Below are positions 1-64,000 of a stretch of DNA of 64,000 bases, piece by piece. The position numbers and the translations under genes were made by a program. This stretch comes from Candidatus Woesearchaeota archaeon (GTDB lineage Archaea; Nanobdellota; Nanobdellia; Woesearchaeales; DSVV01). The notes under the pieces were generated by a model. That model was not told where the DNA came from. It did not search any database and saw nothing but the letters and a program-made list of their open reading frames with translations. Numbering within the stretch: position 1 is the stretch's first letter; every line of letters starts with the position of its first letter. The DNA lies in contig JACRPI010000005.1 in assembly GCA_016214075.1 (NCBI GenBank), positions 2,662 through 66,661 of the forward strand, in the 5' to 3' direction.

Positions 1-727
1 CATATCCTTTTTTAGGATTAAATTTTGTTTTAAACTTCGGTTCATACAATGTCTGGCTTTTTCGAACTTCTGTCACGAGTTTTCCAGTTCGATCATCAAC
101 CATGTACAAAACCTGTCTGCCTGGTTCTTCTTCATAGGACAAAAATTGTTTAACACCAGGAGCGATTTCCCTGTTCCACGCGGCGGAAGAAATATCACGT
201 TGCGCTTCACCAGTGTGCACAACAACAGCGCCTGCGTTGACATCGCCCGCAAAAACAATCGCTTTTTTGACTTCTTCCATGCTTCGATGTCGAAATTCAT
301 CATTAAAACCACGTTCCTGATAATTGTAGCCGGAAAGGTTTCCAACAGTGTTTGGTGGTGTATGGACGCTTGTATAACTCACGGAGTTTGCGCGGGCAAG
401 TTCGCGGAGTGCTTGTCTCGCTTCATGACCGTATCCTTCTGCGCCTCCTGGTTCGCCTCCTCCTTGAATAGTCGCGAGTTCAATGCTTCCTGCGCCAATG
501 CGAATTGCTTGGGAAGCGGTTTGAACAAGGCTACCGAATCTGCTTCCTTCTGTAACAGAAGTACCAAGGTCATTGACACCTATGGTAGAAGTTTGTGTTC
601 CTTCAATGTTTGGACCGTGTCCTCCTCCTTGACCAGAAGCTTCACCAATGTACGAGTCCGCGACACTTGAATCAGTAAGAGAATGATAATCCCGTGTGGG
701 TCCAAAATAGCCGCTTCCGAAGAACAT
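1..727 (-). CDS. Partial CDS (5' part in window, runs off left edge): xylose-isomerase-like TIM-barrel sugar-phosphate isomerase/epimerase-like protein (tentative)
   Basis: Hand translation of minus strand from ATG at 725-727 (in-frame stop just upstream) stays open to position 1: MFFGSGYFGPTRDYHSL...SVHTPPNTVGN...AGAVVVHTGE, resembling the lsvHap / lGakvvvvHpG motifs of the AP-endonuclease-2 / xylose isomerase-like fold. The listed plus ORF 146..670 reads as antisense noise. Confidence 0.4.
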   Translation of the reverse strand, partial: MFFGSGYFGPTRDYHSLTDSSVADSYIGEASGQGGGHGPNIEGTQTSTIGVNDLGTSVTEGSRFGSLVQTASQAIRIGAGSIELATIQGGGEPGGAEGYGHEARQALRELARANSVSYTSVHTPPNTVGNLSGYNYQERGFNDEFRHRSMEEVKKAIVFAGDVNAGAVVVHTGEAQRDISSAAWNREIAPGVKQFLSYEEEPGRQVLYMVDDRTGKLVTEVRKSQTLYEPKFKTKFNPKKGY

Positions 728-785
728 AGGTCTTTTCTAGAAAAAGAGATATTTAATGGTTTTGGTTCTTAGAGGAAACAAAGAG

Positions 786-1373
786 CTATCTATACATTTC
801 AACATTTTCAAAAGGAATCAGTGCTCGTCGTACAGCGTCTGCTATTTCTTGGCTTCGTTGGACTCTCGCTTGTGTGAGCAAATGAACACATCCATGTTCT
901 TCACCTATTTTTGGAGAATCAGTAAATCCGCATCTTTTATATGCTTCACTAATATCCACATGTTCTTGGAGAACGCAATCTATAACTGCTTTTGGATGTT
1001 CAAATCCTGCAGATGAGCCAAATAAATATGTATCTCCATCATATATAGTGCAAATTGTTTTTTCTTCATAACGCGGGCTTCCGTCAGGGTGAACGAGAAG
1101 AGGGATTTCAAGGAGTCCTGCTTCAATTCCAACTCCAAAGCGGCAATCACCATCATCTTTTCCTTCAGTAAATGCTCCTGATGCTCTGTTTATTGCTCCT
1201 CTCATTGTTTCATCCATTCCAAAAGGTTGGTCACGAACGTGAGAAAGAATGTTGTATGCTCTAATCTCATCAGAAACAAAAGCTGGATAACACTGCACGT
1301 GAGACTCACCATAAATAGCTCTATGTACTGCTTCTCCTTTTGTCCTGTTCATGGATCCAACTGCGATAATCAT
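786..1373 (-). CDS. Non-canonical purine NTP pyrophosphatase, DUF84/YjjX family (inosine/xanthosine triphosphatase-like)
   Basis: 195 aa; N-terminus MIIAVGSMNRTKGEAV and overall layout fit the DUF84 NTPase family. Confidence 0.55.
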   Translation of the reverse strand: MIIAVGSMNRTKGEAVHRAIYGESHVQCYPAFVSDEIRAYNILSHVRDQPFGMDETMRGAINRASGAFTEGKDDGDCRFGVGIEAGLLEIPLLVHPDGSPRYEEKTICTIYDGDTYLFGSSAGFEHPKAVIDCVLQEHVDISEAYKRCGFTDSPKIGEEHGCVHLLTQARVQRSQEIADAVRRALIPFENVEMYR

Positions 1374-1458
1374 AGAAGAAAGGAAAAACCCACTCTTTAA
1401 AAATGTAAAGGAAAGTGGAGTAGTGAAGCAAGGGAAAAAAGCTTAAAGTAGAATAAAA

Positions 1459-1520
1459 GCACGCACTAGTAAACACACCCCTGCCAGAGGGACCCATTGC
1501 AGTGGCAATGGGGTCTTATT
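1459..1520 (+). repeat. Family-B repeat, 3' module copy (B6): cacgcactagtaaa...CCAGAGGGACCC-ATTGCagtgGCAAT-GGGGTCTTATT
   Basis: Shares the acacgcaccagtaaa / GGGGGACCC / hairpin / GGGTATTAT architecture with copies at 20287, 42316, 53748 and 58836. Confidence 0.5.
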
Positions 1521-1568
1521 GAGATGAGAAAGACTAAATAAATAAATCAAAAGAAAAAACAAAAAAAA

Positions 1569-1778
1569 TTAAATAATATCTCCATAATCATCTTCTTCAT
1601 CATTGACAGAAAGGTCTTCTTCAACAGTGTCGACGTTGGTCACGTCATCAACTGTTTGGGAAGTTGTTTCTGTAGTTTCAGAAGGCGTTTCAGAGGTTGT
1701 TTCTTCAACAGTTTCTGTTCCACATCCTGCGACTAAAAGAAGCAAGATGAGAAAAAATGCAAGTGCGTATGATTTCAT
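1569..1778 (-). CDS. Small acidic lipoprotein (signal peptide plus lipobox Cys)
   Basis: MKSYALAFFLILLLLVAGCG..., then an E/T/D-rich tail. Confidence 0.5.
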   Translation of the reverse strand: MKSYALAFFLILLLLVAGCGTETVEETTSETPSETTETTSQTVDDVTNVDTVEEDLSVNDEEDDYGDII

Positions 1779-1789
1779 TGTTTTCCCCT

Positions 1790-3130
1790 CTATTGTTCTT
1801 CAGATGATTCTTGTTCATCTTCTGTATCTTCAGTGTCCTCGTCTTCAGATTCATCTTCGCTTTCTTCAGTTTCACTGTCAGAAGAGTCATCATCAGATTC
1901 TGCAGCTCGAGATTCTTTCGCATTTTTACGCGCTTCCTTTGCTTCATCACGAGAAGCTTTTATCTCTTCACGTGCTTCATCGCGAGCAGCTTTAATTTCC
2001 TCTCGTGCTTCATTACGTGCAGTTTTTATCTCTTCACGTGCTTCATCGCGTGCGGCTTTAATTTCTTCTCGCGCTTCCTCACGTGCTGTTTTCATTTCTT
2101 CTCGTGCAGCTTTTCGTGATTCTTTAACAGCTTCACGCATGTCTTTCGCGAGTTCTTTTGCTTCTTTGACAAGTGCTCGTGCTTCTTCAGTGAGACTCTT
2201 TACTTCTTCTTTGTCAAAGTCAGCTGCGGCAATTGCTATTTCATCAGCGATCGCTTCAAGCTGCGCGATAATTTCATTAAGTTCTGCGGAACCTTCTGCG
2301 TCACCGTAACGGTCAGCGAGTTTTTGAAGATTGTTCAATCGCGCAAGAACAACAGTGGATTTTGCGTGTGCGTAGCCGCTTCGCGCTTCTCCCCAAGCTT
2401 CTTTTGCTTCATCATCTTCAGTGGATTCTTCTTTATAATCTCCAACTGCTTCAACAACAGCACTCACTTCAACATCATTTTCTTCAAATAATGTTTTTGC
2501 TTCTTCGCGTGCATTCTGTATAATCTCTTTGACTTGTTCATGCACTGCTTCAAAATCACTTTCAGGTGTTAAGCTGTCGCGAAGTGCTTCAAGTTCAGCT
2601 ATGTATGCTTCAATAGCGCTGGTATCAACGTCAGGGAAGTTTTCGTTCAAGTATGCGATAACTCCCTCTGCTGTTAAGATTTTCTCTGTCATAAAATAGT
2701 ATGCGCGTGCATATTCAGTTTCATCCTGCGCTTCTTCCATTGCTGTAACGTCTGCTTCAACATCTTCAAGTTCTAATTCTTCAGCTTCTTCTTCAGTGAT
2801 TGTTTCTTCACTTTCAGTTGAATCTTCTTCATCAGCTTCTGCTGTGGATTCTTCATCATCAGCACTTTCTTCAGCTTCTTCGCTTTCTTGTTCAGAATCA
2901 TCAGTTTCAGTGTCTTCAGAACCTGTTTCTTCGGTAGATTCTTCACTATCATCGCTTTCTTCAGTTGTTTCATCTTCTGCTTCTTCAGACGTTTCCTCGT
3001 CGCTGCTCTCGTCATCAGTGGTCTCTTCTGCGTCTTCAGTTTCTTGTCCTTCTTCTGCAGCAACGCTTACTGCGAAAAGAGAAAAGACAACAAGAAACAC
3101 CATCAATAAAGAATACATTGTTTTGTTCAT
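1790..3130 (-). CDS. Secreted, highly acidic protein with tandem AREEIKAARDE repeats
   Basis: Signal peptide MYSLLMVFLVVFSLFAVSVAA from an internal Met. Asp/Glu-rich N- and C-terminal regions. About five 11-aa repeats encoded by 33-bp DNA repeats at about 1925-2115. Confidence 0.7.
   Translation of the reverse strand: MNKTMYSLLMVFLVVFSLFAVSVAAEEGQETEDAEETTDDESSDEETSEEAEDETTEESDDSEESTEETGSEDTETDDSEQESEEAEESADDEESTAEADEEDSTESEETITEEEAEELELEDVEADVTAMEEAQDETEYARAYYFMTEKILTAEGVIAYLNENFPDVDTSAIEAYIAELEALRDSLTPESDFEAVHEQVKEIIQNAREEAKTLFEENDVEVSAVVEAVGDYKEESTEDDEAKEAWGEARSGYAHAKSTVVLARLNNLQKLADRYGDAEGSAELNEIIAQLEAIADEIAIAAADFDKEEVKSLTEEARALVKEAKELAKDMREAVKESRKAAREEMKTAREEAREEIKAARDEAREEIKTARNEAREEIKAARDEAREEIKASRDEAKEARKNAKESRAAESDDDSSDSETEESEDESEDEDTEDTEDEQESSEEQ
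1925..2115. repeat. Tandem 33-bp direct repeats (about 5.5 units) inside the acidic-protein CDS
   Basis: tcttcacgtgcttcatcgcgagcagctttaatt-type units read directly in the sequence. Confidence 0.8.
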
Positions 3131-3345
3131 GTTCTCATCCTCGTTTTTCTTTGTATATCCCAAATACAAAGGTGTTTAAATATTTTATTAGTGGAAAGAG
3201 GAATGCATGCAATGCATGGTCCATGGCGGGTGTGTTGCACAGGATCCATGCATTGCGCATCCATCATACGCACTACAGATTCTGTAGCTGGAAACTATAT
3301 TACTAATTTTATGGAAACTATGGAAACTATAGGTCTTGAAAAATC

Positions 3346-4281
3346 TCAAACCCCTTTCTTCATCTTCTCTCCAAGAGTAAGAATTCGTATTTTTCCTTCT
3401 TTTTTGACAGCAACAAGTCCGCGAAGTTCTAATCTTTTAATAATCTTGCTCATGTTTGATTTTGTGTAACCAAGCTGTTTGATGATTTCATATTGTTTAA
3501 TCTCTATGTTTTTAATAATTAGTGCAAGAACTGCTTTTTCCCGTTCATTAAGAATGTTCGTCGCCTTCAATGCTTTCTGTTGATTACGATACACATAGAG
3601 TTGTTGCGCACCAATCCCAAGACCCGCACCAAAGATAAGAGTAAGAAGAAGAATCGCTGTCCATTTCCAGTAATTGATGCCTGTTTCTTGTGCAAATCGG
3701 ACCAGAAAAACAGATGGAGTATCTTTGGTGAGCGCGCTTTGCCACTGAATCACCACATTGTCTGCGGTCTCGCTGACTGTTGCGTCAGGAACAATAAGAT
3801 AGTTTTCTCCCCCGTCTTGTGCAGTATTATAGAGCACCACATCTTTGTCCAGTTTGACAATATGGACAAAATTTTCAATGTCTGCGGAAGGAACAAGGAC
3901 AAGAAGATATTCAAAATATCCTTCTTTTTGCACAACGTTATGAGTGACTGTTTCAAGGGTGACAACACGAGCTTCATGGGGTTGAACAGGGATAGAAAAA
4001 CTGAAAGAGACTTTTAGATTTTCCTCTTCTTCAGTAACGCTGTACGAAATGGTTCCATAAGAATCCCGTATGCTTTCTATTTCAGCGTCTTTTGCAAGGT
4101 GCAGTATCCCTTGCGTTAATGCACTAGTTTTTGTGTTGTTAATAGTTATTTCTATGCTGTTGGCAACATCATCATTTGAAGGTGCAGCAGTAATCTTATA
4201 GGATTCAATTTCAAATGCGGAAACTATGTGGAAACTCAACAAAAAAATAAGTACTGAAAAATACAACATTCTGATCTTCAT
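3346..4281 (-). CDS. Membrane-anchored winged-helix transcriptional regulator (extracellular N-domain, one TM helix, C-terminal wHTH)
   Basis: Signal/TM MKIRMLYFSVLIFLLSFHIVSA, later TM WTAILLLTLIFGAGLGIG, C-terminal wHTH KAVLALIIKNIEIKQYEIIKQLGYTKSNMSKIIKRLELRGLV. Confidence 0.6.
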   Translation of the reverse strand: MKIRMLYFSVLIFLLSFHIVSAFEIESYKITAAPSNDDVANSIEITINNTKTSALTQGILHLAKDAEIESIRDSYGTISYSVTEEEENLKVSFSFSIPVQPHEARVVTLETVTHNVVQKEGYFEYLLVLVPSADIENFVHIVKLDKDVVLYNTAQDGGENYLIVPDATVSETADNVVIQWQSALTKDTPSVFLVRFAQETGINYWKWTAILLLTLIFGAGLGIGAQQLYVYRNQQKALKATNILNEREKAVLALIIKNIEIKQYEIIKQLGYTKSNMSKIIKRLELRGLVAVKKEGKIRILTLGEKMKKGV

Positions 4282-4616
4282 GAGTTCAGAATAATGAGAT
4301 AAGATTAATAAAGATTTAGGTGCAAACAGATGCAAATTCATAAGATATAAAAAGCAGCCCTTTTTTTAGAAAAAAAGAAAGCAAAATGATCACATGGAAA
4401 GAATATGTAATTATGCAGTTTTTGAACACTATTACATTTCTCATTATTCAGGAATTTTTCTGGTTAAAAATGAGAAAAAGATTTGACTCCATTCTTGGAA
4501 AAGGCAAAATAGCAACCCCTGCGACGCATTTAAAAAATTTCAAGCAGCGCGTGAAAGATTGGCGACAACGAGAAAGAGACGCGCTTGTGCAGAGTCATAA
4601 AAAATTATAAACTTAC

Positions 4617-5180
4617 TCAAGGAAAATACTTCTGCTTTGGCGCGCTCTGTTCTCCAAGTAACTCTTTAGTGAGTCTATACGTTGCGTCAGCAATCTCTTT
4701 CAACTCGTCAGGCATCTCTTTGTATTGTCCGAGGACTTCAATAACCTCTTTCTGTAAATCTTGAAGAACAGTTGTGCGTGCGTAGTCAACAACAGCGTCT
4801 TGCTGTTGGTAATTATAGCGAATGTTTTGCAGTTGGGTATACAAGCCAACAATAGGATGTCCCTGTGGAACGCGCGCGTTTTGCGCCTGTGATTCAAGAT
4901 CCTTGCCTTCTTTTTCAAGATATTTGCTCAGTTCAGCGCGCTGATCATCGAGTTTTTTGCGTTCATCTTGTTCTTTCAATAATTTTTGTTCTTGAAGAAG
5001 TGCATGTTTCAGCAGTTCTTTTCTATTCCTATCAAGAAGTTCTTGTGATTGTTTGACAGCCTGTTCGGTACTTTGAAGATCTTTTTTTGCTTCTGCCGCG
5101 AGCTTTTCAAGATATTTAATGCGCTCTTCAGGACTCATTTTTGCAAGCGCTTGAGCAACCTTGTTCTGGTCGTATTCCAT
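4617..5180 (-). CDS. Coiled-coil hypothetical protein
   Basis: 187 aa, heptad-like K/E/L/Q-rich sequence. Same strand as, and 58 bp from, the next gene. Confidence 0.5.
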   Translation of the reverse strand: MEYDQNKVAQALAKMSPEERIKYLEKLAAEAKKDLQSTEQAVKQSQELLDRNRKELLKHALLQEQKLLKEQDERKKLDDQRAELSKYLEKEGKDLESQAQNARVPQGHPIVGLYTQLQNIRYNYQQQDAVVDYARTTVLQDLQKEVIEVLGQYKEMPDELKEIADATYRLTKELLGEQSAPKQKYFP

Positions 5181-5238
5181 AAGAGAAGAAAATGCGTAAT
5201 CTTATTTAAAGTTCTCTATATATATTTGAGAAAAATAA

Positions 5239-6759
5239 CTACCAATGAACCATTCCATTTTTCTTTTTGAACTCTTTGTAAATCTGATAGCACCCTTCTT
5301 GCGCGACTTTTTCAGCAGCTTTTTTTTCGTTGTCAATAACTTGCTTATCAGGTGCGTGGTCGTGACCATGATCTTTCTCTCCAACACCCATTCCTAATGG
5401 TTTAATAATTTCTCCAAATCCTTTGAATACAGCGACAAAAGGTTCAGCAATTCCACCACCGGACTTCTTTCCATGGCCTCCGTCTCCGTGATCTCCATGC
5501 GCATCTCCCTTTTTCTTTTCTTTTTTCTCACCATAGGGAGAAGGTTCTCCAGCTTCTTGAAGATACCTTTCTAACTCATCGCCAAGAGATTCGAGCGCAG
5601 CTTTGACGCTGCCATCAACAACAGAGAGAAGATCAAAATCTTCTTTCTCTTTCATCTTAATATACTGATCAATCTTTTTTTTATCCCATCCATACGCACG
5701 AAGCGTCAAATCTGTTTTTCCAACATGCAGTGGTCCACGCTGATATTCTTGTTGATATGCCATTTGTGGCGTAGAACGATAAGAGAAATGCAACAACACA
5801 ACAGAGTACACATGTTTGTTGGTAATGAGTTGTCTTCCGAGTCTGAAGTTCGTCGGGAATTTTTTCGCGAGCACTTCAATCTCCACAAGCGATCCTTCAA
5901 ACGCGGAAATCAAATCAACAGATTTTGTCTGATCCATCATTTGAAGTCGTTGAATATTTCGTAAATAGGGTTTGACCCAGTGCATGTACATTTTAATGAT
6001 GTCAAAATGCTGGCGGAGATATTTAATAGTAAAAACACGCCTATTCTTGATTTCGTCATATGTTGTTCGCTTCCACTCCATAAACGTGCGAAGCTTTCTC
6101 TTCAAAACTCTCTTGACTGCTTCGTTGAAATCAAGCGCGTTGACCGCGATTTCAATGTCTTCAACAACTTCAGGATGAACGCTGAAGAATAAATCAGGAA
6201 GCGTGGTAAACTGAAGTTCTCTTGCCATCCCAAAAACAGACGCGGGGTTTTTTGATCCTTGTTCAACAAGATCAATCCAGATTCCTTTGAGAGTAATTTC
6301 CGCGCTCTCTCTGCTTTTACTGTGGGAATAACTATCTTTGTAATAGTTCATTCTTTCGTCGAGAATTCTGATTTCACGGACAAGCTGGAACAATTCTTTG
6401 ACCATCTTCCCAATGGTTGCGAGAAATTGGGAAACTTTATCCTGTTGTAAACCAAGGCGCTGCTGTGCGCTGCCGAAGAATGCGGAATGTTCTGACGCGC
6501 CAAACATATCTGTTATTTTGGTAAGCTCATTAAATCCTTCGTGAGTTCGGAGAAATTCCATTGTCCAAAAATAATTCTCTTCTATGGACTGGTTGAAAAT
6601 CTGATGCACTACTTTGTAGGTGAGTTTTGATTGGGGAAAACCAGTCTTGACATAGATGGTATTCCCTTTAAAATCCATTCCTCCTTCAATCTCTTCTTCA
6701 TCAGGTGATCCATCATCTTTTTTGAAATCAAATTGAGCAAGTAATTCAGGAGACGTCAT
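5239..6759 (-). CDS. Large hypothetical protein with C-terminal His/Gly-rich segments (possible metal binding)
   Basis: Start taken at MTSPELL. C-terminus KGDAHGDHGDGGHGKKSGGG and KDHGHDHAPD. No family recognised. Confidence 0.55.
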   Translation of the reverse strand: MTSPELLAQFDFKKDDGSPDEEEIEGGMDFKGNTIYVKTGFPQSKLTYKVVHQIFNQSIEENYFWTMEFLRTHEGFNELTKITDMFGASEHSAFFGSAQQRLGLQQDKVSQFLATIGKMVKELFQLVREIRILDERMNYYKDSYSHSKSRESAEITLKGIWIDLVEQGSKNPASVFGMARELQFTTLPDLFFSVHPEVVEDIEIAVNALDFNEAVKRVLKRKLRTFMEWKRTTYDEIKNRRVFTIKYLRQHFDIIKMYMHWVKPYLRNIQRLQMMDQTKSVDLISAFEGSLVEIEVLAKKFPTNFRLGRQLITNKHVYSVVLLHFSYRSTPQMAYQQEYQRGPLHVGKTDLTLRAYGWDKKKIDQYIKMKEKEDFDLLSVVDGSVKAALESLGDELERYLQEAGEPSPYGEKKEKKKGDAHGDHGDGGHGKKSGGGIAEPFVAVFKGFGEIIKPLGMGVGEKDHGHDHAPDKQVIDNEKKAAEKVAQEGCYQIYKEFKKKNGMVHW

Positions 6760-6855
6760 TTTTTCCTCTTTTGGTGAAGTTCTGGAGAAGAAGGTATATA
6801 AATCTTTATTTTTTGAAAAGAAAACACATAAAAAGTTGAATCGCTTCACATATTC

Positions 6856-7245
6856 ATGGAAGTTATTATTGTTCTTTTCTTATTATGTACATTTCTTCTC
6901 TTATTCATTTTCTTTTTTGCTCGATTTGAGTGGATCATCAAAGAAGCGCGCCATATATGCTCTTTACCTTCAGGATATTTTAAGTTAGGCCAGATAACTT
7001 TACTCTCTTTCTCTGTAATCATCTTTATCATTTTATTAATACATAATCTTATTATAGAGAGAGAAACATCAAGCCTTGATATTTTTCTTACTGTAATTGT
7101 GGGTTTTTTAGGAACAATATTTGGAATGTTTTTTGGTGGAAAGGGAGAAGGGGAAGTAACAAAAGAAAGAATATTAGCGACAGCTGAGGCAAAGAACCTC
7201 ATTAAAAGTTATGAGGAGATATTTGAGAAATACTTAAAAAAGTGA
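6856..7245 (+). CDS. Small membrane protein (hypothetical)
   Basis: Three predicted TM segments and a charged C-terminal tail. The competing minus ORF 6846..7202 looks less protein-like. Confidence 0.35.
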   Translation: MEVIIVLFLLCTFLLLFIFFFARFEWIIKEARHICSLPSGYFKLGQITLLSFSVIIFIILLIHNLIIERETSSLDIFLTVIVGFLGTIFGMFFGGKGEGEVTKERILATAEAKNLIKSYEEIFEKYLKK

Positions 7246-7425
7246 TTATAAGTAAAAGAGACGATCTAATTTCTCTACAACATGTTTGGAGCGGTCTCGA
7301 AGTAGTCGAAGTTCGCGCAGATCTTTAGGGCTGATTATTATAGTTTGTTCATTTCTCCGATCTTTTGATTTGTTCGTCATGAAAAATATTAAGAGAATCA
7401 TCTATATAAAGAATTCGTTTTACTC

Positions 7426-7743
7426 CTACTTTCTCCAAAGCACAACAGTATTCCCTACAATCGAAATGAGAGTAGAACCAGTTTTGAGAGCAAGTTCCTC
7501 GCCTAACTCCCGCTTGGTCATGGGAATATCATCCATAAAGTTTCTTAAGAGTTTAATTTTCACTAATTTATGTGATTTCAGTTGTTTTATGATCTCTTGA
7601 AAGAGTGTCTGACCAAGTCCAGCTTTTCCAATGCGAACAAGCGGCTCTATTGCGTGTGCTTTTTTTCGAAGGGAAATAAGCTGCAACGTATTCAATTCAG
7701 GAGCTTTTTGTTCAGGTAATGCTGAAATTTCGTGTTCATCCAT
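7426..7743 (-). CDS. YhbY/CRS1 (CRM-domain) RNA-binding protein
   Basis: LRKKAHAIEPLVRIGKAGLGQTLFQEIIKQLKSHKLVKIKL matches the CRM-domain core (GKxGlt...elvKvk). Confidence 0.75.
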   Translation of the reverse strand: MDEHEISALPEQKAPELNTLQLISLRKKAHAIEPLVRIGKAGLGQTLFQEIIKQLKSHKLVKIKLLRNFMDDIPMTKRELGEELALKTGSTLISIVGNTVVLWRK

Positions 7744-7791
7744 TATTCTTTGAAGAATTATAGCTCATTTATATAGATGACTTTGAATATA

Positions 7792-7880
7792 GTAAATATC
7801 CTTAGATTTCGAACCGGCTATAGGATATTTACTATTCAGCAGAAATCCACCAATGTTCGAATCTCATGGATTTCTGCTAT
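7792..7880. promoter_or_regulatory. Two tandem perfect 12-bp-stem hairpins with loops each containing TTCGAA
   Basis: tagtaaatatcc-[ttagatttcgaaccggctata]-ggatatttacta, then agcagaaatcca-[ccaatgttcgaatctca]-tggatttctgct. Confidence 0.45.
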
Positions 7881-7914
7881 AACACGATTTTTGAGCATTT
7901 ATGCAAATGCATCT

Positions 7915-8112
7915 GTCAAGAACCACCAATCATCGCTCACTTCGTTCGCTATAGATTGGTGGCATGATCGAGGTGGTTCTTGAGCATGTTACGAATATAG
8001 CACCTTCAAAAAAACGAAGGTGGACTGATTGAACTATGTTCAATTCATTACGAATCGCAATTCGAAATGTTGTCCACTGGTTACTAAACCAGTGGTATAT
8101 TCGAAACATATT
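7915..8112 (+). repeat. Family-A structured repeat, copy A1 (with an internal ~47-bp insertion relative to A2)
   Basis: aagaaccacc...ggtggttctt outer stem, caccttc...gaaggtg and ccactggtt...aaccagtgg hairpins, ends ggtatattcgaaacatatt. About 90% identical to 13915-14072. Confidence 0.6.
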
Positions 8113-8211
8113 GAGAATTTTGGCAACTTGAAAGATCCTCAACATTATCAATAACTTCACTCCGAAAGTTTTATATGCATGAAGTAGTAAAAACAGGCAT
8201 AAGGGGCGATC

Positions 8212-9966
8212 ATGGCGGAAAATGTATTCATTGAGCTCAGTATAATCATTTTGATAGCAATAGGATTCGCAGCATTAATGCGACTCCTCCGTCAGCCATT
8301 GATTATTGGCTATATTCTGACTGGTATTGTCGTCAGTCCATATTTCTTGGGTTTATTTAGGAGTTCAGAAGATATTACCACATTTGGGCAAGTAGGCGTT
8401 GCGCTTCTTTTGTTTATGGTGGGTTTGAGTCTAAATCCACAAGTCATACGAGAGGTAGGGAAAGTTTCTATTATTACTGGGGTCGGTCAGTTGTTATTTA
8501 CCGCGATTGCGGGGTTTTTTATCGCAAAATTGTTAGGATTTTCCGTCATTACGGCAGTATACATTGCGGTTGCGTTAACTAATTGCAGCACGATTATTAT
8601 TCTCAAATTAATCTCAGATAAAGGAGAGTTAGATAGATTATACGCGAGGATTACTATTGGCTTTCTGCTTGTTCAGGATTTGATCGCGATTCTGATTCTC
8701 ATGTTTATTTCTTCGTCAGCAGGTGGAGGAACATTTGCGCATATTCTCACAGAAACAGTGGTGAAAGGAGTAGGCGTACTTGCGCTATTATTTGTCGTTG
8801 GCATGTATGTGTTGCCTGCGTTAATAGACCGTGTTGCGAAATCGCAGGAGTTCTTGTTATTGTTTTCCATAGGGTGGTGTCTGCTTCTTGCGGCGTTTTT
8901 GTGGTACCTTAATTTTTCACTTGAAATTGGCGCTTTGCTTGCGGGAGTGACACTTTCGCTTTCTCCATATCGTCATGAAATTAGCGCGAGAATGAAACCC
9001 CTCCGAGATTTTTTTATCATCTTATTTTTCATAATCATTGGGTCACAGATGAATTTTCAGAATGTAACGTACTCATTCTGGAGCATTATTCTTTTCTCTT
9101 TGTTTATCTTGATAGGAAATCCATTGATTCTGATGATAATTATGGGCGCGCTTGGCTACACAAAAAAGACAAGTTTCCTCGTTGGGCTTTCTGTTGCGCA
9201 GGTAAGCGAGTTTACATTTATCATGATTGCGCTTGGTATTAAAGTGGGTCACGTCCCGCAGGAAATAATGTCTCTGGTGACAGTGGTGGGTATGATTACC
9301 ATTGCAGGTTCCACATACATGATCATGTACGCAGATAGATGGTATTGCATCTTCGAGCCATATTTGGGAATATTTGAGAGAAAGGGAAAGAAAATAGATG
9401 GCATAAAAAAGCAAAAGACAAAAGCGTACGATATTATTCTTTTTGGGTACAACAAAATGGGATACGACCTTCTGGATTCATTTAAGAAACTCCGCAAAAA
9501 GTTTTTGATCGTTGACTACGATCCTGATATCGTTCGGCGCTTGACGAATGAAGGATACGATTGTCAGTATGGCGACGCAGAGGATATTGAATTATTAGAA
9601 GATCTTAATGTGGGAAAAACAAAAATGTTAGTTTCAACTATACCAGATCTCCGTGTGAATGAGATTATTATTGCAAAAGCGCGAGAGCAGAATAAAAGTG
9701 CAGTGGTGATTGTTCTTTCTAATCATATTGAAGACGCAATCAGTCTCTATAAATCAGGCGCGACATATGTCGTGATGCCGCACATGGTAAGTGGCGGGCA
9801 TGCCTCTTCGCTTATCAAAAAACATGGAATTGATGTAAAGAAATTTTTCAAAGAGCGTGGAGAGCATCTTAAAGTGCTTCGCGAGCGGCAAAAGAGACAT
9901 AATGTGAGGAAAATTAGCGAGTTATACCATAAATATTTCAAAGGAAAGTTTGGAAAGAAAAAATAA
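8212..9966 (+). CDS. Kef-type K+(cation)/H+ antiporter (CPA2) with C-terminal TrkA-N/RCK domain
   Basis: Polytopic N-terminus typical of the Na+/H+ exchanger family. C-terminal Rossmann segment YDIILFGYNKMGYDLLDSF...VDYDPD. Confidence 0.85.
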   Translation: MAENVFIELSIIILIAIGFAALMRLLRQPLIIGYILTGIVVSPYFLGLFRSSEDITTFGQVGVALLLFMVGLSLNPQVIREVGKVSIITGVGQLLFTAIAGFFIAKLLGFSVITAVYIAVALTNCSTIIILKLISDKGELDRLYARITIGFLLVQDLIAILILMFISSSAGGGTFAHILTETVVKGVGVLALLFVVGMYVLPALIDRVAKSQEFLLLFSIGWCLLLAAFLWYLNFSLEIGALLAGVTLSLSPYRHEISARMKPLRDFFIILFFIIIGSQMNFQNVTYSFWSIILFSLFILIGNPLILMIIMGALGYTKKTSFLVGLSVAQVSEFTFIMIALGIKVGHVPQEIMSLVTVVGMITIAGSTYMIMYADRWYCIFEPYLGIFERKGKKIDGIKKQKTKAYDIILFGYNKMGYDLLDSFKKLRKKFLIVDYDPDIVRRLTNEGYDCQYGDAEDIELLEDLNVGKTKMLVSTIPDLRVNEIIIAKAREQNKSAVVIVLSNHIEDAISLYKSGATYVVMPHMVSGGHASSLIKKHGIDVKKFFKERGEHLKVLRERQKRHNVRKISELYHKYFKGKFGKKK

Positions 9967-9995
9967 TGAGATGCAATTTTTATTGACCAGAGGCA

Positions 9996-10865
9996 TTATT
10001 TGTGTAAGCCTTCTTTGCTTTTCACTTCTTTTCCAGTACCATAAAAAGTGTCTTCAACAACAAGACCAATTTTCTTGAGCATATCGCTTGCGACAAGTCC
10101 AGCATGACCTATTTCCCCTTTGACTACGTCACCGCAAAGACCGTTAATGTATGCGGCGGCGATTGCGCTGTGGAATGGATCTTTTGTTTGTGCGTAAAAG
10201 CCAACAGCTAATCCCGCGAGAATATCACCGGTGCCGCCAACAGTCATTGCAGGGTTGCCTGTTTTGTTGTACGCGACTTTGCCATGGCCGTAAATCATAT
10301 CTACATTCCCTTTGAGAATAATGATGTTGGATCCAATATATTTATTCAACTGAAGTTTTCGAATATGCGTATTCTCAAGAAGCATTTGAAATTCGCGTTT
10401 ATGAGGCGTTAAGATGGAGTTTTTTGTCTCTTTCAAACTGATTGCTTTGATAGCGTCAGCGTCAATAACAAGGGGTTTATTTTTCTTGCTGAGTTCTTTG
10501 ATGACATCAATGCAGAATTGGTGTGATTTTCGTCCAATACCATTGCCAATAAGAACTGCGTCAAAATCTTTTGCGAATTTCACGACAGCGTTGACGTGTT
10601 TTTTGTCAAAATACAAGCAATCAAACTTTTTGGTGATGAGATCAGGCGCAAGTGCGTTTAGCGCCCATGCGACTTTTGTCGGAGCTGCGACAGTGACAAT
10701 ATCAACCCCGCTGCGCAGTGCGGCGATACCTGCGAACGCGACAGCGCCAACGTAATCCTGGCTTCCGCCAATGAGAAGAACTTTGCCAAAATCTCCTTTT
10801 TTTGACGTGGGAAGTCGTTGAGGAAGTTTCAATTTTCGAACATCTTGTCGTGTAATATATTTCAT
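9996..10865 (-). CDS. nnrD: ADP-dependent NAD(P)H-hydrate dehydratase (YjeF C-terminal / carbohydrate-kinase domain)
   Basis: GGTGDILAG motif, VLLIGGSQDYVGA, about 289 aa stand-alone NnrD domain. Confidence 0.85.
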   Translation of the reverse strand: MKYITRQDVRKLKLPQRLPTSKKGDFGKVLLIGGSQDYVGAVAFAGIAALRSGVDIVTVAAPTKVAWALNALAPDLITKKFDCLYFDKKHVNAVVKFAKDFDAVLIGNGIGRKSHQFCIDVIKELSKKNKPLVIDADAIKAISLKETKNSILTPHKREFQMLLENTHIRKLQLNKYIGSNIIILKGNVDMIYGHGKVAYNKTGNPAMTVGGTGDILAGLAVGFYAQTKDPFHSAIAAAYINGLCGDVVKGEIGHAGLVASDMLKKIGLVVEDTFYGTGKEVKSKEGLHK

Positions 10866-10928
10866 ATAAGTCTATTTTGGAATATTGAAATATTTAAGCT
10901 TTTGGATTTGTTCAACTTATTAGAAAAT

Positions 10929-11717
10929 CTACTTCTTGATCTTAACATTCCCTGCAGGCAGCATCCGTATAATTTCATCAATCGTTCCTACTTTAAACTG
11001 CGAACGAAGCGTTTTTGCGAGATCGCTTGGTTTTTGTTCTCCTTGTACAATTTCGACAAAATGTTCTGCGTGCGCTTTGATCGCGGCGTAAGGTCCTGCG
11101 ATAATCCTTCCTTGTTGAACACCAAACGCAAATCGCATGTCATGATCAATATAATGCATTTTTCCTGTGATGACAAACGCGCCGCGTTCAACATATTCTC
11201 CTGCTTTTGCGGTTTTGGTGACTTGTTCTGGAGTGACCCAGCCAACTTTGACGTTGACAAAGCCAAGTTTCCATGCCCTGCTGTATAGCGCAGTCGCAGT
11301 CGCGGTTTCGTTTATCGTGCGTTCAGAAGGTTCTTTTCCTTCAGATTTAATGACAAAGAAGGGGCTTCCTTGTAAATCCGTGTGAAATATGAGATCTTTT
11401 GGAGCAGTGTGTTTCTTGATAACAAGTTCGTTGGTGATTGCGTCTCTGCCGCCGATCACTAGAAAACCATCAGAAGAGTAAAACCAGTGAAATTTTTCAT
11501 ACCATTCTTTTTTTGGGACGTTTTGGACAGCTGTTTTGTGCGCTTCTACTTTTTGTTCTACTTTATGTTGTTCGTGGAGCGCTGTTTGGAGTTTTTGTTT
11601 GCTGATCTCGAGTGCTTTTTTTGCGCCTTCGAGTTTTTTCTTTGCTTTTTTCGCTTTGTCAAAGTAGATGCCAGCGTTTTCGTGAATAGTTTTCGTGAAG
11701 TTGAGGGAAATTTGCAT
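10929..11717 (-). CDS. NFACT-R (DUF814) RNA-binding protein with N-terminal coiled coil (short Rqc2/NEMF/FbpA-family homolog)
   Basis: DLIFHTDLQGSPFFVIK matches the DUF814 core (lwfHa.d.pGShvvl). Lys/Glu-rich coiled-coil N-terminus. Confidence 0.65.
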   Translation of the reverse strand: MQISLNFTKTIHENAGIYFDKAKKAKKKLEGAKKALEISKQKLQTALHEQHKVEQKVEAHKTAVQNVPKKEWYEKFHWFYSSDGFLVIGGRDAITNELVIKKHTAPKDLIFHTDLQGSPFFVIKSEGKEPSERTINETATATALYSRAWKLGFVNVKVGWVTPEQVTKTAKAGEYVERGAFVITGKMHYIDHDMRFAFGVQQGRIIAGPYAAIKAHAEHFVEIVQGEQKPSDLAKTLRSQFKVGTIDEIIRMLPAGNVKIKK

Positions 11718-11737
11718 GAGTAATTTCCATCTTCTTT

Positions 11738-11747
11738 CCTTTATATA
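11738..11747 (+). promoter_or_regulatory. TATA-box-like element (ctttatataatt) about 25 nt upstream of the GC-rich structured island
   Basis: Archaeal TATA consensus-like tttatata; spacing predicts a transcription start near 11768. Confidence 0.4.
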
Positions 11748-11764
11748 ATTAGTGAAAAAGTCTC

Positions 11765-11874
11765 ATCCCGCCGTAGGCGCCGACGCGACGGGGGAAGGCC
11801 CCTCGGGGTGTCGCGTAGGACAAAATTCGAAGAATTTTGTCCGTAGGCCGCCTGCTGCGGCGGGATGGCAAAGT
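11765..11874 (+). ncRNA. Candidate structured ncRNA (~110 nt, GC-rich island) with a 10-bp closing stem and at least two internal hairpins
   Basis: catcccgccg...cggcgggatg perfect terminal pairing. Internal gcgac-[gggg aagg cccc tc gggg]-gtcgc and a perfect ggacaaaattc-gaa-gaattttgtcc hairpin. Local GC far above the ~38% background, followed by a T-rich tract. Confidence 0.4.
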
Positions 11875-11905
11875 ATTAATAACTAAAAGAATTATTTTAT
11901 CCAAC

Positions 11906-12211
11906 ATGGCCAAAGATTACAAAAAAAAACATCAATCGCAAATCGAATCGCGAATTCGTCATCTCTTTAACGAAGCGCATGAAGTGCGAATTTCAGATAC
12001 ATCTTCCGCGTCGAGATATGTTTTTCTCGCGAGAAAGCTTGCGGCAAAGGCAAAAGTTCGAATTCCAAGAGAACTTAAAAGACAGTTCTGCAAAGAGTGT
12101 AATACATTCTTCATCCCAGGAAAGAATTACACAGTGAGAACAACAGGGAAAACAATCAGCTATACTTGTAAAGTTTGCAAGAAAATCACGAGAATAGGAT
12201 ATAAAAAATAA
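11906..12211 (+). CDS. rnp4: RNase P protein component 4 (Rpp21/Rpr2 family)
   Basis: Start taken at MAKDYKKK. ASRYVFLARKLAAKAKVRIPRELKRQFCKECNTFFIPGKNYTVRTT...CKVCKKITR is the Rpp21 signature with a CxxC...CxxC zinc ribbon. Confidence 0.8.
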   Translation: MAKDYKKKHQSQIESRIRHLFNEAHEVRISDTSSASRYVFLARKLAAKAKVRIPRELKRQFCKECNTFFIPGKNYTVRTTGKTISYTCKVCKKITRIGYKK

Positions 12212-12418
12212 ATATCATCTTTCTCAAGCCTTCAGCCCCCTGGCAGCCCGTATCTTAAACATTTCGAAATTCTATCTTTAACTTATTTATGCATATTATA
12301 AACACAAACAGAATTTCGTAATGTGTTAAGAACCACCGCATAAGATTTTGAAAGGTGGTTCTAAACAAAATCGAGAATTGGTATACTCACATTCAATAAG
12401 AGTTCAAGAAAAAAGAAT

Positions 12419-12613
12419 CTATGGTTTGAACATATATTTGAACTCGTTTCGTTTGCCTGTATTTTTGTATTTTACTAATTGACTTTTTCTGAGTTTTTTC
12501 AAACTCATCGTGACTGAGCCAATAGAAACATCAATGCTTTCGCTGATCTGTTTAGAGGTGAACCATTTGTTCTTATTCTCCTTCAAAAAGTTGTAAACTT
12601 CCTGTTGTCCCAT
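12419..12613 (-). CDS. Small winged-helix DNA-binding protein (putative transcriptional regulator)
   Basis: 64 aa; WFTSKQISESIDVSIGSVTMSLKKLRKSQLV is HTH-like. Confidence 0.4.
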   Translation of the reverse strand: MGQQEVYNFLKENKNKWFTSKQISESIDVSIGSVTMSLKKLRKSQLVKYKNTGKRNEFKYMFKP

Positions 12614-12690
12614 ACAGGTACTAGTAATCCAAAGTACTATATAAGTCTTTGGGTAGTTTATTTATAAATGACCCCTCCTTATAAACGCGG

Positions 12691-13341
12691 CTAACCACTG
12701 CCAAAAAGCACAATTTTGAGCACAAGAAGTCCTATCCCAAGGCAAACCATGCCGCCCCAGACAAAGTAATTCCATTTGAAGATTTTCGCGCCATCAAAGT
12801 TCATGAAAGGAATCATATTGAAGATTCCAAGCCAGCTGTTAATCAAAAAACCATATTTTGCGGTTGCGAGCACAAAAGGATGAAGAAATAATGCAGAAAT
12901 CAAAAGAAAAAATAATGCGAAAATATAATTTGTAAGTGGACCGACAGCAGAGATAATTCCATTCTGTCGCGGCGTAATGTGCGGCCCATAAATCATGACA
13001 GCGCCGGGCGCGGCGAATAAGAAGCCCATAAACGAAGAAAACACTGCAAACAATAACATCATATTATCCGCGCGAAATTCTGCCCAGCAATGATAATACT
13101 GCGCGACAAGTTTGTGCATGAGTTCATGCAAAAGAAAGCCAGTTCCAACAGTTGTTGCGGCAATAATAAAAATCAATCCCGTTCCGAGACCGAAAGAAAA
13201 GCCATTCAATAAAATAGTAAACGCAAGACTCACGAAGAACCATGCTTTCAAGAGTTCATGGATTTCAACATCAGAAGTCCTAATTCCCCATATTTTCTTT
13301 TGATGCGGCGCTTGTGCGAAGTACATTGTTCTCTTTCTCAT
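12691..13341 (-). CDS. Site-2-protease-like membrane zinc metalloprotease (M50 family)
   Basis: HELMHK (HExxH) in a TM helix plus downstream NMIPFMNFDG (NxxPxxxxDG), both S2P hallmarks. Multiple TM segments. Confidence 0.65.
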   Translation of the reverse strand: MRKRTMYFAQAPHQKKIWGIRTSDVEIHELLKAWFFVSLAFTILLNGFSFGLGTGLIFIIAATTVGTGFLLHELMHKLVAQYYHCWAEFRADNMMLLFAVFSSFMGFLFAAPGAVMIYGPHITPRQNGIISAVGPLTNYIFALFFLLISALFLHPFVLATAKYGFLINSWLGIFNMIPFMNFDGAKIFKWNYFVWGGMVCLGIGLLVLKIVLFGSG

Positions 13342-13358
13342 GTCAGTCTATTTAAAAG

Positions 13359-13781
13359 TTACTCAAACACAAGAGAATCTCCAATAGCAATCTCCTTTTT
13401 CGCAACAAAGCCCGCGTTCACTTCCAACGCATAGAGTGCAGGTTTTGAGTAATATTTCTCACAATCAGCAACAACACACGGTTCAAAATTCTCCTTAATA
13501 TCAACAATAGTACCAGTACTCTCAACAAAAATAATATCAAGTGGAATCTTTGTATTTTTCATCCAAAACACGCGCTGCTTTTCTTCAGAAAAAACAAACA
13601 ACATGCCAGAATCAGCGGCAAGTTCTGTTCGATACATCAAGCCGATTGCTTGCTCATCAATCGAATCAGCAATCTCAATAATAATAGGAATTTCACTTGT
13701 TACTGTTTTAATGATAACAACATCTTGTGAAGCACAGCTAAGTAAGAAAAAGAAGCAAATGAAGACAAATATTTTTTTCAT
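13359..13781 (-). CDS. DUF192-domain lipoprotein
   Basis: Signal/lipobox FFFLLSCAS; GLMYRTELAADSGMLFVF matches the DUF192 core. Confidence 0.65.
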   Translation of the reverse strand: MKKIFVFICFFFLLSCASQDVVIIKTVTSEIPIIIEIADSIDEQAIGLMYRTELAADSGMLFVFSEEKQRVFWMKNTKIPLDIIFVESTGTIVDIKENFEPCVVADCEKYYSKPALYALEVNAGFVAKKEIAIGDSLVFE

Positions 13782-13914
13782 TACACAACTTGAGGGGTTG
13801 CAGTTCTTATGCTTTACGTTTTCATTCTGTAAACACGCATCATCTTAACATAAACAATCGCTCCACAAAGTCCACATGCACAATTCATCTCTTTTTTATT
13901 AACTTATTTTTGTC

Positions 13915-14072
13915 AAGAACCACCGATCACCGCTCCCTTCGGTCGCTATAGATAGGTGGCATGATCTCGGTGGTTCTTGAGCATGTTACGAATATAGCAC
14001 CTTCAAAAAAACGAAGGTGGACTTGTCCACTGGTTACTAAACCAGTGGTATATTCGAAACATATTAAAATAT
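13915..14072 (+). repeat. Family-A structured repeat, copy A2
   Basis: Near-identical to 7915-8112 apart from the insertion. A third, partial copy of the aagaaccacc...ggtggttct hairpin lies at about 12338-12378. Confidence 0.6.
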
Positions 14073-14197
14073 ATAAAAAAGCATAGGGATTCAGAAGCGA
14101 TAGGGCAAACCAAAAATGATAAGGCGAATCTAAAAGTAATAAAGCGAATAAAGAAGTGAGACAACAACTTTATATATCTCTGCAGCAAAATAACTGT

Positions 14198-14839
14198 ATG
14201 CAAATCATCTTAATAATTTTCATCATTCTCGCGGCAATAATCACAACCCTCTTGCTCCTATGGAAATTCTTCTTCCTCAGAAATCCAACTCCAAATATTC
14301 CAAAGGAAAACAATCTCGTCATAAGCCCAGCAAACGGAAATATCGCGAGAATATACGAATTCAAGAATGAAAAGCAAGCAAAACCAATAATCGCGGAAAA
14401 AGGTTTCTTTGGGAAAATCCCTTTAATCACAAAAGACGTTGCGAAAGAAGGATATATCATTCTTATCCGTTTGCACGTCTATAATGTTCACTGGCAACGC
14501 GCGCCAATTGCGGGAAAAATTACAGAAACAAAATACATTGAAGGAAAATTTCTCAACGCGGTAAAAGATGTCCAAAACATGCAATGCTTTTTTGAGAATG
14601 AAAGAAACGAAATTATAATAAAAGGCAAGATTACCTGTAAAGTCATTCAGATCGCGGGATATCTCGCGAGAAGAATTGAATGCTTTGTCAAACAAGGCGA
14701 TGCAGTAAACGCAGGAGAAATAATTGGACTTATTAATCTAGGAAGCCAAACAGCGCTTATCGTTCCAAAAGTAAAATTAAAAATTAAAGAAGGAGATATA
14801 GTACACGTAGGAGAAACAGTTATTGGTGAAATGAAATGA
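14198..14839 (+). CDS. psd: Archaetidylserine/phosphatidylserine decarboxylase proenzyme (pyruvoyl-dependent, archaeal short form)
   Basis: N-terminal TM, conserved LGSQT self-cleavage-type motif (LINLGSQTALIVP), about 210 aa. Start taken at MQIILIIF, inside the longer ORF. Confidence 0.75.
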   Translation: MQIILIIFIILAAIITTLLLLWKFFFLRNPTPNIPKENNLVISPANGNIARIYEFKNEKQAKPIIAEKGFFGKIPLITKDVAKEGYIILIRLHVYNVHWQRAPIAGKITETKYIEGKFLNAVKDVQNMQCFFENERNEIIIKGKITCKVIQIAGYLARRIECFVKQGDAVNAGEIIGLINLGSQTALIVPKVKLKIKEGDIVHVGETVIGEMK

Positions 14840-15363
14840 AAATGAGAGATATCATCAAAGTTGCGGATTTCTTTACTATTGGAAACCTTCTTTTTGGTAT
14901 GCTCTGTATATTTTACGCAATAAATAGCAAATTCATTTACGCGGCAATTTTCTTGTTCATCGCGATGATTTTTGATTTCCTTGATGGTAAAGTCGCGCGA
15001 ATAAGCAAAAAGATAACTGATCAAGGAAGACATTTTGGAAAAGAATTGGATTCATTGTCCGATGTGGTTTCGTTTGGAGTAGCGCCAGCAATTTTTGGGT
15101 ACACACTCGGTCTCCAAGCATGGTGGGAAATTCTTATTCTCCTCTTCTTCACTACAGCGGGAATGTTGCGATTAAGCAGATTTAATATCACAGAAGGTCA
15201 TGGTTATTTTGAAGGGCTTCCTATTACAGTGAACGGCTTTTTATTTCCTATCTTATTTCTTCTCCATCTCAAAACAGCGTATCACATAGAGTATGTATTG
15301 ATCGCGTATGTCTTCATGGGTTTTGCGATGATGAGTTCGAGAAAAGTGAAGAAGGTCATTTAA
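14836..15363 (+). CDS. pssA: CDP-alcohol phosphatidyltransferase (archaetidylserine synthase-like)
   Basis: DFLDGKVAR...G...LDSLSDVVSFG is the CDP-OH phosphatidyltransferase signature. Start overlaps psd by 4 bp. Confidence 0.8.
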   Translation: MKMRDIIKVADFFTIGNLLFGMLCIFYAINSKFIYAAIFLFIAMIFDFLDGKVARISKKITDQGRHFGKELDSLSDVVSFGVAPAIFGYTLGLQAWWEILILLFFTTAGMLRLSRFNITEGHGYFEGLPITVNGFLFPILFLLHLKTAYHIEYVLIAYVFMGFAMMSSRKVKKVI

Positions 15364-15918
15364 ATGAACCCCACCACGCAATTCCTATTAACCGCGTTCT
15401 ACGTCATCATCCCTGCGGCAATCGCAAACATGATGCCTGTTTTTGTAAGAAGCATTAATTTCCTCAACATTCCAATAGACTTCAACAGAAAATGGTATGA
15501 CAATAAGCCAATCTTCGGAAATCACAAAACATATCGCGGATTTTTCTTTGGCATCCTCGCTGCAATAGTCATCACCTCCATCCAAAGTCTTCTCTATCAA
15601 TATCCGTTTTTCCAACAAATCAGTTTTTTTAATTACAATGAAATCTCTTTCTTTACAGTAGGATTTCTTATAGGATTTGGCGTTTTGTTTGGAGATCTTG
15701 TCAAAAGTTTCATCAAAAGAAGAGTCAACGTCAAGCCAGGAGATAGTTTCTTTCCATGGGATCAACTGGATCTAGTTATTGGCGCAATCGTCTTCATTTC
15801 ATTTATCCAAAGAATTCCGTGGAGCATGATCATATTTTACATCATCGTTGGTCCAACACTGCACGTCTTTTTCAATCATTTAGGTTACTGGTTGAAAATT
15901 AGGGAGACGAAGTGGTAA
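15364..15918 (+). CDS. carS: CDP-archaeol synthase (CarS; DUF46 family)
   Basis: Polytopic protein with GNHKTYRGFFFG (the KTwEG-type CarS motif), 1 bp after the pssA stop. Confidence 0.75.
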   Translation: MNPTTQFLLTAFYVIIPAAIANMMPVFVRSINFLNIPIDFNRKWYDNKPIFGNHKTYRGFFFGILAAIVITSIQSLLYQYPFFQQISFFNYNEISFFTVGFLIGFGVLFGDLVKSFIKRRVNVKPGDSFFPWDQLDLVIGAIVFISFIQRIPWSMIIFYIIVGPTLHVFFNHLGYWLKIRETKW

Positions 15919-15922
15919 TTTA

Positions 15923-17125
15923 CTAAACTGCACACAACTCAGGAAACAACTTCTTATTCTCAACAAGCGCGGAAATTCCAGGCAAAAGAGTTCCCTGTAA
16001 TAACTCAAGAGAAGCGCCGCCACCAGTAGAAACAAGACTCATGTGATGGCTAAAACCAAAATGTTCCACAGCAGCTGCGCTATCGCCGCCGCCAATAATT
16101 TTGACAGCGGAAGACGCGGCGACCATGCCTGCGATATATTTTGTGCCGTGTCCAAATTTTTCAATTTCATACGCGCCAACAGGTCCAGCCCAGACAATCG
16201 TTGCGGCATGCTTCAGTGTTTCCGTATATCGTCGTAGTGTTTCAGGACCCAAATCAATTGCCATCCAATCAAAAGGAATCGCGTCAACAGAAACTACTTT
16301 GATAGAAGCGTCTGCGCCAAATTTGTCAGCCACAACAACATCAACAGGAAGCAAAAATCGTTCATCTTTTTCTTTCAAAAGTTCCGTTGCGAGAGGAAGT
16401 GATTCTTCGTCAAACGCGGATGCGCCAATATTTTTGCCAGCTGCTTTCAGAAATGTGTTTGCTAATTTCCCGCCAATCAGCAAATGATCAAGATGCGGCA
16501 GTAAATTATGAATCACGCCAATTTTGTCTGCTTTTGCGCCGCCGATAATCGTGACAAATGGTTTTCGCGCGTGCTTCACAAGTGTTCCTAATCCTTCAAG
16601 TTCTTTTTGCAAAACAAAACCAGAACAGGCAGGAATAAACTGCGCAATTTGCGTGACAGACGCGTTTGCTCTATGGCAAACACCGAACGCGTCCTGCACA
16701 AAAAAATCTGCGAGAGTAGCAAGCTGCCGAGCAAAATCATTATTATTCTCTCCTTCTTCTTTGTAGAAACGAACATTCTCGAGCATAAGCACATCGCCTG
16801 GCTTCATAGAATAAACTTCTTTTTTAACTGCGTCGCCGATGCATTCATCCAACTTCTTAATATACATTCCAAGAAGTTGACTCAGGCGGTGCGCAATCCC
16901 GTCTGTCTGAAGTTTTAGTTCTCGTCCTTTTGGTCTGCCGATATGCGTCAATAAGATGATCATTGCGCCTTGTTGCCTGAGATATTTGATGGTCGGCAAT
17001 GTTTCACGAATCCGTTTATCATTAGTCACATCGCCGTGCTCATTCATCGGCACATTAAAGTCGACTCTCACGAGAACTCGTTTCTGTTGAAAATCGCAGT
17101 CGTAAAGTGTTCGAAAGTTGTACAA
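15923..17125 (-). CDS. pgk: Phosphoglycerate kinase
   Basis: 400 aa; RVDFNVP, hinge and C-terminal nucleotide-binding motifs typical of PGK. Confidence 0.9.
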   Translation of the reverse strand: MYNFRTLYDCDFQQKRVLVRVDFNVPMNEHGDVTNDKRIRETLPTIKYLRQQGAMIILLTHIGRPKGRELKLQTDGIAHRLSQLLGMYIKKLDECIGDAVKKEVYSMKPGDVLMLENVRFYKEEGENNNDFARQLATLADFFVQDAFGVCHRANASVTQIAQFIPACSGFVLQKELEGLGTLVKHARKPFVTIIGGAKADKIGVIHNLLPHLDHLLIGGKLANTFLKAAGKNIGASAFDEESLPLATELLKEKDERFLLPVDVVVADKFGADASIKVVSVDAIPFDWMAIDLGPETLRRYTETLKHAATIVWAGPVGAYEIEKFGHGTKYIAGMVAASSAVKIIGGGDSAAAVEHFGFSHHMSLVSTGGGASLELLQGTLLPGISALVENKKLFPELCAV

Positions 17126-17282
17126 AACTCATCCCTCAAGAAGATCATACAAAGTGTGATGTTTTTAAAGGTTGTGAAAGCATACTTGTAATGCGTAACT
17201 ACTCTAAAGTACTAACAAAACCAAAAACTATATAAATAAGTGCCTTCACTACTATTGCTAAGTAACACATTAGGGGACGATG

Positions 17283-17555
17283 ATGACAGAGACGACGACA
17301 CAAGAAAAAGCACCAATTCCAGCAGCAGATATTGCTATGATTGTGCAAAACGCGGTGAAGGAAAAAGTTCCTCAAAATGCGGTTATTATTGAGGCAAAAC
17401 CTCTTCTCGCTCGTGATTATGTTGATCCAGTTGATGAGCAATACAAGCTCGAGAGAAAGAACAAAATAGGAACTATAGAGCACAGAGAATCCGCTGAAGG
17501 AATCGGATCCTTACATGCGTTTTTCCTAAGCGCTGGCGACATGCCAGAACTATAG
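17283..17555 (+). CDS. Small hypothetical protein
   Basis: 90 aa ORF preceded by aggggacg (RBS-like), in an otherwise gene-free gap. Confidence 0.3.
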   Translation: MTETTTQEKAPIPAADIAMIVQNAVKEKVPQNAVIIEAKPLLARDYVDPVDEQYKLERKNKIGTIEHRESAEGIGSLHAFFLSAGDMPEL

Positions 17556-17735
17556 TGAACGCACCAAATTATCGTAATAAAAATAGTGCGTTCACTATTC
17601 CGCAGACGCAAATAAGTTACGATAATTTATTGCGTCTACCATATAATCATACTCATCCCAGAGGTGGAGCAAGGCACAAGGATTTTACTCGCATCATCCC
17701 TCCGTGTGTTTATTGCTCCACCGCTTTTTTTTCTC
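17556..17735 (+). other. Hairpin cluster ending in an oligo-T tract (candidate small RNA or terminator cluster)
   Basis: 13-bp inverted repeat tagtgaacgcac...gtgcgttcacta, second hairpin gacgcaaataa...tttattgcgtc, then ggtggagcaa...ttgctccacc followed by TTTTTTTT. Confidence 0.35.
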
Positions 17736-17776
17736 TATCAAAAACTATTTAATATCAGCTTCTTAATTTTTCTATC

Positions 17777-18550
17777 ATGTGGCCATTTGGAAAAAAGACT
17801 GCGAAGGATTATATCGAACAGATTATTCGTCTGGCAAAAGCAGTGAAGGATGATTTTCCAGATGTTTATGAGACTGGAAAAATAAAAAACATTCGAAAGC
17901 TTCTTCTCATTATTCAGCGTTTTAATATAAAACAATTTGCTGCGATTAAAGAAGAAACAGGGTCTGCAAATTTAATGAAGGCGGCGGAAGCAATTGCTCG
18001 TGCGGCTGATGAAGCACTCATGGATATAGAGAATCAATACAACTTCACGAAAGCAGAAACTCTTGTGCAAAAAATTATTGAGTTAGAAGCGTATATTGCG
18101 AACAATTTTGAAACAGAATTGCGCTTTGCCCCATCAAAAGAGTTAGGGAAAATCTTGAAATATTCTCCGCAAGATGCAATCGCGAAAGGATATCTCTTTC
18201 GTGGGTTGTCAGATGCAGACTATCAGAAGGTACTTAAAGGGGTAGGCATAACCGCGAAAAAACCCGACGGAAAGGTTTCTGTTCTGGACCATATTCTTAA
18301 TCCAGCGAATGATCCAAACACGCAATTCATCTCTCTTACTGCTGATGTTGACACTGCTCGACATTTTGGAAGGCCAGTCGCAGTGAACGTCGCAAAAGTA
18401 AAAGGTCATCTCATGCCTCCTGACGAAATTCGCCGTGCAACTGGACGAGATACAAGGGTAGAAAGATTACGAAAAAAGAATGTGGAATTTTTGCTAGCGC
18501 CAACAAAAACAAGCGTTGCGGAAATCCCTGCTGATGCAGTAGTAAGATAG
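17777..18550 (+). CDS. Hypothetical protein with C-terminal ADP-ribosyltransferase-like motifs (putative ART-fold toxin-like domain, tentative)
   Basis: C-terminal GYLFRGLSDADY (aromatic-Arg), FISLTAD (S-x-T) and NVEFLLAP (Glu then h-LL-P, like the ARTT/EXE region of C3-type ARTs), in R-S-E order and spacing. Confidence 0.35.
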   Translation: MWPFGKKTAKDYIEQIIRLAKAVKDDFPDVYETGKIKNIRKLLLIIQRFNIKQFAAIKEETGSANLMKAAEAIARAADEALMDIENQYNFTKAETLVQKIIELEAYIANNFETELRFAPSKELGKILKYSPQDAIAKGYLFRGLSDADYQKVLKGVGITAKKPDGKVSVLDHILNPANDPNTQFISLTADVDTARHFGRPVAVNVAKVKGHLMPPDEIRRATGRDTRVERLRKKNVEFLLAPTKTSVAEIPADAVVR

Positions 18551-18559
18551 TAAGAAAAA

Positions 18560-19129
18560 TTAAGCAACACGTTTTAGTTTTCTGAAAATATGCTCTCTAT
18601 ACAAATACGCAGGATTTTGATGAGCAGCACCTTCTATGCGTTCAGGAATAGGTACAAATGGAATAACATTCGAAGTACCTAAATAATCTCTTTGCATGTG
18701 TAATTCTCGACGAACTTCACCAAGGATGACTCCAAGCATGTTTCTTCCTCTTCCGTCTCTTCCGACACCCCAGTAATTGTCTTTAGGAGTTGCTTCGATA
18801 ATTCTTTCATCTCCTGTTGATAAGAGTAGATCACCAAGATCAGGGTACTGCGCAAATTTCTCCAACACGACCCATCGCATATAATCATCTTTGACAGTGT
18901 CCCAATCTCGTCGAATTGGATAGTTTCTATCGCGACCAAGATCTGCTGCAAAATGTGGTGTTCTAGCCCCCCGTATTTTTTCTTGATAACGAGAATTATG
19001 CGAAAATTTTTGTGCCTGAAAAAAATGTTCAGATGTAGGCCAGACTTTATCATCTATTGTTAATTCATAAAGTGCAAAATTAGAAAAACACCCAAATGCA
19101 TCATCGACGTGATAAAATCGAATTGCCAT
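18560..19129 (-). CDS. NADAR-domain protein (YbiA-like N-glycosidase / ADP-ribose-processing hydrolase)
   Basis: FYHVDDAFGCFSNF...WPTSEHFFQAQKF...LLLSTGDERIIEATPKDNYWGVGRDGRGRNMLGVILGEVR matches the NADAR/DUF1768 signature almost motif for motif. Confidence 0.85.
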   Translation of the reverse strand: MAIRFYHVDDAFGCFSNFALYELTIDDKVWPTSEHFFQAQKFSHNSRYQEKIRGARTPHFAADLGRDRNYPIRRDWDTVKDDYMRWVVLEKFAQYPDLGDLLLSTGDERIIEATPKDNYWGVGRDGRGRNMLGVILGEVRRELHMQRDYLGTSNVIPFVPIPERIEGAAHQNPAYLYREHIFRKLKRVA

Positions 19130-19566
19130 TAGTTTCCCTCGAGTTCCAAAAGAAGGATATTAATTCTTTCATCTAAAGCAATTCTCTCTTCACTTCCAAC
19201 TGTTTTGGGAATATAAGTTCTACTCATATTATAAGCATGTTGCGCCTTGTCTTTAAGAGAAAGCTCTTGTGTTTGCTGGTGCTGTGCTGCGTAACATTGG
19301 CCGAGAAGGAGTTGCAAGTCATATCGTCGTTCATAAACTTCAGCTGCTTGTTCTCCATGAGCTATCGCATTTTCAAGAGCAGCTGTATCTGAGTTTTGTC
19401 TATACAGACCAAAATAAGATAATGCTAAACCATACTGAATGTTAAAGGATGGGGCAGGCGGTAAGCCTTCAGAAATACAAGGAGTAAAAGATGATAGCGC
19501 AGCAGTATAATCTCCAGAATCAAGAGCCCTAAACCCTGCGTCAATAAGCGAAGTAATATCTGCCAT
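19129..19566 (-). CDS. Helical-repeat (TPR-like) hypothetical protein, co-operonic with the NADAR gene
   Basis: Stop overlaps the NADAR start by 1 bp. Start taken at MADITSLID. Confidence 0.45.
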   Translation of the reverse strand: MADITSLIDAGFRALDSGDYTAALSSFTPCISEGLPPAPSFNIQYGLALSYFGLYRQNSDTAALENAIAHGEQAAEVYERRYDLQLLLGQCYAAQHQQTQELSLKDKAQHAYNMSRTYIPKTVGSEERIALDERINILLLELEGN

Positions 19567-19696
19567 GAGGGATCTTAGAAACAAAACTCTATTTATAAAT
19601 GTTGTCATAATTTATCATTAAGGAGGGGTGACATAAAACAAACACGTAGTCTCGAATTCAGTAACCCTTATTAATTCCATCCCCTCAAGAATTGTC

Positions 19697-20221
19697 ATGG
19701 TCATCCATCTCATTCAGCAAGTACTAGGGATAAGCAATCCGTATCATGATTTCACGTCAAACATTACGCGAATTTCTGCCATTCTCTCGTCGATGGAAGA
19801 TAATGCAAAGGCAGCAAATCATGCTGCGGTAAAAGAGAAAACAGATGCAATAAAAAGAATGATTGGCATTCCTGTTGCGAGTAATAGTCAGTGTCTCATT
19901 CATTTAATGCAAAAAAAGACAGACAAGCTGCATGCGCTGCATCAGTCCGGCGAGAAAACGCAGTTGCAGACAATGGAAAAAGACATGCGTCATGCGCTGC
20001 AATATTTAATCAATTATATCGTCCAGATAGGAACAGTTTCTCAGGAATTATCAAGACAAAGTCAAAAGCAAAGAGTTCCTGTCCTTGAGCAGCATATTAA
20101 TCATGCGCGGCATTATGTCATTAAAATGAAAGCACGCTGTCACATTGAGATGAAGGCCTATGATGCGGCAAAAAGGCAGAAACCGCAAGTGCGTCAGGTA
20201 GTCCATAGAAAAGCGGCGTGA
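19697..20221 (+). CDS. Hypothetical protein
   Basis: 174 aa ORF, helical, Q/H-rich; no family recognised. Confidence 0.4.
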   Translation: MVIHLIQQVLGISNPYHDFTSNITRISAILSSMEDNAKAANHAAVKEKTDAIKRMIGIPVASNSQCLIHLMQKKTDKLHALHQSGEKTQLQTMEKDMRHALQYLINYIVQIGTVSQELSRQSQKQRVPVLEQHINHARHYVIKMKARCHIEMKAYDAAKRQKPQVRQVVHRKAA

Positions 20222-20286
20222 GTAATAGTCTGATTTTCTTATTCTCTTTCATTTCATTCTCATTATTTAAGTATGTTTTCTCTCTA

Positions 20287-20440
20287 AAATTAAATAATAA
20301 AAGAATGGAGATTCAAAAGGACTGTAAGGCGAATAAAATGCAGAGGCAGCTATTTATTTCAGCCTACAAGAAAAAACACGCACAAGCAAAGCAAAATGTC
20401 AGGGGGACCCAATGCTCCTTAAGGAGCATTGGGGTATTAT
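20287..20440 (+). repeat. Family-B repeat, full copy B1
   Basis: aaattaaataataaaagaatggagattcaaaaggactgtaaggcgaat...acacgcacaagcaaagcaaaaTGTCAGGGGGACCC-AATGCTCCttaaGGAGCATT-GGGGTATTAT. Confidence 0.6.
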
Positions 20441-20542
20441 GGAAGTAAAGACAATAAAAAATTATCTAAAACATATCAAACGAAAAAGAGAGCATAGACC
20501 AAGCTTTCAATATCTTTAAATAGAACAGATGTAGAGATAAAA

Positions 20543-22258
20543 GTGATAATCGTGACAAATATAGTAACGCTGAAAAAAGCAACAAAAGAGTCCTTGCATA
20601 TTGTTGGAGAAAAAGCAATACGTCTTGCAGTACTTTCGCAAAAATTCTCCGTTCCTCCCACATTCATCATCACAGCCACAGCGTTTGATCAATTTCTCAC
20701 AAACAATCACATAAAAAAACAGGCAAAAGAAATGCTTGAGAAAATAGAAGAAGAGAATGAGACAAAAATACAAGAAGCAAGCGACGCGATAAAACTACTC
20801 ATCCTCAACGCGCCATTACCAGAAGAATTACGAGAAGAAGTTCATGACGCGTATTATGCGTTGAACATTGACGAAACACATTCTTTAAACGATCTGATGG
20901 AAACAGGCGAAGAACCAATAGTGGTTCTACGACCTTCTCCAATCCATGATGAACAAGCAAATCTACACGAATCTATGTTAGGAGTTCAAGGGATGCAAAA
21001 CATAGAAAATGCGATTCTCAATGTCTGGGCATCTTTTTACAATCCAGAAGCCATATCTGTAATGATTAAAAGTAAAATAGAAGAACAGAAAAAAGAAGAA
21101 CCCAAACAAACACAAAAAGAAACGCAGTTTGCGATCATCGTCCAAAAAATGATAGACAGCCAAGCGTCAGGAGTAATTCACACGAGTTACAAAATGAATA
21201 AAGAAGAAGTGCTTATTCTCGGCTGTAAAGGATTAGGAACAGCGTTAAATTCAGGATTAATCAGTCTAGACAAATATTTCATCACAAAAAAATCATTGAA
21301 CATTGCGTCGATTGAAGTAGGCAAACAGCCATTCATGTTAGAACGAGATTTTGACACCAATAAAATTGCGAAAATTTACATGCAAGAAGAATACAGTAAA
21401 AAGCAGAAAATTACAGACAGGCATATTGGCGAGCTCACGTTGCTCGGAAACACAATAGAACAAATATTTGGCAAGCCGCAGGAAGTGGATTTCGCGATTT
21501 ACAAAGAAGTAATTTCTATTCTTGGCGCGAGAGACGCGGAATGGTACAAGGAGAGTCTGCAAAAAGCAGCGCAGCCACAAGAAGCAGCGCCGCGGTGGAA
21601 AGAGCCAACGCCAGAAGAAGTAGAACAAAAAGAAAAAGAAATATCAACTTCTATTACACACGAGCTTGAGCAGGATACGTTAGTGGTCAATGCATTAAGT
21701 GGAACGCAGCATATTTTAGGCGAATCGCCAGAAGCAGTACATCTTGTTTATCCAGAAGAGAGCATGGTCATCCAGGGAAACACTTCAAATGATCCAAATG
21801 ACATTAACGCGGTAATTCTGGGCATTGATTTCAATGCCGCGTTGAATGAAGTTACGCAGACAGCAGGCACAGAAATCGCGGCAGTGTCAGCGGCGATGAA
21901 TCCCGCGCAATCCCCCTCCCAAACAGCAGCTGTTATTCTTGAAAAGCAGATTCCTTCCATAATTACTGAAGCAGTAGAACAGGAAGCTGCGGAAGAAAAG
22001 CGAGAGGAAGAAGAAATAATCGCAGAACAAGTGCGAACAGTCCAAAAAAAAGAATTGTCTGCGTTTGAAAAAGCATCAGGAAATCTCATTATTCATTGTT
22101 TTAAAGAAGTAAAAGAAAAAATTCCAAAAGAACAGTGGGCAGCGTCTCCAGAGCTCCGCCACCTTGCGGTTCTTGCGCAGAATTTCTCACAAAAAAATGT
22201 CGCGCCAACGCCAGCGCAGGTGAAATTTGCGTTGGATGCGATGGAAAAGGTCAAATAA
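20543..22258 (+). CDS. PEP/pyruvate-binding (PPDK_N-like ATP-grasp) domain protein with low-complexity C-terminal region
   Basis: N-terminal similarity to the nucleotide-binding domain of PEP synthase/PPDK (IVGEKAIRLAVL...). No GGRTSHAA swivel-His motif. E/K/Q-rich tail. Confidence 0.6.
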   Translation: MIIVTNIVTLKKATKESLHIVGEKAIRLAVLSQKFSVPPTFIITATAFDQFLTNNHIKKQAKEMLEKIEEENETKIQEASDAIKLLILNAPLPEELREEVHDAYYALNIDETHSLNDLMETGEEPIVVLRPSPIHDEQANLHESMLGVQGMQNIENAILNVWASFYNPEAISVMIKSKIEEQKKEEPKQTQKETQFAIIVQKMIDSQASGVIHTSYKMNKEEVLILGCKGLGTALNSGLISLDKYFITKKSLNIASIEVGKQPFMLERDFDTNKIAKIYMQEEYSKKQKITDRHIGELTLLGNTIEQIFGKPQEVDFAIYKEVISILGARDAEWYKESLQKAAQPQEAAPRWKEPTPEEVEQKEKEISTSITHELEQDTLVVNALSGTQHILGESPEAVHLVYPEESMVIQGNTSNDPNDINAVILGIDFNAALNEVTQTAGTEIAAVSAAMNPAQSPSQTAAVILEKQIPSIITEAVEQEAAEEKREEEEIIAEQVRTVQKKELSAFEKASGNLIIHCFKEVKEKIPKEQWAASPELRHLAVLAQNFSQKNVAPTPAQVKFALDAMEKVK

Positions 22259-22309
22259 ACATATTTGCAAGTCAAAAATTTTATAAAGCAGTGGAAAGTT
22301 CTGAATTTT

Positions 22310-22759
22310 ATGGATATTGGAAAATATGTAGGTATACTTGATGATCGTGCATCAAAAGCGCAAAGAGACATTCTTGCAAATCTTGAAGCAGTAAACGGCA
22401 GTATTTATGGAAGAAGTGGAATAGAAACAGCGCTTCATTATGCAGGTGTTTTGAGAGCAGGTGCAATTGTGAGTAGCGATAAGGTGGGAGATATATTAGG
22501 CTCCATAAGTCCATCAGAAGTGAGCGAATTTGGAGATGTAAGATTTTGGTATGCTGGTTTCAGACCGATTCATGCGGGAATTGTTGTTGATGCAGAGCAT
22601 GTTTTCCATGCAAGGGCGAGTATAGGCTTAATTGAACCCCATGAAGCAGTTACTCAAGCTCTCCAACAATTACGAGGAAGCGTTCTTGTAACAAGTAAAG
22701 ATTACGGGCTTGCAAAACTCATGATAAAGTATGGAGAGTTCAATACCTCATTATTCTAA
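22310..22759 (+). CDS. Hypothetical protein, co-operonic with the PPDK_N-like gene
   Basis: ORF begins 6 bp after the upstream stop. Start taken at MDIGKYV. Confidence 0.4.
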   Translation: MDIGKYVGILDDRASKAQRDILANLEAVNGSIYGRSGIETALHYAGVLRAGAIVSSDKVGDILGSISPSEVSEFGDVRFWYAGFRPIHAGIVVDAEHVFHARASIGLIEPHEAVTQALQQLRGSVLVTSKDYGLAKLMIKYGEFNTSLF

Positions 22760-22766
22760 ATATTAT

Positions 22767-23714
22767 TTATCTTTTCACTCTCTTCAACACAACAACATGT
22801 TTCGATAATGTCTGATGCAAATACCATCGAAAATCATGTATTATGTTCCACCCAGTTTTTCTGCAAATCTTTTTGTAATCCACAAAATCAGGAAATCCCA
22901 CCACAATCGTGTTTGTATTTTTCTTTGCGTTTTCCAAAAAGCGCGTATACAAAGAAAGAAGATTCTGTGATCGAGTATTTTTTCCAAAGGGAAGTTCTGT
23001 CACAATCGCGGCGCATTTTTTTCTGAATGTTGTCGCGTCTCCTGCTGCAATAGAAACAACTTTTTTCGTAATCTTGTAATGGTGCAAATTCTGTTTACAT
23101 TTCTCGAGCATCCAGGGGCTAATGTCAAAGCCAACTGCCTTCCGTCCAGAAAAAGCAGCTTCCAGTAAAATGCCGCCAGTGCCGCAAAAGGGATCAACAA
23201 CAACAGCATTTTTTTTTGCAGAAGATAAATTCACAAGCCCAAGCGCAAGTTGCGGATCAAGGGATGCGGGATAAAATCCAGGGCGAAGTTGTGCTTTTCG
23301 CTGCAAAAACGCGTTATCATTTTTCCATAAGCGCAAGCCAGCATACACAGTATTCCCAAGAAAAAAGAAGTGAATCAAACTATCTGGATGTTCAAGATCA
23401 ACGACAGGTTTCTTCAATGTATCCCAGATCATACCTCCTAATTTTCGTTCAATTTCTTGTATATCGCTCCGCACGCAAAAGCTTCCTTTGATTTTTTTGT
23501 TCCAGGCATATTTCTTAATCTGCTTTTCAAGATTTTTTTTAGAGCAGGAAAAAAGAATAGCATGAGTTTCTTTGGTGAACGCGAGTGGAAGGTCAATTTT
23601 CTTTTTAGAAGACACAAAAGCATAGTTTTCTTTGGTTTTGTGAAGAGTATAAAACGAAGCAACCTCTGCCTGGGCAAGAGGCAAATTCTTTTGTGATAAA
23701 ACAAAAAGCATCAT
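22767..23714 (-). CDS. THUMP-domain class I SAM-dependent tRNA (guanine-N2) methyltransferase (Trm-G10/Trm14-like)
   Basis: VVDPFCGTGGILLEAA (SAM motif I) and ELPFG (DPPY-like motif IV). Start taken at MMLFVL to avoid overlapping ppsA. Confidence 0.75.
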   Translation of the reverse strand: MMLFVLSQKNLPLAQAEVASFYTLHKTKENYAFVSSKKKIDLPLAFTKETHAILFSCSKKNLEKQIKKYAWNKKIKGSFCVRSDIQEIERKLGGMIWDTLKKPVVDLEHPDSLIHFFFLGNTVYAGLRLWKNDNAFLQRKAQLRPGFYPASLDPQLALGLVNLSSAKKNAVVVDPFCGTGGILLEAAFSGRKAVGFDISPWMLEKCKQNLHHYKITKKVVSIAAGDATTFRKKCAAIVTELPFGKNTRSQNLLSLYTRFLENAKKNTNTIVVGFPDFVDYKKICRKTGWNIIHDFRWYLHQTLSKHVVVLKRVKR

Positions 23715-23778
23715 AGGAGAGCAACGAGACACTCCATTATAAAAAGATTTATATTTATGAAGTGACAAAAAAACAGGC

Positions 23779-26700
23779 ATGAACACAAAAGCAACAAAAT
23801 TTATTCTCTGGTTTGATGAGTTAGGTATTGAAGACGTCCCAATCGTGGGCGGCAAAAACGCGTCGTTGGGTGAAATGTATAGAATTCTTGTTCCGCAAGG
23901 AGTACGGATCCCCAATGGCTTTGCGGTAACCGCGTACGCGTATCATTATCTTGTGGAGAAAGCAGGAATTAAAGCAAGTATCCAGCAAATTTTGAAAGGA
24001 TTAGATACACAGAATGTTTCTGATCTTGCGGAACGAGGGCATAAAGTACGAGAGATTATCAGAACCGCGAAGTTTCCAGAAGAGCTTGCGGTGGAAATCA
24101 TAGCGGCATATCAAAAGATGTGCAAGCTATATGGGAGCAGAACAGATGTCGCGGTGCGATCGAGCGCGACAGCAGAAGATTTGCCAGACGCGAGTTTTGC
24201 GGGCCAGCAGGAGACCTATCTGAATATTCGTGGAGACAGTGACTTGATTAACGCGTGTAAGAATTGTTTTGCGTCTCTCTTCACCAATCGTGCGATTTCC
24301 TACAGAGTGGACAAGGGCTTTGACCATTTTTCTATTGGATTAAGTATTGGTGTCCAGAAGATGGTGCGTAGCGATAAGGCGTGTTCTGGCGTTATGTTTT
24401 CAATTGATACAGAAACAGGATTTCAAAACGCGGTCTTCGTTACAGCGGCGTATGGTCTTGGAGAAACCGTCGTTCAGGGCGCAGTCAACCCAGATGAGTA
24501 TTATGTGTTTAAGCCAACATTAAAAACAGGGCATAAATCAATTTTATCAAAACGTGTTGGCGAGAAAAAAATAATGATGGTGTATAGTGATAAAGTGCAG
24601 CAGACAACAAAGACTGTCGCGGTTTCAGAAGACCAGCGAAAGAAATTCGTGCTCACTGATGATGAAATTTTAACCCTCTCAAAATGGGCGTGCATTATTG
24701 AAGATCATTATTCGCGAAAAGCAGGAAAGTTCAAACCAATGGATATGGAATGGGCAAAAGATGGCGTCACAAACCAATTATTTATTGTGCAGGCTCGTCC
24801 AGAAACAGTGCATTCACAACAGGATTTGACGCAGTTAAAAGAGTATGGGCTCGCGAAAAAAGGAAAAGTAGTGGTTATTGGAAAAGCGGTTGGCGAAAAG
24901 ATTGGTCAAGGAGCGGCGGCAATAATCAAGGATGTCAAGGATATTTCGCAGTTCAAGAAAGGGCAAGTTTTGGTCACAGAAATGACAGATCCGGATTGGG
25001 AACCAATTATGAAGATTGCGAGTGCGATTGTCACGAATAGTGGGGGGAGGACGTGTTTTCCAGCAGGCACTAAAATTTTAACAAATAAAGGATTTAGAAA
25101 TATTGAAGAGATTTATGACAATCATGAGGAGATTGAAGTTCCTTCGTTAAACAGGAAGACGCTCAAAGTAGAGTGGAAGCCGGTTATTGCTTCCATGAAA
25201 AGAAGAGCAGAAGTTATTGAAATTGAAACATCATTGACAGGGAGAATGAAGGGCAACACATTGCGGCTTACGCCAAATCATAAAATGCTCACCTTTAATG
25301 ATGCTCAATTAGTTGATAAAGAAATTCAACAGATGCTTCATGAACAGCAAATGCTTTTGTGTGCGCAAAAAATTCCAGCGCTTACAGAATCAACTGAAAA
25401 ACAAAAAGCACTAGCATACCTTTTAGGTGCAATAAGCACAGATGGGAGCATTTATACCTCTAGAACACATGGTGAAGTACAGTTTATTCAGAAAGAAACA
25501 GAAGAAAAAAAAGAATTTATTGAATATGTAAATACATGCTTAAATGAAACATACAATAAAGAGTTTAGCGTGTCAGTCAAAAAAACAAGTAGTGGAGAGA
25601 TTAGAGGAAAACCAGCGATTGGCAATGCGAATGCGTATCGCTGTTATAGCAAAGAGGTTGCGTATACGCTGCTTCGGGAACAGCAGACAATAACGCAAAC
25701 GCTCCTGAAAGCGGATGAATCTCTTATTTATTCTTTCCTTGCGGGAGTTATTGATGGCGATGGGTCATTAAGCGCAGAAAAAAATAGAATTAATATTTAT
25801 TGTTCTAAGGAATATCTGTTTCAGGCAATAATCGTGGGCTGCCTTAGAATTGGAATTGTTCCGCAAGCAACAGTAAACAGAACAATTTGGAACATCCAGA
25901 TTGTTGAAAAAGTAGATGAAATTTGTAAATGGACAAAAAGAGTTAAAGGGAAAGAAGAAAGAAAAAGAATAGGAACAAGATTTTTTAGTGCAAGGCAGCT
26001 TTTAGGAGGAAGCAAGTACATTGGACATTTCTCCACAAGTTTAGGTAAAAATCTTTTATTAGATGCAAAAAAAATAGATGCTGCAAAAAAGTTTCTTTCT
26101 CCAGAGTATGCGCAAAGAATTGAACATGTTTTACTATCAGATACAAGAATGCAGAGAGTTTCATTCGCTCATGATTGTGGTGAGCAGGATGTGTACAATA
26201 TTACTGTCGCGGATAATCATAACTATGTTGTCTTTACAGAGAGATATACTCCAGTTGTAGTCAATAACTGTCACGCGGCGATTGTCAGCAGAGAGTTAGG
26301 AGTCCCATGTGTCGTCGGAACAAATAATGGGACAGAAAAAATAAAGCAAGGTCAAAAAGTGACAGTAGACTGTTCGAGTGGCGATGAAGCAATCGTTTAT
26401 GATGGATTGTTGAAAATAAATGTTAAGGTCACGGATCTGAAAAAAATTCCAGAAACAAAAACAAAAATCATGATGAATCTTGCGGCGCCTGAGCAGGCGT
26501 TTGAGAAATCATTTTTGCCAAATAGCGGCGTGGGATTAGCGCGACAAGAGTTTATTATAAGTTCGTACATTAAAGTGCATCCAAAAGCGTTAATTCATTT
26601 TGATGAATTGAAAGATAAAAAGCTCAAAGAGGAGATTGAAGAAATAACATACAATTACAAAGATAAAAAGGAATTTTTTATTGACAAACTCAGCCAGGGC

Positions 26701-27402
26701 ATCGCGACAATTGGTGCAGCGTTTTATCCAAAAGATGTGATTGTCAGGATGAGTGACTTCAAGAGCAATGAGTATGCGAATCTTATTGGGGGTCATTTGT
26801 ATGAACCAAAGGAAGATAACCCAATGATTGGCTGGCGTGGCGCGTCTCGGTATTATACAGATTATCAGGAAGGATTTGAGTTAGAATGTAAAGCAATGAG
26901 AAGAGTCAGAGAAACAATTGGCTTGACCAATGTCAAAGTCATGATTCCGTTCTGTCGAACAATTGAAGAAGGGAAAAAAGTATTGGACGTCATGAAAAAA
27001 CAAGGACTGGTACAGGGCAAGAATGGCTTGCAGGTCTATGTGATGTGCGAAATCCCCTCTAATGTCATCTTGGCAGAAGAATTCCTCAGCATTTTTGATG
27101 GATTCTCGATTGGTTCAAATGATCTCACGCAACTCACGTTAGGAGTTGATCGTGATTCAGCGTTAGTCGCGCATGTCTATAACGAGAGCAACGAAGCGGT
27201 CAAGCTTCTTGTTCAGCGTGTTGTCCATGTCGCGAATAAAATGAAGAAGCACATGGGTTTCTGTGGGCAGGCGCCAAGCGATAATATCGAATTCGCGAAG
27301 TTCCTCGTCGAGTGTGGAATTGAGTCCATGTCTTTGAATCCAGATTCTGTGGTGAAGACAACGTTGGCAGTTGCGGATGTGGAGAGGAAAGTGAAGAGGT
27401 AA
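23779..27402 (+). CDS. ppsA: Phosphoenolpyruvate synthase (pyruvate, water dikinase) interrupted by a 405-aa LAGLIDADG intein
   Basis: Canonical PpsA N-terminus (WFDELGIEDVPIVGGKNASLGEMY), phospho-His motif GGRT|...|CHAAIVSRELGVPCVVG split by the insert, C-terminal PEP-binding TIM barrel. Confidence 0.9.
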   Translation: MNTKATKFILWFDELGIEDVPIVGGKNASLGEMYRILVPQGVRIPNGFAVTAYAYHYLVEKAGIKASIQQILKGLDTQNVSDLAERGHKVREIIRTAKFPEELAVEIIAAYQKMCKLYGSRTDVAVRSSATAEDLPDASFAGQQETYLNIRGDSDLINACKNCFASLFTNRAISYRVDKGFDHFSIGLSIGVQKMVRSDKACSGVMFSIDTETGFQNAVFVTAAYGLGETVVQGAVNPDEYYVFKPTLKTGHKSILSKRVGEKKIMMVYSDKVQQTTKTVAVSEDQRKKFVLTDDEILTLSKWACIIEDHYSRKAGKFKPMDMEWAKDGVTNQLFIVQARPETVHSQQDLTQLKEYGLAKKGKVVVIGKAVGEKIGQGAAAIIKDVKDISQFKKGQVLVTEMTDPDWEPIMKIASAIVTNSGGRTCFPAGTKILTNKGFRNIEEIYDNHEEIEVPSLNRKTLKVEWKPVIASMKRRAEVIEIETSLTGRMKGNTLRLTPNHKMLTFNDAQLVDKEIQQMLHEQQMLLCAQKIPALTESTEKQKALAYLLGAISTDGSIYTSRTHGEVQFIQKETEEKKEFIEYVNTCLNETYNKEFSVSVKKTSSGEIRGKPAIGNANAYRCYSKEVAYTLLREQQTITQTLLKADESLIYSFLAGVIDGDGSLSAEKNRINIYCSKEYLFQAIIVGCLRIGIVPQATVNRTIWNIQIVEKVDEICKWTKRVKGKEERKRIGTRFFSARQLLGGSKYIGHFSTSLGKNLLLDAKKIDAAKKFLSPEYAQRIEHVLLSDTRMQRVSFAHDCGEQDVYNITVADNHNYVVFTERYTPVVVNNCHAAIVSRELGVPCVVGTNNGTEKIKQGQKVTVDCSSGDEAIVYDGLLKINVKVTDLKKIPETKTKIMMNLAAPEQAFEKSFLPNSGVGLARQEFIISSYIKVHPKALIHFDELKDKKLKEEIEEITYNYKDKKEFFIDKLSQGIATIGAAFYPKDVIVRMSDFKSNEYANLIGGHLYEPKEDNPMIGWRGASRYYTDYQEGFELECKAMRRVRETIGLTNVKVMIPFCRTIEEGKKVLDVMKKQGLVQGKNGLQVYVMCEIPSNVILAEEFLSIFDGFSIGSNDLTQLTLGVDRDSALVAHVYNESNEAVKLLVQRVVHVANKMKKHMGFCGQAPSDNIEFAKFLVECGIESMSLNPDSVVKTTLAVADVERKVKR
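25054..26268 (+). mobile_element. Intein in ppsA (Cys1 ... terminal Asn, +1 Cys) with LAGLIDADG homing-endonuclease domain
   Basis: Begins CFPAGTKILT right after GGRT and ends VVVNN before CHAAIV. Two dodecapeptide motifs LAYLLGAISTDGSI and FLAGVIDGDGSL. Confidence 0.85.
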
Positions 27403-27404
27403 GA

Positions 27405-27734
27405 ATGAGCATCCTCGACACCATTTTGGACACATTTCGAAGTCCAGATCCTAAAAGAGTCAAAGAAAGAATAGTGATACAGATTCAAGACTATCAAGCA
27501 ACAAAAGCAGAGCTCCAAGAACAAAGGCGAAAATTACAGCTTGCAATACTTAATTTAAATAGAAGATTAATGCATCTGCGGAAAAACAATCCTTCTCTAT
27601 TAGCAGAAATCAGAAGTGTCAGTAGGCAAAAGACAGATGTAGAATATCAAGATCTTGAAGTAAAAACAGCTATTGAAAAACTAGATAGAGAAATTGCTCA
27701 ATTAACTGCAAGGTATCGTCAGGTAGCGGCCTAA
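27405..27734 (+). CDS. Coiled-coil hypothetical protein (immediately after ppsA)
   Basis: 109 aa, starts 3 bp after the ppsA stop. Confidence 0.45.
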   Translation: MSILDTILDTFRSPDPKRVKERIVIQIQDYQATKAELQEQRRKLQLAILNLNRRLMHLRKNNPSLLAEIRSVSRQKTDVEYQDLEVKTAIEKLDREIAQLTARYRQVAA

Positions 27735-27774
27735 ACAACAAATCATTTAAACAGCGCAGCCCTTCGTTTTTCTC

Positions 27775-30297
27775 ATGGAATTCATCGCGGACATGCACAT
27801 TCACAGCAAATATTCACGAGCATGCTCAAAAGATCTCACCATTCTCAATCTCGAAAAGTGGGCAAAAATAAAAGGCGTCAATCTCTTAGGCACAGGAGAT
27901 TTTACCCATCCAAAATGGATTCAGGAACTCAAATCCTCTTTAACAGAAACAGAAAAAGACAGTGGGTTCTTTCAAACAGCGACAGGATTTAATTTCATTC
28001 TGCAAACAGAGATTTCCTTAATTTACACGCATAATAACAAAGGCAGAAAAATTCACAATCTCATTTTCGCGCCAAGTTTTCAGGCAGTGGACGAAATCAC
28101 AAAATTCTTGCTCACCAGAGGAAGAGTAGACTACGATGGCAGACCAATTTTCAAAATTCCTTGTCCAGAATTAGTTGAAAAAATGAAAGCAATAGATGAG
28201 CGCATCCAGGTTATCCCCGCGCATTGTCTTCTACCCAATGAAAAAGTTGTTTGTAATCCAAAAGCAAAAGCCATCTCTAATATAAAAGTAGGTGATATGG
28301 TTTTAACACACAAAGGTAATTTCAAAAAAATAAAACAGATATTCAATAGGCAATATAAAGGTAAAGCTTATAAAATTCAGCCTTATTATTTTAGAGAAGG
28401 AGTAGCGGTAACTGAAGAGCACCCATTTCTCGCCATAAAACCTGTTAAAAACTGTAGTTTTGTAGGAGGGCTCTGTAAACCTAATAGTACTGCTCAGGGA
28501 AAACATAGTTGTACTAAAAAACATTATAATTATTATAAATCAGAATGGATACAGGCAAAAAATTTAGAAAAAAATGATATTATATTATATCCCCGAATTA
28601 AAGAAATAAAAGATTCAAAAAATATTAATTTATCGGATTTTATAGAAAAGTGTAATTATAAAATCTCTGAACTTACCATAATCCCAAAATCAGGAAGACA
28701 AGATAAACCTATAAAGAATATCATAGAAACAGATAATGATTTCTGTCGGCTTGTTGGATATTTCTTAGCAGAGGGTTATATTAATAAAAAAAATAGTGTA
28801 TTACAATTTTCCTTTGGTCCTACTGAAAAAGGGTATATAGACGATGTCACTCTTCTCATGGAAAGATGTTTTGGGATAAAAATAACAAAAGTGAGGGAAA
28901 GAAATGGGTATGAATTATATTTCTTCTCTAAGCCATTAGTGGAGATGTTTGAAACTTTATTTTATGAAAAAGAAAAACCTAAAAGAGCATTTTCTAAACA
29001 GCTCCCTCAATGGATGCTCTATCTGCCATTATCTAAACAAGCTGAAATTTTAAGGGGGTGGTGGAGAGGTGATGCTGGATGGACAACTTCTGAGGTTCTT
29101 GCAGAAGAAATGAAAATTATTTGTTTACGGTTAGGCATACTTCCTTCCATCTCTAGAATAACTAAAGAGACGCATAATAAGAAACCACATCTTTTAGGTG
29201 AAAGGACAATAACTGCAAAAAATGATTTTATGATCTTTGAAAGATTATCCTTTTACAGAGATGAATTTTCGTTACTGGAAGATGCATCATTTCATAAATT
29301 CAAATCAAAATTAGAGAGAAAACATGGATGGATGGATGATCATTATTTTTATATTCCTATTAAAAAAATAGAAACTTTTGATTACTCGGGGTTCGTCTAT
29401 AATTTAGAAGTCGAAGACGATAATTCTTATGTTACTTCGGCAGCAACAGTACATAATTGCTGGACACCATGGTTTGGCTTATACGGCGCGAATGGTGGTT
29501 TCGATAGCATAAAAGACGCGTTTCAGGATCAGATAAAAAATGTCCATGCAGTTGAAACTGGTCTCTCAAGCAATCCTGAAATGAATTGGCGCTTGAAAGA
29601 GTTGGACAACATCAATCTCGTAAGCTTCTCAGACACGCATAGCTTTTGGCCGTGGAGATTGGGAAGAGAAGCGACAGTTCTCAATATCGAACCAACGTTC
29701 AACGCGCTCGCAAAAGCGTTGGAAACAGGAAATGGTTTGAAAGAAACGATTGAAGTCAATCCAAATCTTGGAAAATATCACATGACTGGACATAGAGTTT
29801 GCAATGTTTCTTTCCATCCAGATGAAGCAAAAAAGCTGAATGATGTCTGTCCAAAGTGCGGCAACAAATTAACAGTTGGTGTTGATCAGCGCATTGAACA
29901 ACTCGCGGATCGTCCGTTAGGATACAAGCCAGAAAACGCGAAACCGTTTCGCTCTTTAATTCCAATCTCAGAACTTCTTGCGCAATTTCATGGAAAAGCA
30001 GTTGCGACAAAGAAAGTTTGGGAAGAGTACAGAAAATTAGTAACAGACAAACAATCCGAATATGATGTGCTTCTTCGAATGCCAATAGACGAGATTGCCA
30101 AAGCAACAAGCGCGGAGTTTGCAGAGATCATGGAAAGAAACAGAGCAGGAAAAATAAACGTCAAAGGCGGCTATGATGGTGTCTATGGTGTTCCATTATT
30201 GGATGAGAAAGCAGAAGAGAAATATCAGGAAGAGCACCAGAACGTGATGGCAAGTATGAAAAAAAAGCAGACAGGATTGCAGGAGTTCTTGAGTTAG
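27775..30297 (+). CDS. endoQ: Endonuclease Q (EndoQ, PHP-domain nuclease with C-terminal zinc ribbon) interrupted by a 411-aa intein
   Basis: N-terminus MEFIADMHIHSKYSRACS (PHP motif); exteins VIPAH|...|CWTPWFGLYGANGGF; C-terminal CPKCGNKL zinc finger. Extein length ~429 aa matches EndoQ. Confidence 0.7.
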   Translation: MEFIADMHIHSKYSRACSKDLTILNLEKWAKIKGVNLLGTGDFTHPKWIQELKSSLTETEKDSGFFQTATGFNFILQTEISLIYTHNNKGRKIHNLIFAPSFQAVDEITKFLLTRGRVDYDGRPIFKIPCPELVEKMKAIDERIQVIPAHCLLPNEKVVCNPKAKAISNIKVGDMVLTHKGNFKKIKQIFNRQYKGKAYKIQPYYFREGVAVTEEHPFLAIKPVKNCSFVGGLCKPNSTAQGKHSCTKKHYNYYKSEWIQAKNLEKNDIILYPRIKEIKDSKNINLSDFIEKCNYKISELTIIPKSGRQDKPIKNIIETDNDFCRLVGYFLAEGYINKKNSVLQFSFGPTEKGYIDDVTLLMERCFGIKITKVRERNGYELYFFSKPLVEMFETLFYEKEKPKRAFSKQLPQWMLYLPLSKQAEILRGWWRGDAGWTTSEVLAEEMKIICLRLGILPSISRITKETHNKKPHLLGERTITAKNDFMIFERLSFYRDEFSLLEDASFHKFKSKLERKHGWMDDHYFYIPIKKIETFDYSGFVYNLEVEDDNSYVTSAATVHNCWTPWFGLYGANGGFDSIKDAFQDQIKNVHAVETGLSSNPEMNWRLKELDNINLVSFSDTHSFWPWRLGREATVLNIEPTFNALAKALETGNGLKETIEVNPNLGKYHMTGHRVCNVSFHPDEAKKLNDVCPKCGNKLTVGVDQRIEQLADRPLGYKPENAKPFRSLIPISELLAQFHGKAVATKKVWEEYRKLVTDKQSEYDVLLRMPIDEIAKATSAEFAEIMERNRAGKINVKGGYDGVYGVPLLDEKAEEKYQEEHQNVMASMKKKQTGLQEFLS
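28225..29457 (+). mobile_element. Intein in the EndoQ gene (Cys1 ... His-Asn, +1 Cys) with degenerate LAGLIDADG-type endonuclease domain
   Basis: Starts CLLPNEKVV and ends SAATVHN before CWTPW. LVGYFLAEGY and ILRGWWRGDAGW are dodecapeptide-like motifs. Confidence 0.7.
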
Positions 30298-30364
30298 GTC
30301 AATTCTTACTAAAATAAAAAATTAAGAAACCAAGAAAAATAAATAAAAGAAAAAATAATTCTTA

Positions 30365-30877
30365 CTAATTGCTCTGACCAAAACTCATGCCAGCGACCAT
30401 AAACTTAAACAGTTCATCGCCAGTGTTTTTGTCAGTGAAGTAAAAGACGCCTTCTTCATTTGTTTCGATAGTGAGTTCAATAGTTCTTGCTCTGTCCACA
30501 TTTTCGTCAACAAGAAGATCTTCATTGTAAACCTGTGTTGGTTTTACTCGTTCGCTGTATACAACAAGCGTGACAAGTTCTCCTTTTTCAACAACAATAG
30601 TGGAAGGGCTTGCGCCATCAATAGTAACAGTAACTTCTTCTCGTGCTTTGCCTGTCTGGACAAACGCTTCTTCATCTGCGTTGACATCAACATTTTCGTC
30701 TGCAGTTTCTGTTTCAGTAGTTTCGCTATCTTCTGCGTCTTCGTTGTCTGCTCCCTCAGAATCAGTGTCTGCGGACTCAGTTGTTTTCCCAGTAGTATTT
30801 GCTTCCTGTCTGCATGCGCCAAGTGCAAGAAGAAGCACTGCAATAACAATAACCATTAGAATTTTCCTCATGAACAT
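30365..30877 (-). CDS. Secreted lipoprotein with acidic linker and C-terminal beta-rich domain
   Basis: MFMRKILMVIVIAVLLLALGAC lipobox, then a D/E/T-rich segment. Confidence 0.55.
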   Translation of the reverse strand: MFMRKILMVIVIAVLLLALGACRQEANTTGKTTESADTDSEGADNEDAEDSETTETETADENVDVNADEEAFVQTGKAREEVTVTIDGASPSTIVVEKGELVTLVVYSERVKPTQVYNEDLLVDENVDRARTIELTIETNEEGVFYFTDKNTGDELFKFMVAGMSFGQSN

Positions 30878-30949
30878 CATCCTCCTTAACTCCTGTCTGT
30901 TTTTCCTCTTTGTTTTCCTATATAAAATTTTCCAGTTTTCCTGCAAGAA

Positions 30950-31321
30950 TCAGAGGCGAAGTAATTCGCGGACTTTTTCTTGCAATTCAATAGGACTGAA
31001 TGGTTTGGTGATGTAAGCGATTGCTCCTTTGTCAATGCCTGTTAAAATATCATGATCTTCTTTTTTCGCGGAAACCATTGCGATGACAATGTCTTTTGTC
31101 GCGGGGTTTTGCCGAAGTCTTCTGCACACTTCGTAGCCATCAAGGCCAGGCATCATGACATCGAGAAGAATGAGATCAGGTTTTTTCTTTGCGACGAGTT
31201 TGAGAACTTCTTTGCCGTCTGTTGCTTCGATAATTTCATAGTCTTCAGCACCTAAACTGAGTTTGATAAGATCGACAATGTGTGGTTCATCGTCAGCAAC
31301 AAGGATGATCTTTTTTATCAT
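30950..31321 (-). CDS. Stand-alone response-regulator receiver (CheY-like) domain protein
   Basis: ILVADDE...DLILLDVMMPGLDG...KPF: canonical REC motifs including the phospho-acceptor Asp. Confidence 0.85.
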   Translation of the reverse strand: MIKKIILVADDEPHIVDLIKLSLGAEDYEIIEATDGKEVLKLVAKKKPDLILLDVMMPGLDGYEVCRRLRQNPATKDIVIAMVSAKKEDHDILTGIDKGAIAYITKPFSPIELQEKVRELLRL

Positions 31322-31405
31322 ACAAAATTATGAGGGAGTGCAGTTTATATAGTTTATTGATCGAATAAAAATAAGATAAACATAATGAAGAAAATAACAA
31401 AGAAT

Positions 31406-31831
31406 TTATTCCTTATTCGCTTCTTTCTTTGGCTTTGCTTTAGTTTCTTTCTTTTCAGAAGTGACTTCTGCGTCAACAATATTTTCTACTGATTTCTCAG
31501 CTTTCTTTTCTTCTTTCGCAGCTTTTCCTTCCTTTTTCTCATCTTTGCCAAATTTGAGTGGCTTGCCGAAAAGTTCTGCGTAAACAGTTCCTTCTGGAAC
31601 TTTCACAACATTCACGCGTACGTGATGTGGCGGGTTTTTCATACCATGCATCCAAAGATGTTCGTTAAGAAATTTGCCGATTCTGATATTTTCAGATTTC
31701 ATATGTTTGACGAGGAATTCGCGAAGCGCGCGAGATGCTTTTTCAGTTCGTCTGTATTGAGGAACTTTGAGGTATTCTCTTCGGAGTGGAATGGTGTATG
31801 TTCGTTCTAGTTTTTCAGCCATAGGATTCAC
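31406..31831 (-). CDS. rpl31e: 50S ribosomal protein L31e (with Lys-rich C-terminal extension)
   Basis: RTYTIPLRREYLKVPQYRRTEKASRALREFLVKHMKSENIRIGKFLNEHLW is the L31e core. Confidence 0.85.
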   Translation of the reverse strand: MNPMAEKLERTYTIPLRREYLKVPQYRRTEKASRALREFLVKHMKSENIRIGKFLNEHLWMHGMKNPPHHVRVNVVKVPEGTVYAELFGKPLKFGKDEKKEGKAAKEEKKAEKSVENIVDAEVTSEKKETKAKPKKEANKE

Positions 31832-31833
31832 AT

Positions 31834-32007
31834 TTATGCTTTTGTTTTAACGCGGCGCCAGTTTCTTTTGACAACAGTGAGTCGTCCAGGGTGCACTCGT
31901 CTTCCTTTGCCGTACTTTTTAGGAACTGCCCAGAAAGGTGCCCATCGAGTCTGTTTGCCGACTTTTGCTAATCGTAATTTTCTGCTTACATGAATATTTC
32001 GTGCCAT
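31834..32007 (-). CDS. rpl39e: 50S ribosomal protein L39e
   Basis: MARNIHVSRKLRLAKVGKQTRWAPFWAVPKKYGKGRRVHP is a typical L39e. Confidence 0.85.
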   Translation of the reverse strand: MARNIHVSRKLRLAKVGKQTRWAPFWAVPKKYGKGRRVHPGRLTVVKRNWRRVKTKA

Positions 32008-32012
32008 AATAA

Positions 32013-32441
32013 TCACTGGTTTTTGACTGTTTTCGCGACTTTGTCAAGGAAAGAAAGTCCTTGTGGAGTAATGATTCGTCCTTTTTTGATGCCTTTGTCT
32101 TTATATTTAACATATCCCGCTGTTTGGAGTTGCTGCAATACTTTTCTGATTGCGCTTCCGCCTGTTTTTCTGAATTCCGCGGGTTGGTGTCCTCGTCGTT
32201 TTCTGCCGCCGTAGATAACACGGAGCTTTTCTGTTCCGATTGGACCGCGAACTGCGATTTTACGAAGAAGTGCTGCTGCGCGAGCGTACCACCAGTCAGG
32301 ATCCATAGGAGGACGTGCTGCGTTAGCGCCTGTTTTTGCGAATGATGCCCACACGGGAGCTTTGAACGTGCTTTGTTTTTTCAGTTCTTGTGCTACTGCG
32401 GTAATAAGTTTCTGAGGATCAGATTCTTGGAATTTTGGCAT
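32013..32441 (-). CDS. rps19e: 30S ribosomal protein S19e
   Basis: WYARAAALLRKIAVRGPIGTEKLRVIYGGRKRRG...IRKVLQQLQTAGYV is the S19e signature. Confidence 0.85.
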   Translation of the reverse strand: MPKFQESDPQKLITAVAQELKKQSTFKAPVWASFAKTGANAARPPMDPDWWYARAAALLRKIAVRGPIGTEKLRVIYGGRKRRGHQPAEFRKTGGSAIRKVLQQLQTAGYVKYKDKGIKKGRIITPQGLSFLDKVAKTVKNQ

Positions 32442-32536
32442 GAAACTTTTGAAATTGCAAGTCATTTATATATGTTTCGAATGAAAATGGCGTTCAAAAG
32501 GCATTCTTTTTATACACTTATGAAATTCTCAGGGCA

Positions 32537-33589
32537 ATGGCAACAATATTTTATGGCGTCGCGGGAGAAGGCAACGGGCACGCAATCCGCGCGAAAACAA
32601 TTATCGACGAATTAAGAAAAGACAACGCCGTGCATATTTTCAGTCATGGAAAGGGCTACAAATTTCTCAAACAATACTTCCCTATCAAGCGAATTCTTGG
32701 TTTCCATATGTATTACATAAACAATACAGTGAGCAGTTTTCTGACAGGAATAGTCAATATAGCGAAATTACCGTTCATGGCGATTGCTTCACTGCAATAT
32801 CCAATCGCGTTCATAAAAAACAAACCAGATGTAATAATCACAGACTTCGAGCCATTTGCGTTGTATTGGGCAAAATTCTTCAATATTCCGACAATCAGCA
32901 TCGACAATCAGCATAGTATTACGAACACAAAAATTGACAAGATAGGAGGGCAGTGCCTGACAGAATTATACTCCAAAATAATCATTCACACGTTTCTTCC
33001 AAATCCAGATCAGACAATTATTACAACCTTTTTTCCAACTGAAATAACAAAAAAAAATACAGTGCTTGTTCCTCCAGTGATAAAGCGGGAAGTGCAGGAA
33101 ATAAAGAACAAAAAAACAAAAAACAAAAAACACATTTTTGTCTATCAAACCTCGCCGAGTTACAAACGAATGCTTCCCATATTAAAGAAGATCAACAAAC
33201 AATTTATCATCTACGGATTCAATAAAGAAGCAAGAGAAGAAAATCTGCTCTTCAAAAAATTCAACAAAGAAGAGTATGTGAAAGATCTTGCAACAGCGGA
33301 TGCAGTGATAATCAATGGTGGTTTTACAACGTTAAGTGAAGCACTGTGTTTGCAAAAACCAATTTTTTCCATTCCAATAAGGCGGCAGTTTGAGCAGATT
33401 GTAAATGGACATTATATCAACAAACTGCAGTATGGCATGGCAGTGAAGGAGATTACAGAAGAAAATTTCAACATGTTTCTCGAAAAACAAGAGCAGTACA
33501 AAAAGAATATCAAAAAGATAAAGTTGGAGGGGAATAAAGAATTATTTAACATAATAAGCAATACTCTAAAACTTCTAAAGAAAGCCTAA
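32537..33589 (+). CDS. GT-B fold glycosyltransferase (MurG/GT28-like, MJ1255-type family)
   Basis: N-terminal GEGNGHAIRAKTII (MurG-like G-loop), C-terminal ADAVIINGGFTTLSEAL... nucleotide-sugar binding region. Confidence 0.65.
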   Translation: MATIFYGVAGEGNGHAIRAKTIIDELRKDNAVHIFSHGKGYKFLKQYFPIKRILGFHMYYINNTVSSFLTGIVNIAKLPFMAIASLQYPIAFIKNKPDVIITDFEPFALYWAKFFNIPTISIDNQHSITNTKIDKIGGQCLTELYSKIIIHTFLPNPDQTIITTFFPTEITKKNTVLVPPVIKREVQEIKNKKTKNKKHIFVYQTSPSYKRMLPILKKINKQFIIYGFNKEAREENLLFKKFNKEEYVKDLATADAVIINGGFTTLSEALCLQKPIFSIPIRRQFEQIVNGHYINKLQYGMAVKEITEENFNMFLEKQEQYKKNIKKIKLEGNKELFNIISNTLKLLKKA

Positions 33590-33630
33590 AACACAAAAAC
33601 AATATAAAGCACCGCAGGTAAACAATACTC

Positions 33631-34278
33631 ATGCGAATCATCTTTCTCGGTCCACCTGGTGTTGGCAAAGGAACACAAGCACAGCGCATCTGTAAAAAAT
33701 ATACCATTCCCCAGATTTCTACAGGCGATATGTTTCGGCAAGCGATTAAAGAACAAACTCCTTTGGGGAAAAAAGCAGACGCGTTGATGAAAGAAGGAAA
33801 GCTCATCGATGACAGCATCACCATTGGCTTAGTCAAAGAACGATTGCAGAAATCAGATTGCAAAAACGGTTATCTTCTTGATGGATTTCCGCGAACAATT
33901 CCGCAGGCAGAAGGGTTTGATCATTTACTTAAAGAAATAAAACAAAAATTAGACGCAGTAATTTCTCTCATCGTGGATGAAGCAGTGCTCATCAAACGAC
34001 TCTCAGGAAGACGTTCTTGTCCAAAGTGCAGTGCTGTATTTCACATCGAGACAAATCCTCCAAAGAAGAAAGACATCTGTGACAAATGCGGAGAAAAGCT
34101 CATGCAGCGCGATGATGACAAGCCAGAAACAGTGCACAAACGTATGGAAACCTACAGAACACTGACTGCTCCATTAATTCAGTATTACAAAAAGAAAAAA
34201 ATGTTGCGTGAAGTGAACGGAGATCAGGAAATTCAAGTAGTGTTCAACGAAATTGTAAAAATTCTTGAAAAGAAATAA
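33631..34278 (+). CDS. adk: Adenylate kinase (long form with zinc-binding LID)
   Basis: P-loop GPPGVGKGTQA, LLDGFPRT, LID with CPKC...CDKC. Confidence 0.9.
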   Translation: MRIIFLGPPGVGKGTQAQRICKKYTIPQISTGDMFRQAIKEQTPLGKKADALMKEGKLIDDSITIGLVKERLQKSDCKNGYLLDGFPRTIPQAEGFDHLLKEIKQKLDAVISLIVDEAVLIKRLSGRRSCPKCSAVFHIETNPPKKKDICDKCGEKLMQRDDDKPETVHKRMETYRTLTAPLIQYYKKKKMLREVNGDQEIQVVFNEIVKILEKK

Positions 34279-34294
34279 TTTCTTTCTACAAGAA

Positions 34295-34741
34295 TTATTG
34301 CACCTTAATCCTTTCTTCTTTCATGGTCTTCAAAACTAATTGTGTATTTGTTCGCAACACAAAATCAAACGTCTGAATATGTTTCAAAAATGCGTCCATA
34401 AGTTTCCTATTTCTAAATCGTGCAATAATCACCACATCAAATGCGCCAGTCACATCGTAGACAGCAACAACATTGGGATGTAACGCAATCTTTTTCTCCA
34501 CTTGCTCCAGTTTTCCTTTGCTGACTTGCACTTCAACGATAATAGTGATGTCGTATCCTAATTTTTCATAATCGAGCTGCGCGCCATAATGTCCAATTAT
34601 TTTTTCTTTTTCAAGAGCATGCATCCGATGCATAACAGTTGCAGTGCTCATCCCTGTCTTTTTTGCAATTTCTCGAAGACTGAGTCTGCTGTTTTCGAGA
34701 AGCGCGTTGAGAATCGCTTTGTCTTTATTGTCGATATTCAT
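34295..34741 (-). CDS. Lrp/AsnC-family transcriptional regulator
   Basis: HTH LSLREIAKKTGMSTATVMHRM plus C-terminal RAM domain. Divergent from the glutamine synthetase gene. Confidence 0.85.
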   Translation of the reverse strand: MNIDNKDKAILNALLENSRLSLREIAKKTGMSTATVMHRMHALEKEKIIGHYGAQLDYEKLGYDITIIVEVQVSKGKLEQVEKKIALHPNVVAVYDVTGAFDVVIIARFRNRKLMDAFLKHIQTFDFVLRTNTQLVLKTMKEERIKVQ

Positions 34742-34920
34742 TTTGTTGTTTTGTTTAGTCTGTTGCAATTTATATGTCTTTTGTTCAACAAATATTCATT
34801 TTTCATAAAATTAAGAAACATTTGTTTCAAAAATTCTAAAATAAGTATTAATACCATACAATCCAAATAATTCTAGTTTGTCCCAGCAAACAAGAAGTAA
34901 AAAAAAGGAGGGGTTTAGGT

Positions 34921-36000
34921 ATGAAAGTAATTGCAGAATATTTGTGGTTGGATGGGGTAAATCCAACAGCATCGATCCGTGGAAAGCCAAAAGTGTTTGA
35001 TGGAGAAGATGGAACAACAATAGATGCATTAACGCTTCCTGATGAAGGGATAAAAAGAATTCCAACATGGGGATTTGATGGGAGTAGCACAGAGCAAGCA
35101 GAAGGTCATGCATCTGATTGCGTTCTAAGACCAGTTCGTGTTTATCATGATCCAATACGATCTCGAATACGACCAGAATATCTTTCTATCTTAGTATTAA
35201 ATGAAGTCATGATTGTTCCAGGAGACACACCGCATCCTTCTAACACTCGTGCGTTACTTCGTGCACAAGTGGAGGCGCATAAAGCAGCAGAATTTTGGTT
35301 TGGCTTAGAACAGGAGTATACATTTATGAGAGCAGATCAAGGAGGAGTTGGAAGACCATTAGGCTTCCCAAAAAAAGGTTTTCCAGGAAAACAAGGTCCA
35401 TATTATTGTGGAGTAGGAGGAGATAGAATTTTTGGAAGAGAGATTATGGAAAAACATCTTTTCGCGTGTCTCGATGCAAAGTTAGTAATTGCGGGAGCAA
35501 ATGGAGAAGTTATGCCTGGGCAATGGGAGTACCAAATGGGTAACGGAACACCAGCAAGTGACCCATTGAGAGTAGCGGATGATTTAATCATTGCAAGATA
35601 TCTTATGAACAGAATCGCGGAAGAGTACGGCGTTATTGCGTCTCTTGCTGCAAAACCAGAGAAAGACTGGAATGGTGCGGGCATGCATACAAACTTCTCA
35701 AACAAAGCAATGCGAGAAAGTGATGTAGGTTTCTCTGAGATAATTGAGCGGTTGCGAAGAAATCATGACGCGCATATTAGAGTGTATGGCGATGGAATTC
35801 AAGATAGATTAACAGGCCATCATGAAACGTGTAGTTTCAGAGAGTTCAGAGCAGGAGTTTCTGATAGAGGAGCAAGCATAAGAATCCCATGGCAAGTTGC
35901 AGTGGACCATAAAGGATACCTTGAAGACAGACGACCTTGTGCAAATGTTGATCCATACGTTGTTGAAGCAAGAATAATGGAAACAGTAATGGGCAAATAA
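34921..36000 (+). CDS. glnA: Glutamine synthetase, type II-like (short, eukaryote/GSII-type)
   Basis: IAEYLWLDG N-terminus, GPYYCGVGGD, GANGEVMPGQWEYQMG, about 359 aa, characteristic of GSII rather than the ~450-aa GSI. Confidence 0.75.
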   Translation: MKVIAEYLWLDGVNPTASIRGKPKVFDGEDGTTIDALTLPDEGIKRIPTWGFDGSSTEQAEGHASDCVLRPVRVYHDPIRSRIRPEYLSILVLNEVMIVPGDTPHPSNTRALLRAQVEAHKAAEFWFGLEQEYTFMRADQGGVGRPLGFPKKGFPGKQGPYYCGVGGDRIFGREIMEKHLFACLDAKLVIAGANGEVMPGQWEYQMGNGTPASDPLRVADDLIIARYLMNRIAEEYGVIASLAAKPEKDWNGAGMHTNFSNKAMRESDVGFSEIIERLRRNHDAHIRVYGDGIQDRLTGHHETCSFREFRAGVSDRGASIRIPWQVAVDHKGYLEDRRPCANVDPYVVEARIMETVMGK

Positions 36001-36034
36001 TTTTCTCTTCATTTTCTTTTTTTAATTTCTTTTT

Positions 36035-37849
36035 CTACACAATCAATCTTCGTAAAATCTCATTGATCTTTTTTCCATCAGCTTTGCCGCGAAGTTCTTT
36101 CATCGCAAATCCCATGAGCGTTCCAAGCGGCGCTCCTTTGCCATCCGCAACAATTTTCTTCAAGATATTCTCAAGCGCAGCATCATTCATACTTTGATAT
36201 TTGGAAAAATCACACGTTTCTTCTTTTGCGAGATCAAGAAGCACATCATCAAGTGCTTCTTTTGGAACACTGCCTTTATCAAGTTGCGCAAAGACTTCTT
36301 CAAGTTTCTCATCAGTAATTTTCTCAATCTCAACATTGTATTTTCTTTTCACTTCACGAATTTTTGGGATCATAGTTTCCGCGATAAACGCGGGTTTTAG
36401 TTGGGAGAACTGCGCTATCCATTTTTCAAAAACAGCAGCCTTGCCAGATTTCGCAATTAAATCCGCAAGATCTTTTGCGAGCCCAAGCTTGACAAAATCA
36501 GCAGAACTTTCTTCAAGTAATTTTGGTAATTTTAAGTCACTCACATCAGCAACAAGCGGCATGACATCTGTTTCAGGATACATACGGCTAGCGCCAGGGA
36601 TTGGTCGCATGAAGGATGTTGTTCCATCTTCATGTGCGTTGCGAACTTCTTTGAGTACGCCATGCTGCAAAGAAAGTACACGATCATACACTGCTTCAAG
36701 TGCGCGTAATACTTTCTCGCGTTGATCAGCGATAATCACAAATCCATCTTTCACACCACAACCTAACTTCTTCTTGACAAGATCAACATACTCTTGTTCA
36801 ATGCCATATTTAGGAAGTTCATCACTGTGAAATAAGCCACCAACGCCTGCCGCGGCTTTCGCGTACATCGAGAGTTCAGAGCCAATTCGTTTGCCAGGCA
36901 TTGTTTCTTTGCCAAGCAATCCTGCAAAACCGTCTAACTTTAATCCATAAATCACGCCATTTTCATTTAATATATTCTGGACAATCTTAGATGAACACTT
37001 CTCAAGAACAGGAGTAACGTCAATAAAATCTTTTTCAATCGCGAATTTACCAAGTTGTTTTTGAACATCAAGCAGTGTTTGTTGTCGCTGCATTTCATTT
37101 TTAACAATAGTGGGAACCAACTTCAAATCTTGCGCGCCTTTAATTTCTACCCGTTGTCCTCCTGTAATCGAGACATTGACGTCTTGTCGAATAGTGCCAA
37201 GACCTCGTTTAACCTTTCCGGTAGAACGAAGGACCATGCCAATTTTTTCAGCGACTTTTTGCGCGAGTTCAGGACTGTCGATGCTTGCGTCAGTCGCGAT
37301 TTCAATGAGTGGAACACCAAGCCGGGATAAATCATAAACGTCAAAGTCACCTTTTCTTTCAACGATTTTTGCGGAATCTTCTTCTAAGCAAATCGTGTCA
37401 ACTCCTATTTTTCTGCCATCGACTTCGATAAAGCCATTTTGCGCGACGAGAGAGGTTCGTTGAAAGCCAGTCGTGTTGGAACCATCGACAACAGTTTTTC
37501 GCATCACTTGAATTTCATCAACAATATGCGCGTGCAATAATTGCGCGACAACAAGCGCGGTTTCGAGCGCTTCTTTGTTTATTGGTTGTGGGGGTTCTTC
37601 ATCAATGTCCACAAGACAATTATACGCGTCGTAACAATTATAGAGGAAATATTTTTGTTTTTTTTGTTCGTGTGCAGCGGCAATATCTATTTCACCAGTT
37701 TCCCCGACAACTGCGCGAAGGAATCGTTTGACTATGAGGTTTGGTTTTTCATCTTCAGTTGCAAGTTCAGCAGGGCAATTGCAGAATAATTTTTTTCCAG
37801 CGACTTGCTGATGAATTTCAAGACCTACTTTGAGTCCTTTGGTTGGCAT
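36035..37849 (-). CDS. gatE: Glutamyl-tRNA(Gln) amidotransferase subunit E (archaeal GatE)
   Basis: N-terminus GLKVGLEIHQQV...KLFCNCP and ~600 aa length typical of GatE. Confidence 0.8.
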   Translation of the reverse strand: MPTKGLKVGLEIHQQVAGKKLFCNCPAELATEDEKPNLIVKRFLRAVVGETGEIDIAAAHEQKKQKYFLYNCYDAYNCLVDIDEEPPQPINKEALETALVVAQLLHAHIVDEIQVMRKTVVDGSNTTGFQRTSLVAQNGFIEVDGRKIGVDTICLEEDSAKIVERKGDFDVYDLSRLGVPLIEIATDASIDSPELAQKVAEKIGMVLRSTGKVKRGLGTIRQDVNVSITGGQRVEIKGAQDLKLVPTIVKNEMQRQQTLLDVQKQLGKFAIEKDFIDVTPVLEKCSSKIVQNILNENGVIYGLKLDGFAGLLGKETMPGKRIGSELSMYAKAAAGVGGLFHSDELPKYGIEQEYVDLVKKKLGCGVKDGFVIIADQREKVLRALEAVYDRVLSLQHGVLKEVRNAHEDGTTSFMRPIPGASRMYPETDVMPLVADVSDLKLPKLLEESSADFVKLGLAKDLADLIAKSGKAAVFEKWIAQFSQLKPAFIAETMIPKIREVKRKYNVEIEKITDEKLEEVFAQLDKGSVPKEALDDVLLDLAKEETCDFSKYQSMNDAALENILKKIVADGKGAPLGTLMGFAMKELRGKADGKKINEILRRLIV

Positions 37850-37898
37850 GAAGAAATGAGAAAGTGTATTCTTATTAATGTTTTTGGTTTTGAAAGAA

Positions 37899-38588
37899 CT
37901 ACATCCTCACTGCAGTAATGTAATAATAATCTTGCGGAATTAAATTTGCCTTTTTTTCATTATACACTGCTCGTTCAACAGGAGTATGATCAATAAATCT
38001 ATACTGTCGAAGCACATCAAGCACGTCATCAAGATTTGTGGTTGTCTTCTCTGTTGTAAAAGCAACGACTGCTCGCTGTCTAAGATAAGGCAATGCGCGT
38101 TGCAGCGCAAGAACAGGTGGCACATATTCCCCAAAAACCCCGACAGAAATGAGCGCGTCATATTTTCTGTCTTTGAGGTCTATTCCATGGACAATATTTT
38201 GTTTCCACGTATCTCTATATCCTCGTTCTTTTGTTTTTTTCAGCATTTCTCGAGAAATATCAATGCCATCAACAGTGTGCCCAGATGCAACAAATGGTGC
38301 TCCTACTAAACCCGTTCCGCACCCCACGTCAAGAATTTCTGATGCAGGTCGGAGAAGAGGAAGCACCATCTCAGAAAAAAGTAAATGCACTTCTGGCGCT
38401 TTTGCGAGTTGTACGTCATATGTATTCCCAAAATAGTCTGATGCCCAGTCATTAAATTTATCAGCAACATCATCATAATGGGCATAGTTATGGACTGGAG
38501 CCCAGCGTGTTTGGGCAAGGATTGCTCGCTCTCGCTGGAGGCGGCGCAGCGCGTCAACGGGATTTTCTAGTGGTATTCTTATCTCCAT
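37899..38588 (-). CDS. Class I SAM-dependent methyltransferase
   Basis: ILDVGCGTGLVGAPF motif I. Start taken at MEIRIP to abut the upstream gene. Confidence 0.7.
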   Translation of the reverse strand: MEIRIPLENPVDALRRLQRERAILAQTRWAPVHNYAHYDDVADKFNDWASDYFGNTYDVQLAKAPEVHLLFSEMVLPLLRPASEILDVGCGTGLVGAPFVASGHTVDGIDISREMLKKTKERGYRDTWKQNIVHGIDLKDRKYDALISVGVFGEYVPPVLALQRALPYLRQRAVVAFTTEKTTTNLDDVLDVLRQYRFIDHTPVERAVYNEKKANLIPQDYYYITAVRM

Positions 38589-38645
38589 AAAGGAGAAAAA
38601 TAGCAGCTGTCTTAAATAGTTTATCCTTTGGGAGTGGTGAATCAA

Positions 38646-39293
38646 CTAGAAAGTAGCGGTCTTATCTCCATGCGCGATGAGATGTTTCATATTCCACCAA
38701 AGATATCGTGCCATGCTTGTTTCTTCTTTTGTCGCTTCACTGGAGAGAAGCCGCTGTATATTTTCCTTAAACATATTTTTTGTTCTTCTCTCTGCTTCTT
38801 CTACTGTATTGCCTTTTATAAGAGAAAGCATCGCTTCGTGAGATGGTTCTAAAAAGAGTTCTGCGGTTTTGTCTGTAAGTGGTTCGGTTATTCTTTTGGG
38901 TTCATAGAAAAAAATAAAATCCTCTTCATAACCAAGATATGCTTTTGCTCCTTGTTTAATGCTTTCAGAGCCTAATACTTTTGCGGAACGGCAAGAAATT
39001 GCGTAGGTTATCTTTTCTCTTAAGAGTGCGTCATTTTGTTTTGCAATAACGAGCGGTTCATCTTTATGACCTCCAACAGCATCTTCTCTGCCATGCCCAT
39101 TAAAAATAACCAGTCCAGGTTCTTGTTTTTTCAAGATTCCTTCTGTTTTATCTCTGTTTGCTTTCTCTCGTGAAAGATCAAAGACAGTAATTCCTTTTTC
39201 TTGTGCTAGAGCAATTGCTTTTTTACTCCAATGGGATAAATAATGTGTAGTGTCATCATGCTCCGGACGGGTGATAAGCATTTTCTTATTCAT
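38646..39293 (-). CDS. Hypothetical protein (215 aa)
   Basis: ORF in an apparent 5-gene minus-strand operon (39689 down to 36035). No family recognised. Confidence 0.5.
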   Translation of the reverse strand: MNKKMLITRPEHDDTTHYLSHWSKKAIALAQEKGITVFDLSREKANRDKTEGILKKQEPGLVIFNGHGREDAVGGHKDEPLVIAKQNDALLREKITYAISCRSAKVLGSESIKQGAKAYLGYEEDFIFFYEPKRITEPLTDKTAELFLEPSHEAMLSLIKGNTVEEAERRTKNMFKENIQRLLSSEATKEETSMARYLWWNMKHLIAHGDKTATF

Positions 39294-39496
39294 GTTGTGA
39301 CGATCCCTTCTTTTAATGCTTGTAAGAATTCGAGCTCAATCTGGATCATCTTTCTTCCAATTGCGTCTTCTCTTTTAACGCTCTCAATGAGTTGTTCTTT
39401 TGTAAATTCACCTATAGAGCCAATAGAAATCTTTTTGTCAGAAGGCAAGACTTCTAGCCGTGCAATAATCAGTTTTTTTATATCTTCATCTATCAT
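39290..39496 (-). CDS. Small hypothetical protein (68 aa)
   Basis: Overlaps the downstream gene by 4 bp (operonic). Confidence 0.4.
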   Translation of the reverse strand: MIDEDIKKLIIARLEVLPSDKKISIGSIGEFTKEQLIESVKREDAIGRKMIQIELEFLQALKEGIVTT

Positions 39497-39497
39497 C

Positions 39498-39689
39498 TTA
39501 GATAATCCTCAGTTTTTCAAGTTTCTTTAATATCATGTCTCCAATCTTTGTTTTATTTTGTATTTCTAAATACGCGACATCCCAGCTAATCGGACCTGTT
39601 TTATCTAACACCGCAATAATCTCCTTTCTTATATTCAAGGGAAGGTTTGCGTAAACTTTTAAGAATCTTTCTCTGAGCATATGCTTCAT
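39498..39689 (-). CDS. Small hypothetical protein (63 aa)
   Basis: First gene of the minus-strand run; 1-bp spacing to the next ORF. Confidence 0.4.
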   Translation of the reverse strand: MKHMLRERFLKVYANLPLNIRKEIIAVLDKTGPISWDVAYLEIQNKTKIGDMILKKLEKLRII

Positions 39690-39791
39690 ACTGTTTTTTT
39701 AGTTAATATAGTTTTGGGTTCCTGTCAGTTTATCCTTTTAAAGTGGTAAAAATGCATAACCTTTAAAAAACAGGGTGCGTTTCTCTGGTGT

Positions 39792-40739
39792 ATGACAGTG
39801 GGAATTTCGTTGACGAATGGAAAAGAAGCGATTGTTATTGCTGATAGCAGAGTTTCCGCAGCAGGAAGACAAAGCGATTCCGCAAATAAGCTTGATACAT
39901 TTAGCTGTAATAATTATGCCGGAGTTTTGTTTGGTGCAGGTTATGGGAATCTTGTTCTCGGTGTTCTTAAGTCTCTCTCGAGTTTCAAAGGTGGTTCTCT
40001 GGATCAATTTATTGAGGTAGTAGTCAGGGATCATCAACAGAGAGTAAGAAATGCGGATTGTTCTTATCTTGAGTATGTTAAAGGAGAAATTCAAAAAAAA
40101 GCAGAAGTGATCGCAGATGAGGAGCAAAAACGACGATTCATCTATGAGGAGCAGCATAAGGCAATGGAAAACTATGCTCGTAATAAACAAGTGGCAGATA
40201 CTATTTTTACGGTTGTTGCGTATGATCAGCAAGCAGATAAAGTAAGGCTTTTTTCAATTAATGAAGCGTCTGCAATGCAAAATTTTCAAGATCATAGTGA
40301 AATAGGTTCCGGAGCAGATGGCGCGCATATGTACCTTTCTACAAAATTACAAGGTGTTGATACTACACAACTTCCTCTTCAAGATTTGATTTTTTTTGCT
40401 CTTAATGCATATAACCAAGCAACAGTCAATCAAGGTGTTGGTGGAACACCTAAAATTGCAGTAGTTTCAAAACAAGGTATAAAAGTGCTTGAATATGAAA
40501 GAACAGTTGCGTTGGCGAACCTTAGTGGTGCATGCCTTTCTGGTTTTCCTGAAGGTGTGACTAGCGATACTGTCCGAAAATCATTGGCAGCAATTGCAAC
40601 AGGGGAAAATCCTCAATATCCCGAAATCGCCGCAATTGTAGGAATTGAACCAACAGTATTAAGTGGACTTTATGTTCCTTACTCCTCATGGCAAGAACGA
40701 GCAAACAGACAACTCTTTCCGCATAAAGCAGAACAATAA
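39792..40739 (+). CDS. Divergent proteasome-beta-like Ntn hydrolase (peptidase T1 fold; Anbu/HslV-like) with C-terminal extension
   Basis: Met-Thr start MTVGISLTNGKEAIVIADSRVS (Thr1, Asp17-like, Lys33-like NKLD) and GSGADGAHMY (the GSG motif of proteasome beta/HslV). 315 aa. Confidence 0.55.
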   Translation: MTVGISLTNGKEAIVIADSRVSAAGRQSDSANKLDTFSCNNYAGVLFGAGYGNLVLGVLKSLSSFKGGSLDQFIEVVVRDHQQRVRNADCSYLEYVKGEIQKKAEVIADEEQKRRFIYEEQHKAMENYARNKQVADTIFTVVAYDQQADKVRLFSINEASAMQNFQDHSEIGSGADGAHMYLSTKLQGVDTTQLPLQDLIFFALNAYNQATVNQGVGGTPKIAVVSKQGIKVLEYERTVALANLSGACLSGFPEGVTSDTVRKSLAAIATGENPQYPEIAAIVGIEPTVLSGLYVPYSSWQERANRQLFPHKAEQ

Positions 40740-40771
40740 ACTATAAAAACAACCCTTGAACCCAAACAACC

Positions 40772-41833
40772 ATGGCAATTCCAACAATCTTACAACTGAC
40801 TTTTTTCAACAACACATTACTTCAATACATTATTTTCTTTAGTATTATCACAGGTGCAATTCTCATTGGAAAAATTGCGTACTATCTGATAAAAAATTTC
40901 GTTAAAGTATTAACAAAGAAAACACAGACAGTTGCGGATGACATGTTGATTGAAGTCTGCGAACATCCAGTAGTCTTCCTCATTTTTATAATTGGATTTT
41001 ATATCGCGTATAAATCACTCACGCTGACAGAAGCAATAGAGCATACATTCTTTAACATTGTGCTCGTGATGTTCATCTTTAATCTCACGTGGTTCTTCAC
41101 CAGATTAATCGATGGTGTAATCAAATATTATCTTATTCCATTCAGTCAGAAAACACAAACTGATTTAGATGATGCGTTAATTCCTATCTTGCGAAGAATG
41201 AGTAAAATAATTCTCATCTTCATTGCGGCAATAATTGTGCTCGACAAGTTCGGCTACAATGTCGCGTCACTGGTCGCAGGTCTTGGTATTGGTGGTCTTG
41301 CGGTCGCGCTCGCGGCGCAGGAAACACTAAGCAACGTCTTTGGTGGCGTTACTATTCTCACTGACAAACCTTTTGCGCTTGGCGATAGAATTAAAGTCTC
41401 TGGAAACGATGGGTTTGTCAAGGAAATTGGCATGCGTTCTACAAAAATCACCACGTTAGATGGTTCAGAGTTAGTGGTGCCAAACGCGACAATCGCGAAA
41501 GAGATTATTGAGAACGTGACAAGAGAAAAATCAAGAAGAGTCAAGTTGACCGTGGGATTAGTGTATGAGACAGATCTCAAAAAGTTAAAAAAAGCAATGG
41601 AGATTGTTAAGAAGATAGTCGTGGATCAGGAAGGCGTTGAGGATAAATGTGATGTTTTTTTTGATGAGTTTGCTGATTTCTCCTTAAACTTTGTCATCGT
41701 CTATTGGGTAACAGACATTCCGAGAATCTTTGAAATAAAGAGCGCGATCAACCTGAAGATCAAAGAAACCTTTGAGAAAGAAGGCTTGGAATTCGCGTAT
41801 CCGACACGAGTTATTTACAACAAGAAAGGATAA
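40772..41833 (+). CDS. Small-conductance mechanosensitive channel (MscS family)
   Basis: Three N-terminal TM helices, pore-lining LVAGLGIGGLAVALAAQETLSN, then the beta-domain. Confidence 0.85.
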   Translation: MAIPTILQLTFFNNTLLQYIIFFSIITGAILIGKIAYYLIKNFVKVLTKKTQTVADDMLIEVCEHPVVFLIFIIGFYIAYKSLTLTEAIEHTFFNIVLVMFIFNLTWFFTRLIDGVIKYYLIPFSQKTQTDLDDALIPILRRMSKIILIFIAAIIVLDKFGYNVASLVAGLGIGGLAVALAAQETLSNVFGGVTILTDKPFALGDRIKVSGNDGFVKEIGMRSTKITTLDGSELVVPNATIAKEIIENVTREKSRRVKLTVGLVYETDLKKLKKAMEIVKKIVVDQEGVEDKCDVFFDEFADFSLNFVIVYWVTDIPRIFEIKSAINLKIKETFEKEGLEFAYPTRVIYNKKG

Positions 41834-41859
41834 ATAGGAGTTCTTCCTAATAACCCATT

Positions 41860-42267
41860 ATGGAACTCAATCTTTCTATTAAAACAAAGCTCATTCTTGC
41901 GATTATTACAGTGATCATCAGTTTGGTCATGGGTCTTTATACAAAGTTCATGTTCTTTCTTCATTTGCCATACTATATTGATTGGTGGAATTTGGTTTGG
42001 TATATTATCAGTTGGATTATGCTTTTTGTCGCGGGTTTTTTTGTGGGAAAAGAAGCGTTGCAAATCGCGGACCTTTATGTCAAAAAAAAATTGCAGGAAA
42101 CCTATACTGCGACAGTGGATTTGCATAAAGAAGGATTGAAGCGTGGCATTGAAACAACAAAAAAAGGTTTCGAAACAACAAGAGATATTGGGAAAAAGAC
42201 AATCCATTTTCACAAGAGGATGTTGGGGATAGATGAATTAGAATTTCAGAAGAAAAGGAAGAAGTAG
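41860..42267 (+). CDS. Small membrane protein (hypothetical)
   Basis: Three TM helices plus a basic C-terminal tail. Confidence 0.45.
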   Translation: MELNLSIKTKLILAIITVIISLVMGLYTKFMFFLHLPYYIDWWNLVWYIISWIMLFVAGFFVGKEALQIADLYVKKKLQETYTATVDLHKEGLKRGIETTKKGFETTRDIGKKTIHFHKRMLGIDELEFQKKRKK

Positions 42268-42315
42268 AATTATTCATGTTGTGTCATATTCTTCATCTCT
42301 TAATACGTTTTGAAA

Positions 42316-42467
42316 AATAAATAATAAAAGAATAGGGATTCTCAAGGACTGTCAGGCGATTCACACAGCAACAAGGCGATTGTTTGCCTAGCAACAGAGC
42401 AAATACACGCACCAGTAAAAGCTAAATTGTCAGGGGGACCCATCACGTAGTGATGGGATTATTATGA
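42316..42467 (+). repeat. Family-B repeat, full copy B2
   Basis: gaaaaataaataataaaagaatagggattctcaaggactgtcaggcgatt...aaggcgatt...acacgcaccagtaaaagctaaatTGTCAGGGGGACCC-ATCACgtagTGAT-GGGATTATTAT. Confidence 0.6.
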
Positions 42468-42518
42468 AAAGATATAATCATTTTAAAAATAGAAATAAAT
42501 CAAATAAGTAAACCAGCC

Positions 42519-44123
42519 CTACGTCGTTGGACATGTCGCTTGACTTACAGTAACGCCGCTCATTTCATCCATATGATAAAATTCTATTGATGCATAATCA
42601 AACCACGGTTTCATCGTTGAGATAGCACTGCTTAAAGAACCAGAAGAAGACGGATAATACAATGGATCAGTCACACCATCTGCGTTACATTGTGTTGATT
42701 CTTGAAACATGTAGTCAACAAAGCTATAGCCCGTATCATCTTCAGCAACATCACCAGAAATATGGCTTGATTGATATACTGCTTGTATCCCACAACAACT
42801 ACTTCCATCAGCATCTTCTCCTTTAAATCGTTCTAGGAAACTTGGTGCATCTTCATTGAAGACAAAGGTATGCTCAACGATGTGCTGATACATATCGTCT
42901 TCACTAAAATCATCACTGACATTTTGTACAACAATTGGAAAATATCTTCCATCATCAGAGAGCAAATCAGTGCGTAAAATACTGTACGGATCATACAACC
43001 CCACAATCGGAATCGTCGTAAATCCTTCTCCAGTAATTCCAGAGAATGAAACAGTAGTCTTTGTTGTAGAAATCGCAAACGTGGTATTCACATCAATCTC
43101 CCATGGTCCAGTTTCATCAATAACAATGGAAGTCACATTAATATCCACGTCAATCGCGAGCTGTTCTTCTGCAAGCGCTTCGAAGGAATTCAGTAATCCT
43201 AAGAAAAATCCTTCTCCAACAATGGGAGAATCAAGGTAAAAATCAATGGGAATGTTCTCTGTCCCGGTTGTTTCTGTAATATCCCATTCCCATGATTCAG
43301 TACCACAGTCAAAATCACCTGATGCGCAACTAAAATCAGAGGCACCACTCGTAATACTATAATCACTGTCACTCTCTGTAAACGGCGCAGCGATCACCAC
43401 GTCATAATAGGTCTCTTGAGTAAGAGGCAGTTCCCCGCCAAAGGTAAAAGTGTATGAACCATCGCTTCCAAAATATTGAATATCCAATGCAACAAGTGAA
43501 CCAGTTTCGTTGTACACCACAGCATACAAAACGTTGGATGTTGCGGAAGAAGTATTCTCGAGAGTAACAGTCATGGAATGAAGTGATTCCAATTCTTCAT
43601 ACGAAGAAGGAAGCGACACCCGTTGTACAACAGCAAGAGTATCGCCAAAGGATTCTGATGATGGGCTAGAAGAAGTCTCTGCGATTGTAATAAACTCCGT
43701 ATCATTCCACGCAGTCAGTGTCATCGCGAAATCATCAGAAAGAGAAGTAACGTCATACGTTCCAGAAACAGTGCCGTTCATCATAACCTCACGGTAAAAT
43801 GCTTCAGGATCATCAATTGCGGTTTCAGTCGCATTCACATAAGAAACCATTGCCCGCAAACTGTTTGCGCCAGCGACTTTCACAATAGTAGTCAAAACAT
43901 CATCGCTCAATGATTTCGTAAACATATTCACGACAACTGCTTCAGTGCGTTCAGCTGCTGCGTTTTGTTTGTCCATCATGACGTGGCTCGATGCTGCGTA
44001 CAGAACAAACGCGAAAATAGAGATGAGAAAAATGCTGACAAACGTAAACATGAATCCTTTTTTCCAAAATCTATCTTTCAAAATTATTGCCATATCCGAA
44101 TCTCCCCGACGTATGGTCCCCAC
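42519..44123 (-). CDS. Large extracellular pilin-like/adhesin-like protein with class-III (type IV pilin-like) signal peptide
   Basis: KKG|FMFTFVSIFLISIFAFVLYAA N-terminal anchor, then a ~480-aa Thr/Ser/Asp-rich ectodomain. Overlaps the upstream pilin-like gene. The true start may be the internal Met at 44093. Confidence 0.55.
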   Translation of the reverse strand: MGTIRRGDSDMAIILKDRFWKKGFMFTFVSIFLISIFAFVLYAASSHVMMDKQNAAAERTEAVVVNMFTKSLSDDVLTTIVKVAGANSLRAMVSYVNATETAIDDPEAFYREVMMNGTVSGTYDVTSLSDDFAMTLTAWNDTEFITIAETSSSPSSESFGDTLAVVQRVSLPSSYEELESLHSMTVTLENTSSATSNVLYAVVYNETGSLVALDIQYFGSDGSYTFTFGGELPLTQETYYDVVIAAPFTESDSDYSITSGASDFSCASGDFDCGTESWEWDITETTGTENIPIDFYLDSPIVGEGFFLGLLNSFEALAEEQLAIDVDINVTSIVIDETGPWEIDVNTTFAISTTKTTVSFSGITGEGFTTIPIVGLYDPYSILRTDLLSDDGRYFPIVVQNVSDDFSEDDMYQHIVEHTFVFNEDAPSFLERFKGEDADGSSCCGIQAVYQSSHISGDVAEDDTGYSFVDYMFQESTQCNADGVTDPLYYPSSSGSLSSAISTMKPWFDYASIEFYHMDEMSGVTVSQATCPTT

Positions 44124-44725
44124 ATTTGTGTATTATTGACAGTGCCAAAGAGAATGGTTTTGTACGGAAATAAGACAGTCGCGTTCTCCTGGTTAAATGT
44201 TGCGTTGTTTGTGTAAAAAGATGTTCCTTCAATGCGAACATCGATGTTCACATCATCAAGGTTTCTGTAAGAAACATAATCCGCGATGCAGGTGCTAAGC
44301 ATTTCTGTGCAGTATGTACAGTCTTCTGTTGTGGAGCGAAAATAATATTCTCCTAATTGTTGAAAGAGTGTATTGGAAGTGTCAGTAATGTATCCTTCTT
44401 CAATTGCGGTGCTGTTGATGCTGCAGTTTCCTTGACTAATATCTTGAATCTCCACCATGAACAGATCCGCGGTGTCATAAAGTTCTGTTTGCACAATCCC
44501 CACAGGTGGTTTAGACAGGACAACAAAGAGATACAGAATGATTCCAAAGCCAATGCTGATCACCATGAGGGAAAAGATTGCTTCGAGAGTGAAATAGATT
44601 CCTTTTTTGTGAGAACGCATAAATTTCATGTTCTGAGGAAGACGCATTGCATTTTCCAGCAAACTGATGTATTTATGCTTTCTTGTTCTGTGATGGTAAA
44701 TAAGATTCTTTTCTTGTCGGTTCAA
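44084..44725 (-). CDS. Type IV pilin-like protein (class III signal peptide)
   Basis: MKFMRSHKKG|IYFTLEAIFSLMVISIGFGIIL resembles a prepilin leader plus FTLIE-like N-terminus. Probable start at an internal Met near 44626. Confidence 0.55.
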   Translation of the reverse strand: MNRQEKNLIYHHRTRKHKYISLLENAMRLPQNMKFMRSHKKGIYFTLEAIFSLMVISIGFGIILYLFVVLSKPPVGIVQTELYDTADLFMVEIQDISQGNCSINSTAIEEGYITDTSNTLFQQLGEYYFRSTTEDCTYCTEMLSTCIADYVSYRNLDDVNIDVRIEGTSFYTNNATFNQENATVLFPYKTILFGTVNNTQMWGPYVGEIRIWQ

Positions 44726-44731
44726 AATTCC

Positions 44732-46264
44732 TTATATGCTTGGTTCAAATCCTCCTATCTGCTCAGGTCTTAAGTAGTGACAACACATTTCAACAAATCT
44801 CTGTTGATGCAATTTCAAATCTTTATTCGTCAATCCCTTTGGATGATAGTATCTTAAACTCGCATCTCGTAAAACATCACTATCTATATCAATATGTTCA
44901 GGTAAATCTTTCCCTGTTTCTTGAAGATAAAATCTACGGACTTCCGGAATTCTCACTAACCTCTGATACCAAAAAGTATCACGTAATGGCATTGCCAGAG
45001 AAAAATCAACTCGTACCAACTTTCCATGCCCATATGTTCTGCTTCCAAATTCTCGAAGAAGGCGCTCCATACATTCTAAATTATATCTATGCGATTCTTC
45101 AGAATCTCCTGGTAACCCTGCCATAACTGGTAAAAACATATCTATTCCTATCTCTGTTGCTCCTTTGACAATATCATATACTTGTTGATATGCAAAACTA
45201 GGTTTATTAGAAAGCGCATTGACCCTCCCATCAAAATTTTCAACACCGACAAAAAGATTCTTGACTCCAAGATCCTTTAATTGAGTCATCATGCTTTTGC
45301 TTTCTGATTGATAAAAGAAGGGGACATACCCGTAGACTCGAAATTCTATTTCTGAAGGAATGGAAAAATCTTCTTTCGCGCGAAGTAACAACTCAAGTTT
45401 TTGTGGTGTAGCAAGAACATTGTCAGCAATAAAATATTCAGTAATTCCATGTTTGTCATAAAGCTGAAGAACTTGTTTCCAAAACGTATGAGCATTTCTC
45501 GTCACAACGTTCGGATTGCGAGCACTGACGCAATAGGAACACGGTCCACTTTGTTCCGCTTTTTCACACCCTGTTGAAAACTGCACAGCAACCATACCAA
45601 GGAAATTACCCTCTTTTTCTCGTAACTCGCGATATAATCGGGTCCTTGAATCAAATGCTTTCATCACTTGTGTATAATCTGGTGCGGAAGTAAAATCCCA
45701 GATTGGTCTATCAACAAGATCCGAGACACTGCTTTTTTTTGATTTGACAACTTTACCATCACGGTCTCTGTAAAAAAGGTTTGGAATATCAGCTGGATTC
45801 TCTCCACGGACAATGTCAACAAGCGCGTGTTCTCCATCGCCTGCAACCACGTAATCAATAGGGGAGTTTTGTTGTAAAAGTAATCTTGCGGTAGAACTAT
45901 AAGAGGCGCTAGGTCCACCAAGAACTATTATTTGATGAGGATTCTCTCTTTTAAGTTGTTCTGCAATTCTTAGGCTGTTTTCCAAATTAATGAGAATAGT
46001 GCTGAGACCAACAATATCTGAACCACCACACGAAGCTTGCATATCCTCTTTTGTTTTATATCGAAATTCAAAATCCTCTGCAGTTTCTCCATGCACTTTT
46101 TGAGCTCCAATACACTCTACATCAATCCCTTCACAATGATTTCTAATATTCTGTGCAAGAATTGCTAAGCCAGACGATAAGGGATGATTTATGTTTTCAA
46201 TAGACCATGGACGATCATATCGTTCAGATGGTGGTGGAAAAGCGAGTGTCACCTTTTTTTTCAT
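44732..46264 (-). CDS. B12-binding domain radical SAM protein
   Basis: N-terminal cobalamin-binding Rossmann segment (IIVLGGPSASY...DYVVAGDGEHAL), Cys cluster CEKAEQSGPCSYC, ~510 aa. Ends 7 bp before the pilin-like gene. Confidence 0.75.
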   Translation of the reverse strand: MKKKVTLAFPPPSERYDRPWSIENINHPLSSGLAILAQNIRNHCEGIDVECIGAQKVHGETAEDFEFRYKTKEDMQASCGGSDIVGLSTILINLENSLRIAEQLKRENPHQIIVLGGPSASYSSTARLLLQQNSPIDYVVAGDGEHALVDIVRGENPADIPNLFYRDRDGKVVKSKKSSVSDLVDRPIWDFTSAPDYTQVMKAFDSRTRLYRELREKEGNFLGMVAVQFSTGCEKAEQSGPCSYCVSARNPNVVTRNAHTFWKQVLQLYDKHGITEYFIADNVLATPQKLELLLRAKEDFSIPSEIEFRVYGYVPFFYQSESKSMMTQLKDLGVKNLFVGVENFDGRVNALSNKPSFAYQQVYDIVKGATEIGIDMFLPVMAGLPGDSEESHRYNLECMERLLREFGSRTYGHGKLVRVDFSLAMPLRDTFWYQRLVRIPEVRRFYLQETGKDLPEHIDIDSDVLRDASLRYYHPKGLTNKDLKLHQQRFVEMCCHYLRPEQIGGFEPSI

Positions 46265-46299
46265 TTTTACCCTCTTATTCTTCTTTTGAAAATACCAAA

Positions 46300-46612
46300 C
46301 TAATCATTATCTCCGTCCTCATCCCTTATCCCATCCCTCATACAATCCTTTTCCCAGATGCAATCCATTATTCCGTCCATTGTCTCCTTCATTATTCCAT
46401 TTTCATTCATCATTCCATTCTCGTACTTCCTGTTCATATCTAGGGTTTTGTCTTCCAAGTCCATCATATCTTTGAGGTGCTTGTGAAGGAGACCTACGCA
46501 GAAGACCATCTTCACAAATTCCTGCTGGATAATAAGCACCAGGAATTTGTCTCAAAAATCCATCATATACGGGTTGATTAGTTACCTTTTCATCTAATGT
46601 TCTTTTACTCAT
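46300..46612 (-). other. Two overlapping small ORFs in different frames over an imperfectly repetitive CT-rich DNA stretch upstream of the radical SAM gene (candidate leader/precursor peptide)
   Basis: ORF 46403..46612 has a gaggt RBS-like sequence 7 nt upstream and internal repeats (YDGFLRQ / YDGLGRQ). ORF 46300..46539 encodes NGMMNENGIMKETMDGIMDCIWEKDC. Confidence 0.25.
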
Positions 46613-46740
46613 TTGATTTACCTCTTGTGTTTTACTACTAAAAAGTAAAATAAGTGAAGAGTAGAGATTAATAAGAATATCTAAATAAAATACTAATAAT
46701 TCCGTAAAATTTATAAGTTTATTCCAATTTAATAAGAAAT

Positions 46741-47700
46741 ATGGTCATTTTAGATAAAAAAGACAAAAAACTACTCTTTGAATTAAGTCAGAATAGCAGG
46801 CAGACGAATAAAGAAATTGCAAAAAAGATTGGATTATCAGAACCAAGTACTGCGTACAGAATCAACAGATTAATGGGAAATAAAATAATAGAACATTTTT
46901 ATGTTATCACAAACAATGCAAAATTAGGATATTTTCATTACAAAATTTTCCTTCGCGCAGCGCAGATGAACGAAGAAACAGAAAAAATGTTTATCAAAGG
47001 AGTGAAAGAAAATAAGAATGTCATCTGGTTTGTTTCTACAAGAGGGAATTATGATTATGTTATTTCGATTTTAGCGAAGGATATTCATGAATTTAGTACC
47101 GTGTACAAACAAGTAACGGAAAAATTTGGAAGTAATATTCTGCAGAGAAATGTGTGTGTTGTAGAAAAAGCAGGAATTTATTCCAGGGGGTATTTATTAA
47201 ATCAGGTTTCCAAAGAACACAAATATGGTATGAAAGAAGAAGCAATTATTTTGGATGACGATGATAAGAGATTACTTCAGGTAATTTCCACAAATGCAAG
47301 AATGCCTTCTGTTGAAATAGCTCGTGAGCTGCGGATAAGCGCAGATAAAGTCATATATCGGATGAAGAAACTCATTGGTCAACAATTTCTTCTGGGTTTT
47401 GGAACAAAACTTACTTTAAAAAATTTAAATATAAAACAATATCTTGTTTCTTTCAAATTTCAAAATTTCAGCGAACAAAAATATAATATACTTAAAGAAA
47501 TTGCCAAAAAAAATCAATCTCTTCAATATTTTATTTCCATTATAGGAGACCATGATCTGGAGTTAGAGTTAGAAGTGCAGGATACAGAGCAGGTAGACAA
47601 TGTATTCAGAGAAATTAAGAGATTTTTTACGAACGAATTGAGAGGATATGAAATCTTAGAAATTACAGAAGAGTATAAATTGAACTATTTTCCGTTTTAA
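46741..47700 (+). CDS. Tandem (duplicated) Lrp/AsnC-family transcriptional regulator
   Basis: Two consecutive HTH+RAM units (LDKKDKKLLFELSQNSRQTNKEIAKKIG... and LDDDDKRLLQVISTNARMPSVEIAREL...). Divergent from the radical SAM operon. Confidence 0.75.
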   Translation: MVILDKKDKKLLFELSQNSRQTNKEIAKKIGLSEPSTAYRINRLMGNKIIEHFYVITNNAKLGYFHYKIFLRAAQMNEETEKMFIKGVKENKNVIWFVSTRGNYDYVISILAKDIHEFSTVYKQVTEKFGSNILQRNVCVVEKAGIYSRGYLLNQVSKEHKYGMKEEAIILDDDDKRLLQVISTNARMPSVEIARELRISADKVIYRMKKLIGQQFLLGFGTKLTLKNLNIKQYLVSFKFQNFSEQKYNILKEIAKKNQSLQYFISIIGDHDLELELEVQDTEQVDNVFREIKRFFTNELRGYEILEITEEYKLNYFPF

Positions 47701-47896
47701 TAGAAAAAGTCATTCACTTATTATGAGAAAACTGACAAAAACAAATCTGCGAAGTTCCGAATATTAATGTTTTCTCATATAATTTAACAAAGAAGAGAAT
47801 GCGCTAATTTTTATATAAAAACCCCTCCAACTATATAGGAACCCCCTTTTTTCTACAAGGAATGTTTATATAATCTAAGCGGCAATCTTATTTTTC

Positions 47897-48005
47897 TGTT
47901 CAAATAGTAATTTCTTGGTTTGCTGGGACTGTTCTTCGGAACAGGGTTGCACCGGGGTTATTATTTAACTCGGCAAAAGGCTCTCCTTTTGCCTTTATTT
48001 TTCTA
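47897..48005 (+). ncRNA. Candidate small RNA (TATA-like tttatataat at about 47863, internal hairpins, terminal hairpin plus T-tract)
   Basis: ctgttcttcggaacag hairpin, ggcaaaagg...ccttttgcc hairpin followed by tttatttttct. No ORF explains the region (minus ORF 47900..48094 is low quality). Confidence 0.25.
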
Positions 48006-48073
48006 ACTGCGATAACAGTATTTGAACGCGTACTATCGTAAATTATATATAGTTCTTTGTGTAAAATAATTCC

Positions 48074-48292
48074 ATGCGAAAACAGCTTCAGCATACCACA
48101 ATTGTTGTCATGGTACTTCTTCTTGTATTAGGCGGTGCGTTGTATCTTGTAGAAACAACGACAGGAAGCGATGGGAACACGCTCACTGCGGCAACAGTTG
48201 GCGCGCAAGCGGTAAACTGCGATGAGCCGCTCGCGAAAGACGCGTCTTCTTTTGAAAAACAGGAATATTATGATCAATGCACAAAAGCATAG
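48074..48292 (+). CDS. Small membrane/secreted protein (hypothetical), first gene of the pilin cluster
   Basis: TM segment TTIVVMVLLLVLGGALYLV. Confidence 0.35.
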   Translation: MRKQLQHTTIVVMVLLLVLGGALYLVETTTGSDGNTLTAATVGAQAVNCDEPLAKDASSFEKQEYYDQCTKA

Positions 48293-48725
48293 AAAAGCGC
48301 AAGCAGCGATAGAATTTTTGTTTGTTGTTGGTTTTGCGATGCTGCTGCTCATTCCGTCGCTTGCGTTATTTGGCAGATTTGTGCAGGAATCATCCTACAC
48401 AGTGACCACAAGTCAAGTCAATAAAATTGGAAATTACATGTTGAGCACAGCGAAAACAGTGTATCATGGAACAAACGGAACAGTAATAGTCATTGAAGTA
48501 AATTTTCCTGAAGGAGTTACTGATATGGAAATTCCTGAAGAAACGCATGATCAGATTATTTTCACGATGGATATTGGTGGCGCGGAAACACAGCAGGTGT
48601 ATTATTCCGATATTCCGATCAATGGCACGTTCAGTAGTAGTGATGTGCTAGAAGGAATAAAAAAATTCAGATTAGAAGCAATAAACAATGGCGCGCTTGT
48701 GCAGATAGAGAGATTGATACAATGA
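48270..48725 (+). CDS. Archaeal type IV pilin-like protein (class III signal peptide, DUF361-like QAAIEFL motif)
   Basis: MINAQKHRKAQAAIEFLFVVGFAMLLLIPSLALF fits the archaeal prepilin consensus [KR]-x-Q-(A/V)-x-(I/L)-E-(F/Y)-L. Confidence 0.65.
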   Translation: MINAQKHRKAQAAIEFLFVVGFAMLLLIPSLALFGRFVQESSYTVTTSQVNKIGNYMLSTAKTVYHGTNGTVIVIEVNFPEGVTDMEIPEETHDQIIFTMDIGGAETQQVYYSDIPINGTFSSSDVLEGIKKFRLEAINNGALVQIERLIQ

Positions 48726-49690
48726 AAGAAAAAGTAAACGCGGTTATTCTTGCGGGAACAAAGAATTGTGAACCCTTTATAATTGGGAAACAGCAAGAAT
48801 ACAAACAATATCTTGAGTTAGAAAAAAAACCAATTGTTTCGTATGTCATTGACGCGGCATTGCGTGCAAAGCGCGTGGATAAGATTTTTATTATTGCGGA
48901 TTCCAAGCGAATGAACAAGCTTCTTGGAAAATATAATGGCAAAGAGCGATCCAGAATTCACCTTATTGAAAATCAGGAATCTTTAATGCAAAGTTTGCTG
49001 TATTGTTTTCAAGAGTGGACGCCAAAAGGAATCTTGCTTCCCTCAGACGCGCCGTTTCTTCAGGCAAAAGATATTGACAAATTCATAAAAGCGGTTGATC
49101 CAAAAGTGGATTATGTCATGGGGTTTACTGATGGGAGAAAAATAGATACTCTTTTCAGCGAGCTTTCTTTGTACGTAAAGAAAGACAAGATAAAGTACGG
49201 TCTGTTTCCGATATACCATGCGCATGTCCGAATTAGCAATCTTCATTATATTGATTTTACACGAATAACAACCAATGAGCTTGCGTTCAGCCAGACGGTT
49301 TTTGATCATAGAAAACTGTTGAAAGAAGATGGAAGGAAAGACAGGAAGAATTGGAGAAAGATTGCGTGGGCATGTTTTCGGTATCTTCATAAAAGAAAAT
49401 ATCATCCCGCGATAATCATGGGAAGTTTTTTTGCGCTAGTTTATGGGATTTTGTTTTATTGTAGCCACAAAACAAAAGGAACAAGATTGGAAAAATTCTA
49501 CACCTTTTTCTTGCGTCCTTCTTTTATCGCAATAATTATAACAATGCTGACGGGGTGGAGAATAAAGTGCCAGATCATTGTGAATGAAGATTTATCGCCT
49601 ATGCTTGACGTTGATGTTCCGGAAACCTATCTTCTTTTCGCGAAAAACAAACATTTTGAAGAAGTAAGAAGTATTCTAAAGCAAGTATAG
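48722..49690 (+). CDS. Nucleotidyltransferase-fold protein (MobA-like NTP transferase) with C-terminal TM segment
   Basis: AVILAGTKN...KPIV (G-x-G-T-R-like NTP-transferase N-terminus). Overlaps the pilin gene stop by 4 bp. Confidence 0.5.
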   Translation: MKEKVNAVILAGTKNCEPFIIGKQQEYKQYLELEKKPIVSYVIDAALRAKRVDKIFIIADSKRMNKLLGKYNGKERSRIHLIENQESLMQSLLYCFQEWTPKGILLPSDAPFLQAKDIDKFIKAVDPKVDYVMGFTDGRKIDTLFSELSLYVKKDKIKYGLFPIYHAHVRISNLHYIDFTRITTNELAFSQTVFDHRKLLKEDGRKDRKNWRKIAWACFRYLHKRKYHPAIIMGSFFALVYGILFYCSHKTKGTRLEKFYTFFLRPSFIAIIITMLTGWRIKCQIIVNEDLSPMLDVDVPETYLLFAKNKHFEEVRSILKQV

Positions 49691-49783
49691 TTCTTTAAAA
49701 GCTGTTTAAAAAGTAACCTTTATATAGGATTACACTTAAAAAAGAATGCATATCACAGAATCGCAAAAAAAAGAGGGGATAGT

Positions 49784-51382
49784 GTGGTAATGCATTTTTC
49801 GTTGAACAAAAAAATACTCAACAGTATTATTTCTTTTTTGATTTTTATTTCAATTCTTACAGCAGTTTCCGCGCAGGATTATCTTGCGTTGCAGGGAAGC
49901 GCGGCAGGTTCTGGTAGAGGAATAGGAAGTGGGACTGGGCAAGGAAATATTACTATTGAGATTTGGGGTGCAGCAACAGGAGGTTCTTTGCTTTATAACT
50001 CTACATCAGATTTTTGGGGTGCGTTAAATAATAGTAGATATGATATTTTACTTGGAAATGGGTCGCAGCCATTAAATCTCAATTTTTCAAATACATATTT
50101 CATGGAAATCTACATTAATGAGAGAGAATTGGATTTTAATGGAACTGAACGACAGGTTTTTCAGAGTCCAGTAGGAAATATTACAGTGACGACGCCGATT
50201 AAAACAACAAATAGTTTGAACGTGAATGATTTCTTTAATGTAACTGGGTCAACGAGTGTAGTTAGAACAAATGGGACAGTGATGATTTTGAATGCTGATG
50301 TTGATGATGCGTTGAACGTCTCTGGTGCAGTTTTCTCAGACACTCAATTTAAAACAGATGGACCAATTATTAGTATAGCGGCAGCAACAGCATTAGGTTT
50401 GGATGTCAGCGGCTTTGCGACCGTTGCCAATTTCTTCAACGTGACTCCAGCAACAAGCGCAGTACGAACAAATGGGACAGTAACTATAATTAATGCAGAC
50501 GTAGATGACGCGTTGAACGTGACAGGAGCTACATTTTCAACATTGCAAGTTAAGACAGATGGTGGATTCATTAGCCGTGCGGCAGCAACAGCGCTAGGTT
50601 TGGATGTCAGCGGCTTTGCGACCGTTGCCAATTTCTTTAACGTGACTCCAGCAACAAGCGCAGTACGAACAAATGGGACAGTAACTATAATTAATGCAGA
50701 CGTAGATGACGCGTTGAACGTTTCAGGTGGGTTAAAGATGGGTTCAGAACCAGGGTCAGCATTCACCTTTGCAAGTTTTACTATCAGCGACCAAGGTGTC
50801 GTCACAACTGATGCAAACATTGGACCAGTTGCAGGAAGAGGGAATGTGATCATCAATAGTCTCACAGAGCCAGCGTTGAGAATTAACTCAGGATTCAACG
50901 TGAGTGGGACAACAGGAAATCTCAAAACAAATGGGACAATTACCATTACAAATCTTGATTCAGACGATGCGTTCAACGTTAGCGGTGCCTCTATCTTTAA
51001 AGATAAGGTCTTTATCTCGGGTCCTGCTCCAGATCCTATATTTACAGTGAACAATGGGTTTAATATCAGCGCAAGTAATGGTGCAGTTAGAACAAATGGA
51101 ACAATTACCATTACAAACCCTGATACAGACGATGCGTTGAATGTCACAGGAAGCATTGCGCAGCAAGGACCTGCGTTCACTATTGGCAATGCAGATTCAA
51201 CGACACAAAATCATGTTGATATTTATGATGGGGGATCAAACAAATGTGCGTATCTTACATTATACGATGAGAATGGTGGTCCACATTATTTCTGGACGAA
51301 TACGACTGGTGGTCTTCTCACTGCGTCTCTTCCACCAATTAATTGTGATGGAGAAGGAACAACTGTAGGTTCACAAGCATAG
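49784..51382 (+). CDS. Secreted tandem-repeat surface protein rich in N-glycosylation sequons
   Basis: Signal peptide, then about six ~56-aa repeats (NVTxxTSxVRTNGTVxIxNADVDDALNVSG). Near-identical 168-bp DNA repeats at about 50393-50560 and 50561-50730. Confidence 0.75.
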   Translation: MVMHFSLNKKILNSIISFLIFISILTAVSAQDYLALQGSAAGSGRGIGSGTGQGNITIEIWGAATGGSLLYNSTSDFWGALNNSRYDILLGNGSQPLNLNFSNTYFMEIYINERELDFNGTERQVFQSPVGNITVTTPIKTTNSLNVNDFFNVTGSTSVVRTNGTVMILNADVDDALNVSGAVFSDTQFKTDGPIISIAAATALGLDVSGFATVANFFNVTPATSAVRTNGTVTIINADVDDALNVTGATFSTLQVKTDGGFISRAAATALGLDVSGFATVANFFNVTPATSAVRTNGTVTIINADVDDALNVSGGLKMGSEPGSAFTFASFTISDQGVVTTDANIGPVAGRGNVIINSLTEPALRINSGFNVSGTTGNLKTNGTITITNLDSDDAFNVSGASIFKDKVFISGPAPDPIFTVNNGFNISASNGAVRTNGTITITNPDTDDALNVTGSIAQQGPAFTIGNADSTTQNHVDIYDGGSNKCAYLTLYDENGGPHYFWTNTTGGLLTASLPPINCDGEGTTVGSQA

Positions 51383-51393
51383 TTTAGATAAAA

Positions 51394-52668
51394 ATGGGAC
51401 TAACCATGAAGGAAAAAATAGTATTAAAAGGTTTTCTCTTTTTTCTAACTATTTTATTTTTCTCATCTTTTGTTTTCGCAATTCAAGGCAGCGATAGTTC
51501 TGGAACAGTTACGAGTTATAGCGGGACAACAGGAGCGGCTGCTGCGAGTGGAAGTTCTTCAGATAGCGCAGTAAGTGGAGGAAGAGTTTCTGCAGGAGGA
51601 TCTGCGGTTTCAAGCGCGTATTCTGATGGAACAATTTCAGGAAGTCCTGGCGCGGACCTTTCGACAACAGATACAAGCACTTCTTCAGAGGGTGGATCAG
51701 AGAGTGGATCGGGCACAGAAACAGAAAGCGGTTCTCTCAACAGTATTCCTTCGGGTGGAGGCGGTGGTGGAGCAGGACCAACAGCAGAAGCAGCGACAGA
51801 ATCAGCCGAAGCTGCTACTGAACAGACTACTGTAGAAGCAGAAGCACAAGCAGCGGCAGAAGCAGCAACAGAAACAACAGCTCCTGCGGAAAATGCAGTC
51901 ACTATTGCGATAGAATTAAGTGCAGGAGATTCTGTAACATTAGCTCCACAGACAGGGGCGGCAGGCATGTCTGTAATTGCAGTGACTGATACAACAGCGA
52001 CAATTGTTATCACAAGTGATAGTGCAGGAAACGCAATCACAGGTGGTGCGATTTATCAAGCAGAGCAAGAAGTAACAATGGAAGTAGGACAAACCATTGA
52101 TGTGGATAGTGATAACGATGGCATTGCGGACTTACAAGTAACATTAACACAAATAAATTATAACTCTGAGGCAGGAAAATATGAAGGCATTTTCACGTTA
52201 ACATATTTGAATCCCACAGAAGAGATTGTTTCTTTTGTCAAAGAGCAGATTGATCGAGGAGAAGTCGCGTTTGTGAAAGGTCCAAGTGAAGAAGAAATCT
52301 CTTTTGCGTATTGGATATGGATTCTTGTCGCGTTTATTGTCATAAGTGTTCTTACGCTTGTAGGATGGGTACTCTTTGATAAGAAGAACAAGAAACATTT
52401 TCCTACAACAATTCCAACACATTATTTTGAAAAGCTCATGCGGCAAGAAGTAGGTACACATAAAAAACCAGAAGAGCAAAAGAAAGAAATAACACAAATA
52501 GAAGTAAAAAAAGAAAATAATGTTGGAAAAGAACAACCTATTGGAACACAGACAATTCTTTCAGAAATAAAACAGCCAAAAAAGAAAAAAGGCAAGAGAA
52601 AGAAGAATAAGAAAGCAGCAAAAATAAAGAGAAGTAAGAAAGCAAAAAATAAGCGCAAAAAAGTATAA
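51394..52668 (+). CDS. Secreted Ser/Gly/Thr/Ala-rich low-complexity surface protein with C-terminal TM anchor and Lys-rich tail
   Basis: Signal peptide; long low-complexity region; TM YWIWILVAFIVISVLTLVGWVLF; KKKKGKRKKNKK tail. Confidence 0.65.
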   Translation: MGLTMKEKIVLKGFLFFLTILFFSSFVFAIQGSDSSGTVTSYSGTTGAAAASGSSSDSAVSGGRVSAGGSAVSSAYSDGTISGSPGADLSTTDTSTSSEGGSESGSGTETESGSLNSIPSGGGGGGAGPTAEAATESAEAATEQTTVEAEAQAAAEAATETTAPAENAVTIAIELSAGDSVTLAPQTGAAGMSVIAVTDTTATIVITSDSAGNAITGGAIYQAEQEVTMEVGQTIDVDSDNDGIADLQVTLTQINYNSEAGKYEGIFTLTYLNPTEEIVSFVKEQIDRGEVAFVKGPSEEEISFAYWIWILVAFIVISVLTLVGWVLFDKKNKKHFPTTIPTHYFEKLMRQEVGTHKKPEEQKKEITQIEVKKENNVGKEQPIGTQTILSEIKQPKKKKGKRKKNKKAAKIKRSKKAKNKRKKV

Positions 52669-52673
52669 ATAGT

Positions 52674-53138
52674 CTACTCTTTCGAAGCGGACAATTCATC
52701 AATATCTTTTTTCTTTAAATTTAAGTGCTGTGCGGGTCGCCGTAATTCCTGCATCCACAAAATGCCAATTTTGATCATTGCTTTGTTAAATTTATCAGAA
52801 ATTTTGTAATGTTTTTTGTATAAATCGTAATCAATAAGTCCCATGCTTTTCATCGGCGTTAAAATTCTGTCGTAAAACTGTCGTTTGTTATAACTCAGTT
52901 TCACCTGTTTTCCGCGATATAATGGATCATCAATTTCAGCGAGAATTTCGCCTTCGTGAAGGTGCGTCGCGAAAAGAGACATAGTGGTTTTTGTGAGAAT
53001 GCCATCATTTTCTTTCATGCGTTGGATGAGAAGCTTGCCAACGACAACTTGTTGTTTGGTCGCGAAGATGATTTCAAAAATATCTTCAGGCATGTTAAAT
53101 TGATCAAATAAAATAACCATAGAATCACTCATTGCCAA
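52674..53138 (-). CDS. Hypothetical protein (154 aa)
   Basis: Clean ORF; no family recognised. Confidence 0.45.
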   Translation of the reverse strand: MAMSDSMVILFDQFNMPEDIFEIIFATKQQVVVGKLLIQRMKENDGILTKTTMSLFATHLHEGEILAEIDDPLYRGKQVKLSYNKRQFYDRILTPMKSMGLIDYDLYKKHYKISDKFNKAMIKIGILWMQELRRPAQHLNLKKKDIDELSASKE

Positions 53139-53221
53139 ACCAGTATATAAATCTTTCGGAGCAGTATGGTTTTTCGTATACTGGAGAAAGTTATTTATAG
53201 TGGTTTATTCTTCGTTATCTG

Positions 53222-53680
53222 ATGCCGCAGTATTCTTTTCAGTATTGTCAGAAGTTGGTTATCTTTTCAAAGGATAAAACCAAAATTCTTCTTGGAAAAA
53301 GGAAAGGAGAAGCGGATTATGATGGCGTCTTTTCTTTTTTTGCTGGAAAGATGGAAACAAAAGACGCGTCAATTCTTGAAGGGCTGAAAAGAGAGAAAGA
53401 GGAAGAGCTTGGAAATGATTTCAAAATCGACGTGTATCCTCTTTTTACGCATAATTTATTTTATACAAGCGTTGGTGGAAGAAAAATGATTTTGCCGCAT
53501 TATTATGCGGTCTATAAAAGTGGAGAAATTACTCTGAATGACGAGTATTCAGAAGCACGATGGGTTTCAGTAAAAGACTTGGATTCTTTCGAGCCAAAAG
53601 TGGAAACAATTCCAGATGTGGTCAGGCAGATGGCAAAACTGGAAAAAATGATGAAAAAAGAAGATTTTGTCGTGATGTAA
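53222..53680 (+). CDS. NUDIX hydrolase
   Basis: Nudix box GKMETKDASILEGLKREKEEELG (Gx5Ex7REUxEExGU). Confidence 0.8.
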   Translation: MPQYSFQYCQKLVIFSKDKTKILLGKRKGEADYDGVFSFFAGKMETKDASILEGLKREKEEELGNDFKIDVYPLFTHNLFYTSVGGRKMILPHYYAVYKSGEITLNDEYSEARWVSVKDLDSFEPKVETIPDVVRQMAKLEKMMKKEDFVVM

Positions 53681-53747
53681 TTTATAGTTGGGTGTTTTAT
53701 TTTTCTTTTGAGTGTTTCTCATCTGTATTCTTCATAACTTCATCATT

Positions 53748-53912
53748 CATCATAAATACCCCATTACACTTTAGTGTAATGGGTCCCCCTGACATTTTTG
53801 CTTTACTGGTGCGTGTATTCTTCTTTACTATTAAACAATAATTCGCCTTACTACTACATGAATCGCCTTATTGTCCTTTTGAATCCCCATGTCTTTATTA
53901 TTTATTTTTTAA
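53748..53912 (-). repeat. Family-B repeat, full copy B3 (reverse orientation)
   Basis: Reverse complement reads aaataaataataaagacatggggattcaaaaggacaataaggcgattc...aaggcgaatt...acacgcaccagtaaagcaaaaaTGTCAGGGGGACCC-ATTACACtaaaGTGTAAT-GGGGTATTTAT. Confidence 0.6.
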
Positions 53913-54066
53913 AATACTGATTATTTTTCTAAACATCGTACGAAAACAAACAAAACAACAATCAAATACTCTCTTTCATTCCCGAGTGGTTATAAAACTT
54001 TAAATAAGGCAAGTAGCAGAAAAAGAAAATACCTGAGATCAAAGATTTCAAGGAGGGGTGTTTATT

Positions 54067-54288
54067 ATGGCAAAGAAAGCAATGAAAGCGATGGGCGGAA
54101 CGTGCCCAACAGAAGGAAAGTGTCCGTGCTGGTTTAGCTGGGCAGTATTAGGAGTAGGTATATTATATTTATTGAGCGACCTTTTTCCAATGACTATATT
54201 TGGATGGTTCGGCGCGACATTCAGCTGGTGGACAGTAGCGTTTGTCTTATTTGGCTTGAAATGCGTTTGTAAACAAATGTGCAAGTAA
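54067..54288 (+). CDS. Small Cys-containing membrane protein
   Basis: Strong RBS aggagggg 8 nt upstream of the ATG. Two TM helices. Confidence 0.45.
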   Translation: MAKKAMKAMGGTCPTEGKCPCWFSWAVLGVGILYLLSDLFPMTIFGWFGATFSWWTVAFVLFGLKCVCKQMCK

Positions 54289-54461
54289 CGAAAACCAAAG
54301 TTTGGTTTTCGGTATTACAAATCTCGATCTGAAGGTTATAATAAGCGAGATTTGAAATAAGTTTGCACTTTTTTCTTTTTTCATTTCACTATTCTCTCAA
54401 AATTTTCTCAAAAATATTTTTCAAAGCATCTCCCGTTACCTTTATATAGCAATTCATTCTC

Positions 54462-57005
54462 TTGAGAACCATGCCAACTGACAAAGAAATAAAAAAGGAG
54501 TTCAAAAGCAAAACCTCCAAAAATCCAGAAAAATATTATGCGGTGGATGTTCTGAAAGGAGAAGGCTTTGAAAGAAAGCAATGCGAAAAATGCAGTATCT
54601 TTTTCTGGACAACAACAGGCAAAACAGTTTGCGGCGATCCAAGCTGCAGTGGTGGATTTCAATTCTTCGGCAAATCTCCAGCGTCAGAAAATCTCGATTA
54701 CATCCAAGTCTGGAAAAAATTCTCCAGCCAATTCCAAGATTTAGGATACACACCTATCAAGCGCTATCCTGTCGCGGCGCGATGGCGAGACGACACGGAT
54801 TTCGTCCAAGCGTCAATATACAATTTTCAGCCCTACGTCGTGAGCGGAGAAGTTGCGCCACCAGCGAATCCATTAGTGGTCCCGCAATTCTGTCTCAGAT
54901 TCAATGATATTGATAACGTTGGAATAACAGGCGCGCATTACAGCGGCTTCATTATGATTGGTCAGCACGCGTTTATGCCGCCAGAACGTTGGGATCAAAA
55001 ACAATATTTCCAAGATATTCACGGTTGGTTAAAAAAAGGATTAGGACTTCCAAATAATGAGATCACGTTTCATGAAGATGCGTGGGCGGGTGGCGGTAAT
55101 TTTGGACCCTGCATGGAATTTTTCAGCAGAGGATTAGAGCTCGGAAATCAAGTATATATGATGTACGAGCAAACCCCAAGCGGTCCAAAAGAACTCAAGA
55201 TCAAAGTCCTCGACATGGGCATGGGCCATGAACGAAACGCGTGGTTTACAAAAGGAACATCCACAAGCTACGAAACAACGTTCCCTACAGTGTGTCAATT
55301 CTTAAAACAAAAAACAGGAATAAAAGTAAATGAATCATTAATTCAAAAATTCCTTCCTTATTCTTCCTACCTCAACGCGGATGAAGCGGAAGATCTTAAT
55401 GTTGTGTGGAGAAATATCGCGACAAAGCTCGACATGAATATGTTTGAGTTAAAAGAAAATATTCTTCCGCTCGCGGCAATGTACAGTGTGGGAGAACATA
55501 CACGATCATTGCTTGTCGCGATTCATGATGGCGTTCTTCCGAGCAATGTCGGTGGTGGGTATAACTTACGACTCATCTTACGCAGAGCGTTAGGATTTAT
55601 CGACAAATACAAGTGGGATATTGATCTCGCGGATGTTGCGGAAAAACACGCGGCGTATCTCAAGCCATTGTATCCAGAACTCACTGAAAATCTCGACCAT
55701 GTCAATAAAATCTTGGAAGTTGAAAAGCTCAAGTATCAGGCAAACAGAGATAAAGCAAAACAAATAGTAATAAGGCTCATTGAAAAAAATGAAGAGATTA
55801 ATGAACAAAAACTCCTCCTCCTCTACGACACACAAGGTATTGCTCCAGAAATTGTCAAAGAAGTAGGAATAGGGCTCCAGAAACAAATTACAATCCCTGA
55901 TAATTTCTATGCGCAAGTTTCGCAATTACACGAAAAAAGAAAGCAGGAGCACCAAACAACACAAGAAGAAAAACTGCAACTAGTTGGAATTCCTCCAACA
56001 AGAGCGTTGTATTTCCAGGATTATGCGGTCACAAAAGCAAAAGGAAAAATTCTTGCGGTGATCGGTAACAACATTGTCTTCGATCAAACAGTCTTTTATC
56101 CAACAAGTGGAGGACAGCTGTATGATACAGGAATGCTCACCACAGAAACAGGAAAAAAAGCGCGCATAATAACCATCTTCAAACAAGGAGCGCATATTGT
56201 GCATGTTGTTGATTCTATTGAAGGATTTTCTGTAGGCGAAGAAGTCAAGCAAGAAGTGGAGAAAGAACGCAGGCAGCAGCTCAGCCAGCATCACACCGCG
56301 ACGCACATCGTGAATGCGGCGGCAAAAAAAGTGCTTGGTGCACATGCGCAGCAGGCAGGAGCGAAAAAAGACATAGACAAAGCGCATATTGATCTCACCC
56401 ATTACGAAAGTCTCACAGAAGAACAATTGAAAGAGATTGAGCGGGTGGCGAATGAGATTGTCAAAAAAGATATTATTGTAAAAACAGAATTTATGTCGAG
56501 AGACGATGCGGAGAAAAAGTATGGCATGGAAATCTATCAAGGAGGAGCAGTGCCAGGCGCGGAATTGCGCATGGTTCAAATTCCAGAAATAGATGTGGAA
56601 TGTTGTGGAGGAACACATTTGCATTCCACAAAAGAAGCAGAAGAAATTAAGATCATAAAATCGTCAAAAATTCAGGATGGAGTGGTAAGAATTACGTTTA
56701 CTGCAGGAAAAGCGGCGAAGAAAACAGAATCACAGAATGAAGGAGTTTTGGATGCGGTCAAGAAACTCATGAACGCGCCAGAAAATCAGTTGCCTGGAAA
56801 AACAATTGAACTCTTTGAAAAATGGAAGAAAGCAGTAAAAAAGAAACAGGAAATAACAGCGGCAGAAGCGCAATTAACATCCACAACAATCTTTGAAGGA
56901 GATGTGCTTGCGGAACTCGCGAAAATTCTAAAAACACAGCAAGAGCATGTCCCAAAGACAATTGAGCGGTTTATGAAAGAATTGAATGACGCAGTGAAGA
57001 AGTAA
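54462..57005 (+). CDS. alaS: Alanyl-tRNA synthetase (archaeal type)
   Basis: N-terminal GFERKQCEKCSIFFWT (archaeal AlaRS zinc motif), editing-domain HTATHIVNAA and CCGGTHL, ~850 aa. Confidence 0.9.
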   Translation: MRTMPTDKEIKKEFKSKTSKNPEKYYAVDVLKGEGFERKQCEKCSIFFWTTTGKTVCGDPSCSGGFQFFGKSPASENLDYIQVWKKFSSQFQDLGYTPIKRYPVAARWRDDTDFVQASIYNFQPYVVSGEVAPPANPLVVPQFCLRFNDIDNVGITGAHYSGFIMIGQHAFMPPERWDQKQYFQDIHGWLKKGLGLPNNEITFHEDAWAGGGNFGPCMEFFSRGLELGNQVYMMYEQTPSGPKELKIKVLDMGMGHERNAWFTKGTSTSYETTFPTVCQFLKQKTGIKVNESLIQKFLPYSSYLNADEAEDLNVVWRNIATKLDMNMFELKENILPLAAMYSVGEHTRSLLVAIHDGVLPSNVGGGYNLRLILRRALGFIDKYKWDIDLADVAEKHAAYLKPLYPELTENLDHVNKILEVEKLKYQANRDKAKQIVIRLIEKNEEINEQKLLLLYDTQGIAPEIVKEVGIGLQKQITIPDNFYAQVSQLHEKRKQEHQTTQEEKLQLVGIPPTRALYFQDYAVTKAKGKILAVIGNNIVFDQTVFYPTSGGQLYDTGMLTTETGKKARIITIFKQGAHIVHVVDSIEGFSVGEEVKQEVEKERRQQLSQHHTATHIVNAAAKKVLGAHAQQAGAKKDIDKAHIDLTHYESLTEEQLKEIERVANEIVKKDIIVKTEFMSRDDAEKKYGMEIYQGGAVPGAELRMVQIPEIDVECCGGTHLHSTKEAEEIKIIKSSKIQDGVVRITFTAGKAAKKTESQNEGVLDAVKKLMNAPENQLPGKTIELFEKWKKAVKKKQEITAAEAQLTSTTIFEGDVLAELAKILKTQQEHVPKTIERFMKELNDAVKK

Positions 57006-57368
57006 AAGTAGAGTAAACTATTAATAGAAGTATTAACGAGTAATATGAGGTGGTATTTATGGAAAGCATAATCAAGACATATGGCTTAAAGGATTGGGAA
57101 TATTATTTGGCGTTGACACTGAGTGTTATTGCGGTTATAGCGATTGTTGCTGTCGCATTGCGAGTCTTTGGTTTGATATGAAAGATAAAATTATTTTTTT
57201 CATTACACTTTTAGACTTTCTTCTGATTCTAATGACCGTTCTTATGATACTTATAACTCTTCATACAAGTTCTTTATTTAATCTTTTTTATAATATTGTT
57301 TATGTTACTCTCAATAGTGTTTCTTTGCTTCTAAACATTCATGTGATTAACAGAACAAGAAATATTTC

Positions 57369-57875
57369 TTAATCCTTCGTCGTCGTAAACTCTCCACCAC
57401 CCACGTGAAATAATCGTTTTGCGCTAGAAATTAATTCTCGTGAAGCGACAACGTTCCCAATAAAAAGAACATACTCCTCAAAAGCATGCTGTTCAACAAC
57501 ATGACAACTGATATACGCGACAGCGTCTTTCAGCCGACAGCAATCAACGCCATCCGCTTCTTCTTTCGCGATAGAATAAATAGCAAATTTATCAATAGTG
57601 TGTCCGCTTGCTTTTCCAAGCAATCGAACAGTATCAGCAAATCCAACGCCAACAAAATTGACGACAAACACGCCGCTTTGTACGATCAACTGCGCGGTAA
57701 AAGAGTTCTTAGAAACGCTTATCGCAAAATGAGATGGAGAAATAGGCATGTGCCAATCAGTGGGTGCAACATTATCTTTCAAGAACTCTTTGCCAAATTG
57801 TATAAGAGTTCCACGAGAAGTAATAAGGACAGTTTCACGTGGTGTAATAAAAGTAAGCATAACCAAAACCCTCAA
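57369..57875 (-). CDS. Flavin reductase-like (FMN-binding split-barrel) domain protein
   Basis: PTDWHMPISPSHFAISVSK resembles the flavin reductase family core (aaWhmpvs..pp.vavsv). Confidence 0.6.
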   Translation of the reverse strand: MRVLVMLTFITPRETVLITSRGTLIQFGKEFLKDNVAPTDWHMPISPSHFAISVSKNSFTAQLIVQSGVFVVNFVGVGFADTVRLLGKASGHTIDKFAIYSIAKEEADGVDCCRLKDAVAYISCHVVEQHAFEEYVLFIGNVVASRELISSAKRLFHVGGGEFTTTKD

Positions 57876-58720
57876 TGCGGATGTTTAAAGTGATGGAATG
57901 GCTTTTCTGAAACCATATACGTTGAAACCATAAAGAGCAACAATGACGCGGCGTACGGAACATAATATGTTTCATAATAAAAACCAAAGATGGTCTCAGA
58001 AAGGATGGTGGGCGTCATTGAAAAAACAGCAACTAAAAAGAGTTGTCGGCCATGCACTTCATATCTGATCGCGGTAGTATAAATAAATCCAAAAAGAAAA
58101 AAGAGTAAAACAACAATGAAATATTTGGCAAGGAGGAAGAGGAATAATAAGATAAATATCCCTGGAAGCATCAAGAGAATAAAAGTAAATGCAATGTTAG
58201 TAAACTTGTCTCTGTCTTCAACAAGTATTTGCGCTTGTGAAAAGTCAAGCTGATGAGGATCATTGTCAAACAAACAAGCTATTCTGCTCGTGAGGCATAA
58301 ATTATTTTTCCAGTAAACACTTTGTTGAGTGAGGAGTAAAGATTCACCATCATAGGGTTTTTCATTTGCGACAACAATCCCAAAATCTTCAAACGCGATA
58401 ACTTGATTGATTTCCATTTGCGGTGCGAGCGTGAAATTATTCAGATGATTTGTTTCTTCACGGAGTTCGTCATAAAAACTAAATAGGTAAGGAATCGTAA
58501 AGAGAATGAAAAGCAGAAAAGAAAGCGCAAGGATGTGAACGTAGTAGCGAAGTCCTTGACCAGTAGAAGCCATGCATAATTTTTTGTAAGAAAGCGGATT
58601 AAAAGTTCTGATCACAACACCCATAAACCCGACAAAAGTAGTGTATTCTTTATGTGCTTCTTCTTTGACTTTCTTTTTGATTTCATCAAAGATTTCAGGT
58701 TTGACTTCTTCCTTTGCCAT
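57872..58720 (-). CDS. Polytopic membrane protein (hypothetical)
   Basis: Six or more TM helices. Stop overlaps the flavin-reductase-like gene by 4 bp. Confidence 0.55.
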   Translation of the reverse strand: MAKEEVKPEIFDEIKKKVKEEAHKEYTTFVGFMGVVIRTFNPLSYKKLCMASTGQGLRYYVHILALSFLLFILFTIPYLFSFYDELREETNHLNNFTLAPQMEINQVIAFEDFGIVVANEKPYDGESLLLTQQSVYWKNNLCLTSRIACLFDNDPHQLDFSQAQILVEDRDKFTNIAFTFILLMLPGIFILLFLFLLAKYFIVVLLFFLFGFIYTTAIRYEVHGRQLFLVAVFSMTPTILSETIFGFYYETYYVPYAASLLLFMVSTYMVSEKPFHHFKHPH

Positions 58721-58835
58721 AAGGTATTTTTTGCGCAGTTCTTGTTTATATGTTTTGTTGAAGGAAGGATATCATTTATCTTTTCCGTTGTTTTGTGGGG
58801 ATTTTGTGTATTCATCTATTTTTACAAACTCCATA

Positions 58836-58946
58836 AAACCCCATTGCACTCAAGTGCAATGGGTCCCCCGGGCATTTTGCTTTTGCTGGTGCGTGTTTTG
58901 AAGCTTGTCGTAGCCCAGTGTAGCTTTGAATCGCCATACTCCTTTA
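58836..58946 (-). repeat. Family-B repeat, truncated copy B4 (reverse orientation; CCCGGG variant of the TGTCAGGGGG box)
   Basis: ccCCATTGCACtcaaGTGCAATGGgtcccccgggcattttgcttttgctggtgcgtgt...ggcgattcaaag. Confidence 0.55.
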
Positions 58947-59003
58947 CTGTCAGGGGGACCCATTCCAACGCGCTTTTGCGTTGGAATGGGGTATTATTAA
59001 GGT
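58947..59003 (+). repeat. Family-B 3' module copy B5, head-to-head with B4
   Basis: cTGTCAGGGGGACCC-ATTCCAACGCgcttttGCGTTGGAAT-GGGGTATTATTAAGG. Confidence 0.55.
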
Positions 59004-59045
59004 GTAAACATATTAAAGAGAATCATAATTACAAAATAACACGAA

Positions 59046-59525
59046 TCAATACTTCCGACAAAAGAAAATAATATCTTTCTCTTCTTCAATTGCTTTGAAT
59101 GAAGGAAATATTTTTCCCATCAATTCTTCAATCAATCCAATCTTTGGACTTTTTTTCAGAGCGCTAATAACAATAAATTCTTTCGCGACTCGTTTCATTT
59201 CCAATAATCCTTGTTCAATGTCATCGAAGTTCTGCAGTGCGGTGATAGACACAACAACCATGAAAGCGTTTGTTCGAAACGGCAGCATTTCTCCTTTTCC
59301 AAGAGCAGCAAGAATTTTTTGCTTTGCGAGTTTCAATAATTGAAAAGAAGGATCAATGCCAACAACTGTTCCAGGAAAGTCTGCGAAATAAGGACCGCAA
59401 CCCACGTCAAGAATCTTCCATTTCTCGTGAAAAGGGATATGTTTCTTAATCAGCGCAATTTTCTTGAGTTGTTCTTCTCGATGCAGTTCAGAATAGCCAG
59501 ACGCGATCGTATCGTAGTAGGTCAT
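59046..59525 (-). CDS. Small class I SAM-dependent methyltransferase
   Basis: ILDVGCGPYFADF motif I; about 159 aa. Confidence 0.6.
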   Translation of the reverse strand: MTYYDTIASGYSELHREEQLKKIALIKKHIPFHEKWKILDVGCGPYFADFPGTVVGIDPSFQLLKLAKQKILAALGKGEMLPFRTNAFMVVVSITALQNFDDIEQGLLEMKRVAKEFIVISALKKSPKIGLIEELMGKIFPSFKAIEEEKDIIFFCRKY

Positions 59526-59573
59526 GAAATGATAATGAAAGATTTATATATAAGTATTCCTAAAAAAAGAGCC

Positions 59574-60158
59574 ATGGATAAGACTAGTGCGTATCTTCTT
59601 GGTGTAGTGGGGATTGTAGCAATTGTGGCAGTTGCAGTATTATTGATGAACAGTGAGGCATCAGCTGATCTTTCTGGACAAGCGGTAAAGATAAGCAAAG
59701 TCTCCAAACCTTCTTTCGGAGCGTTCGCAAAATATCCGGATCTCATTATTACAAGTATAAACTCTATTTATATAAATGGTACTACACTTAACGAAACCCG
59801 AGTTAATTTTACTATCAAGAATCAAGGAAGAGGAGACCCATATGATAACGGAAAAACAGTTGTATGGGTTTCCGGACAACAAACGTATCTCACTATAGAT
59901 GGTATTTCTGAAGTAGGTTGGGGAGGTCCGGATTATTCAAGTCTCTCAAGTACTTCTTTAGATCCTGGAAGTAGTATGACTATGAAGCTGCTATTTGATT
60001 TAGATACAGATGTTATAAACGCAATTAATGGTGGTACTTCGTGGGATTTGGAAGTTACTTTAGAAGTAGATGAGTGGAATTTGATCACTGAATCCGACGA
60101 AACAAACAATGAATACACAACAACAGTGACGCTAACAGCAGCTGATATTGTCAGTTAA
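59574..60158 (+). CDS. Secreted/anchored CARDB-domain protein
   Basis: Start taken at MDKTSAYLLGVVGIVAIVAVAVLLM (signal/TM). C-terminal ESDETNNEYTT is the CARDB E-x-N-E-x-NN signature. Confidence 0.6.
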   Translation: MDKTSAYLLGVVGIVAIVAVAVLLMNSEASADLSGQAVKISKVSKPSFGAFAKYPDLIITSINSIYINGTTLNETRVNFTIKNQGRGDPYDNGKTVVWVSGQQTYLTIDGISEVGWGGPDYSSLSSTSLDPGSSMTMKLLFDLDTDVINAINGGTSWDLEVTLEVDEWNLITESDETNNEYTTTVTLTAADIVS

Positions 60159-60227
60159 GTTTTTCATTTTCTTTTTTCTTCTTTTTCTCTTAAAATTTTA
60201 TAAACAAGAAGTCATTAATTCCCATTC

Positions 60228-61094
60228 ATGGACGAAAAACAGTTGAAAGATCAACAAGAGAAACACCTCAAAGACAAATGTCTCAAACTCTTGCAAACAT
60301 ACACAAAGCATCCTGTGGTAAAAATAACAAACAGTGGAAACGCTGCGATATTCGGCGCGTTATCAATCGCAAAACAGCGTGGCTGTAAAGAAGTACTCAT
60401 CCCCGATCAGGGAGGATGGCTTTCCTATAAAACATTCCCAAAACTTCTCGATTTAAAAATCACAGAACTCAAAACAACCTACGGACTCATTAGCACAAAC
60501 GAACTCCAAAAGCACAAGAACGCGGCATTACTCTTCTCGAGTTTTGCAGGCTATGCGGCGCCGCAGGATATCGAAGCAATCGCGCAAGTCTGCAAAGAAA
60601 ATAATATCCTCATAATCGAAGACGCTTCAGGCTCCTTAACACATTCAATATTATGCAATGGAAACCTATCCGACATCATCGTCGCAAGTTTTGGAAAATG
60701 GAAGATCGCGGATGTCGGTCATGGGGGCTTTCTGAGCGCAAAAGAAGGCATTATAACAAAGGAAATTAAGGAATCAGATATTCTGAGTCTCATCAGCATA
60801 AACATCATAGACTACGCTATCCTGCTCGAAAAAATCAAAGCTGCTCCGCAACGATTACAATTCATACTAAAAAAGACAAAGGAAATCAAAGCATTGTGTA
60901 AACAAGAACACTTCGAAATGATTCATGAAGACGCGGAAGGGTTAAGTATTTTTGTCACGTACAAAACAGACAAAGAAAAAGAACACATAATAGAGTTCTG
61001 TAAAAAACAGAAACTGGAGTACAAAGAATGTCCATTATACATTAAGGTTTTAGAAAAAGCGATTTCTATTGAAGTGAAACGATTGACAGAATAA
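60228..61094 (+). CDS. PLP-dependent transferase-like protein (fold type I, short form; tentative)
   Basis: ITNSGNAAIFGALSIA..., IIEDASGS and SFGKWK (candidate PLP-Lys) resemble DegT/class-V aminotransferase-like motifs. Only 288 aa. Confidence 0.4.
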   Translation: MDEKQLKDQQEKHLKDKCLKLLQTYTKHPVVKITNSGNAAIFGALSIAKQRGCKEVLIPDQGGWLSYKTFPKLLDLKITELKTTYGLISTNELQKHKNAALLFSSFAGYAAPQDIEAIAQVCKENNILIIEDASGSLTHSILCNGNLSDIIVASFGKWKIADVGHGGFLSAKEGIITKEIKESDILSLISINIIDYAILLEKIKAAPQRLQFILKKTKEIKALCKQEHFEMIHEDAEGLSIFVTYKTDKEKEHIIEFCKKQKLEYKECPLYIKVLEKAISIEVKRLTE

Positions 61095-61104
61095 AAAAAA
61101 TCCC

Positions 61105-61140
61105 TGCTGAGCAACGTCCGTCACTCAGCAAAAAAACAAA
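61105..61140. terminator. Bidirectional hairpin terminator between convergent genes
   Basis: aaaaaaaatccc-TGCTGAG-caacgtccgtca-CTCAGCA-aaaaaaac: 7-bp stem flanked by A-runs on one strand and T-runs on the other. Confidence 0.45.
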
Positions 61141-61216
61141 TTCTTCGATTGAGCCATCGAATGTTTTGTTCAAAGTTAATTCTGGATGAACCAACCATAA
61201 ACAAAGCCTATGATCA

Positions 61217-63019
61217 TTATTGAGCTTTTTTCTGCGCAAATCCTTTTGGCGCTGTTCTGTACACTTCCTGAGATTTGTACAATTGCTGTAAGCTAATCCC
61301 ATTGTATAATCTACCGCTTGCGTAATTGTTTGTCTTATACGTGCTCAAGATGCGCGTTGTCAAGTTGAAAAAGGCAAAGCTAATGCCGAGCAACACAAAC
61401 GAAACAACATTTGTCCATGTAGGGAAATGTGCAATGTACATGATCAAGGGGAAAAACAATGCGCTGACAAAAAACACGCTGACAAAAAACAGGTTTTGTA
61501 AAATGCGCTGTGATTTTCTGTGGTTCATCATGCGGTCAATGCCAGTAAGGACTTTGACAAGCGTTTCCTGGGTGTGGCGTATTTTTTTGTAGATCACGAC
61601 AAGCGCGAGGAGAGTGATAACAACAAAGCCAGCATGGATCAAATAGATGATTGTTGAAGAGAGTTCAAATGTCTGTGCAAGACCAACTCCTTTGTCCCAG
61701 CCAACAAAAATGTATGCAAGCAGCAATAAGGAAAATGCGGTGCTGAAAAATGCTGTTTTGAATTTCTTTGTTTCAGCGTTTTCTGTGTCAATCTGGTCAA
61801 AAAAGCTGCGGACATACGTTGCGAGCTGTGAAAAGCTGTTGTTCAAATACATAGGGGTTTTTGTTGCGCTCCATACATCACTGACACGGCTGCTGGACGC
61901 GACGCTGATCGACATAATGATTGCAGTTGCGAAGATAATGACGGAAGTAATGGTCACAATATCAATGGACATGCCAAAGCCGCTGCTTTGTTTTGCGATG
62001 AGCAATGCGAATTCTCCGACAGAGATCATCGCGAGGCTGGAAAAAAAGATTTGGTTTCCTCGGAAGCCAGCGAAGACATAGCTGACAAGTCCGACTGCGA
62101 TGAATCTGGATATGATGACTGCGATAAGGAGCGCGACAATGAACCATGCGTTTGGAGCGATGCTTTTGAAATTCACGAGTGTTCCCATCGCGATGAAAAA
62201 TAAGGAACTAAAGATAAGAGAGTATGGAGCGACTGCATGCTCAAATGATTTTGCTTGTGGTAATGATGCGATGATGCTTCCTGCGAGGAACGCGCCTGCG
62301 CTTGGAGATAATCCAAGAAAATATGCAAGCGTGCTGAATCCAATGCAAAACCCAAGCGCGAGGAATGTCGTGATATCATCGCTGCCGTTTTTGATAAGCC
62401 ATCTGAAAAGATACGCGGAAACGCGAAGCATAATAAAATATGCGATGAGCAATGTGCTTAACGCGATGATCATATGTTCAACCATCGCGAGAATGTTTGC
62501 GTCCGTGCTGTTTTGAAGGCTGGAGAAGAAAATTAATGCGATGACTGCGAGAACATCTTCAATAACAAGAACAGTGAGGAGCAATGGTGTTTCTTGTCTG
62601 TTATACAATGCTTTTTGTTCTAAAACTTTGACAATGACAACAGTGCTGGAGAAAGATAATACTGCGCCAGCGAAAATACCCACGATTGGTTCATACCCAA
62701 ATAATGATGCGGTTTGATAGCCAATGAAAAATGCGATGCCTGTTTTTAAGACAGCGATGGTCACTCCTTTGAAACCAAGTTTAACAAGTTTTGAAAGGTC
62801 AAACTCTAATCCAACAACGAACAACAATAATATTGCGCCAAATTCAATGATCATGTCGATCCATTCTTGATTGGAAACAATGCCTAGCGTGTTTGGTCCG
62901 ACGATTGCGCCGACGAGAAGAAGACCAAGGACAGCTGGTTGTTTGAAGCGTTTTGCGATGACTCCACCGACTATTGCGAAGAAGAACAAAATTCCCAATG
63001 TTAACAATTCACTTTCCAT
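61217..63019 (-). CDS. Cation:proton antiporter (CPA/Kef-type Na+/H+ exchanger family) with extended C-terminal membrane domain
   Basis: MESELLTLGILFFFAIVGGVIAKRFKQPAVLGLLLVGAIVGPNTLGI is a typical Na+/H+ exchanger family N-terminus. 600 aa polytopic. Confidence 0.8.
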   Translation of the reverse strand: MESELLTLGILFFFAIVGGVIAKRFKQPAVLGLLLVGAIVGPNTLGIVSNQEWIDMIIEFGAILLLFVVGLEFDLSKLVKLGFKGVTIAVLKTGIAFFIGYQTASLFGYEPIVGIFAGAVLSFSSTVVIVKVLEQKALYNRQETPLLLTVLVIEDVLAVIALIFFSSLQNSTDANILAMVEHMIIALSTLLIAYFIMLRVSAYLFRWLIKNGSDDITTFLALGFCIGFSTLAYFLGLSPSAGAFLAGSIIASLPQAKSFEHAVAPYSLIFSSLFFIAMGTLVNFKSIAPNAWFIVALLIAVIISRFIAVGLVSYVFAGFRGNQIFFSSLAMISVGEFALLIAKQSSGFGMSIDIVTITSVIIFATAIIMSISVASSSRVSDVWSATKTPMYLNNSFSQLATYVRSFFDQIDTENAETKKFKTAFFSTAFSLLLLAYIFVGWDKGVGLAQTFELSSTIIYLIHAGFVVITLLALVVIYKKIRHTQETLVKVLTGIDRMMNHRKSQRILQNLFFVSVFFVSALFFPLIMYIAHFPTWTNVVSFVLLGISFAFFNLTTRILSTYKTNNYASGRLYNGISLQQLYKSQEVYRTAPKGFAQKKAQ

Positions 63020-63267
63020 ATCCTACACCCTCGATTTATTGCACATCAGTCCCTTTCAAGCGACAAAATCGTTTTTGCCACACAACTGATATACTTTTTC
63101 GTATACTCGTTTGCTTTTTAGGATATTAATATACGCACTGCTTATATATAAACCTTTTGTTTTGGCCGGATGTTTTAAGCGCTCAGAAATGTGCCGTTTA
63201 ATCAGTTGTCATTGGAAAGTGGTTATTGTAATAAACTTTATAAATTAAGGTTATCTACTCTCATAAA

Positions 63268-63567
63268 ATGTCAAGTAAATTATCTAAATATGTTGGTGAA
63301 ATTGCTATAGTAATGCAACTTACTTGTGCAGGAGCAATTGTTGGTGGAGTATACAATGGTCATGCGCATACGCCTGATGATTATGAAACTCAAAAAGGAG
63401 AAAGTGCGTATGTTGTTAATTCTGATGGTCAGAGAATATTAACTCACAAATACCTTGATGCAAAAGTAAGTGCTTTTTTTCAGGGAGTAGGAATAGGCGC
63501 GTTAGTTGCTGCAAGTGTTGGAACTGCGGGAATTACTTATGTAAGGGGAAAATATTTTAAAAAATAA
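63268..63567 (+). CDS. Small membrane protein (hypothetical)
   Basis: 99 aa, two hydrophobic segments. Confidence 0.4.
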   Translation: MSSKLSKYVGEIAIVMQLTCAGAIVGGVYNGHAHTPDDYETQKGESAYVVNSDGQRILTHKYLDAKVSAFFQGVGIGALVAASVGTAGITYVRGKYFKK

Positions 63568-63568
63568 A

Positions 63569-63922
63569 TTAAAGGATCTTCTTCCTAAACGCTCCAATAT
63601 CATTCTCACTAAGCCCACTCACTTGCGCGTCAAACTGAATAACAAATACTTTTGCATCTCGCAACATCGTTGCAACTTCTTCTTGTTTATCCACGCGCAT
63701 GTAATACTGTGCGTCAATGCGTTTGTTTTTGTGCGTATTTATTGTGTTTACTACGTCTTCCCCAAGAAGAATACTCGTAGCCAAGATAGAGCACGTATGA
63801 TTCTCACATTTTATCCCAATTCGTTGAAGAAAAGAATAGAGTGCATAGTATTCAGCGTAATAAATAACAACAGTTGTCCAGAGTAAATCTCCATCAGCAA
63901 AATTCTTCTCTGCTCGCTTCAA
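63569..63922 (-). CDS. HEPN-like domain protein (tentative)
   Basis: All-helical 117-aa protein; VVIYYAEYYALYSFLQRIGIKCENHTCSILA resembles HEPN helix 1-2. The upstream partner would lie beyond the window end. Confidence 0.3.
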   Translation of the reverse strand: MKRAEKNFADGDLLWTTVVIYYAEYYALYSFLQRIGIKCENHTCSILATSILLGEDVVNTINTHKNKRIDAQYYMRVDKQEEVATMLRDAKVFVIQFDAQVSGLSENDIGAFRKKIL

Positions 63923-64000
63923 AGACGCTTTTGCTTCTTCTAAGTATGATTTTGCAAGCCGTTCGCTCGGCTCTTCAATTTTCAGACCATCTTTTAGTCC

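Follow-up and report, generated by a model that had tools for sequence, protein, structure and literature searches.

Two adjacent genes of an ultra-small archaeon of DPANN type, located in the 64,000-nucleotide stretch of DNA that was analysed (the window), are each interrupted by a long in-frame insert at a catalytic histidine. This raises the question of whether both inserts are inteins, whether their endonucleases are intact and whether their proximity means that they are connected. We consider it very probable that they are two genuine class-1 inteins carrying LAGLIDADG homing endonucleases, which would excise themselves and home, and that their adjacency reflects a lineage-specific gene order. 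Both have the anatomy, conservation, fold and mobility signatures of such elements and are precisely absent from orthologues. A preliminary description of the locus had placed the inteins at 25054-26268 and 28225-29457; these boundaries and the two open reading frames are exact to the base when recomputed from the translation. All features discussed here lie on the + strand.

The first gene, ppsA (23779..27402), encodes a 1207-residue precursor of PEP synthase (pyruvate, water dikinase), intein included. The Pfam domains PPDK_N, PEP-utilizers and PEP-utilizers_C are found on the precursor, and the mobile phospho-His and PEP-binding domains are present. The exteins clear the cut-offs of two equivalog models for PEP synthase, NF005057 (1176.6 bits against 598) and TIGR01418 (1150.6 bits against 739.75), in both cases as two stretches interrupted at the insert. 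The insert itself (25054..26268, precursor residues 426-830) is a class-1 intein of 405 residues that includes a LAGLIDADG endonuclease domain, and its junctions read AIVTNSGGRT/CFPAGTKIL...TPVVVNN/CHAAIVS. It matches Intein_splicing (E = 2.8e-12) and LAGLIDADG_3 (E = 2.5e-8) in Pfam, both above the gathering cut-offs, and a Hint fold is indicated by profile matches to Intein_splicing, intein_Nterm and the NrdJ-1 intein (8ubs).

Cys1 (25054-25056) is found at the N-terminal junction in all 117 intein-bearing sequences. It is followed by block B, TPNH (25270-25281), the two LAGLIDADG motifs LAYLLGAISTDG (25411-25446) and FLAGVIDGDG (25735-25764), block F (26188-26232) and the terminal Asn-Asn (26263-26268). 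The endonuclease motifs end in STDG and DGDG, with Asp conserved in 116 of the 117 sequences at each position. Thr73, His76, Asn405 and the +1 Cys are present in every homologue. The +1 Cys, the splice nucleophile, opens the CHAA motif (26269..26274), whose His is likewise conserved in 117/117 homologues and serves as the phospho-carrier in the family of PEP-utilizing enzymes.

The Asn-Asn terminus was correctly noted in the preliminary description. A penultimate His usually assists the cyclization of Asn and is common in inteins, but it is not obligatory, and Chen, Benner and Perler reportedly found in 2000 that inteins without it can splice. Within the ppsA intein family this position is Asn in 70 of 117 sequences, Cys in 33, Glu in nine, Asp in three and Lys in one, and it is never His, so that the residue seen in the window is the majority state. 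The insertion point GG[TRM]T/CHAA is a published site of PEP synthase (PEPS) inteins (PMC10710043), and the intein of the window, at GGRT/CHAA, is a member of this published allele, as had been proposed. It shares with the known PEPS/PpsA inteins the host enzyme, the insertion point, which precedes the phospho-His by a single residue, the Cys1/+1 Cys chemistry and a LAGLIDADG endonuclease, and nothing essential is different. The 'Mja PEP' intein of M. jannaschii MJ0542, which we take to have Phe as its penultimate residue, is presumably another of the PEP synthase inteins at GG[TRM]T/CHAA.

An intein-free PpsA allele (P0132, locus L001) is 802 residues long, and 789 of these are identical to the spliced extein of the window. 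At the nucleotide level the two genes are 94.4% identical, with the gap exactly between 25053 and 26269, and the natural empty site reads AATAGCGGTGGCAGAACG/TGTCACGCAGCGATTGTC. The ppsA intein is thus a presence/absence polymorphism, which is a signature of mobility. An intein occupies the identical site in 116 of the 120 nearest PpsA clusters; its relatives are found in DPANN archaea and, at an intein identity of about 49-51%, in many cyanobacteria. The endonuclease domain has a pN of 0.116 and a pS of 0.683. Between the intein-bearing and the intein-free allele, five synonymous differences are clustered within 15 nt directly upstream of the insertion site, and a co-conversion tract was considered as their source. 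By a rough estimate, with five consecutive four-/six-fold degenerate codons and 15% third-position divergence, the cluster is not significant when every position in the gene is taken into account, and it stands as an observation.

The second gene (27775..30297) encodes an 840-residue precursor, intein included, of the EndoQ family (TIGR00375/PF27218 'MJ0043_C'), a lesion-specific DNA-repair endonuclease with a PHP domain. Its spliced extein of 429 residues aligns with PfuEndoQ (5zb8, E = 3e-55, residues 5-401), and the colinear alignment runs through the junction ungapped. The match to TIGR00375 (E = 5.7e-57) reaches 193.8 bits and thus lies below the equivalog cut-off of 326.6. Zinc is bound in PfuEndoQ by His8, His10, Glu76, His84, His139 and Asp193 (PMC5961232). 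All of these ligands are retained in the window as His8, His10, Glu79, His94, His150 and Asp620 (precursor numbering), His622 is present too, and the Thr of the lesion pocket is also shared with PfuEndoQ and TkoEndoQ (PF1551 and TK0887; PDB entries 5zb8 and 7k30). The enzymes for which cleavage 5' of dU, dI, dX and AP sites is known biochemically are those of Pfu and Tko alone (PMC4357722). The first zinc-ribbon ligand in the window is His (GHRVC), not Cys as in these two proteins.

The insert in this gene (28225..29457, site a) is 411 residues long (precursor residues 151-561) and has the junctions RIQVIPAH/CLLPNEK...SAATVHN/CWTPWFG. It lies in the PHP domain between VIPAH and CWTPWF, again in agreement with the preliminary description, and directly follows His150 (28222..28224), its -1 residue. 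This His is by alignment the equivalent of Pfu His139, a zinc ligand that lines the lesion pocket and of which the mutation H139A nearly abolishes EndoQ activity (PMC5961232). Within the insert we find Cys1 (28225-28227), block B, TEEH (28411-28422), a Cys-rich insert (28453-28512), the LAGLIDADG motifs LVGYFLAEGY (28750-28779) and LRGWWRGDAG (29050-29079), block F (29395-29430) and the terminal His-Asn (29452-29457) that had been reported. The +1 Cys and the WTPWF motif follow (29458..29475), the Thr of which corresponds to Thr142 in the lesion pocket of the Pfu enzyme. The splice residues Cys1, Thr63, His66, His410, Asn411 and +1 Cys are invariant across homologues (n = 66 sequences for Thr63 and His66; 121/121 for Cys1, for the terminal His-Asn and for the +1 Cys). 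A Cys-rich loop (Cys77, Cys84 and Cys96) in the N-terminal splicing region is conserved as well.

Site a is occupied in all 120 of the closest protein clusters, and a feature fixed in a clade could mislead: the insert might instead be a lineage-specific accessory domain that stays in the mature protein. However, the hallmarks of an intein (Cys1, Thr-x-x-His, His-Asn and +1 Cys) sit exactly at its borders, and it separates the zinc-ligand His from the lesion-pocket Thr. Pfam matches to Intein_splicing (E = 3.6e-10) and LAGLIDADG_3 (E = 2.7e-8) exceed the gathering cut-offs, and Pfam and NCBIfam intein and LAGLIDADG models together bear out the earlier assignment of both inserts to LAGLIDADG-type inteins. 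In the orthologues, PAH-x-WTPWF is uninterrupted in 139 of 149 EndoQ cluster representatives, and the insert is therefore not a lineage-specific domain. It is absent from all Thermococcales EndoQ proteins, which are about 420 residues long and form the sole group among the best 120 protein matches of PfuEndoQ; these have Ala at the +1 position, where the window has Cys. More generally, the +1 residue is Cys in 121/121 intein-bearing sequences and Ile, Val, Ala, Leu or Ser in the 139 intein-free ones. An accessory domain is thus extremely improbable.

The predicted fold also identifies the EndoQ insert as an intein. Its AlphaFold2 model (pLDDT 94.3, pTM 0.92) consists of a full Hint plus LAGLIDADG intein, and the top Foldseek matches in the PDB are full-length endonuclease-bearing inteins (7qsu with E = 1.7e-18, then 2cw7, 1vde and 1dq3). 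Mini-inteins and hedgehog Hint domains are matched by the Hint fold, and the endonuclease fold matches those of PI-PkoII, PI-SceI, PI-PfuI, I-DmoI and I-Tsp061I. The Hint plus LAGLIDADG architecture is common to TliVMA, PhoVMA, PI-SceI, PI-PfuI and PI-PkoII (the Tko Pol-2 intein, PDB entry 2cw7), with structural E values of 1e-17 to 1e-18 and TM scores of about 0.55-0.68. These inteins reside in other host proteins at other target sites and are only 11-15% identical to the EndoQ intein, which has the Cys-rich loop in addition.

Both inteins are translated in frame inside their host protein and would have to excise themselves for the host enzyme to function. By standard intein chemistry, Cys1 would undergo an N-to-S acyl shift aided by the Thr-x-x-His of block B, the +1 Cys would attack to give a branched intermediate, the terminal Asn would cyclize and release the intein, and an S-to-N shift would restore the peptide bond. 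The mature products would be PpsA of 802 residues, with GGRT-CHAA and its phospho-carrier His re-formed, and EndoQ of 429 residues, with PAH-CWTPWF, the zinc-ligand His and the lesion-pocket Thr re-formed. Before splicing, both active sites would be physically split. The exteins of both genes are under strong purifying selection, with an omega of about 0.04-0.06 that is semi-quantitative only, as dS is at or near saturation, notably in the exteins; selection of this strength on the host proteins, together with the retention of all zinc ligands in EndoQ, indirectly suggests that splicing works. Once freed, the inteins would act as site-specific endonucleases. An allele lacking the intein would be cut at the corresponding codon boundary, and its repair from an intein-bearing copy would spread the element. 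Judged from the sequences, both actual splicing and actual DNA cleavage by the two inteins are likely.

Is the endonuclease of the EndoQ intein still functional? The preliminary description had called its motifs degenerate and suggested a decaying homing endonuclease. LVGYFLAEGY and LRGWWRGDAG are indeed non-canonical, LAGLIDADG_3 is missing from the precomputed Pfam annotations of about half of the listed EndoQ homologues, and no close intein-free EndoQ allele occurs among the 120 nearest clusters, so that current homing targets are not evident in the lineage. One might therefore see in the intein an inactive remnant that is fixed, inherited vertically and kept since its precise loss is hard. 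Nevertheless, 121 EndoQ-intein homologues that are only 45-78% identical have these unusual motifs in near-invariant form, as G-Y-[YF]-L-[AS]-E-G and G-W-W-R-G-D-x-G. The acidic residues, the integrity of which had been in doubt, are intact (Glu in 118 and Asp in 120 of 121 sequences), and in both families the catalytic acids (Glu/Asp in EndoQ, Asp/Asp in ppsA) are retained in at least 97% of homologues. The endonuclease domain matches that of PI-PkoII in sequence (E = 5.6e-9), both motifs included, it is confidently modelled and its pN of 0.135 is well below its pS of 0.513, although this purifying selection could have another cause. All 121 inteins are 345-419 residues long, with no mini-intein derivative among them. 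A point on the other side is that neither motif conforms to the LAGLIDADG consensus of the textbooks, with D-A-G instead of D-G at the end of the second.

A vertical remnant also fits poorly with the way in which the intein has moved. Intein and extein similarities in EndoQ are decoupled (Pearson r = 0.35): for P0003 the identity is 77% in the extein but 47% in the intein, and for P0002 it is 52% in the extein but 68% in the intein. Such decoupled identities require horizontal movement. We therefore consider a decayed endonuclease unlikely and favour a retained, mobile one. Between the window and L100, intein dS is 0.87 and extein dS is at least 1.9, which is a further sign of mobility, but the reading that the EndoQ intein is younger is soft: dS is at or close to saturation, and in an intein so rich in AT it saturates at a lower value.

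A GTDB junction scan returned 97 loci, 95 of which are EndoQ loci, and the site-a intein is found in at least 95 GTDB species, among them DPANN archaea, CPR bacteria (Patescibacteria) and Omnitrophota. MAGs labelled 'Gammaproteobacteria', 'Methanosarcinales' and 'Nitrososphaerales' are also among the hits, and their binning may be at fault. EndoQ proteins contain at least four further intein sites (b-e), which are located at other active-site or zinc-ribbon motifs. We tentatively suggest, at somewhat less than even confidence, that EndoQ is an unrecognized intein hot-spot protein, with site a near-fixed in DPANN and crossing domains, a mobile endonuclease that is under selection and at least four additional sites. 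If this hot spot is undescribed under the name EndoQ, it would constitute a new system, sampled very widely, in which the homing of inteins between bacteria and episymbiotic archaea can be studied; if the suggestion is true, intein-gated DNA repair might also be shown.

The statement in the preliminary description that no EndoQ intein has been described holds for the searchable literature, where our search retrieved no report tying EndoQ to inteins. It does not hold for the databases, where the allele is abundant and very likely catalogued as the intein of MJ0043. We take 'Mja Hyp-1', the InBase and UniProt name, to be this M. jannaschii intein, presumably listed within a 'hypothetical protein' many years ahead of the definition of EndoQ in 2015. 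The EndoQ site-a intein is very probably this old Mja Hyp-1 intein. The Pfam family PF27218 'MJ0043_C', named after MJ0043, is annotated on homologues of the window EndoQ as well as on the characterized Thermococcales EndoQ proteins, and MJ0043 and EndoQ therefore belong to the same host family. The TIGR00375 profile spans the last 141 residues of the intein and continues into the C-extein (precursor residues 421-805 on profile positions 2-372), as expected if a seed member has a homologous intein at that site; the site-b, site-c and ppsA inteins give no match to it. A GTDB scan for the exact coding pattern of HN/C[WM]TPWF returned no Methanocaldococcus genome, which means that the MJ0043 junction sequence differs, if the site is the same. 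A literature search on MJ0043 and Mja Hyp-1 found nothing relevant. Neither intein is new; each belongs to a type of which public databases already contain many sequences.

The closeness of the two inteins had also raised the question of local homing-endonuclease traffic, in which they would have been acquired together or in linkage, or genes next to each other would have been invaded collaterally. The inteins do lie within 6.5 kb. The GC3 of both (0.21 and 0.28) is well below that of the exteins of the two genes (0.41-0.45), which is in itself a signature of mobility, and L002, a syntenic relative, has both inteins. On the other hand, a BLASTP comparison shows the inteins to be unrelated in sequence (best E = 0.018, not significant), and in hundreds of genomes each one adheres to an allelic site of its own. 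The ppsA gene adjoins EndoQ at none of the 97 loci of the junction scan, in stretches of up to 8 kb, and no further intein was detected in ten other large ORFs scanned within the window. The window contains no tRNAs. The ppsA intein is polymorphic while the EndoQ intein is fixed in near relatives, and their histories are therefore different. Local traffic is thus very unlikely, and gene order and intein sequences point instead to an adjacency that probably reflects lineage-specific gene order and not a shared history.

The position of the inteins exactly at catalytic histidines, which makes an unspliced precursor necessarily inactive, allows one further reading: they may have been co-opted as post-translational switches that gate PEP synthase and EndoQ by conditional splicing, for example through the redox state of Cys1 and the +1 Cys. 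Such a role would account for the near-fixation of the EndoQ intein, which extends over the 120 nearest clusters and two domains of life, and it is compatible with the explanation given above. The conserved Cys-rich insert and the restriction of the +1 Cys to intein-bearing EndoQ sequences are in line with it. However, insertion into active sites is a general rule for selfish inteins, since such sites are conserved homing targets, and a retained endonuclease together with horizontal movement fits ordinary selfish persistence. We therefore judge a switch function to be quite improbable and retain the view of two ordinary homing inteins.

In annotation, the two genes are best described as intein-containing ppsA and endoQ rather than as oversized 'hypothetical' proteins. 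EndoQ is narrowly distributed according to the cited EndoQ literature, but the junction scan alone shows that DPANN and CPR genomes commonly encode it; in the relatives of this lineage it is nearly always split by the same intein at the catalytic histidine. The biological value of these observations is modest and the understanding of inteins is unchanged. The near-identical intein-free ppsA allele does provide a natural empty target for studying homing-endonuclease specificity. Between ppsA and EndoQ, and outside both inteins, lies a 109-residue ORF (27405..27734) that is predicted to form a coiled coil and gives only weak coiled-coil-type Pfam hits; in L001, unlike in L002, a gene of 109 residues likewise comes after ppsA.

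The EndoQ precursor is encoded on the forward strand (27775–30297, 840 amino acids) and carries a 411-residue insert at 28225–29457 (amino acids 151–561; QVIPAH/CLLPNEK...SAATVHN/CWTPWFG). The ppsA precursor (23779–27402, forward strand, 1207 amino acids) contains a 405-residue insert at 25054–26268 (amino acids 426–830; NSGGRT/CFPAGTKIL...TPVVVNN/CHAAIVS). Recomputed from the translation, these boundaries reproduce exactly those of the preliminary description, and all motif coordinates were likewise verified. Both inserts match the Pfam models Intein_splicing and LAGLIDADG_3 above the gathering scores; the NCBIfam models intein_Nterm and intein_Cterm, together with the intein parts of intein-containing models, also match.

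The spliced EndoQ (429 amino acids) aligns to Pyrococcus furiosus EndoQ (PfuEndoQ; PDB entries 5zb8 and 7k30) over residues 5–401 (E = 3e-55), and the junction is gapless (IPAH-CWTPWF in the window, GPAH-AFTPWT in PfuEndoQ). In the crystal structure of PfuEndoQ, zinc is bound by His8, His10, Glu76, His84, His139 and Asp193, the lesion pocket is lined by His139 and Thr142, and the H139A mutation almost abolishes activity (PMC5961232). The window protein keeps all of these ligands and the equivalent of Thr142. As these residues align, the intein lies between the His139 equivalent at −1 and the Thr142 equivalent at +3.

A resident domain of EndoQ would be expected to align with parts of the extein in orthologues. 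The C-extein was used for an exhaustive search of cluster representatives, which retrieved 2137 homologues, and the best 149 of these were read at the junction. In 139 of the 149 the sequence runs uninterrupted through PAH-x-WTP[WHYF]F, which rules out a resident domain; the insert does not align with orthologue extein and the intein reading therefore stands. The residue at x in these 139 intein-free proteins is Ile (108), Val (16), Ala (13), Leu (1) or Ser (1), and never Cys, whereas the residue following PAH (29458–29460 in the window) is Cys in all 121 intein-bearing EndoQ proteins. The 120 nearest clusters of a word-indexed search likewise all have the insert at this very site, followed in every case by a +1 Cys. 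Since the +1 Cys occurs only together with the intein, the intein-free alleles sampled are not recent precise deletions, and homing would necessarily co-convert the +1 codon.

The EndoQ endonuclease had been suspected of decay because of its motifs, LVGYFLAEGY and LRGWWRGDAG. These look unusual but are the norm of the family: among the 121 EndoQ inteins, which are just 45–78% identical overall, G-Y-[YF]-L-[AS]-E-G and G-W-W-R-G-D-x-G are near-invariant, with the Glu kept in 118 and the Asp in 120. Intein lengths range from 345 to 419 amino acids and no mini-intein derivative is found among the 121. Compared with the closest relative, L100 (78% amino-acid identity), the endonuclease domain has a pN of 0.135 and a pS of 0.513 (ω about 0.17). 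All of this speaks against decay. An AlphaFold2 model of the insert, built from a 66-sequence alignment (pLDDT 94.3, pTM 0.92), has TliVMA as its best PDB match (entry 7qsu, E = 1.7e-18), accompanied by PI-PkoII (2cw7), PhoVMA, PI-SceI and PI-PfuI. All are endonuclease-bearing inteins, and free LAGLIDADG enzymes and mini-inteins rank next. PI-PkoII also matches the endonuclease domain in sequence, with both dodecapeptide motifs aligned. The N-terminal splicing region contains a conserved Cys-rich loop (intein residues 77–96, 28453–28512; consensus K-x-C-S-x3-G-x-C-K-P-x-C-x5-C-K), in which Cys77, Cys84 and Cys96 are conserved in at least 90% of sequences. The loop might form a small zinc knuckle. 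In the window a Ser replaces the third Cys and a His lies nearby; the loop is the least confident region of the model (pLDDT 72–89).

The flanks of the ppsA insert are unambiguously PEP synthase (NCBIfam NF005057, 1176.6 bits; TIGR01418, 1150.6 bits), each profile matching in two stretches that are interrupted at the insert. The intein lies one residue ahead of the CHAA His, the established phospho-carrier of this enzyme family. In a protein search 116 of the 120 PpsA clusters listed have an insert at GG[RK]T/C...N/CH[AS]A and four do not. One of these four, P0132 (802 amino acids), is identical to the spliced window extein at 789 of 802 positions. Its contig, L001, has the exact empty site (AGA ACG/TGT CAC) and shares 94.4% nucleotide identity with the window coding sequence, 122 of the 136 mismatches falling at third codon positions. 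L001 represents a naturally intein-free allele from a close relative. This empty site, the uninterrupted EndoQ homologues and the profile matches bear out the earlier proposal that both inserts are inteins. The exteins are under stronger constraint than the endonuclease domains (ω about 0.04–0.06), from which we infer functional host enzymes and hence working splicing.

The ppsA intein ends in Asn-Asn. All 117 ppsA inteins compared share the terminal Asn, and their penultimate residue is Asn (70), Cys (33, mostly cyanobacterial), Glu (9), Asp (3) or Lys (1). His is absent from this position in all 117. The Asn-Asn end is a trait of the allele family and not a lesion of the window copy; inteins that lack a penultimate His can splice. 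The ppsA endonuclease is preserved as well as that of EndoQ: both Asp residues are kept in 116 of the 117 homologues, and the domain has a pN of 0.116 and a pS of 0.683 relative to the syntenic locus L002.

Several observations fit elements that are still moving horizontally. The ppsA intein is polymorphic for presence at 94% nucleotide identity between the window and L001. In pairwise comparisons of EndoQ, extein identity correlates poorly with intein identity (Pearson 0.35, Spearman 0.17): relative to the window, L002 (protein P0003) is 77% identical in the extein and 47% in the intein, and P0002 52% and 68%, respectively. The comparison with L100 gives a dS of 0.87 for the intein and at least 1.9 for the extein; saturation and AT bias make this result a soft one. 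GC3 is 0.277 in the ppsA intein versus 0.43–0.45 in its exteins, and 0.214 in the EndoQ intein versus 0.41, a contrast also seen in L100; GC falls to about 0.24–0.28 at 28471–28839, within the EndoQ intein. Five synonymous differences between the intein-bearing and intein-free ppsA cluster at the insertion point (window 25039–25053, L001 1673–1687: AGT/AGC, GGG/GGT, GGG/GGC, AGG/AGA, plus GCG/GCA slightly downstream). One possible source is a short tract of co-conversion, another a difference in the target site, and by a rough estimate the cluster is not significant.

The proximity of the two inteins had raised the question of local homing-endonuclease traffic. This finds no support: the inteins lack significant similarity to each other (the best BLASTP alignment covers 25 residues at E = 0.018), ppsA is near EndoQ at none of 97 junction-scan GTDB loci (95 of them EndoQ; stretches up to 8 kb), and scanning ten other large ORFs of the window revealed no intein. 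The window and L002 (GCA_053531335.1, the closest genome) have the same gene order, namely PPDK_N protein, methyltransferase, ppsA, EndoQ, ..., response regulator, and in L002 ppsA and EndoQ both carry inteins as well. The adjacency is best read as a coincidence of lineage-specific synteny. Upstream of ppsA, a 571-residue ORF (20543–22258, forward strand) has PPDK_N (ATP-grasp) as its sole domain, followed by a long acidic low-complexity tail, and could represent a free-standing paralogue of the N-terminal domain of ppsA; L002 has a 514-residue counterpart at the same position. Between ppsA and EndoQ lies a predicted coiled-coil ORF (27405–27734, forward strand, 109 amino acids) for which no family assignment was found. 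L001 has a gene of equal length after ppsA, and L002 lacks it.

The prokaryotic PEP synthase intein site has been published as GG[TRM]T/CHAA (PMC10710043). This allele, already known, is seen here in DPANN archaea and many cyanobacteria. In the latter (P0209–P0240; Nostocales, Crocosphaera, Synechococcus PCC 6312 and others) the exteins are about 60% and the inteins about 49–51% identical to the window, and this distribution hints at transfer of ppsA and/or its intein between domains. EndoQ is described in the literature as narrowly distributed (Thermococcales, some methanogens and some bacteria). A scan of GTDB, one genome per species, for DNA encoding HN/C[WM]TPWF returned 97 loci, and tblastn places homologues of the window EndoQ segments at the match in 95, with N-extein, intein and C-extein abutting in frame wherever the stretch covers the junctions. 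By record title the archaeal hosts are Woese-, Pace-, Nano-, Micr-, Aenigmat- and Parvarchaeota and Altarchaeum; the bacterial hosts include many CPR/Patescibacteria (e.g. L008–L022, and L034, a complete Nealsonbacteria chromosome, CP179888.1) and Omnitrophota (e.g. L004, L025, L049). A few MAGs are labelled Gammaproteobacteria, Planctomycetes, Methanosarcinales or Nitrososphaerales; the gammaproteobacterial, Methanosarcinales and Nitrososphaerales labels may be binning errors. Intein identity to the window is about 37–59% in L003–L099, similar in archaea and bacteria, and on these sequences the EndoQ gene and its intein have evidently crossed the boundary between the two domains.

The preliminary description was aware of no described intein in EndoQ. 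We found no paper in the searchable literature linking EndoQ with inteins, but the allele is already abundant in databases. The Pfam model MJ0043_C is annotated on the window EndoQ homologues and on characterised Thermococcales EndoQ proteins, which are titled 'TIGR00375 family protein'. On the full precursor the best TIGR00375 stretch aligns residues 421–805 to profile positions 2–372; the first 134 or so positions match the last 141 residues of the intein (29035–29457) and run directly into the C-extein, as expected if a seed member bears an intein at this site. The isolated intein tail matches on its own (E = 1.2e-10), the full precursor outscores the spliced protein (231.8 versus 193.8 bits), and the ppsA intein and the inserts at two further EndoQ sites, b and c, give no match. 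Part of this curated model appears to be intein sequence, contributed by a seed member with a homologous intein. This agrees with MJ0043 presumably being the carrier of the InBase intein 'Mja Hyp-1'. The intein type and the allele are already in databases; all that is still lacking is a published description under the name EndoQ. The preliminary description was right on the identity and position of the elements, but its ideas of endonuclease decay and local traffic were wrong, and it overrated the novelty.

Inserts also occur at four other EndoQ positions: site b (ETGLS/C...GN/SDPxMNW; P0329, P0090, L071, L077), site c (SDAH/CVHPD...HN/S(F)WPWRLGRE, right after the His195 equivalent; P0241, P0287, P0268), site d (IEVPP/CFSPE...GQ/SYGKYH; P0265) and site e (...DR/C...VHN/CGKPL, within the CPKC zinc ribbon; P0245). 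Some proteins carry two, e.g. P0090 (1204 amino acids) and P0268 (1331 amino acids). These inserts look intein-like, and EndoQ has the appearance of a hot spot for inteins. In L071 and L077 the second insert, at site b, lies about 1.2 kb past the junction of site a, the position of the window EndoQ intein. Most of the best-scoring EndoQ-family representatives (P0256–P0389) are 950–1370 amino acids long with the EndoQ part N-terminal, the C-extein match at about residues 160–420 being followed by a long C-terminal extension, and may be fusion proteins.

Follow-up and report, generated by a model that had tools for sequence, protein, structure and literature searches.

The window, i.e. the whole 64,000-nucleotide stretch of DNA that was analysed, carries on its forward strand an ORF coding for a protein of 315 amino acids (Table 1). 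Its translation is the protein quoted in the initial annotation, with the amino terminus MTVGISLTNGKEAIVIADSRVS. An identical protein is found in NCBI as HZC31_01065, a hypothetical protein encoded by a 143.5-kb contig of a Candidatus Woesearchaeota metagenome-assembled genome (MAG). This exact match and the many homologs presented below identify the ORF, at the sequence level, as a real gene rather than a chance ORF. The opposite strand of the same interval has stop codons throughout, and an antisense ORF (39738..40232, 164 amino acids) finds no support. Upstream, the gene is flanked by three small divergently transcribed ORFs (38646-39689, minus strand) without family match. Downstream, it is followed by the gene of an MscS channel (40772..41833), the neighbour that had been noticed initially, which has its own box TATAAAAA at positions 40742-40749. 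An all-against-all comparison of the ORFs from 17 independent loci revealed no recurrent neighbour besides the gene itself. No AAA+ ATPase, alpha subunit or Anbu-type partner is coded near the gene or its homologs at these 17 loci. A conserved operon shared with MscS, with an AAA+ ATPase or with partners of the Anbu type was thus discarded, and the MscS neighbour is considered incidental because the gene stands alone. Stand-alone genes are also reported for other new proteasome homologs (Fuchs et al., PMC8665760).

Table 1. Features of the proteasome-family gene and of its upstream region. Positions are those of the window; residue numbers include Met1.
Feature	Position	Strand	Basis or detail
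Candidate transcription-factor operator, one copy of the TAGTRGTAA-consensus motif (AGTGGTAA)	39742..39749	+	motif recurrence
TATA-like box (TTTAAAAA), ~30 nt upstream of the ATG	39762..39769	+	sequence
Whole gene, 315-aa predicted proteasome-family Ntn hydrolase	39792..40739	+	stop codon 40737-40739
Thr2 codon, predicted amino-terminal nucleophile once Met1 is gone (equivalent to proteasome Thr1)	39795..39797	+	Thr in 156/165 members, Ser in 4/165
Beta-sandwich core, first half, residues 1-60, S1-S4 (predicted); Asp18 39843-39845, Lys33 39888-39890, Gly50 39939-39941	39792..39971	+	AF2, hhalign, conservation
Surface loop 61-69 and hairpin of two long antiparallel helices (70-104 and 110-134), replacing H1/H2 (predicted)	39972..40196	+	AF2, pLDDT >95
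Core, second half, residues 136-234, S5-S8, H3, H4, S9-S10 (predicted); G172-S173-G174-x-D176 40305-40319, G215-V-G-G218 40434-40445	40197..40493	+	weak beta matches, hhalign, conservation
Carboxyl-terminal five-helix module, residues 235-315 (predicted); N243-L-S-G-A 40518-40532, P296-Y-S-S-W-Q-E-R-A-N305 40677-40706	40494..40736	+	conserved motifs

The first start codon after the in-frame stop is the ATG at position 39792. The distance that separates it from the BRE/TATA-type element is typical of leaderless or short-leader archaeal transcripts, which supports that Met-Thr is the real protein start and implies that the gene is transcribed in such a form. Most of the 17 family promoters have a BRE/TATA-type box (aaagaTTTATAAA, of the (aaaga)TTTATAAA type) at -29 to -34, the exceptions being two promoters in which it lies farther upstream and one in which it is degenerate. 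The TAGTRGTAA motif is positioned 10-13 nt upstream of the TATA box in family genes. In many cases it makes up one arm of an imperfect inverted repeat (TTAYCACT-N(2-7)-AGTRGTAA) that, at one locus, is a perfect 12-nt palindrome. Ten of the 17 family promoters have the motif at -48 to -54, compared with ~5 of 214 other genes from these genomes at that offset, an enrichment that is overstated because the pattern was defined post hoc, after viewing the sequences. The motif nevertheless suggests the existence of a dedicated regulator of the family genes.

Homology searches delineate a real, conserved and sizeable protein family. There are 105 homologs with E <= 1e-3 in a collection clustered at 90% identity, nearly all of full length (300-350 amino acids) and none with a Pfam domain. 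A profile search of 1.84 billion representatives (50% identity) retrieved 334 clusters with E <= 1e-3, of which 199 have E <= 1e-10 and 139 have E <= 1e-30. The named homologs all originate from MAGs of Woesearchaeota, Nanoarchaeota or Nanoarchaeia with the exception of one labelled "Nitrospiraceae" (P0098). The gene content of this last locus is uninformative, and a bacterial origin was set aside in favour of a probable misbinning. A scan of GTDB species genomes yielded at least 16 loci, a lower bound given that the scan used restrictive peptide patterns derived from a narrower alignment. They are titled Woesearchaeota, Nanoarchaeia, "uncultured archaeon" or, in nine cases, "uncultured Methanosarcinales archaeon". 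The latter label was discarded for the one MAG tested, whose adjoining TFB gene is 87-94% identical to TFBs labelled Woesearchaeota, Nanoarchaeota or DPANN, with no Methanosarcinales protein among its best 120 matches. The label is probably also wrong in the eight other MAGs, which come from the same TPA project. A remoter subgroup (MTLNV..., DGSGGD, GVGG) is found in an archaeal contig together with genes coding for Gins51, aEF-1alpha and a RIO kinase. As far as sequence collections and their labels allow one to define its hosts, the family is specific to Woesearchaeota/Nanoarchaeota (DPANN archaea). A viral or mobile origin was rejected, no relatives being found in IMG/VR viral contigs or in PHROGs.

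The similarity of the family to proteasome subunits is faint when searched in domain libraries. The window protein has no match in Pfam, where PF00227 is absent at E <= 10. In NCBIfam, its residues 136-222 align to the bacterial 20S beta model TIGR03690 with E 0.012 and 15.4 bits, for a cut-off of 191.9. Phmmer against the PDB aligns residues 143-238 to the proteasome beta subunit of M. jannaschii (3h4p, E 0.06). This weak single-sequence signal is lost when a full-length HMM built from 46 members is compared to the PDB, in which case no proteasome chain is retrieved. Nothing significant was found in Pfam, NCBIfam, PHROGs or the PDB (phmmer and hmmsearch), either with the single protein or with the 46-sequence profile. 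When the 46 members are scanned one by one, five match PF00227 (best E 9e-4), four match 20S_bact_beta and one matches archaeal PsmB (E 7e-5), while none passes the curated cut-off of the proteasome models and none matches the HslV or connectase models. The initial assessment that the sequence is far from canonical archaeal PsmB is accurate, all similarities lying below curated cut-offs. The hhalign comparison of a PsmB profile, which included Thermoplasmata sequences, with the family core is co-linear over ~180 columns with E ~0.004 and a probability <15%. The T. acidophilum beta reference used is identical to PDB 1PMA_B/3C91_H and the A. fulgidus sequence was obtained from the same output. 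Proteasome kinship is suggestive but insufficient at this level. The sequence similarity being statistically marginal, homology rests mainly on the predicted structure and on motif conservation.

The AF2 model features a beta-sandwich core made of two halves that are separated by a long helical hairpin and followed by a carboxyl-terminal module (Table 1). The strands of the first half span residues 3-8, 13-17, 20-23, 26-29, 34-38 and 42-49. They precede a short helix (52-60), the loop 61-69, strands in the region 138-172, two helices (175-185 and 196-210) and strands in the region 221-232. A Foldseek search of the full PDB with this model, which had been recommended as a check against the T1 families, ranks beta subunits of bacteria and eukaryotes and Anbu at the top (E ~1e-8, probability 1.00, target-normalised TM 0.62-0.74). 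The two findings named beforehand as contrary to a proteasome-like assignment, namely placement in an unrelated Ntn family and loss of the catalytic residues, did not occur; T2, D18, K33 and G50 are all kept. It is quite unlikely that the protein is an Ntn amidohydrolase with a non-protein substrate such as a small-molecule or lipid amide, in the manner of acid ceramidase, penicillin acylase or choloylglycine hydrolase. Such proteins lie ~10 Z units below those of the proteasome family in the structure comparison, rely on Cys or Ser nucleophiles that autoproteolysis releases and do not have the invariant Asp17, Lys33 and Gly47.

Conservation of the active site was assessed in 165 full-length members, which are only 25-50% identical overall. 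The motifs D18-S19-R20, K33 within NKLD and G172-S173-G174-A-D-G, pointed out in the initial annotation, are present in the window protein. In the hhalign alignment to T. acidophilum beta, D18 pairs with Glu17, K33 with Lys33, G50 with Gly47 and G172-S173-G174 with Gly128-Ser129-Gly130. The proteasome-like family is defined, in proteasome numbering, by Thr1/Ser1, Asp17 (or Glu17), Lys33 and Gly47 (Fuchs et al., PMC8665760), a set that nearly all members studied here keep. Like Thr2 (Table 1), residues D18, K33 and G50 are close to invariant (163, 162 and 163 of the 165 members, respectively). The same is found for G172 (165), G174 (160), V216 (163), G217 (162) and G218 (161), followed by S173 (148), D176 (145, and Glu in 11 others) and N213 (144). 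The strong purifying selection on Thr2, D18, K33 and G50 argues for an active enzyme. The supporting residues Ser129, Asp166 and Ser169 of canonical beta subunits have a different fate, since only S173, the Ser129 equivalent, is kept. The variable position Q214 aligns with Asp166 and G217 with Ser169. The active-site hydrogen-bond network would consequently differ from that of 20S beta, and the family-specific residues Asp176, two positions after GSG, and Asn213 probably replace Asp166 and Ser169 in their role. That the Asp166 and Ser169 equivalents are absent, and that motifs are degenerate in a few remote relatives (P0187 and P0194 are devoid of GSG), would fit a scaffold or assembly factor that has lost catalysis, comparable to proteasome alpha subunits. 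Considering the conservation of the nucleophile and of its partners, such a pseudo-enzyme is very unlikely. The gene very likely codes for a catalytically competent proteasome-like Ntn hydrolase with an amino-terminal Thr, as judged from the modelled fold and the conserved residues.

A Thr nucleophile must head the mature protein, and methionine aminopeptidase strips a Met that precedes Thr. In 151 of the 165 full-length members this Met is the single residue ahead of Thr2, showing that there is no propeptide. Methionine aminopeptidase would thus expose Thr2 by removing Met1, a maturation that needs neither propeptide nor autoprocessing and has parallels in Anbu, BPH and connectase. With its own free amine and the Asp18/Lys33 pair as activators, the Thr hydroxyl would then attack a peptide or amide bond. 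In this scheme Gly50 would provide the oxyanion hole, Ser173 of the GSG loop would support the amino terminus, and Asp176 and Asn213 would probably stand in for Asp166/Ser169. The H1-H2 hairpin and the carboxyl-terminal module most likely determine how the enzyme assembles, how its active site is reached or which substrates it takes. It would most likely work without a dedicated ATPase, beside a canonical 20S proteasome presumed to be present in the same cells. The analysis documents the modelled fold, the conserved catalytic residues, the domain layout, the distribution and the absence of conserved partners, from which we infer removal of Met1, activity, peptide substrates, the roles of the added elements and the coexistence with PsmA/B.

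With 315 amino acids versus 203, the window protein exceeds T. acidophilum beta by 112 residues. The initial annotation gave its length correctly and assigned the excess to a carboxyl-terminal extension of ~100 residues, which does not hold as the excess is split between the hairpin and the carboxyl-terminal module. The possible coiled region that it placed in the carboxyl terminus is not found there either, the charged, coiled-looking part being the internal hairpin (~38% charged residues). In the model, helices H1 and H2 have roughly double the canonical length, adding ~45 residues inside the fold, and the gap from H2 to S5 has only 3 residues. The hairpin tip and the preceding loop accommodate insertions of 30-40 residues in some members so that the segment equivalent to residues 50-140 varies from 83 to 131 amino acids. 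The carboxyl-terminal module is predicted to have helices at residues 235-249, 258-270, 276-283, 287-292 and 297-308. Of these, the first is probably the counterpart of H5, which reduces the truly additional part to ~65 residues. The NLSGA and PYSSWQERAN motifs of the module are very strongly conserved among the 165 members, and no match of the module to a known fold was found. Residues 237-309 show a weak match to the HTH of the phage TP901-1 CI protein (E 0.075-0.14), an xxIAxxLGLxxxTL segment fits the classical HTH pattern, and an operator-like repeat is found upstream of the TATA box. These features would suit a self-cleaving or protease-coupled regulator that binds its own upstream repeat through an HTH in the carboxyl-terminal module. 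This is the least probable of the explanations considered, as neither a significant match to XRE/CI-type HTH domains, in sequence or structure, nor a basic DNA-binding surface was found.

The added elements are also relevant to the type of activity to expect. The protein shares with connectase (MJ0548, DUF2121) its presence in a narrow archaeal clade, the Met-Thr start without propeptide, an extra carboxyl-terminal domain and the absence of an ATPase partner, and it is probably not a bulk protease either. It could thus be a monomeric or low-order, sequence-specific transpeptidase, ligase or processing protease, a version that would refine the proteasome-like hydrolase explanation without being exclusive of it. 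The conserved NLSGA and PYSSWQERAN surface motifs suggest specific binding, and the remodelled H1/H2 face leans to a specialised role. Long insertions in the H1/H2 region could prevent ring assembly (Fuchs et al., PMC8665760). In contrast, the structure resembles that of ring-forming members more closely, which speaks against such a role. Connectase-like behaviour is considered rather unlikely. Note that the features that characterize connectase itself are not found: the window protein has the H1/H2 pair, is devoid of the two-helix insertion between S3 and S4, and does not match DUF2121.

It was also considered that the gene codes for the main PsmB of the cell, a fast-evolving DPANN version that would associate with PsmA in a 20S particle. 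Beta subunits are indeed the best structural matches, one member reaches E 7e-5 with the archaeal PsmB model of NCBIfam, and no canonical psmA or psmB was found within the 64-kb window (tblastn with T. acidophilum beta). The sole weak tblastn match in the window is an NFACT RNA-binding protein and was rejected as a proteasome subunit. Several observations stand against this possibility, which is very unlikely. No member exceeds a curated proteasome cut-off, there is no propeptide, and the H1/H2 face, through which beta subunits of 20S particles touch the alpha ring, is a long hairpin. The GTDB scan, with its restrictive patterns, gave at least 16 loci. Furthermore, according to a 2026 preprint that covers 208 complete Nanobdellota genomes, the universal single-copy core of this phylum includes a proteasome subunit. 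This subunit is recognised by annotation, while the window family is matched by no annotation model. The family would therefore be an additional paralog and not the only proteasome-type enzyme of the cell. Two comparative genomics studies of DPANN (PMC8204110 and PMC6349945) do not mention proteasomes.

The enzyme proposed here, a proteasome-like Ntn hydrolase distinct from PsmB, differs from the well-studied groups of its superfamily. The 20S PsmB (T1A, PF00227) has a propeptide, Asp166/Ser169 and a short H1/H2 pair. In the window family the propeptide is absent, the two residues are replaced, the pair is a ~65-residue hairpin and there is an extra carboxyl-terminal module. Bacterial HslV is coded next to the hslU AAA+ gene; the window family has no such neighbour at the 17 loci, carries ~110 extra residues, and matches no HslV model or chain. 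Valas and Bourne are said to have described in 2008 an Anbu operon that codes for transglutaminase-like, ATP-grasp and alpha-E proteins. Anbu is bacterial and has its own operon, unlike the window family, which is found in DPANN hosts and lacks these partners at its loci; the Anbu chains of the PDB gave no sequence match at E <= 10. BPH subunits are recognised by sequence membership and by a compact structure without insertions or carboxyl-terminal S12/H5, none of which applies to the window protein. The initial suggestion of an Anbu/BPH-like homolog is thus retained for membership in the proteasome family and abandoned for Anbu, in the absence of match and operon, and for BPH.

A closer likeness is found to archaeal families described more recently. 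Fuchs, Alva and Lupas (2021) reported 22 further proteasome-like families, of which the archaeal ones are WPH, PHI (with a helical insertion) and ACC (with a coiled coil) (PMC8665760). As in the window family, these are uncharacterised archaeal homologs with Thr1/Asp17/Lys33/Gly47, no propeptide and no conserved context. The likeness extends in part to the added elements, a helical insertion close to H1/H2 being described for PHI and a helical extension of the carboxyl terminus for ACC, WPH and some PHI. Compared by their descriptions, the PHI insertion follows H2 (pore loop), whereas the extra length of the window family is inside the H1-H2 hairpin. In a comparison of the same kind, the carboxyl-terminal helix of ACC, WPH and some PHI is predicted to form a coiled coil, whereas the window family has a globular five-helix module. 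The only archaeal family with an added carboxyl-terminal domain in that paper is connectase (PMC8665760). PHI and WPH have the tightest sequence links to proteasome subunits, to which the window family is, again going by descriptions, linked marginally. The representatives of PHI, ACC and WPH are RefSeq proteins from cultured organisms (WP_012956871.1, WP_161937350.1 and WP_040339656.1). The named hits of the window family come from Woesearchaeota/Nanoarchaeota MAGs, with no RefSeq protein or protein of a cultured organism among them. DPANN and Woesearchaeota are not mentioned in PMC8665760, and the literature search retrieved no paper that joins DPANN or Woesearchaeota with proteasome homologs. 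Going by these descriptions, it is fairly probable that the family lies outside the published proteasome-like set. A broader proposal, put forward tentatively and with limited confidence, is that it constitutes a subfamily beyond the 27 named (proteasome, HslV, Anbu, BPH, connectase and the 22 further families), confined to Woesearchaeales-type DPANN. Its doubled hairpin and its unique carboxyl-terminal module would confer on it an unprecedented assembly, or a connectase-like specific processing or ligation activity that serves episymbiosis, and it would be controlled by a dedicated regulator acting on the inverted repeat. If true, one could envisage, for example, a ring whose gate is made of its own hairpins and not of alpha subunits.

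The activities of proteasome-like Ntn hydrolases extend from bulk proteolysis (20S, HslV) to the highly specific protein ligation of connectase, an enzyme that has become a tool in biotechnology. The authors of the 2021 survey anticipated the discovery of further families (PMC8665760). The present one is an incremental extension of a known, recently expanded enzyme family and not a new principle. With no fewer than 334 clusters at 50% identity it is a large family, unannotated and confined to little-understood archaea. Its members appear to keep the catalytic machinery and to have a remodelled alpha-ring/regulator face and carboxyl terminus. Their characterisation could disclose ATPase-free gating or targeting of a Thr protease, or a new specific peptidase or ligase, and would bring a data point on proteostasis in genome-reduced symbionts. 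A profile based on the family alignment would allow annotation of "hypothetical proteins" in thousands of DPANN MAGs.

The genes of this family of predicted proteasome-like N-terminal-Thr hydrolases share a conserved operator-like element, consensus TAGTRGTAA, located 5' of the BRE/TATA box. The consensus is often one half of an imperfect inverted repeat, TTAYCACT-N(2-7)-AGTRGTAA, which becomes a perfect palindrome at locus L003 (GTGATTAATCAC). By a pattern drawn up after inspection of the data, 10 of the 17 family promoters compared have TAGTRGTAA at -48 to -54, versus ~2% of other genes from the same genomes.

Features of the family genes, their relatives and the surrounding sequence (P, individual family proteins or remote relatives; L, loci carrying their genes)
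Feature	Location	Strand	Remarks
Operator-like element, window copy	39730-39770		upstream of family gene
Operator-like element, other loci	L001, L003-L005, L007-L009, L013-L017		-65 to -40 from the ATG of the family gene
ORF, 215 aa	38646-39293	minus	
ORF, 68 aa	39290-39496	minus	4-nt overlap with 215-aa ORF
ORF, 63 aa	39498-39689	minus	
Pair of adjoining large ORFs (534 and 213 aa)	42519-44725	minus	
C-terminal part of NFACT/ribosome-quality-control protein, 262 aa	10929-11717	minus	NFACT-R_1 domain, E 3e-31
P0058 insertion	residues ~62-105		family alignment A1, columns 108-150
'Uncultured Methanosarcinales' MAGs	L004, L006, L008, L011, L012, L014, L015, L018, L019		GenBank CAZSRD01, CAYVNN01, CAYJSO01 and others
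Sister subgroup	P0176, P0177, P0181, P0183, P0185, P0191; locus L020, 8001-8939		

Length variation of the proteins is found around the long hairpin. In P0058 the loop preceding it is expanded by ~40 residues of Asn/Ser-rich low-complexity sequence, while in P0025, P0035 and P0053 the hairpin tip is lengthened by 30 residues. The presence of these additions identifies the pre-hairpin loop and the tip as solvent-exposed sites. A distant sister subgroup, which the family profile matches with E values of ~1e-29 to 1e-37, features the amino terminus MTLNV and the motif DGSGGD. Its members align only to profile positions 7-290 and have a different carboxyl-terminal tail. The subgroup gene of L020 lies near bacterial-type GroES/GroEL genes (9915-11812), the rest of that contig being archaeal. 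A few remote relatives, such as P0187 and P0194 (IGMTDSAE, VGSNQEQ), have lost the GSG loop despite retaining Met-Thr, Asp and Lys. Such proteins may represent side branches of the family that are inactive or have shifted in function.

The DPANN-specific family gene is carried by nine TPA_asm MAGs whose records bear the title 'uncultured Methanosarcinales archaeon'. The TFB from one of them (L001, the same record as L006) has 87-94% identity to TFBs of Woesearchaeota/Nanoarchaeota, and its top 120 matches include no Methanosarcinales protein. Based on this sequence comparison the label appears to be wrong for that record; it is probably wrong also for the other eight MAGs, the TFB comparison covering one. 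One family member, the 359-aa P0098, has 'Nitrospiraceae bacterium' as its organism name in NCBI. Its 13.6-kb contig (L021) has genes that include RNase J, TldD/PmbA and a transglutaminase-core gene. The occurrence of P0098 under this name may reflect horizontal transfer to a bacterium, but L021 is probably a misbinned DPANN contig.

In the window, three closely packed ORFs (38646-39689, minus strand) are divergently oriented relative to the family gene. None of them has a match in Pfam or PHROGs, and they are not found beside the family gene in other genomes. The sole tblastn match of the T. acidophilum proteasome beta probe in the window, a weak one, is to the NFACT protein and is a false positive. 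The 534-aa and 213-aa ORFs are without Pfam match. The 534-aa protein, which has a hydrophobic segment at its amino terminus and regions rich in Ser/Thr/Asp, may be a surface protein.
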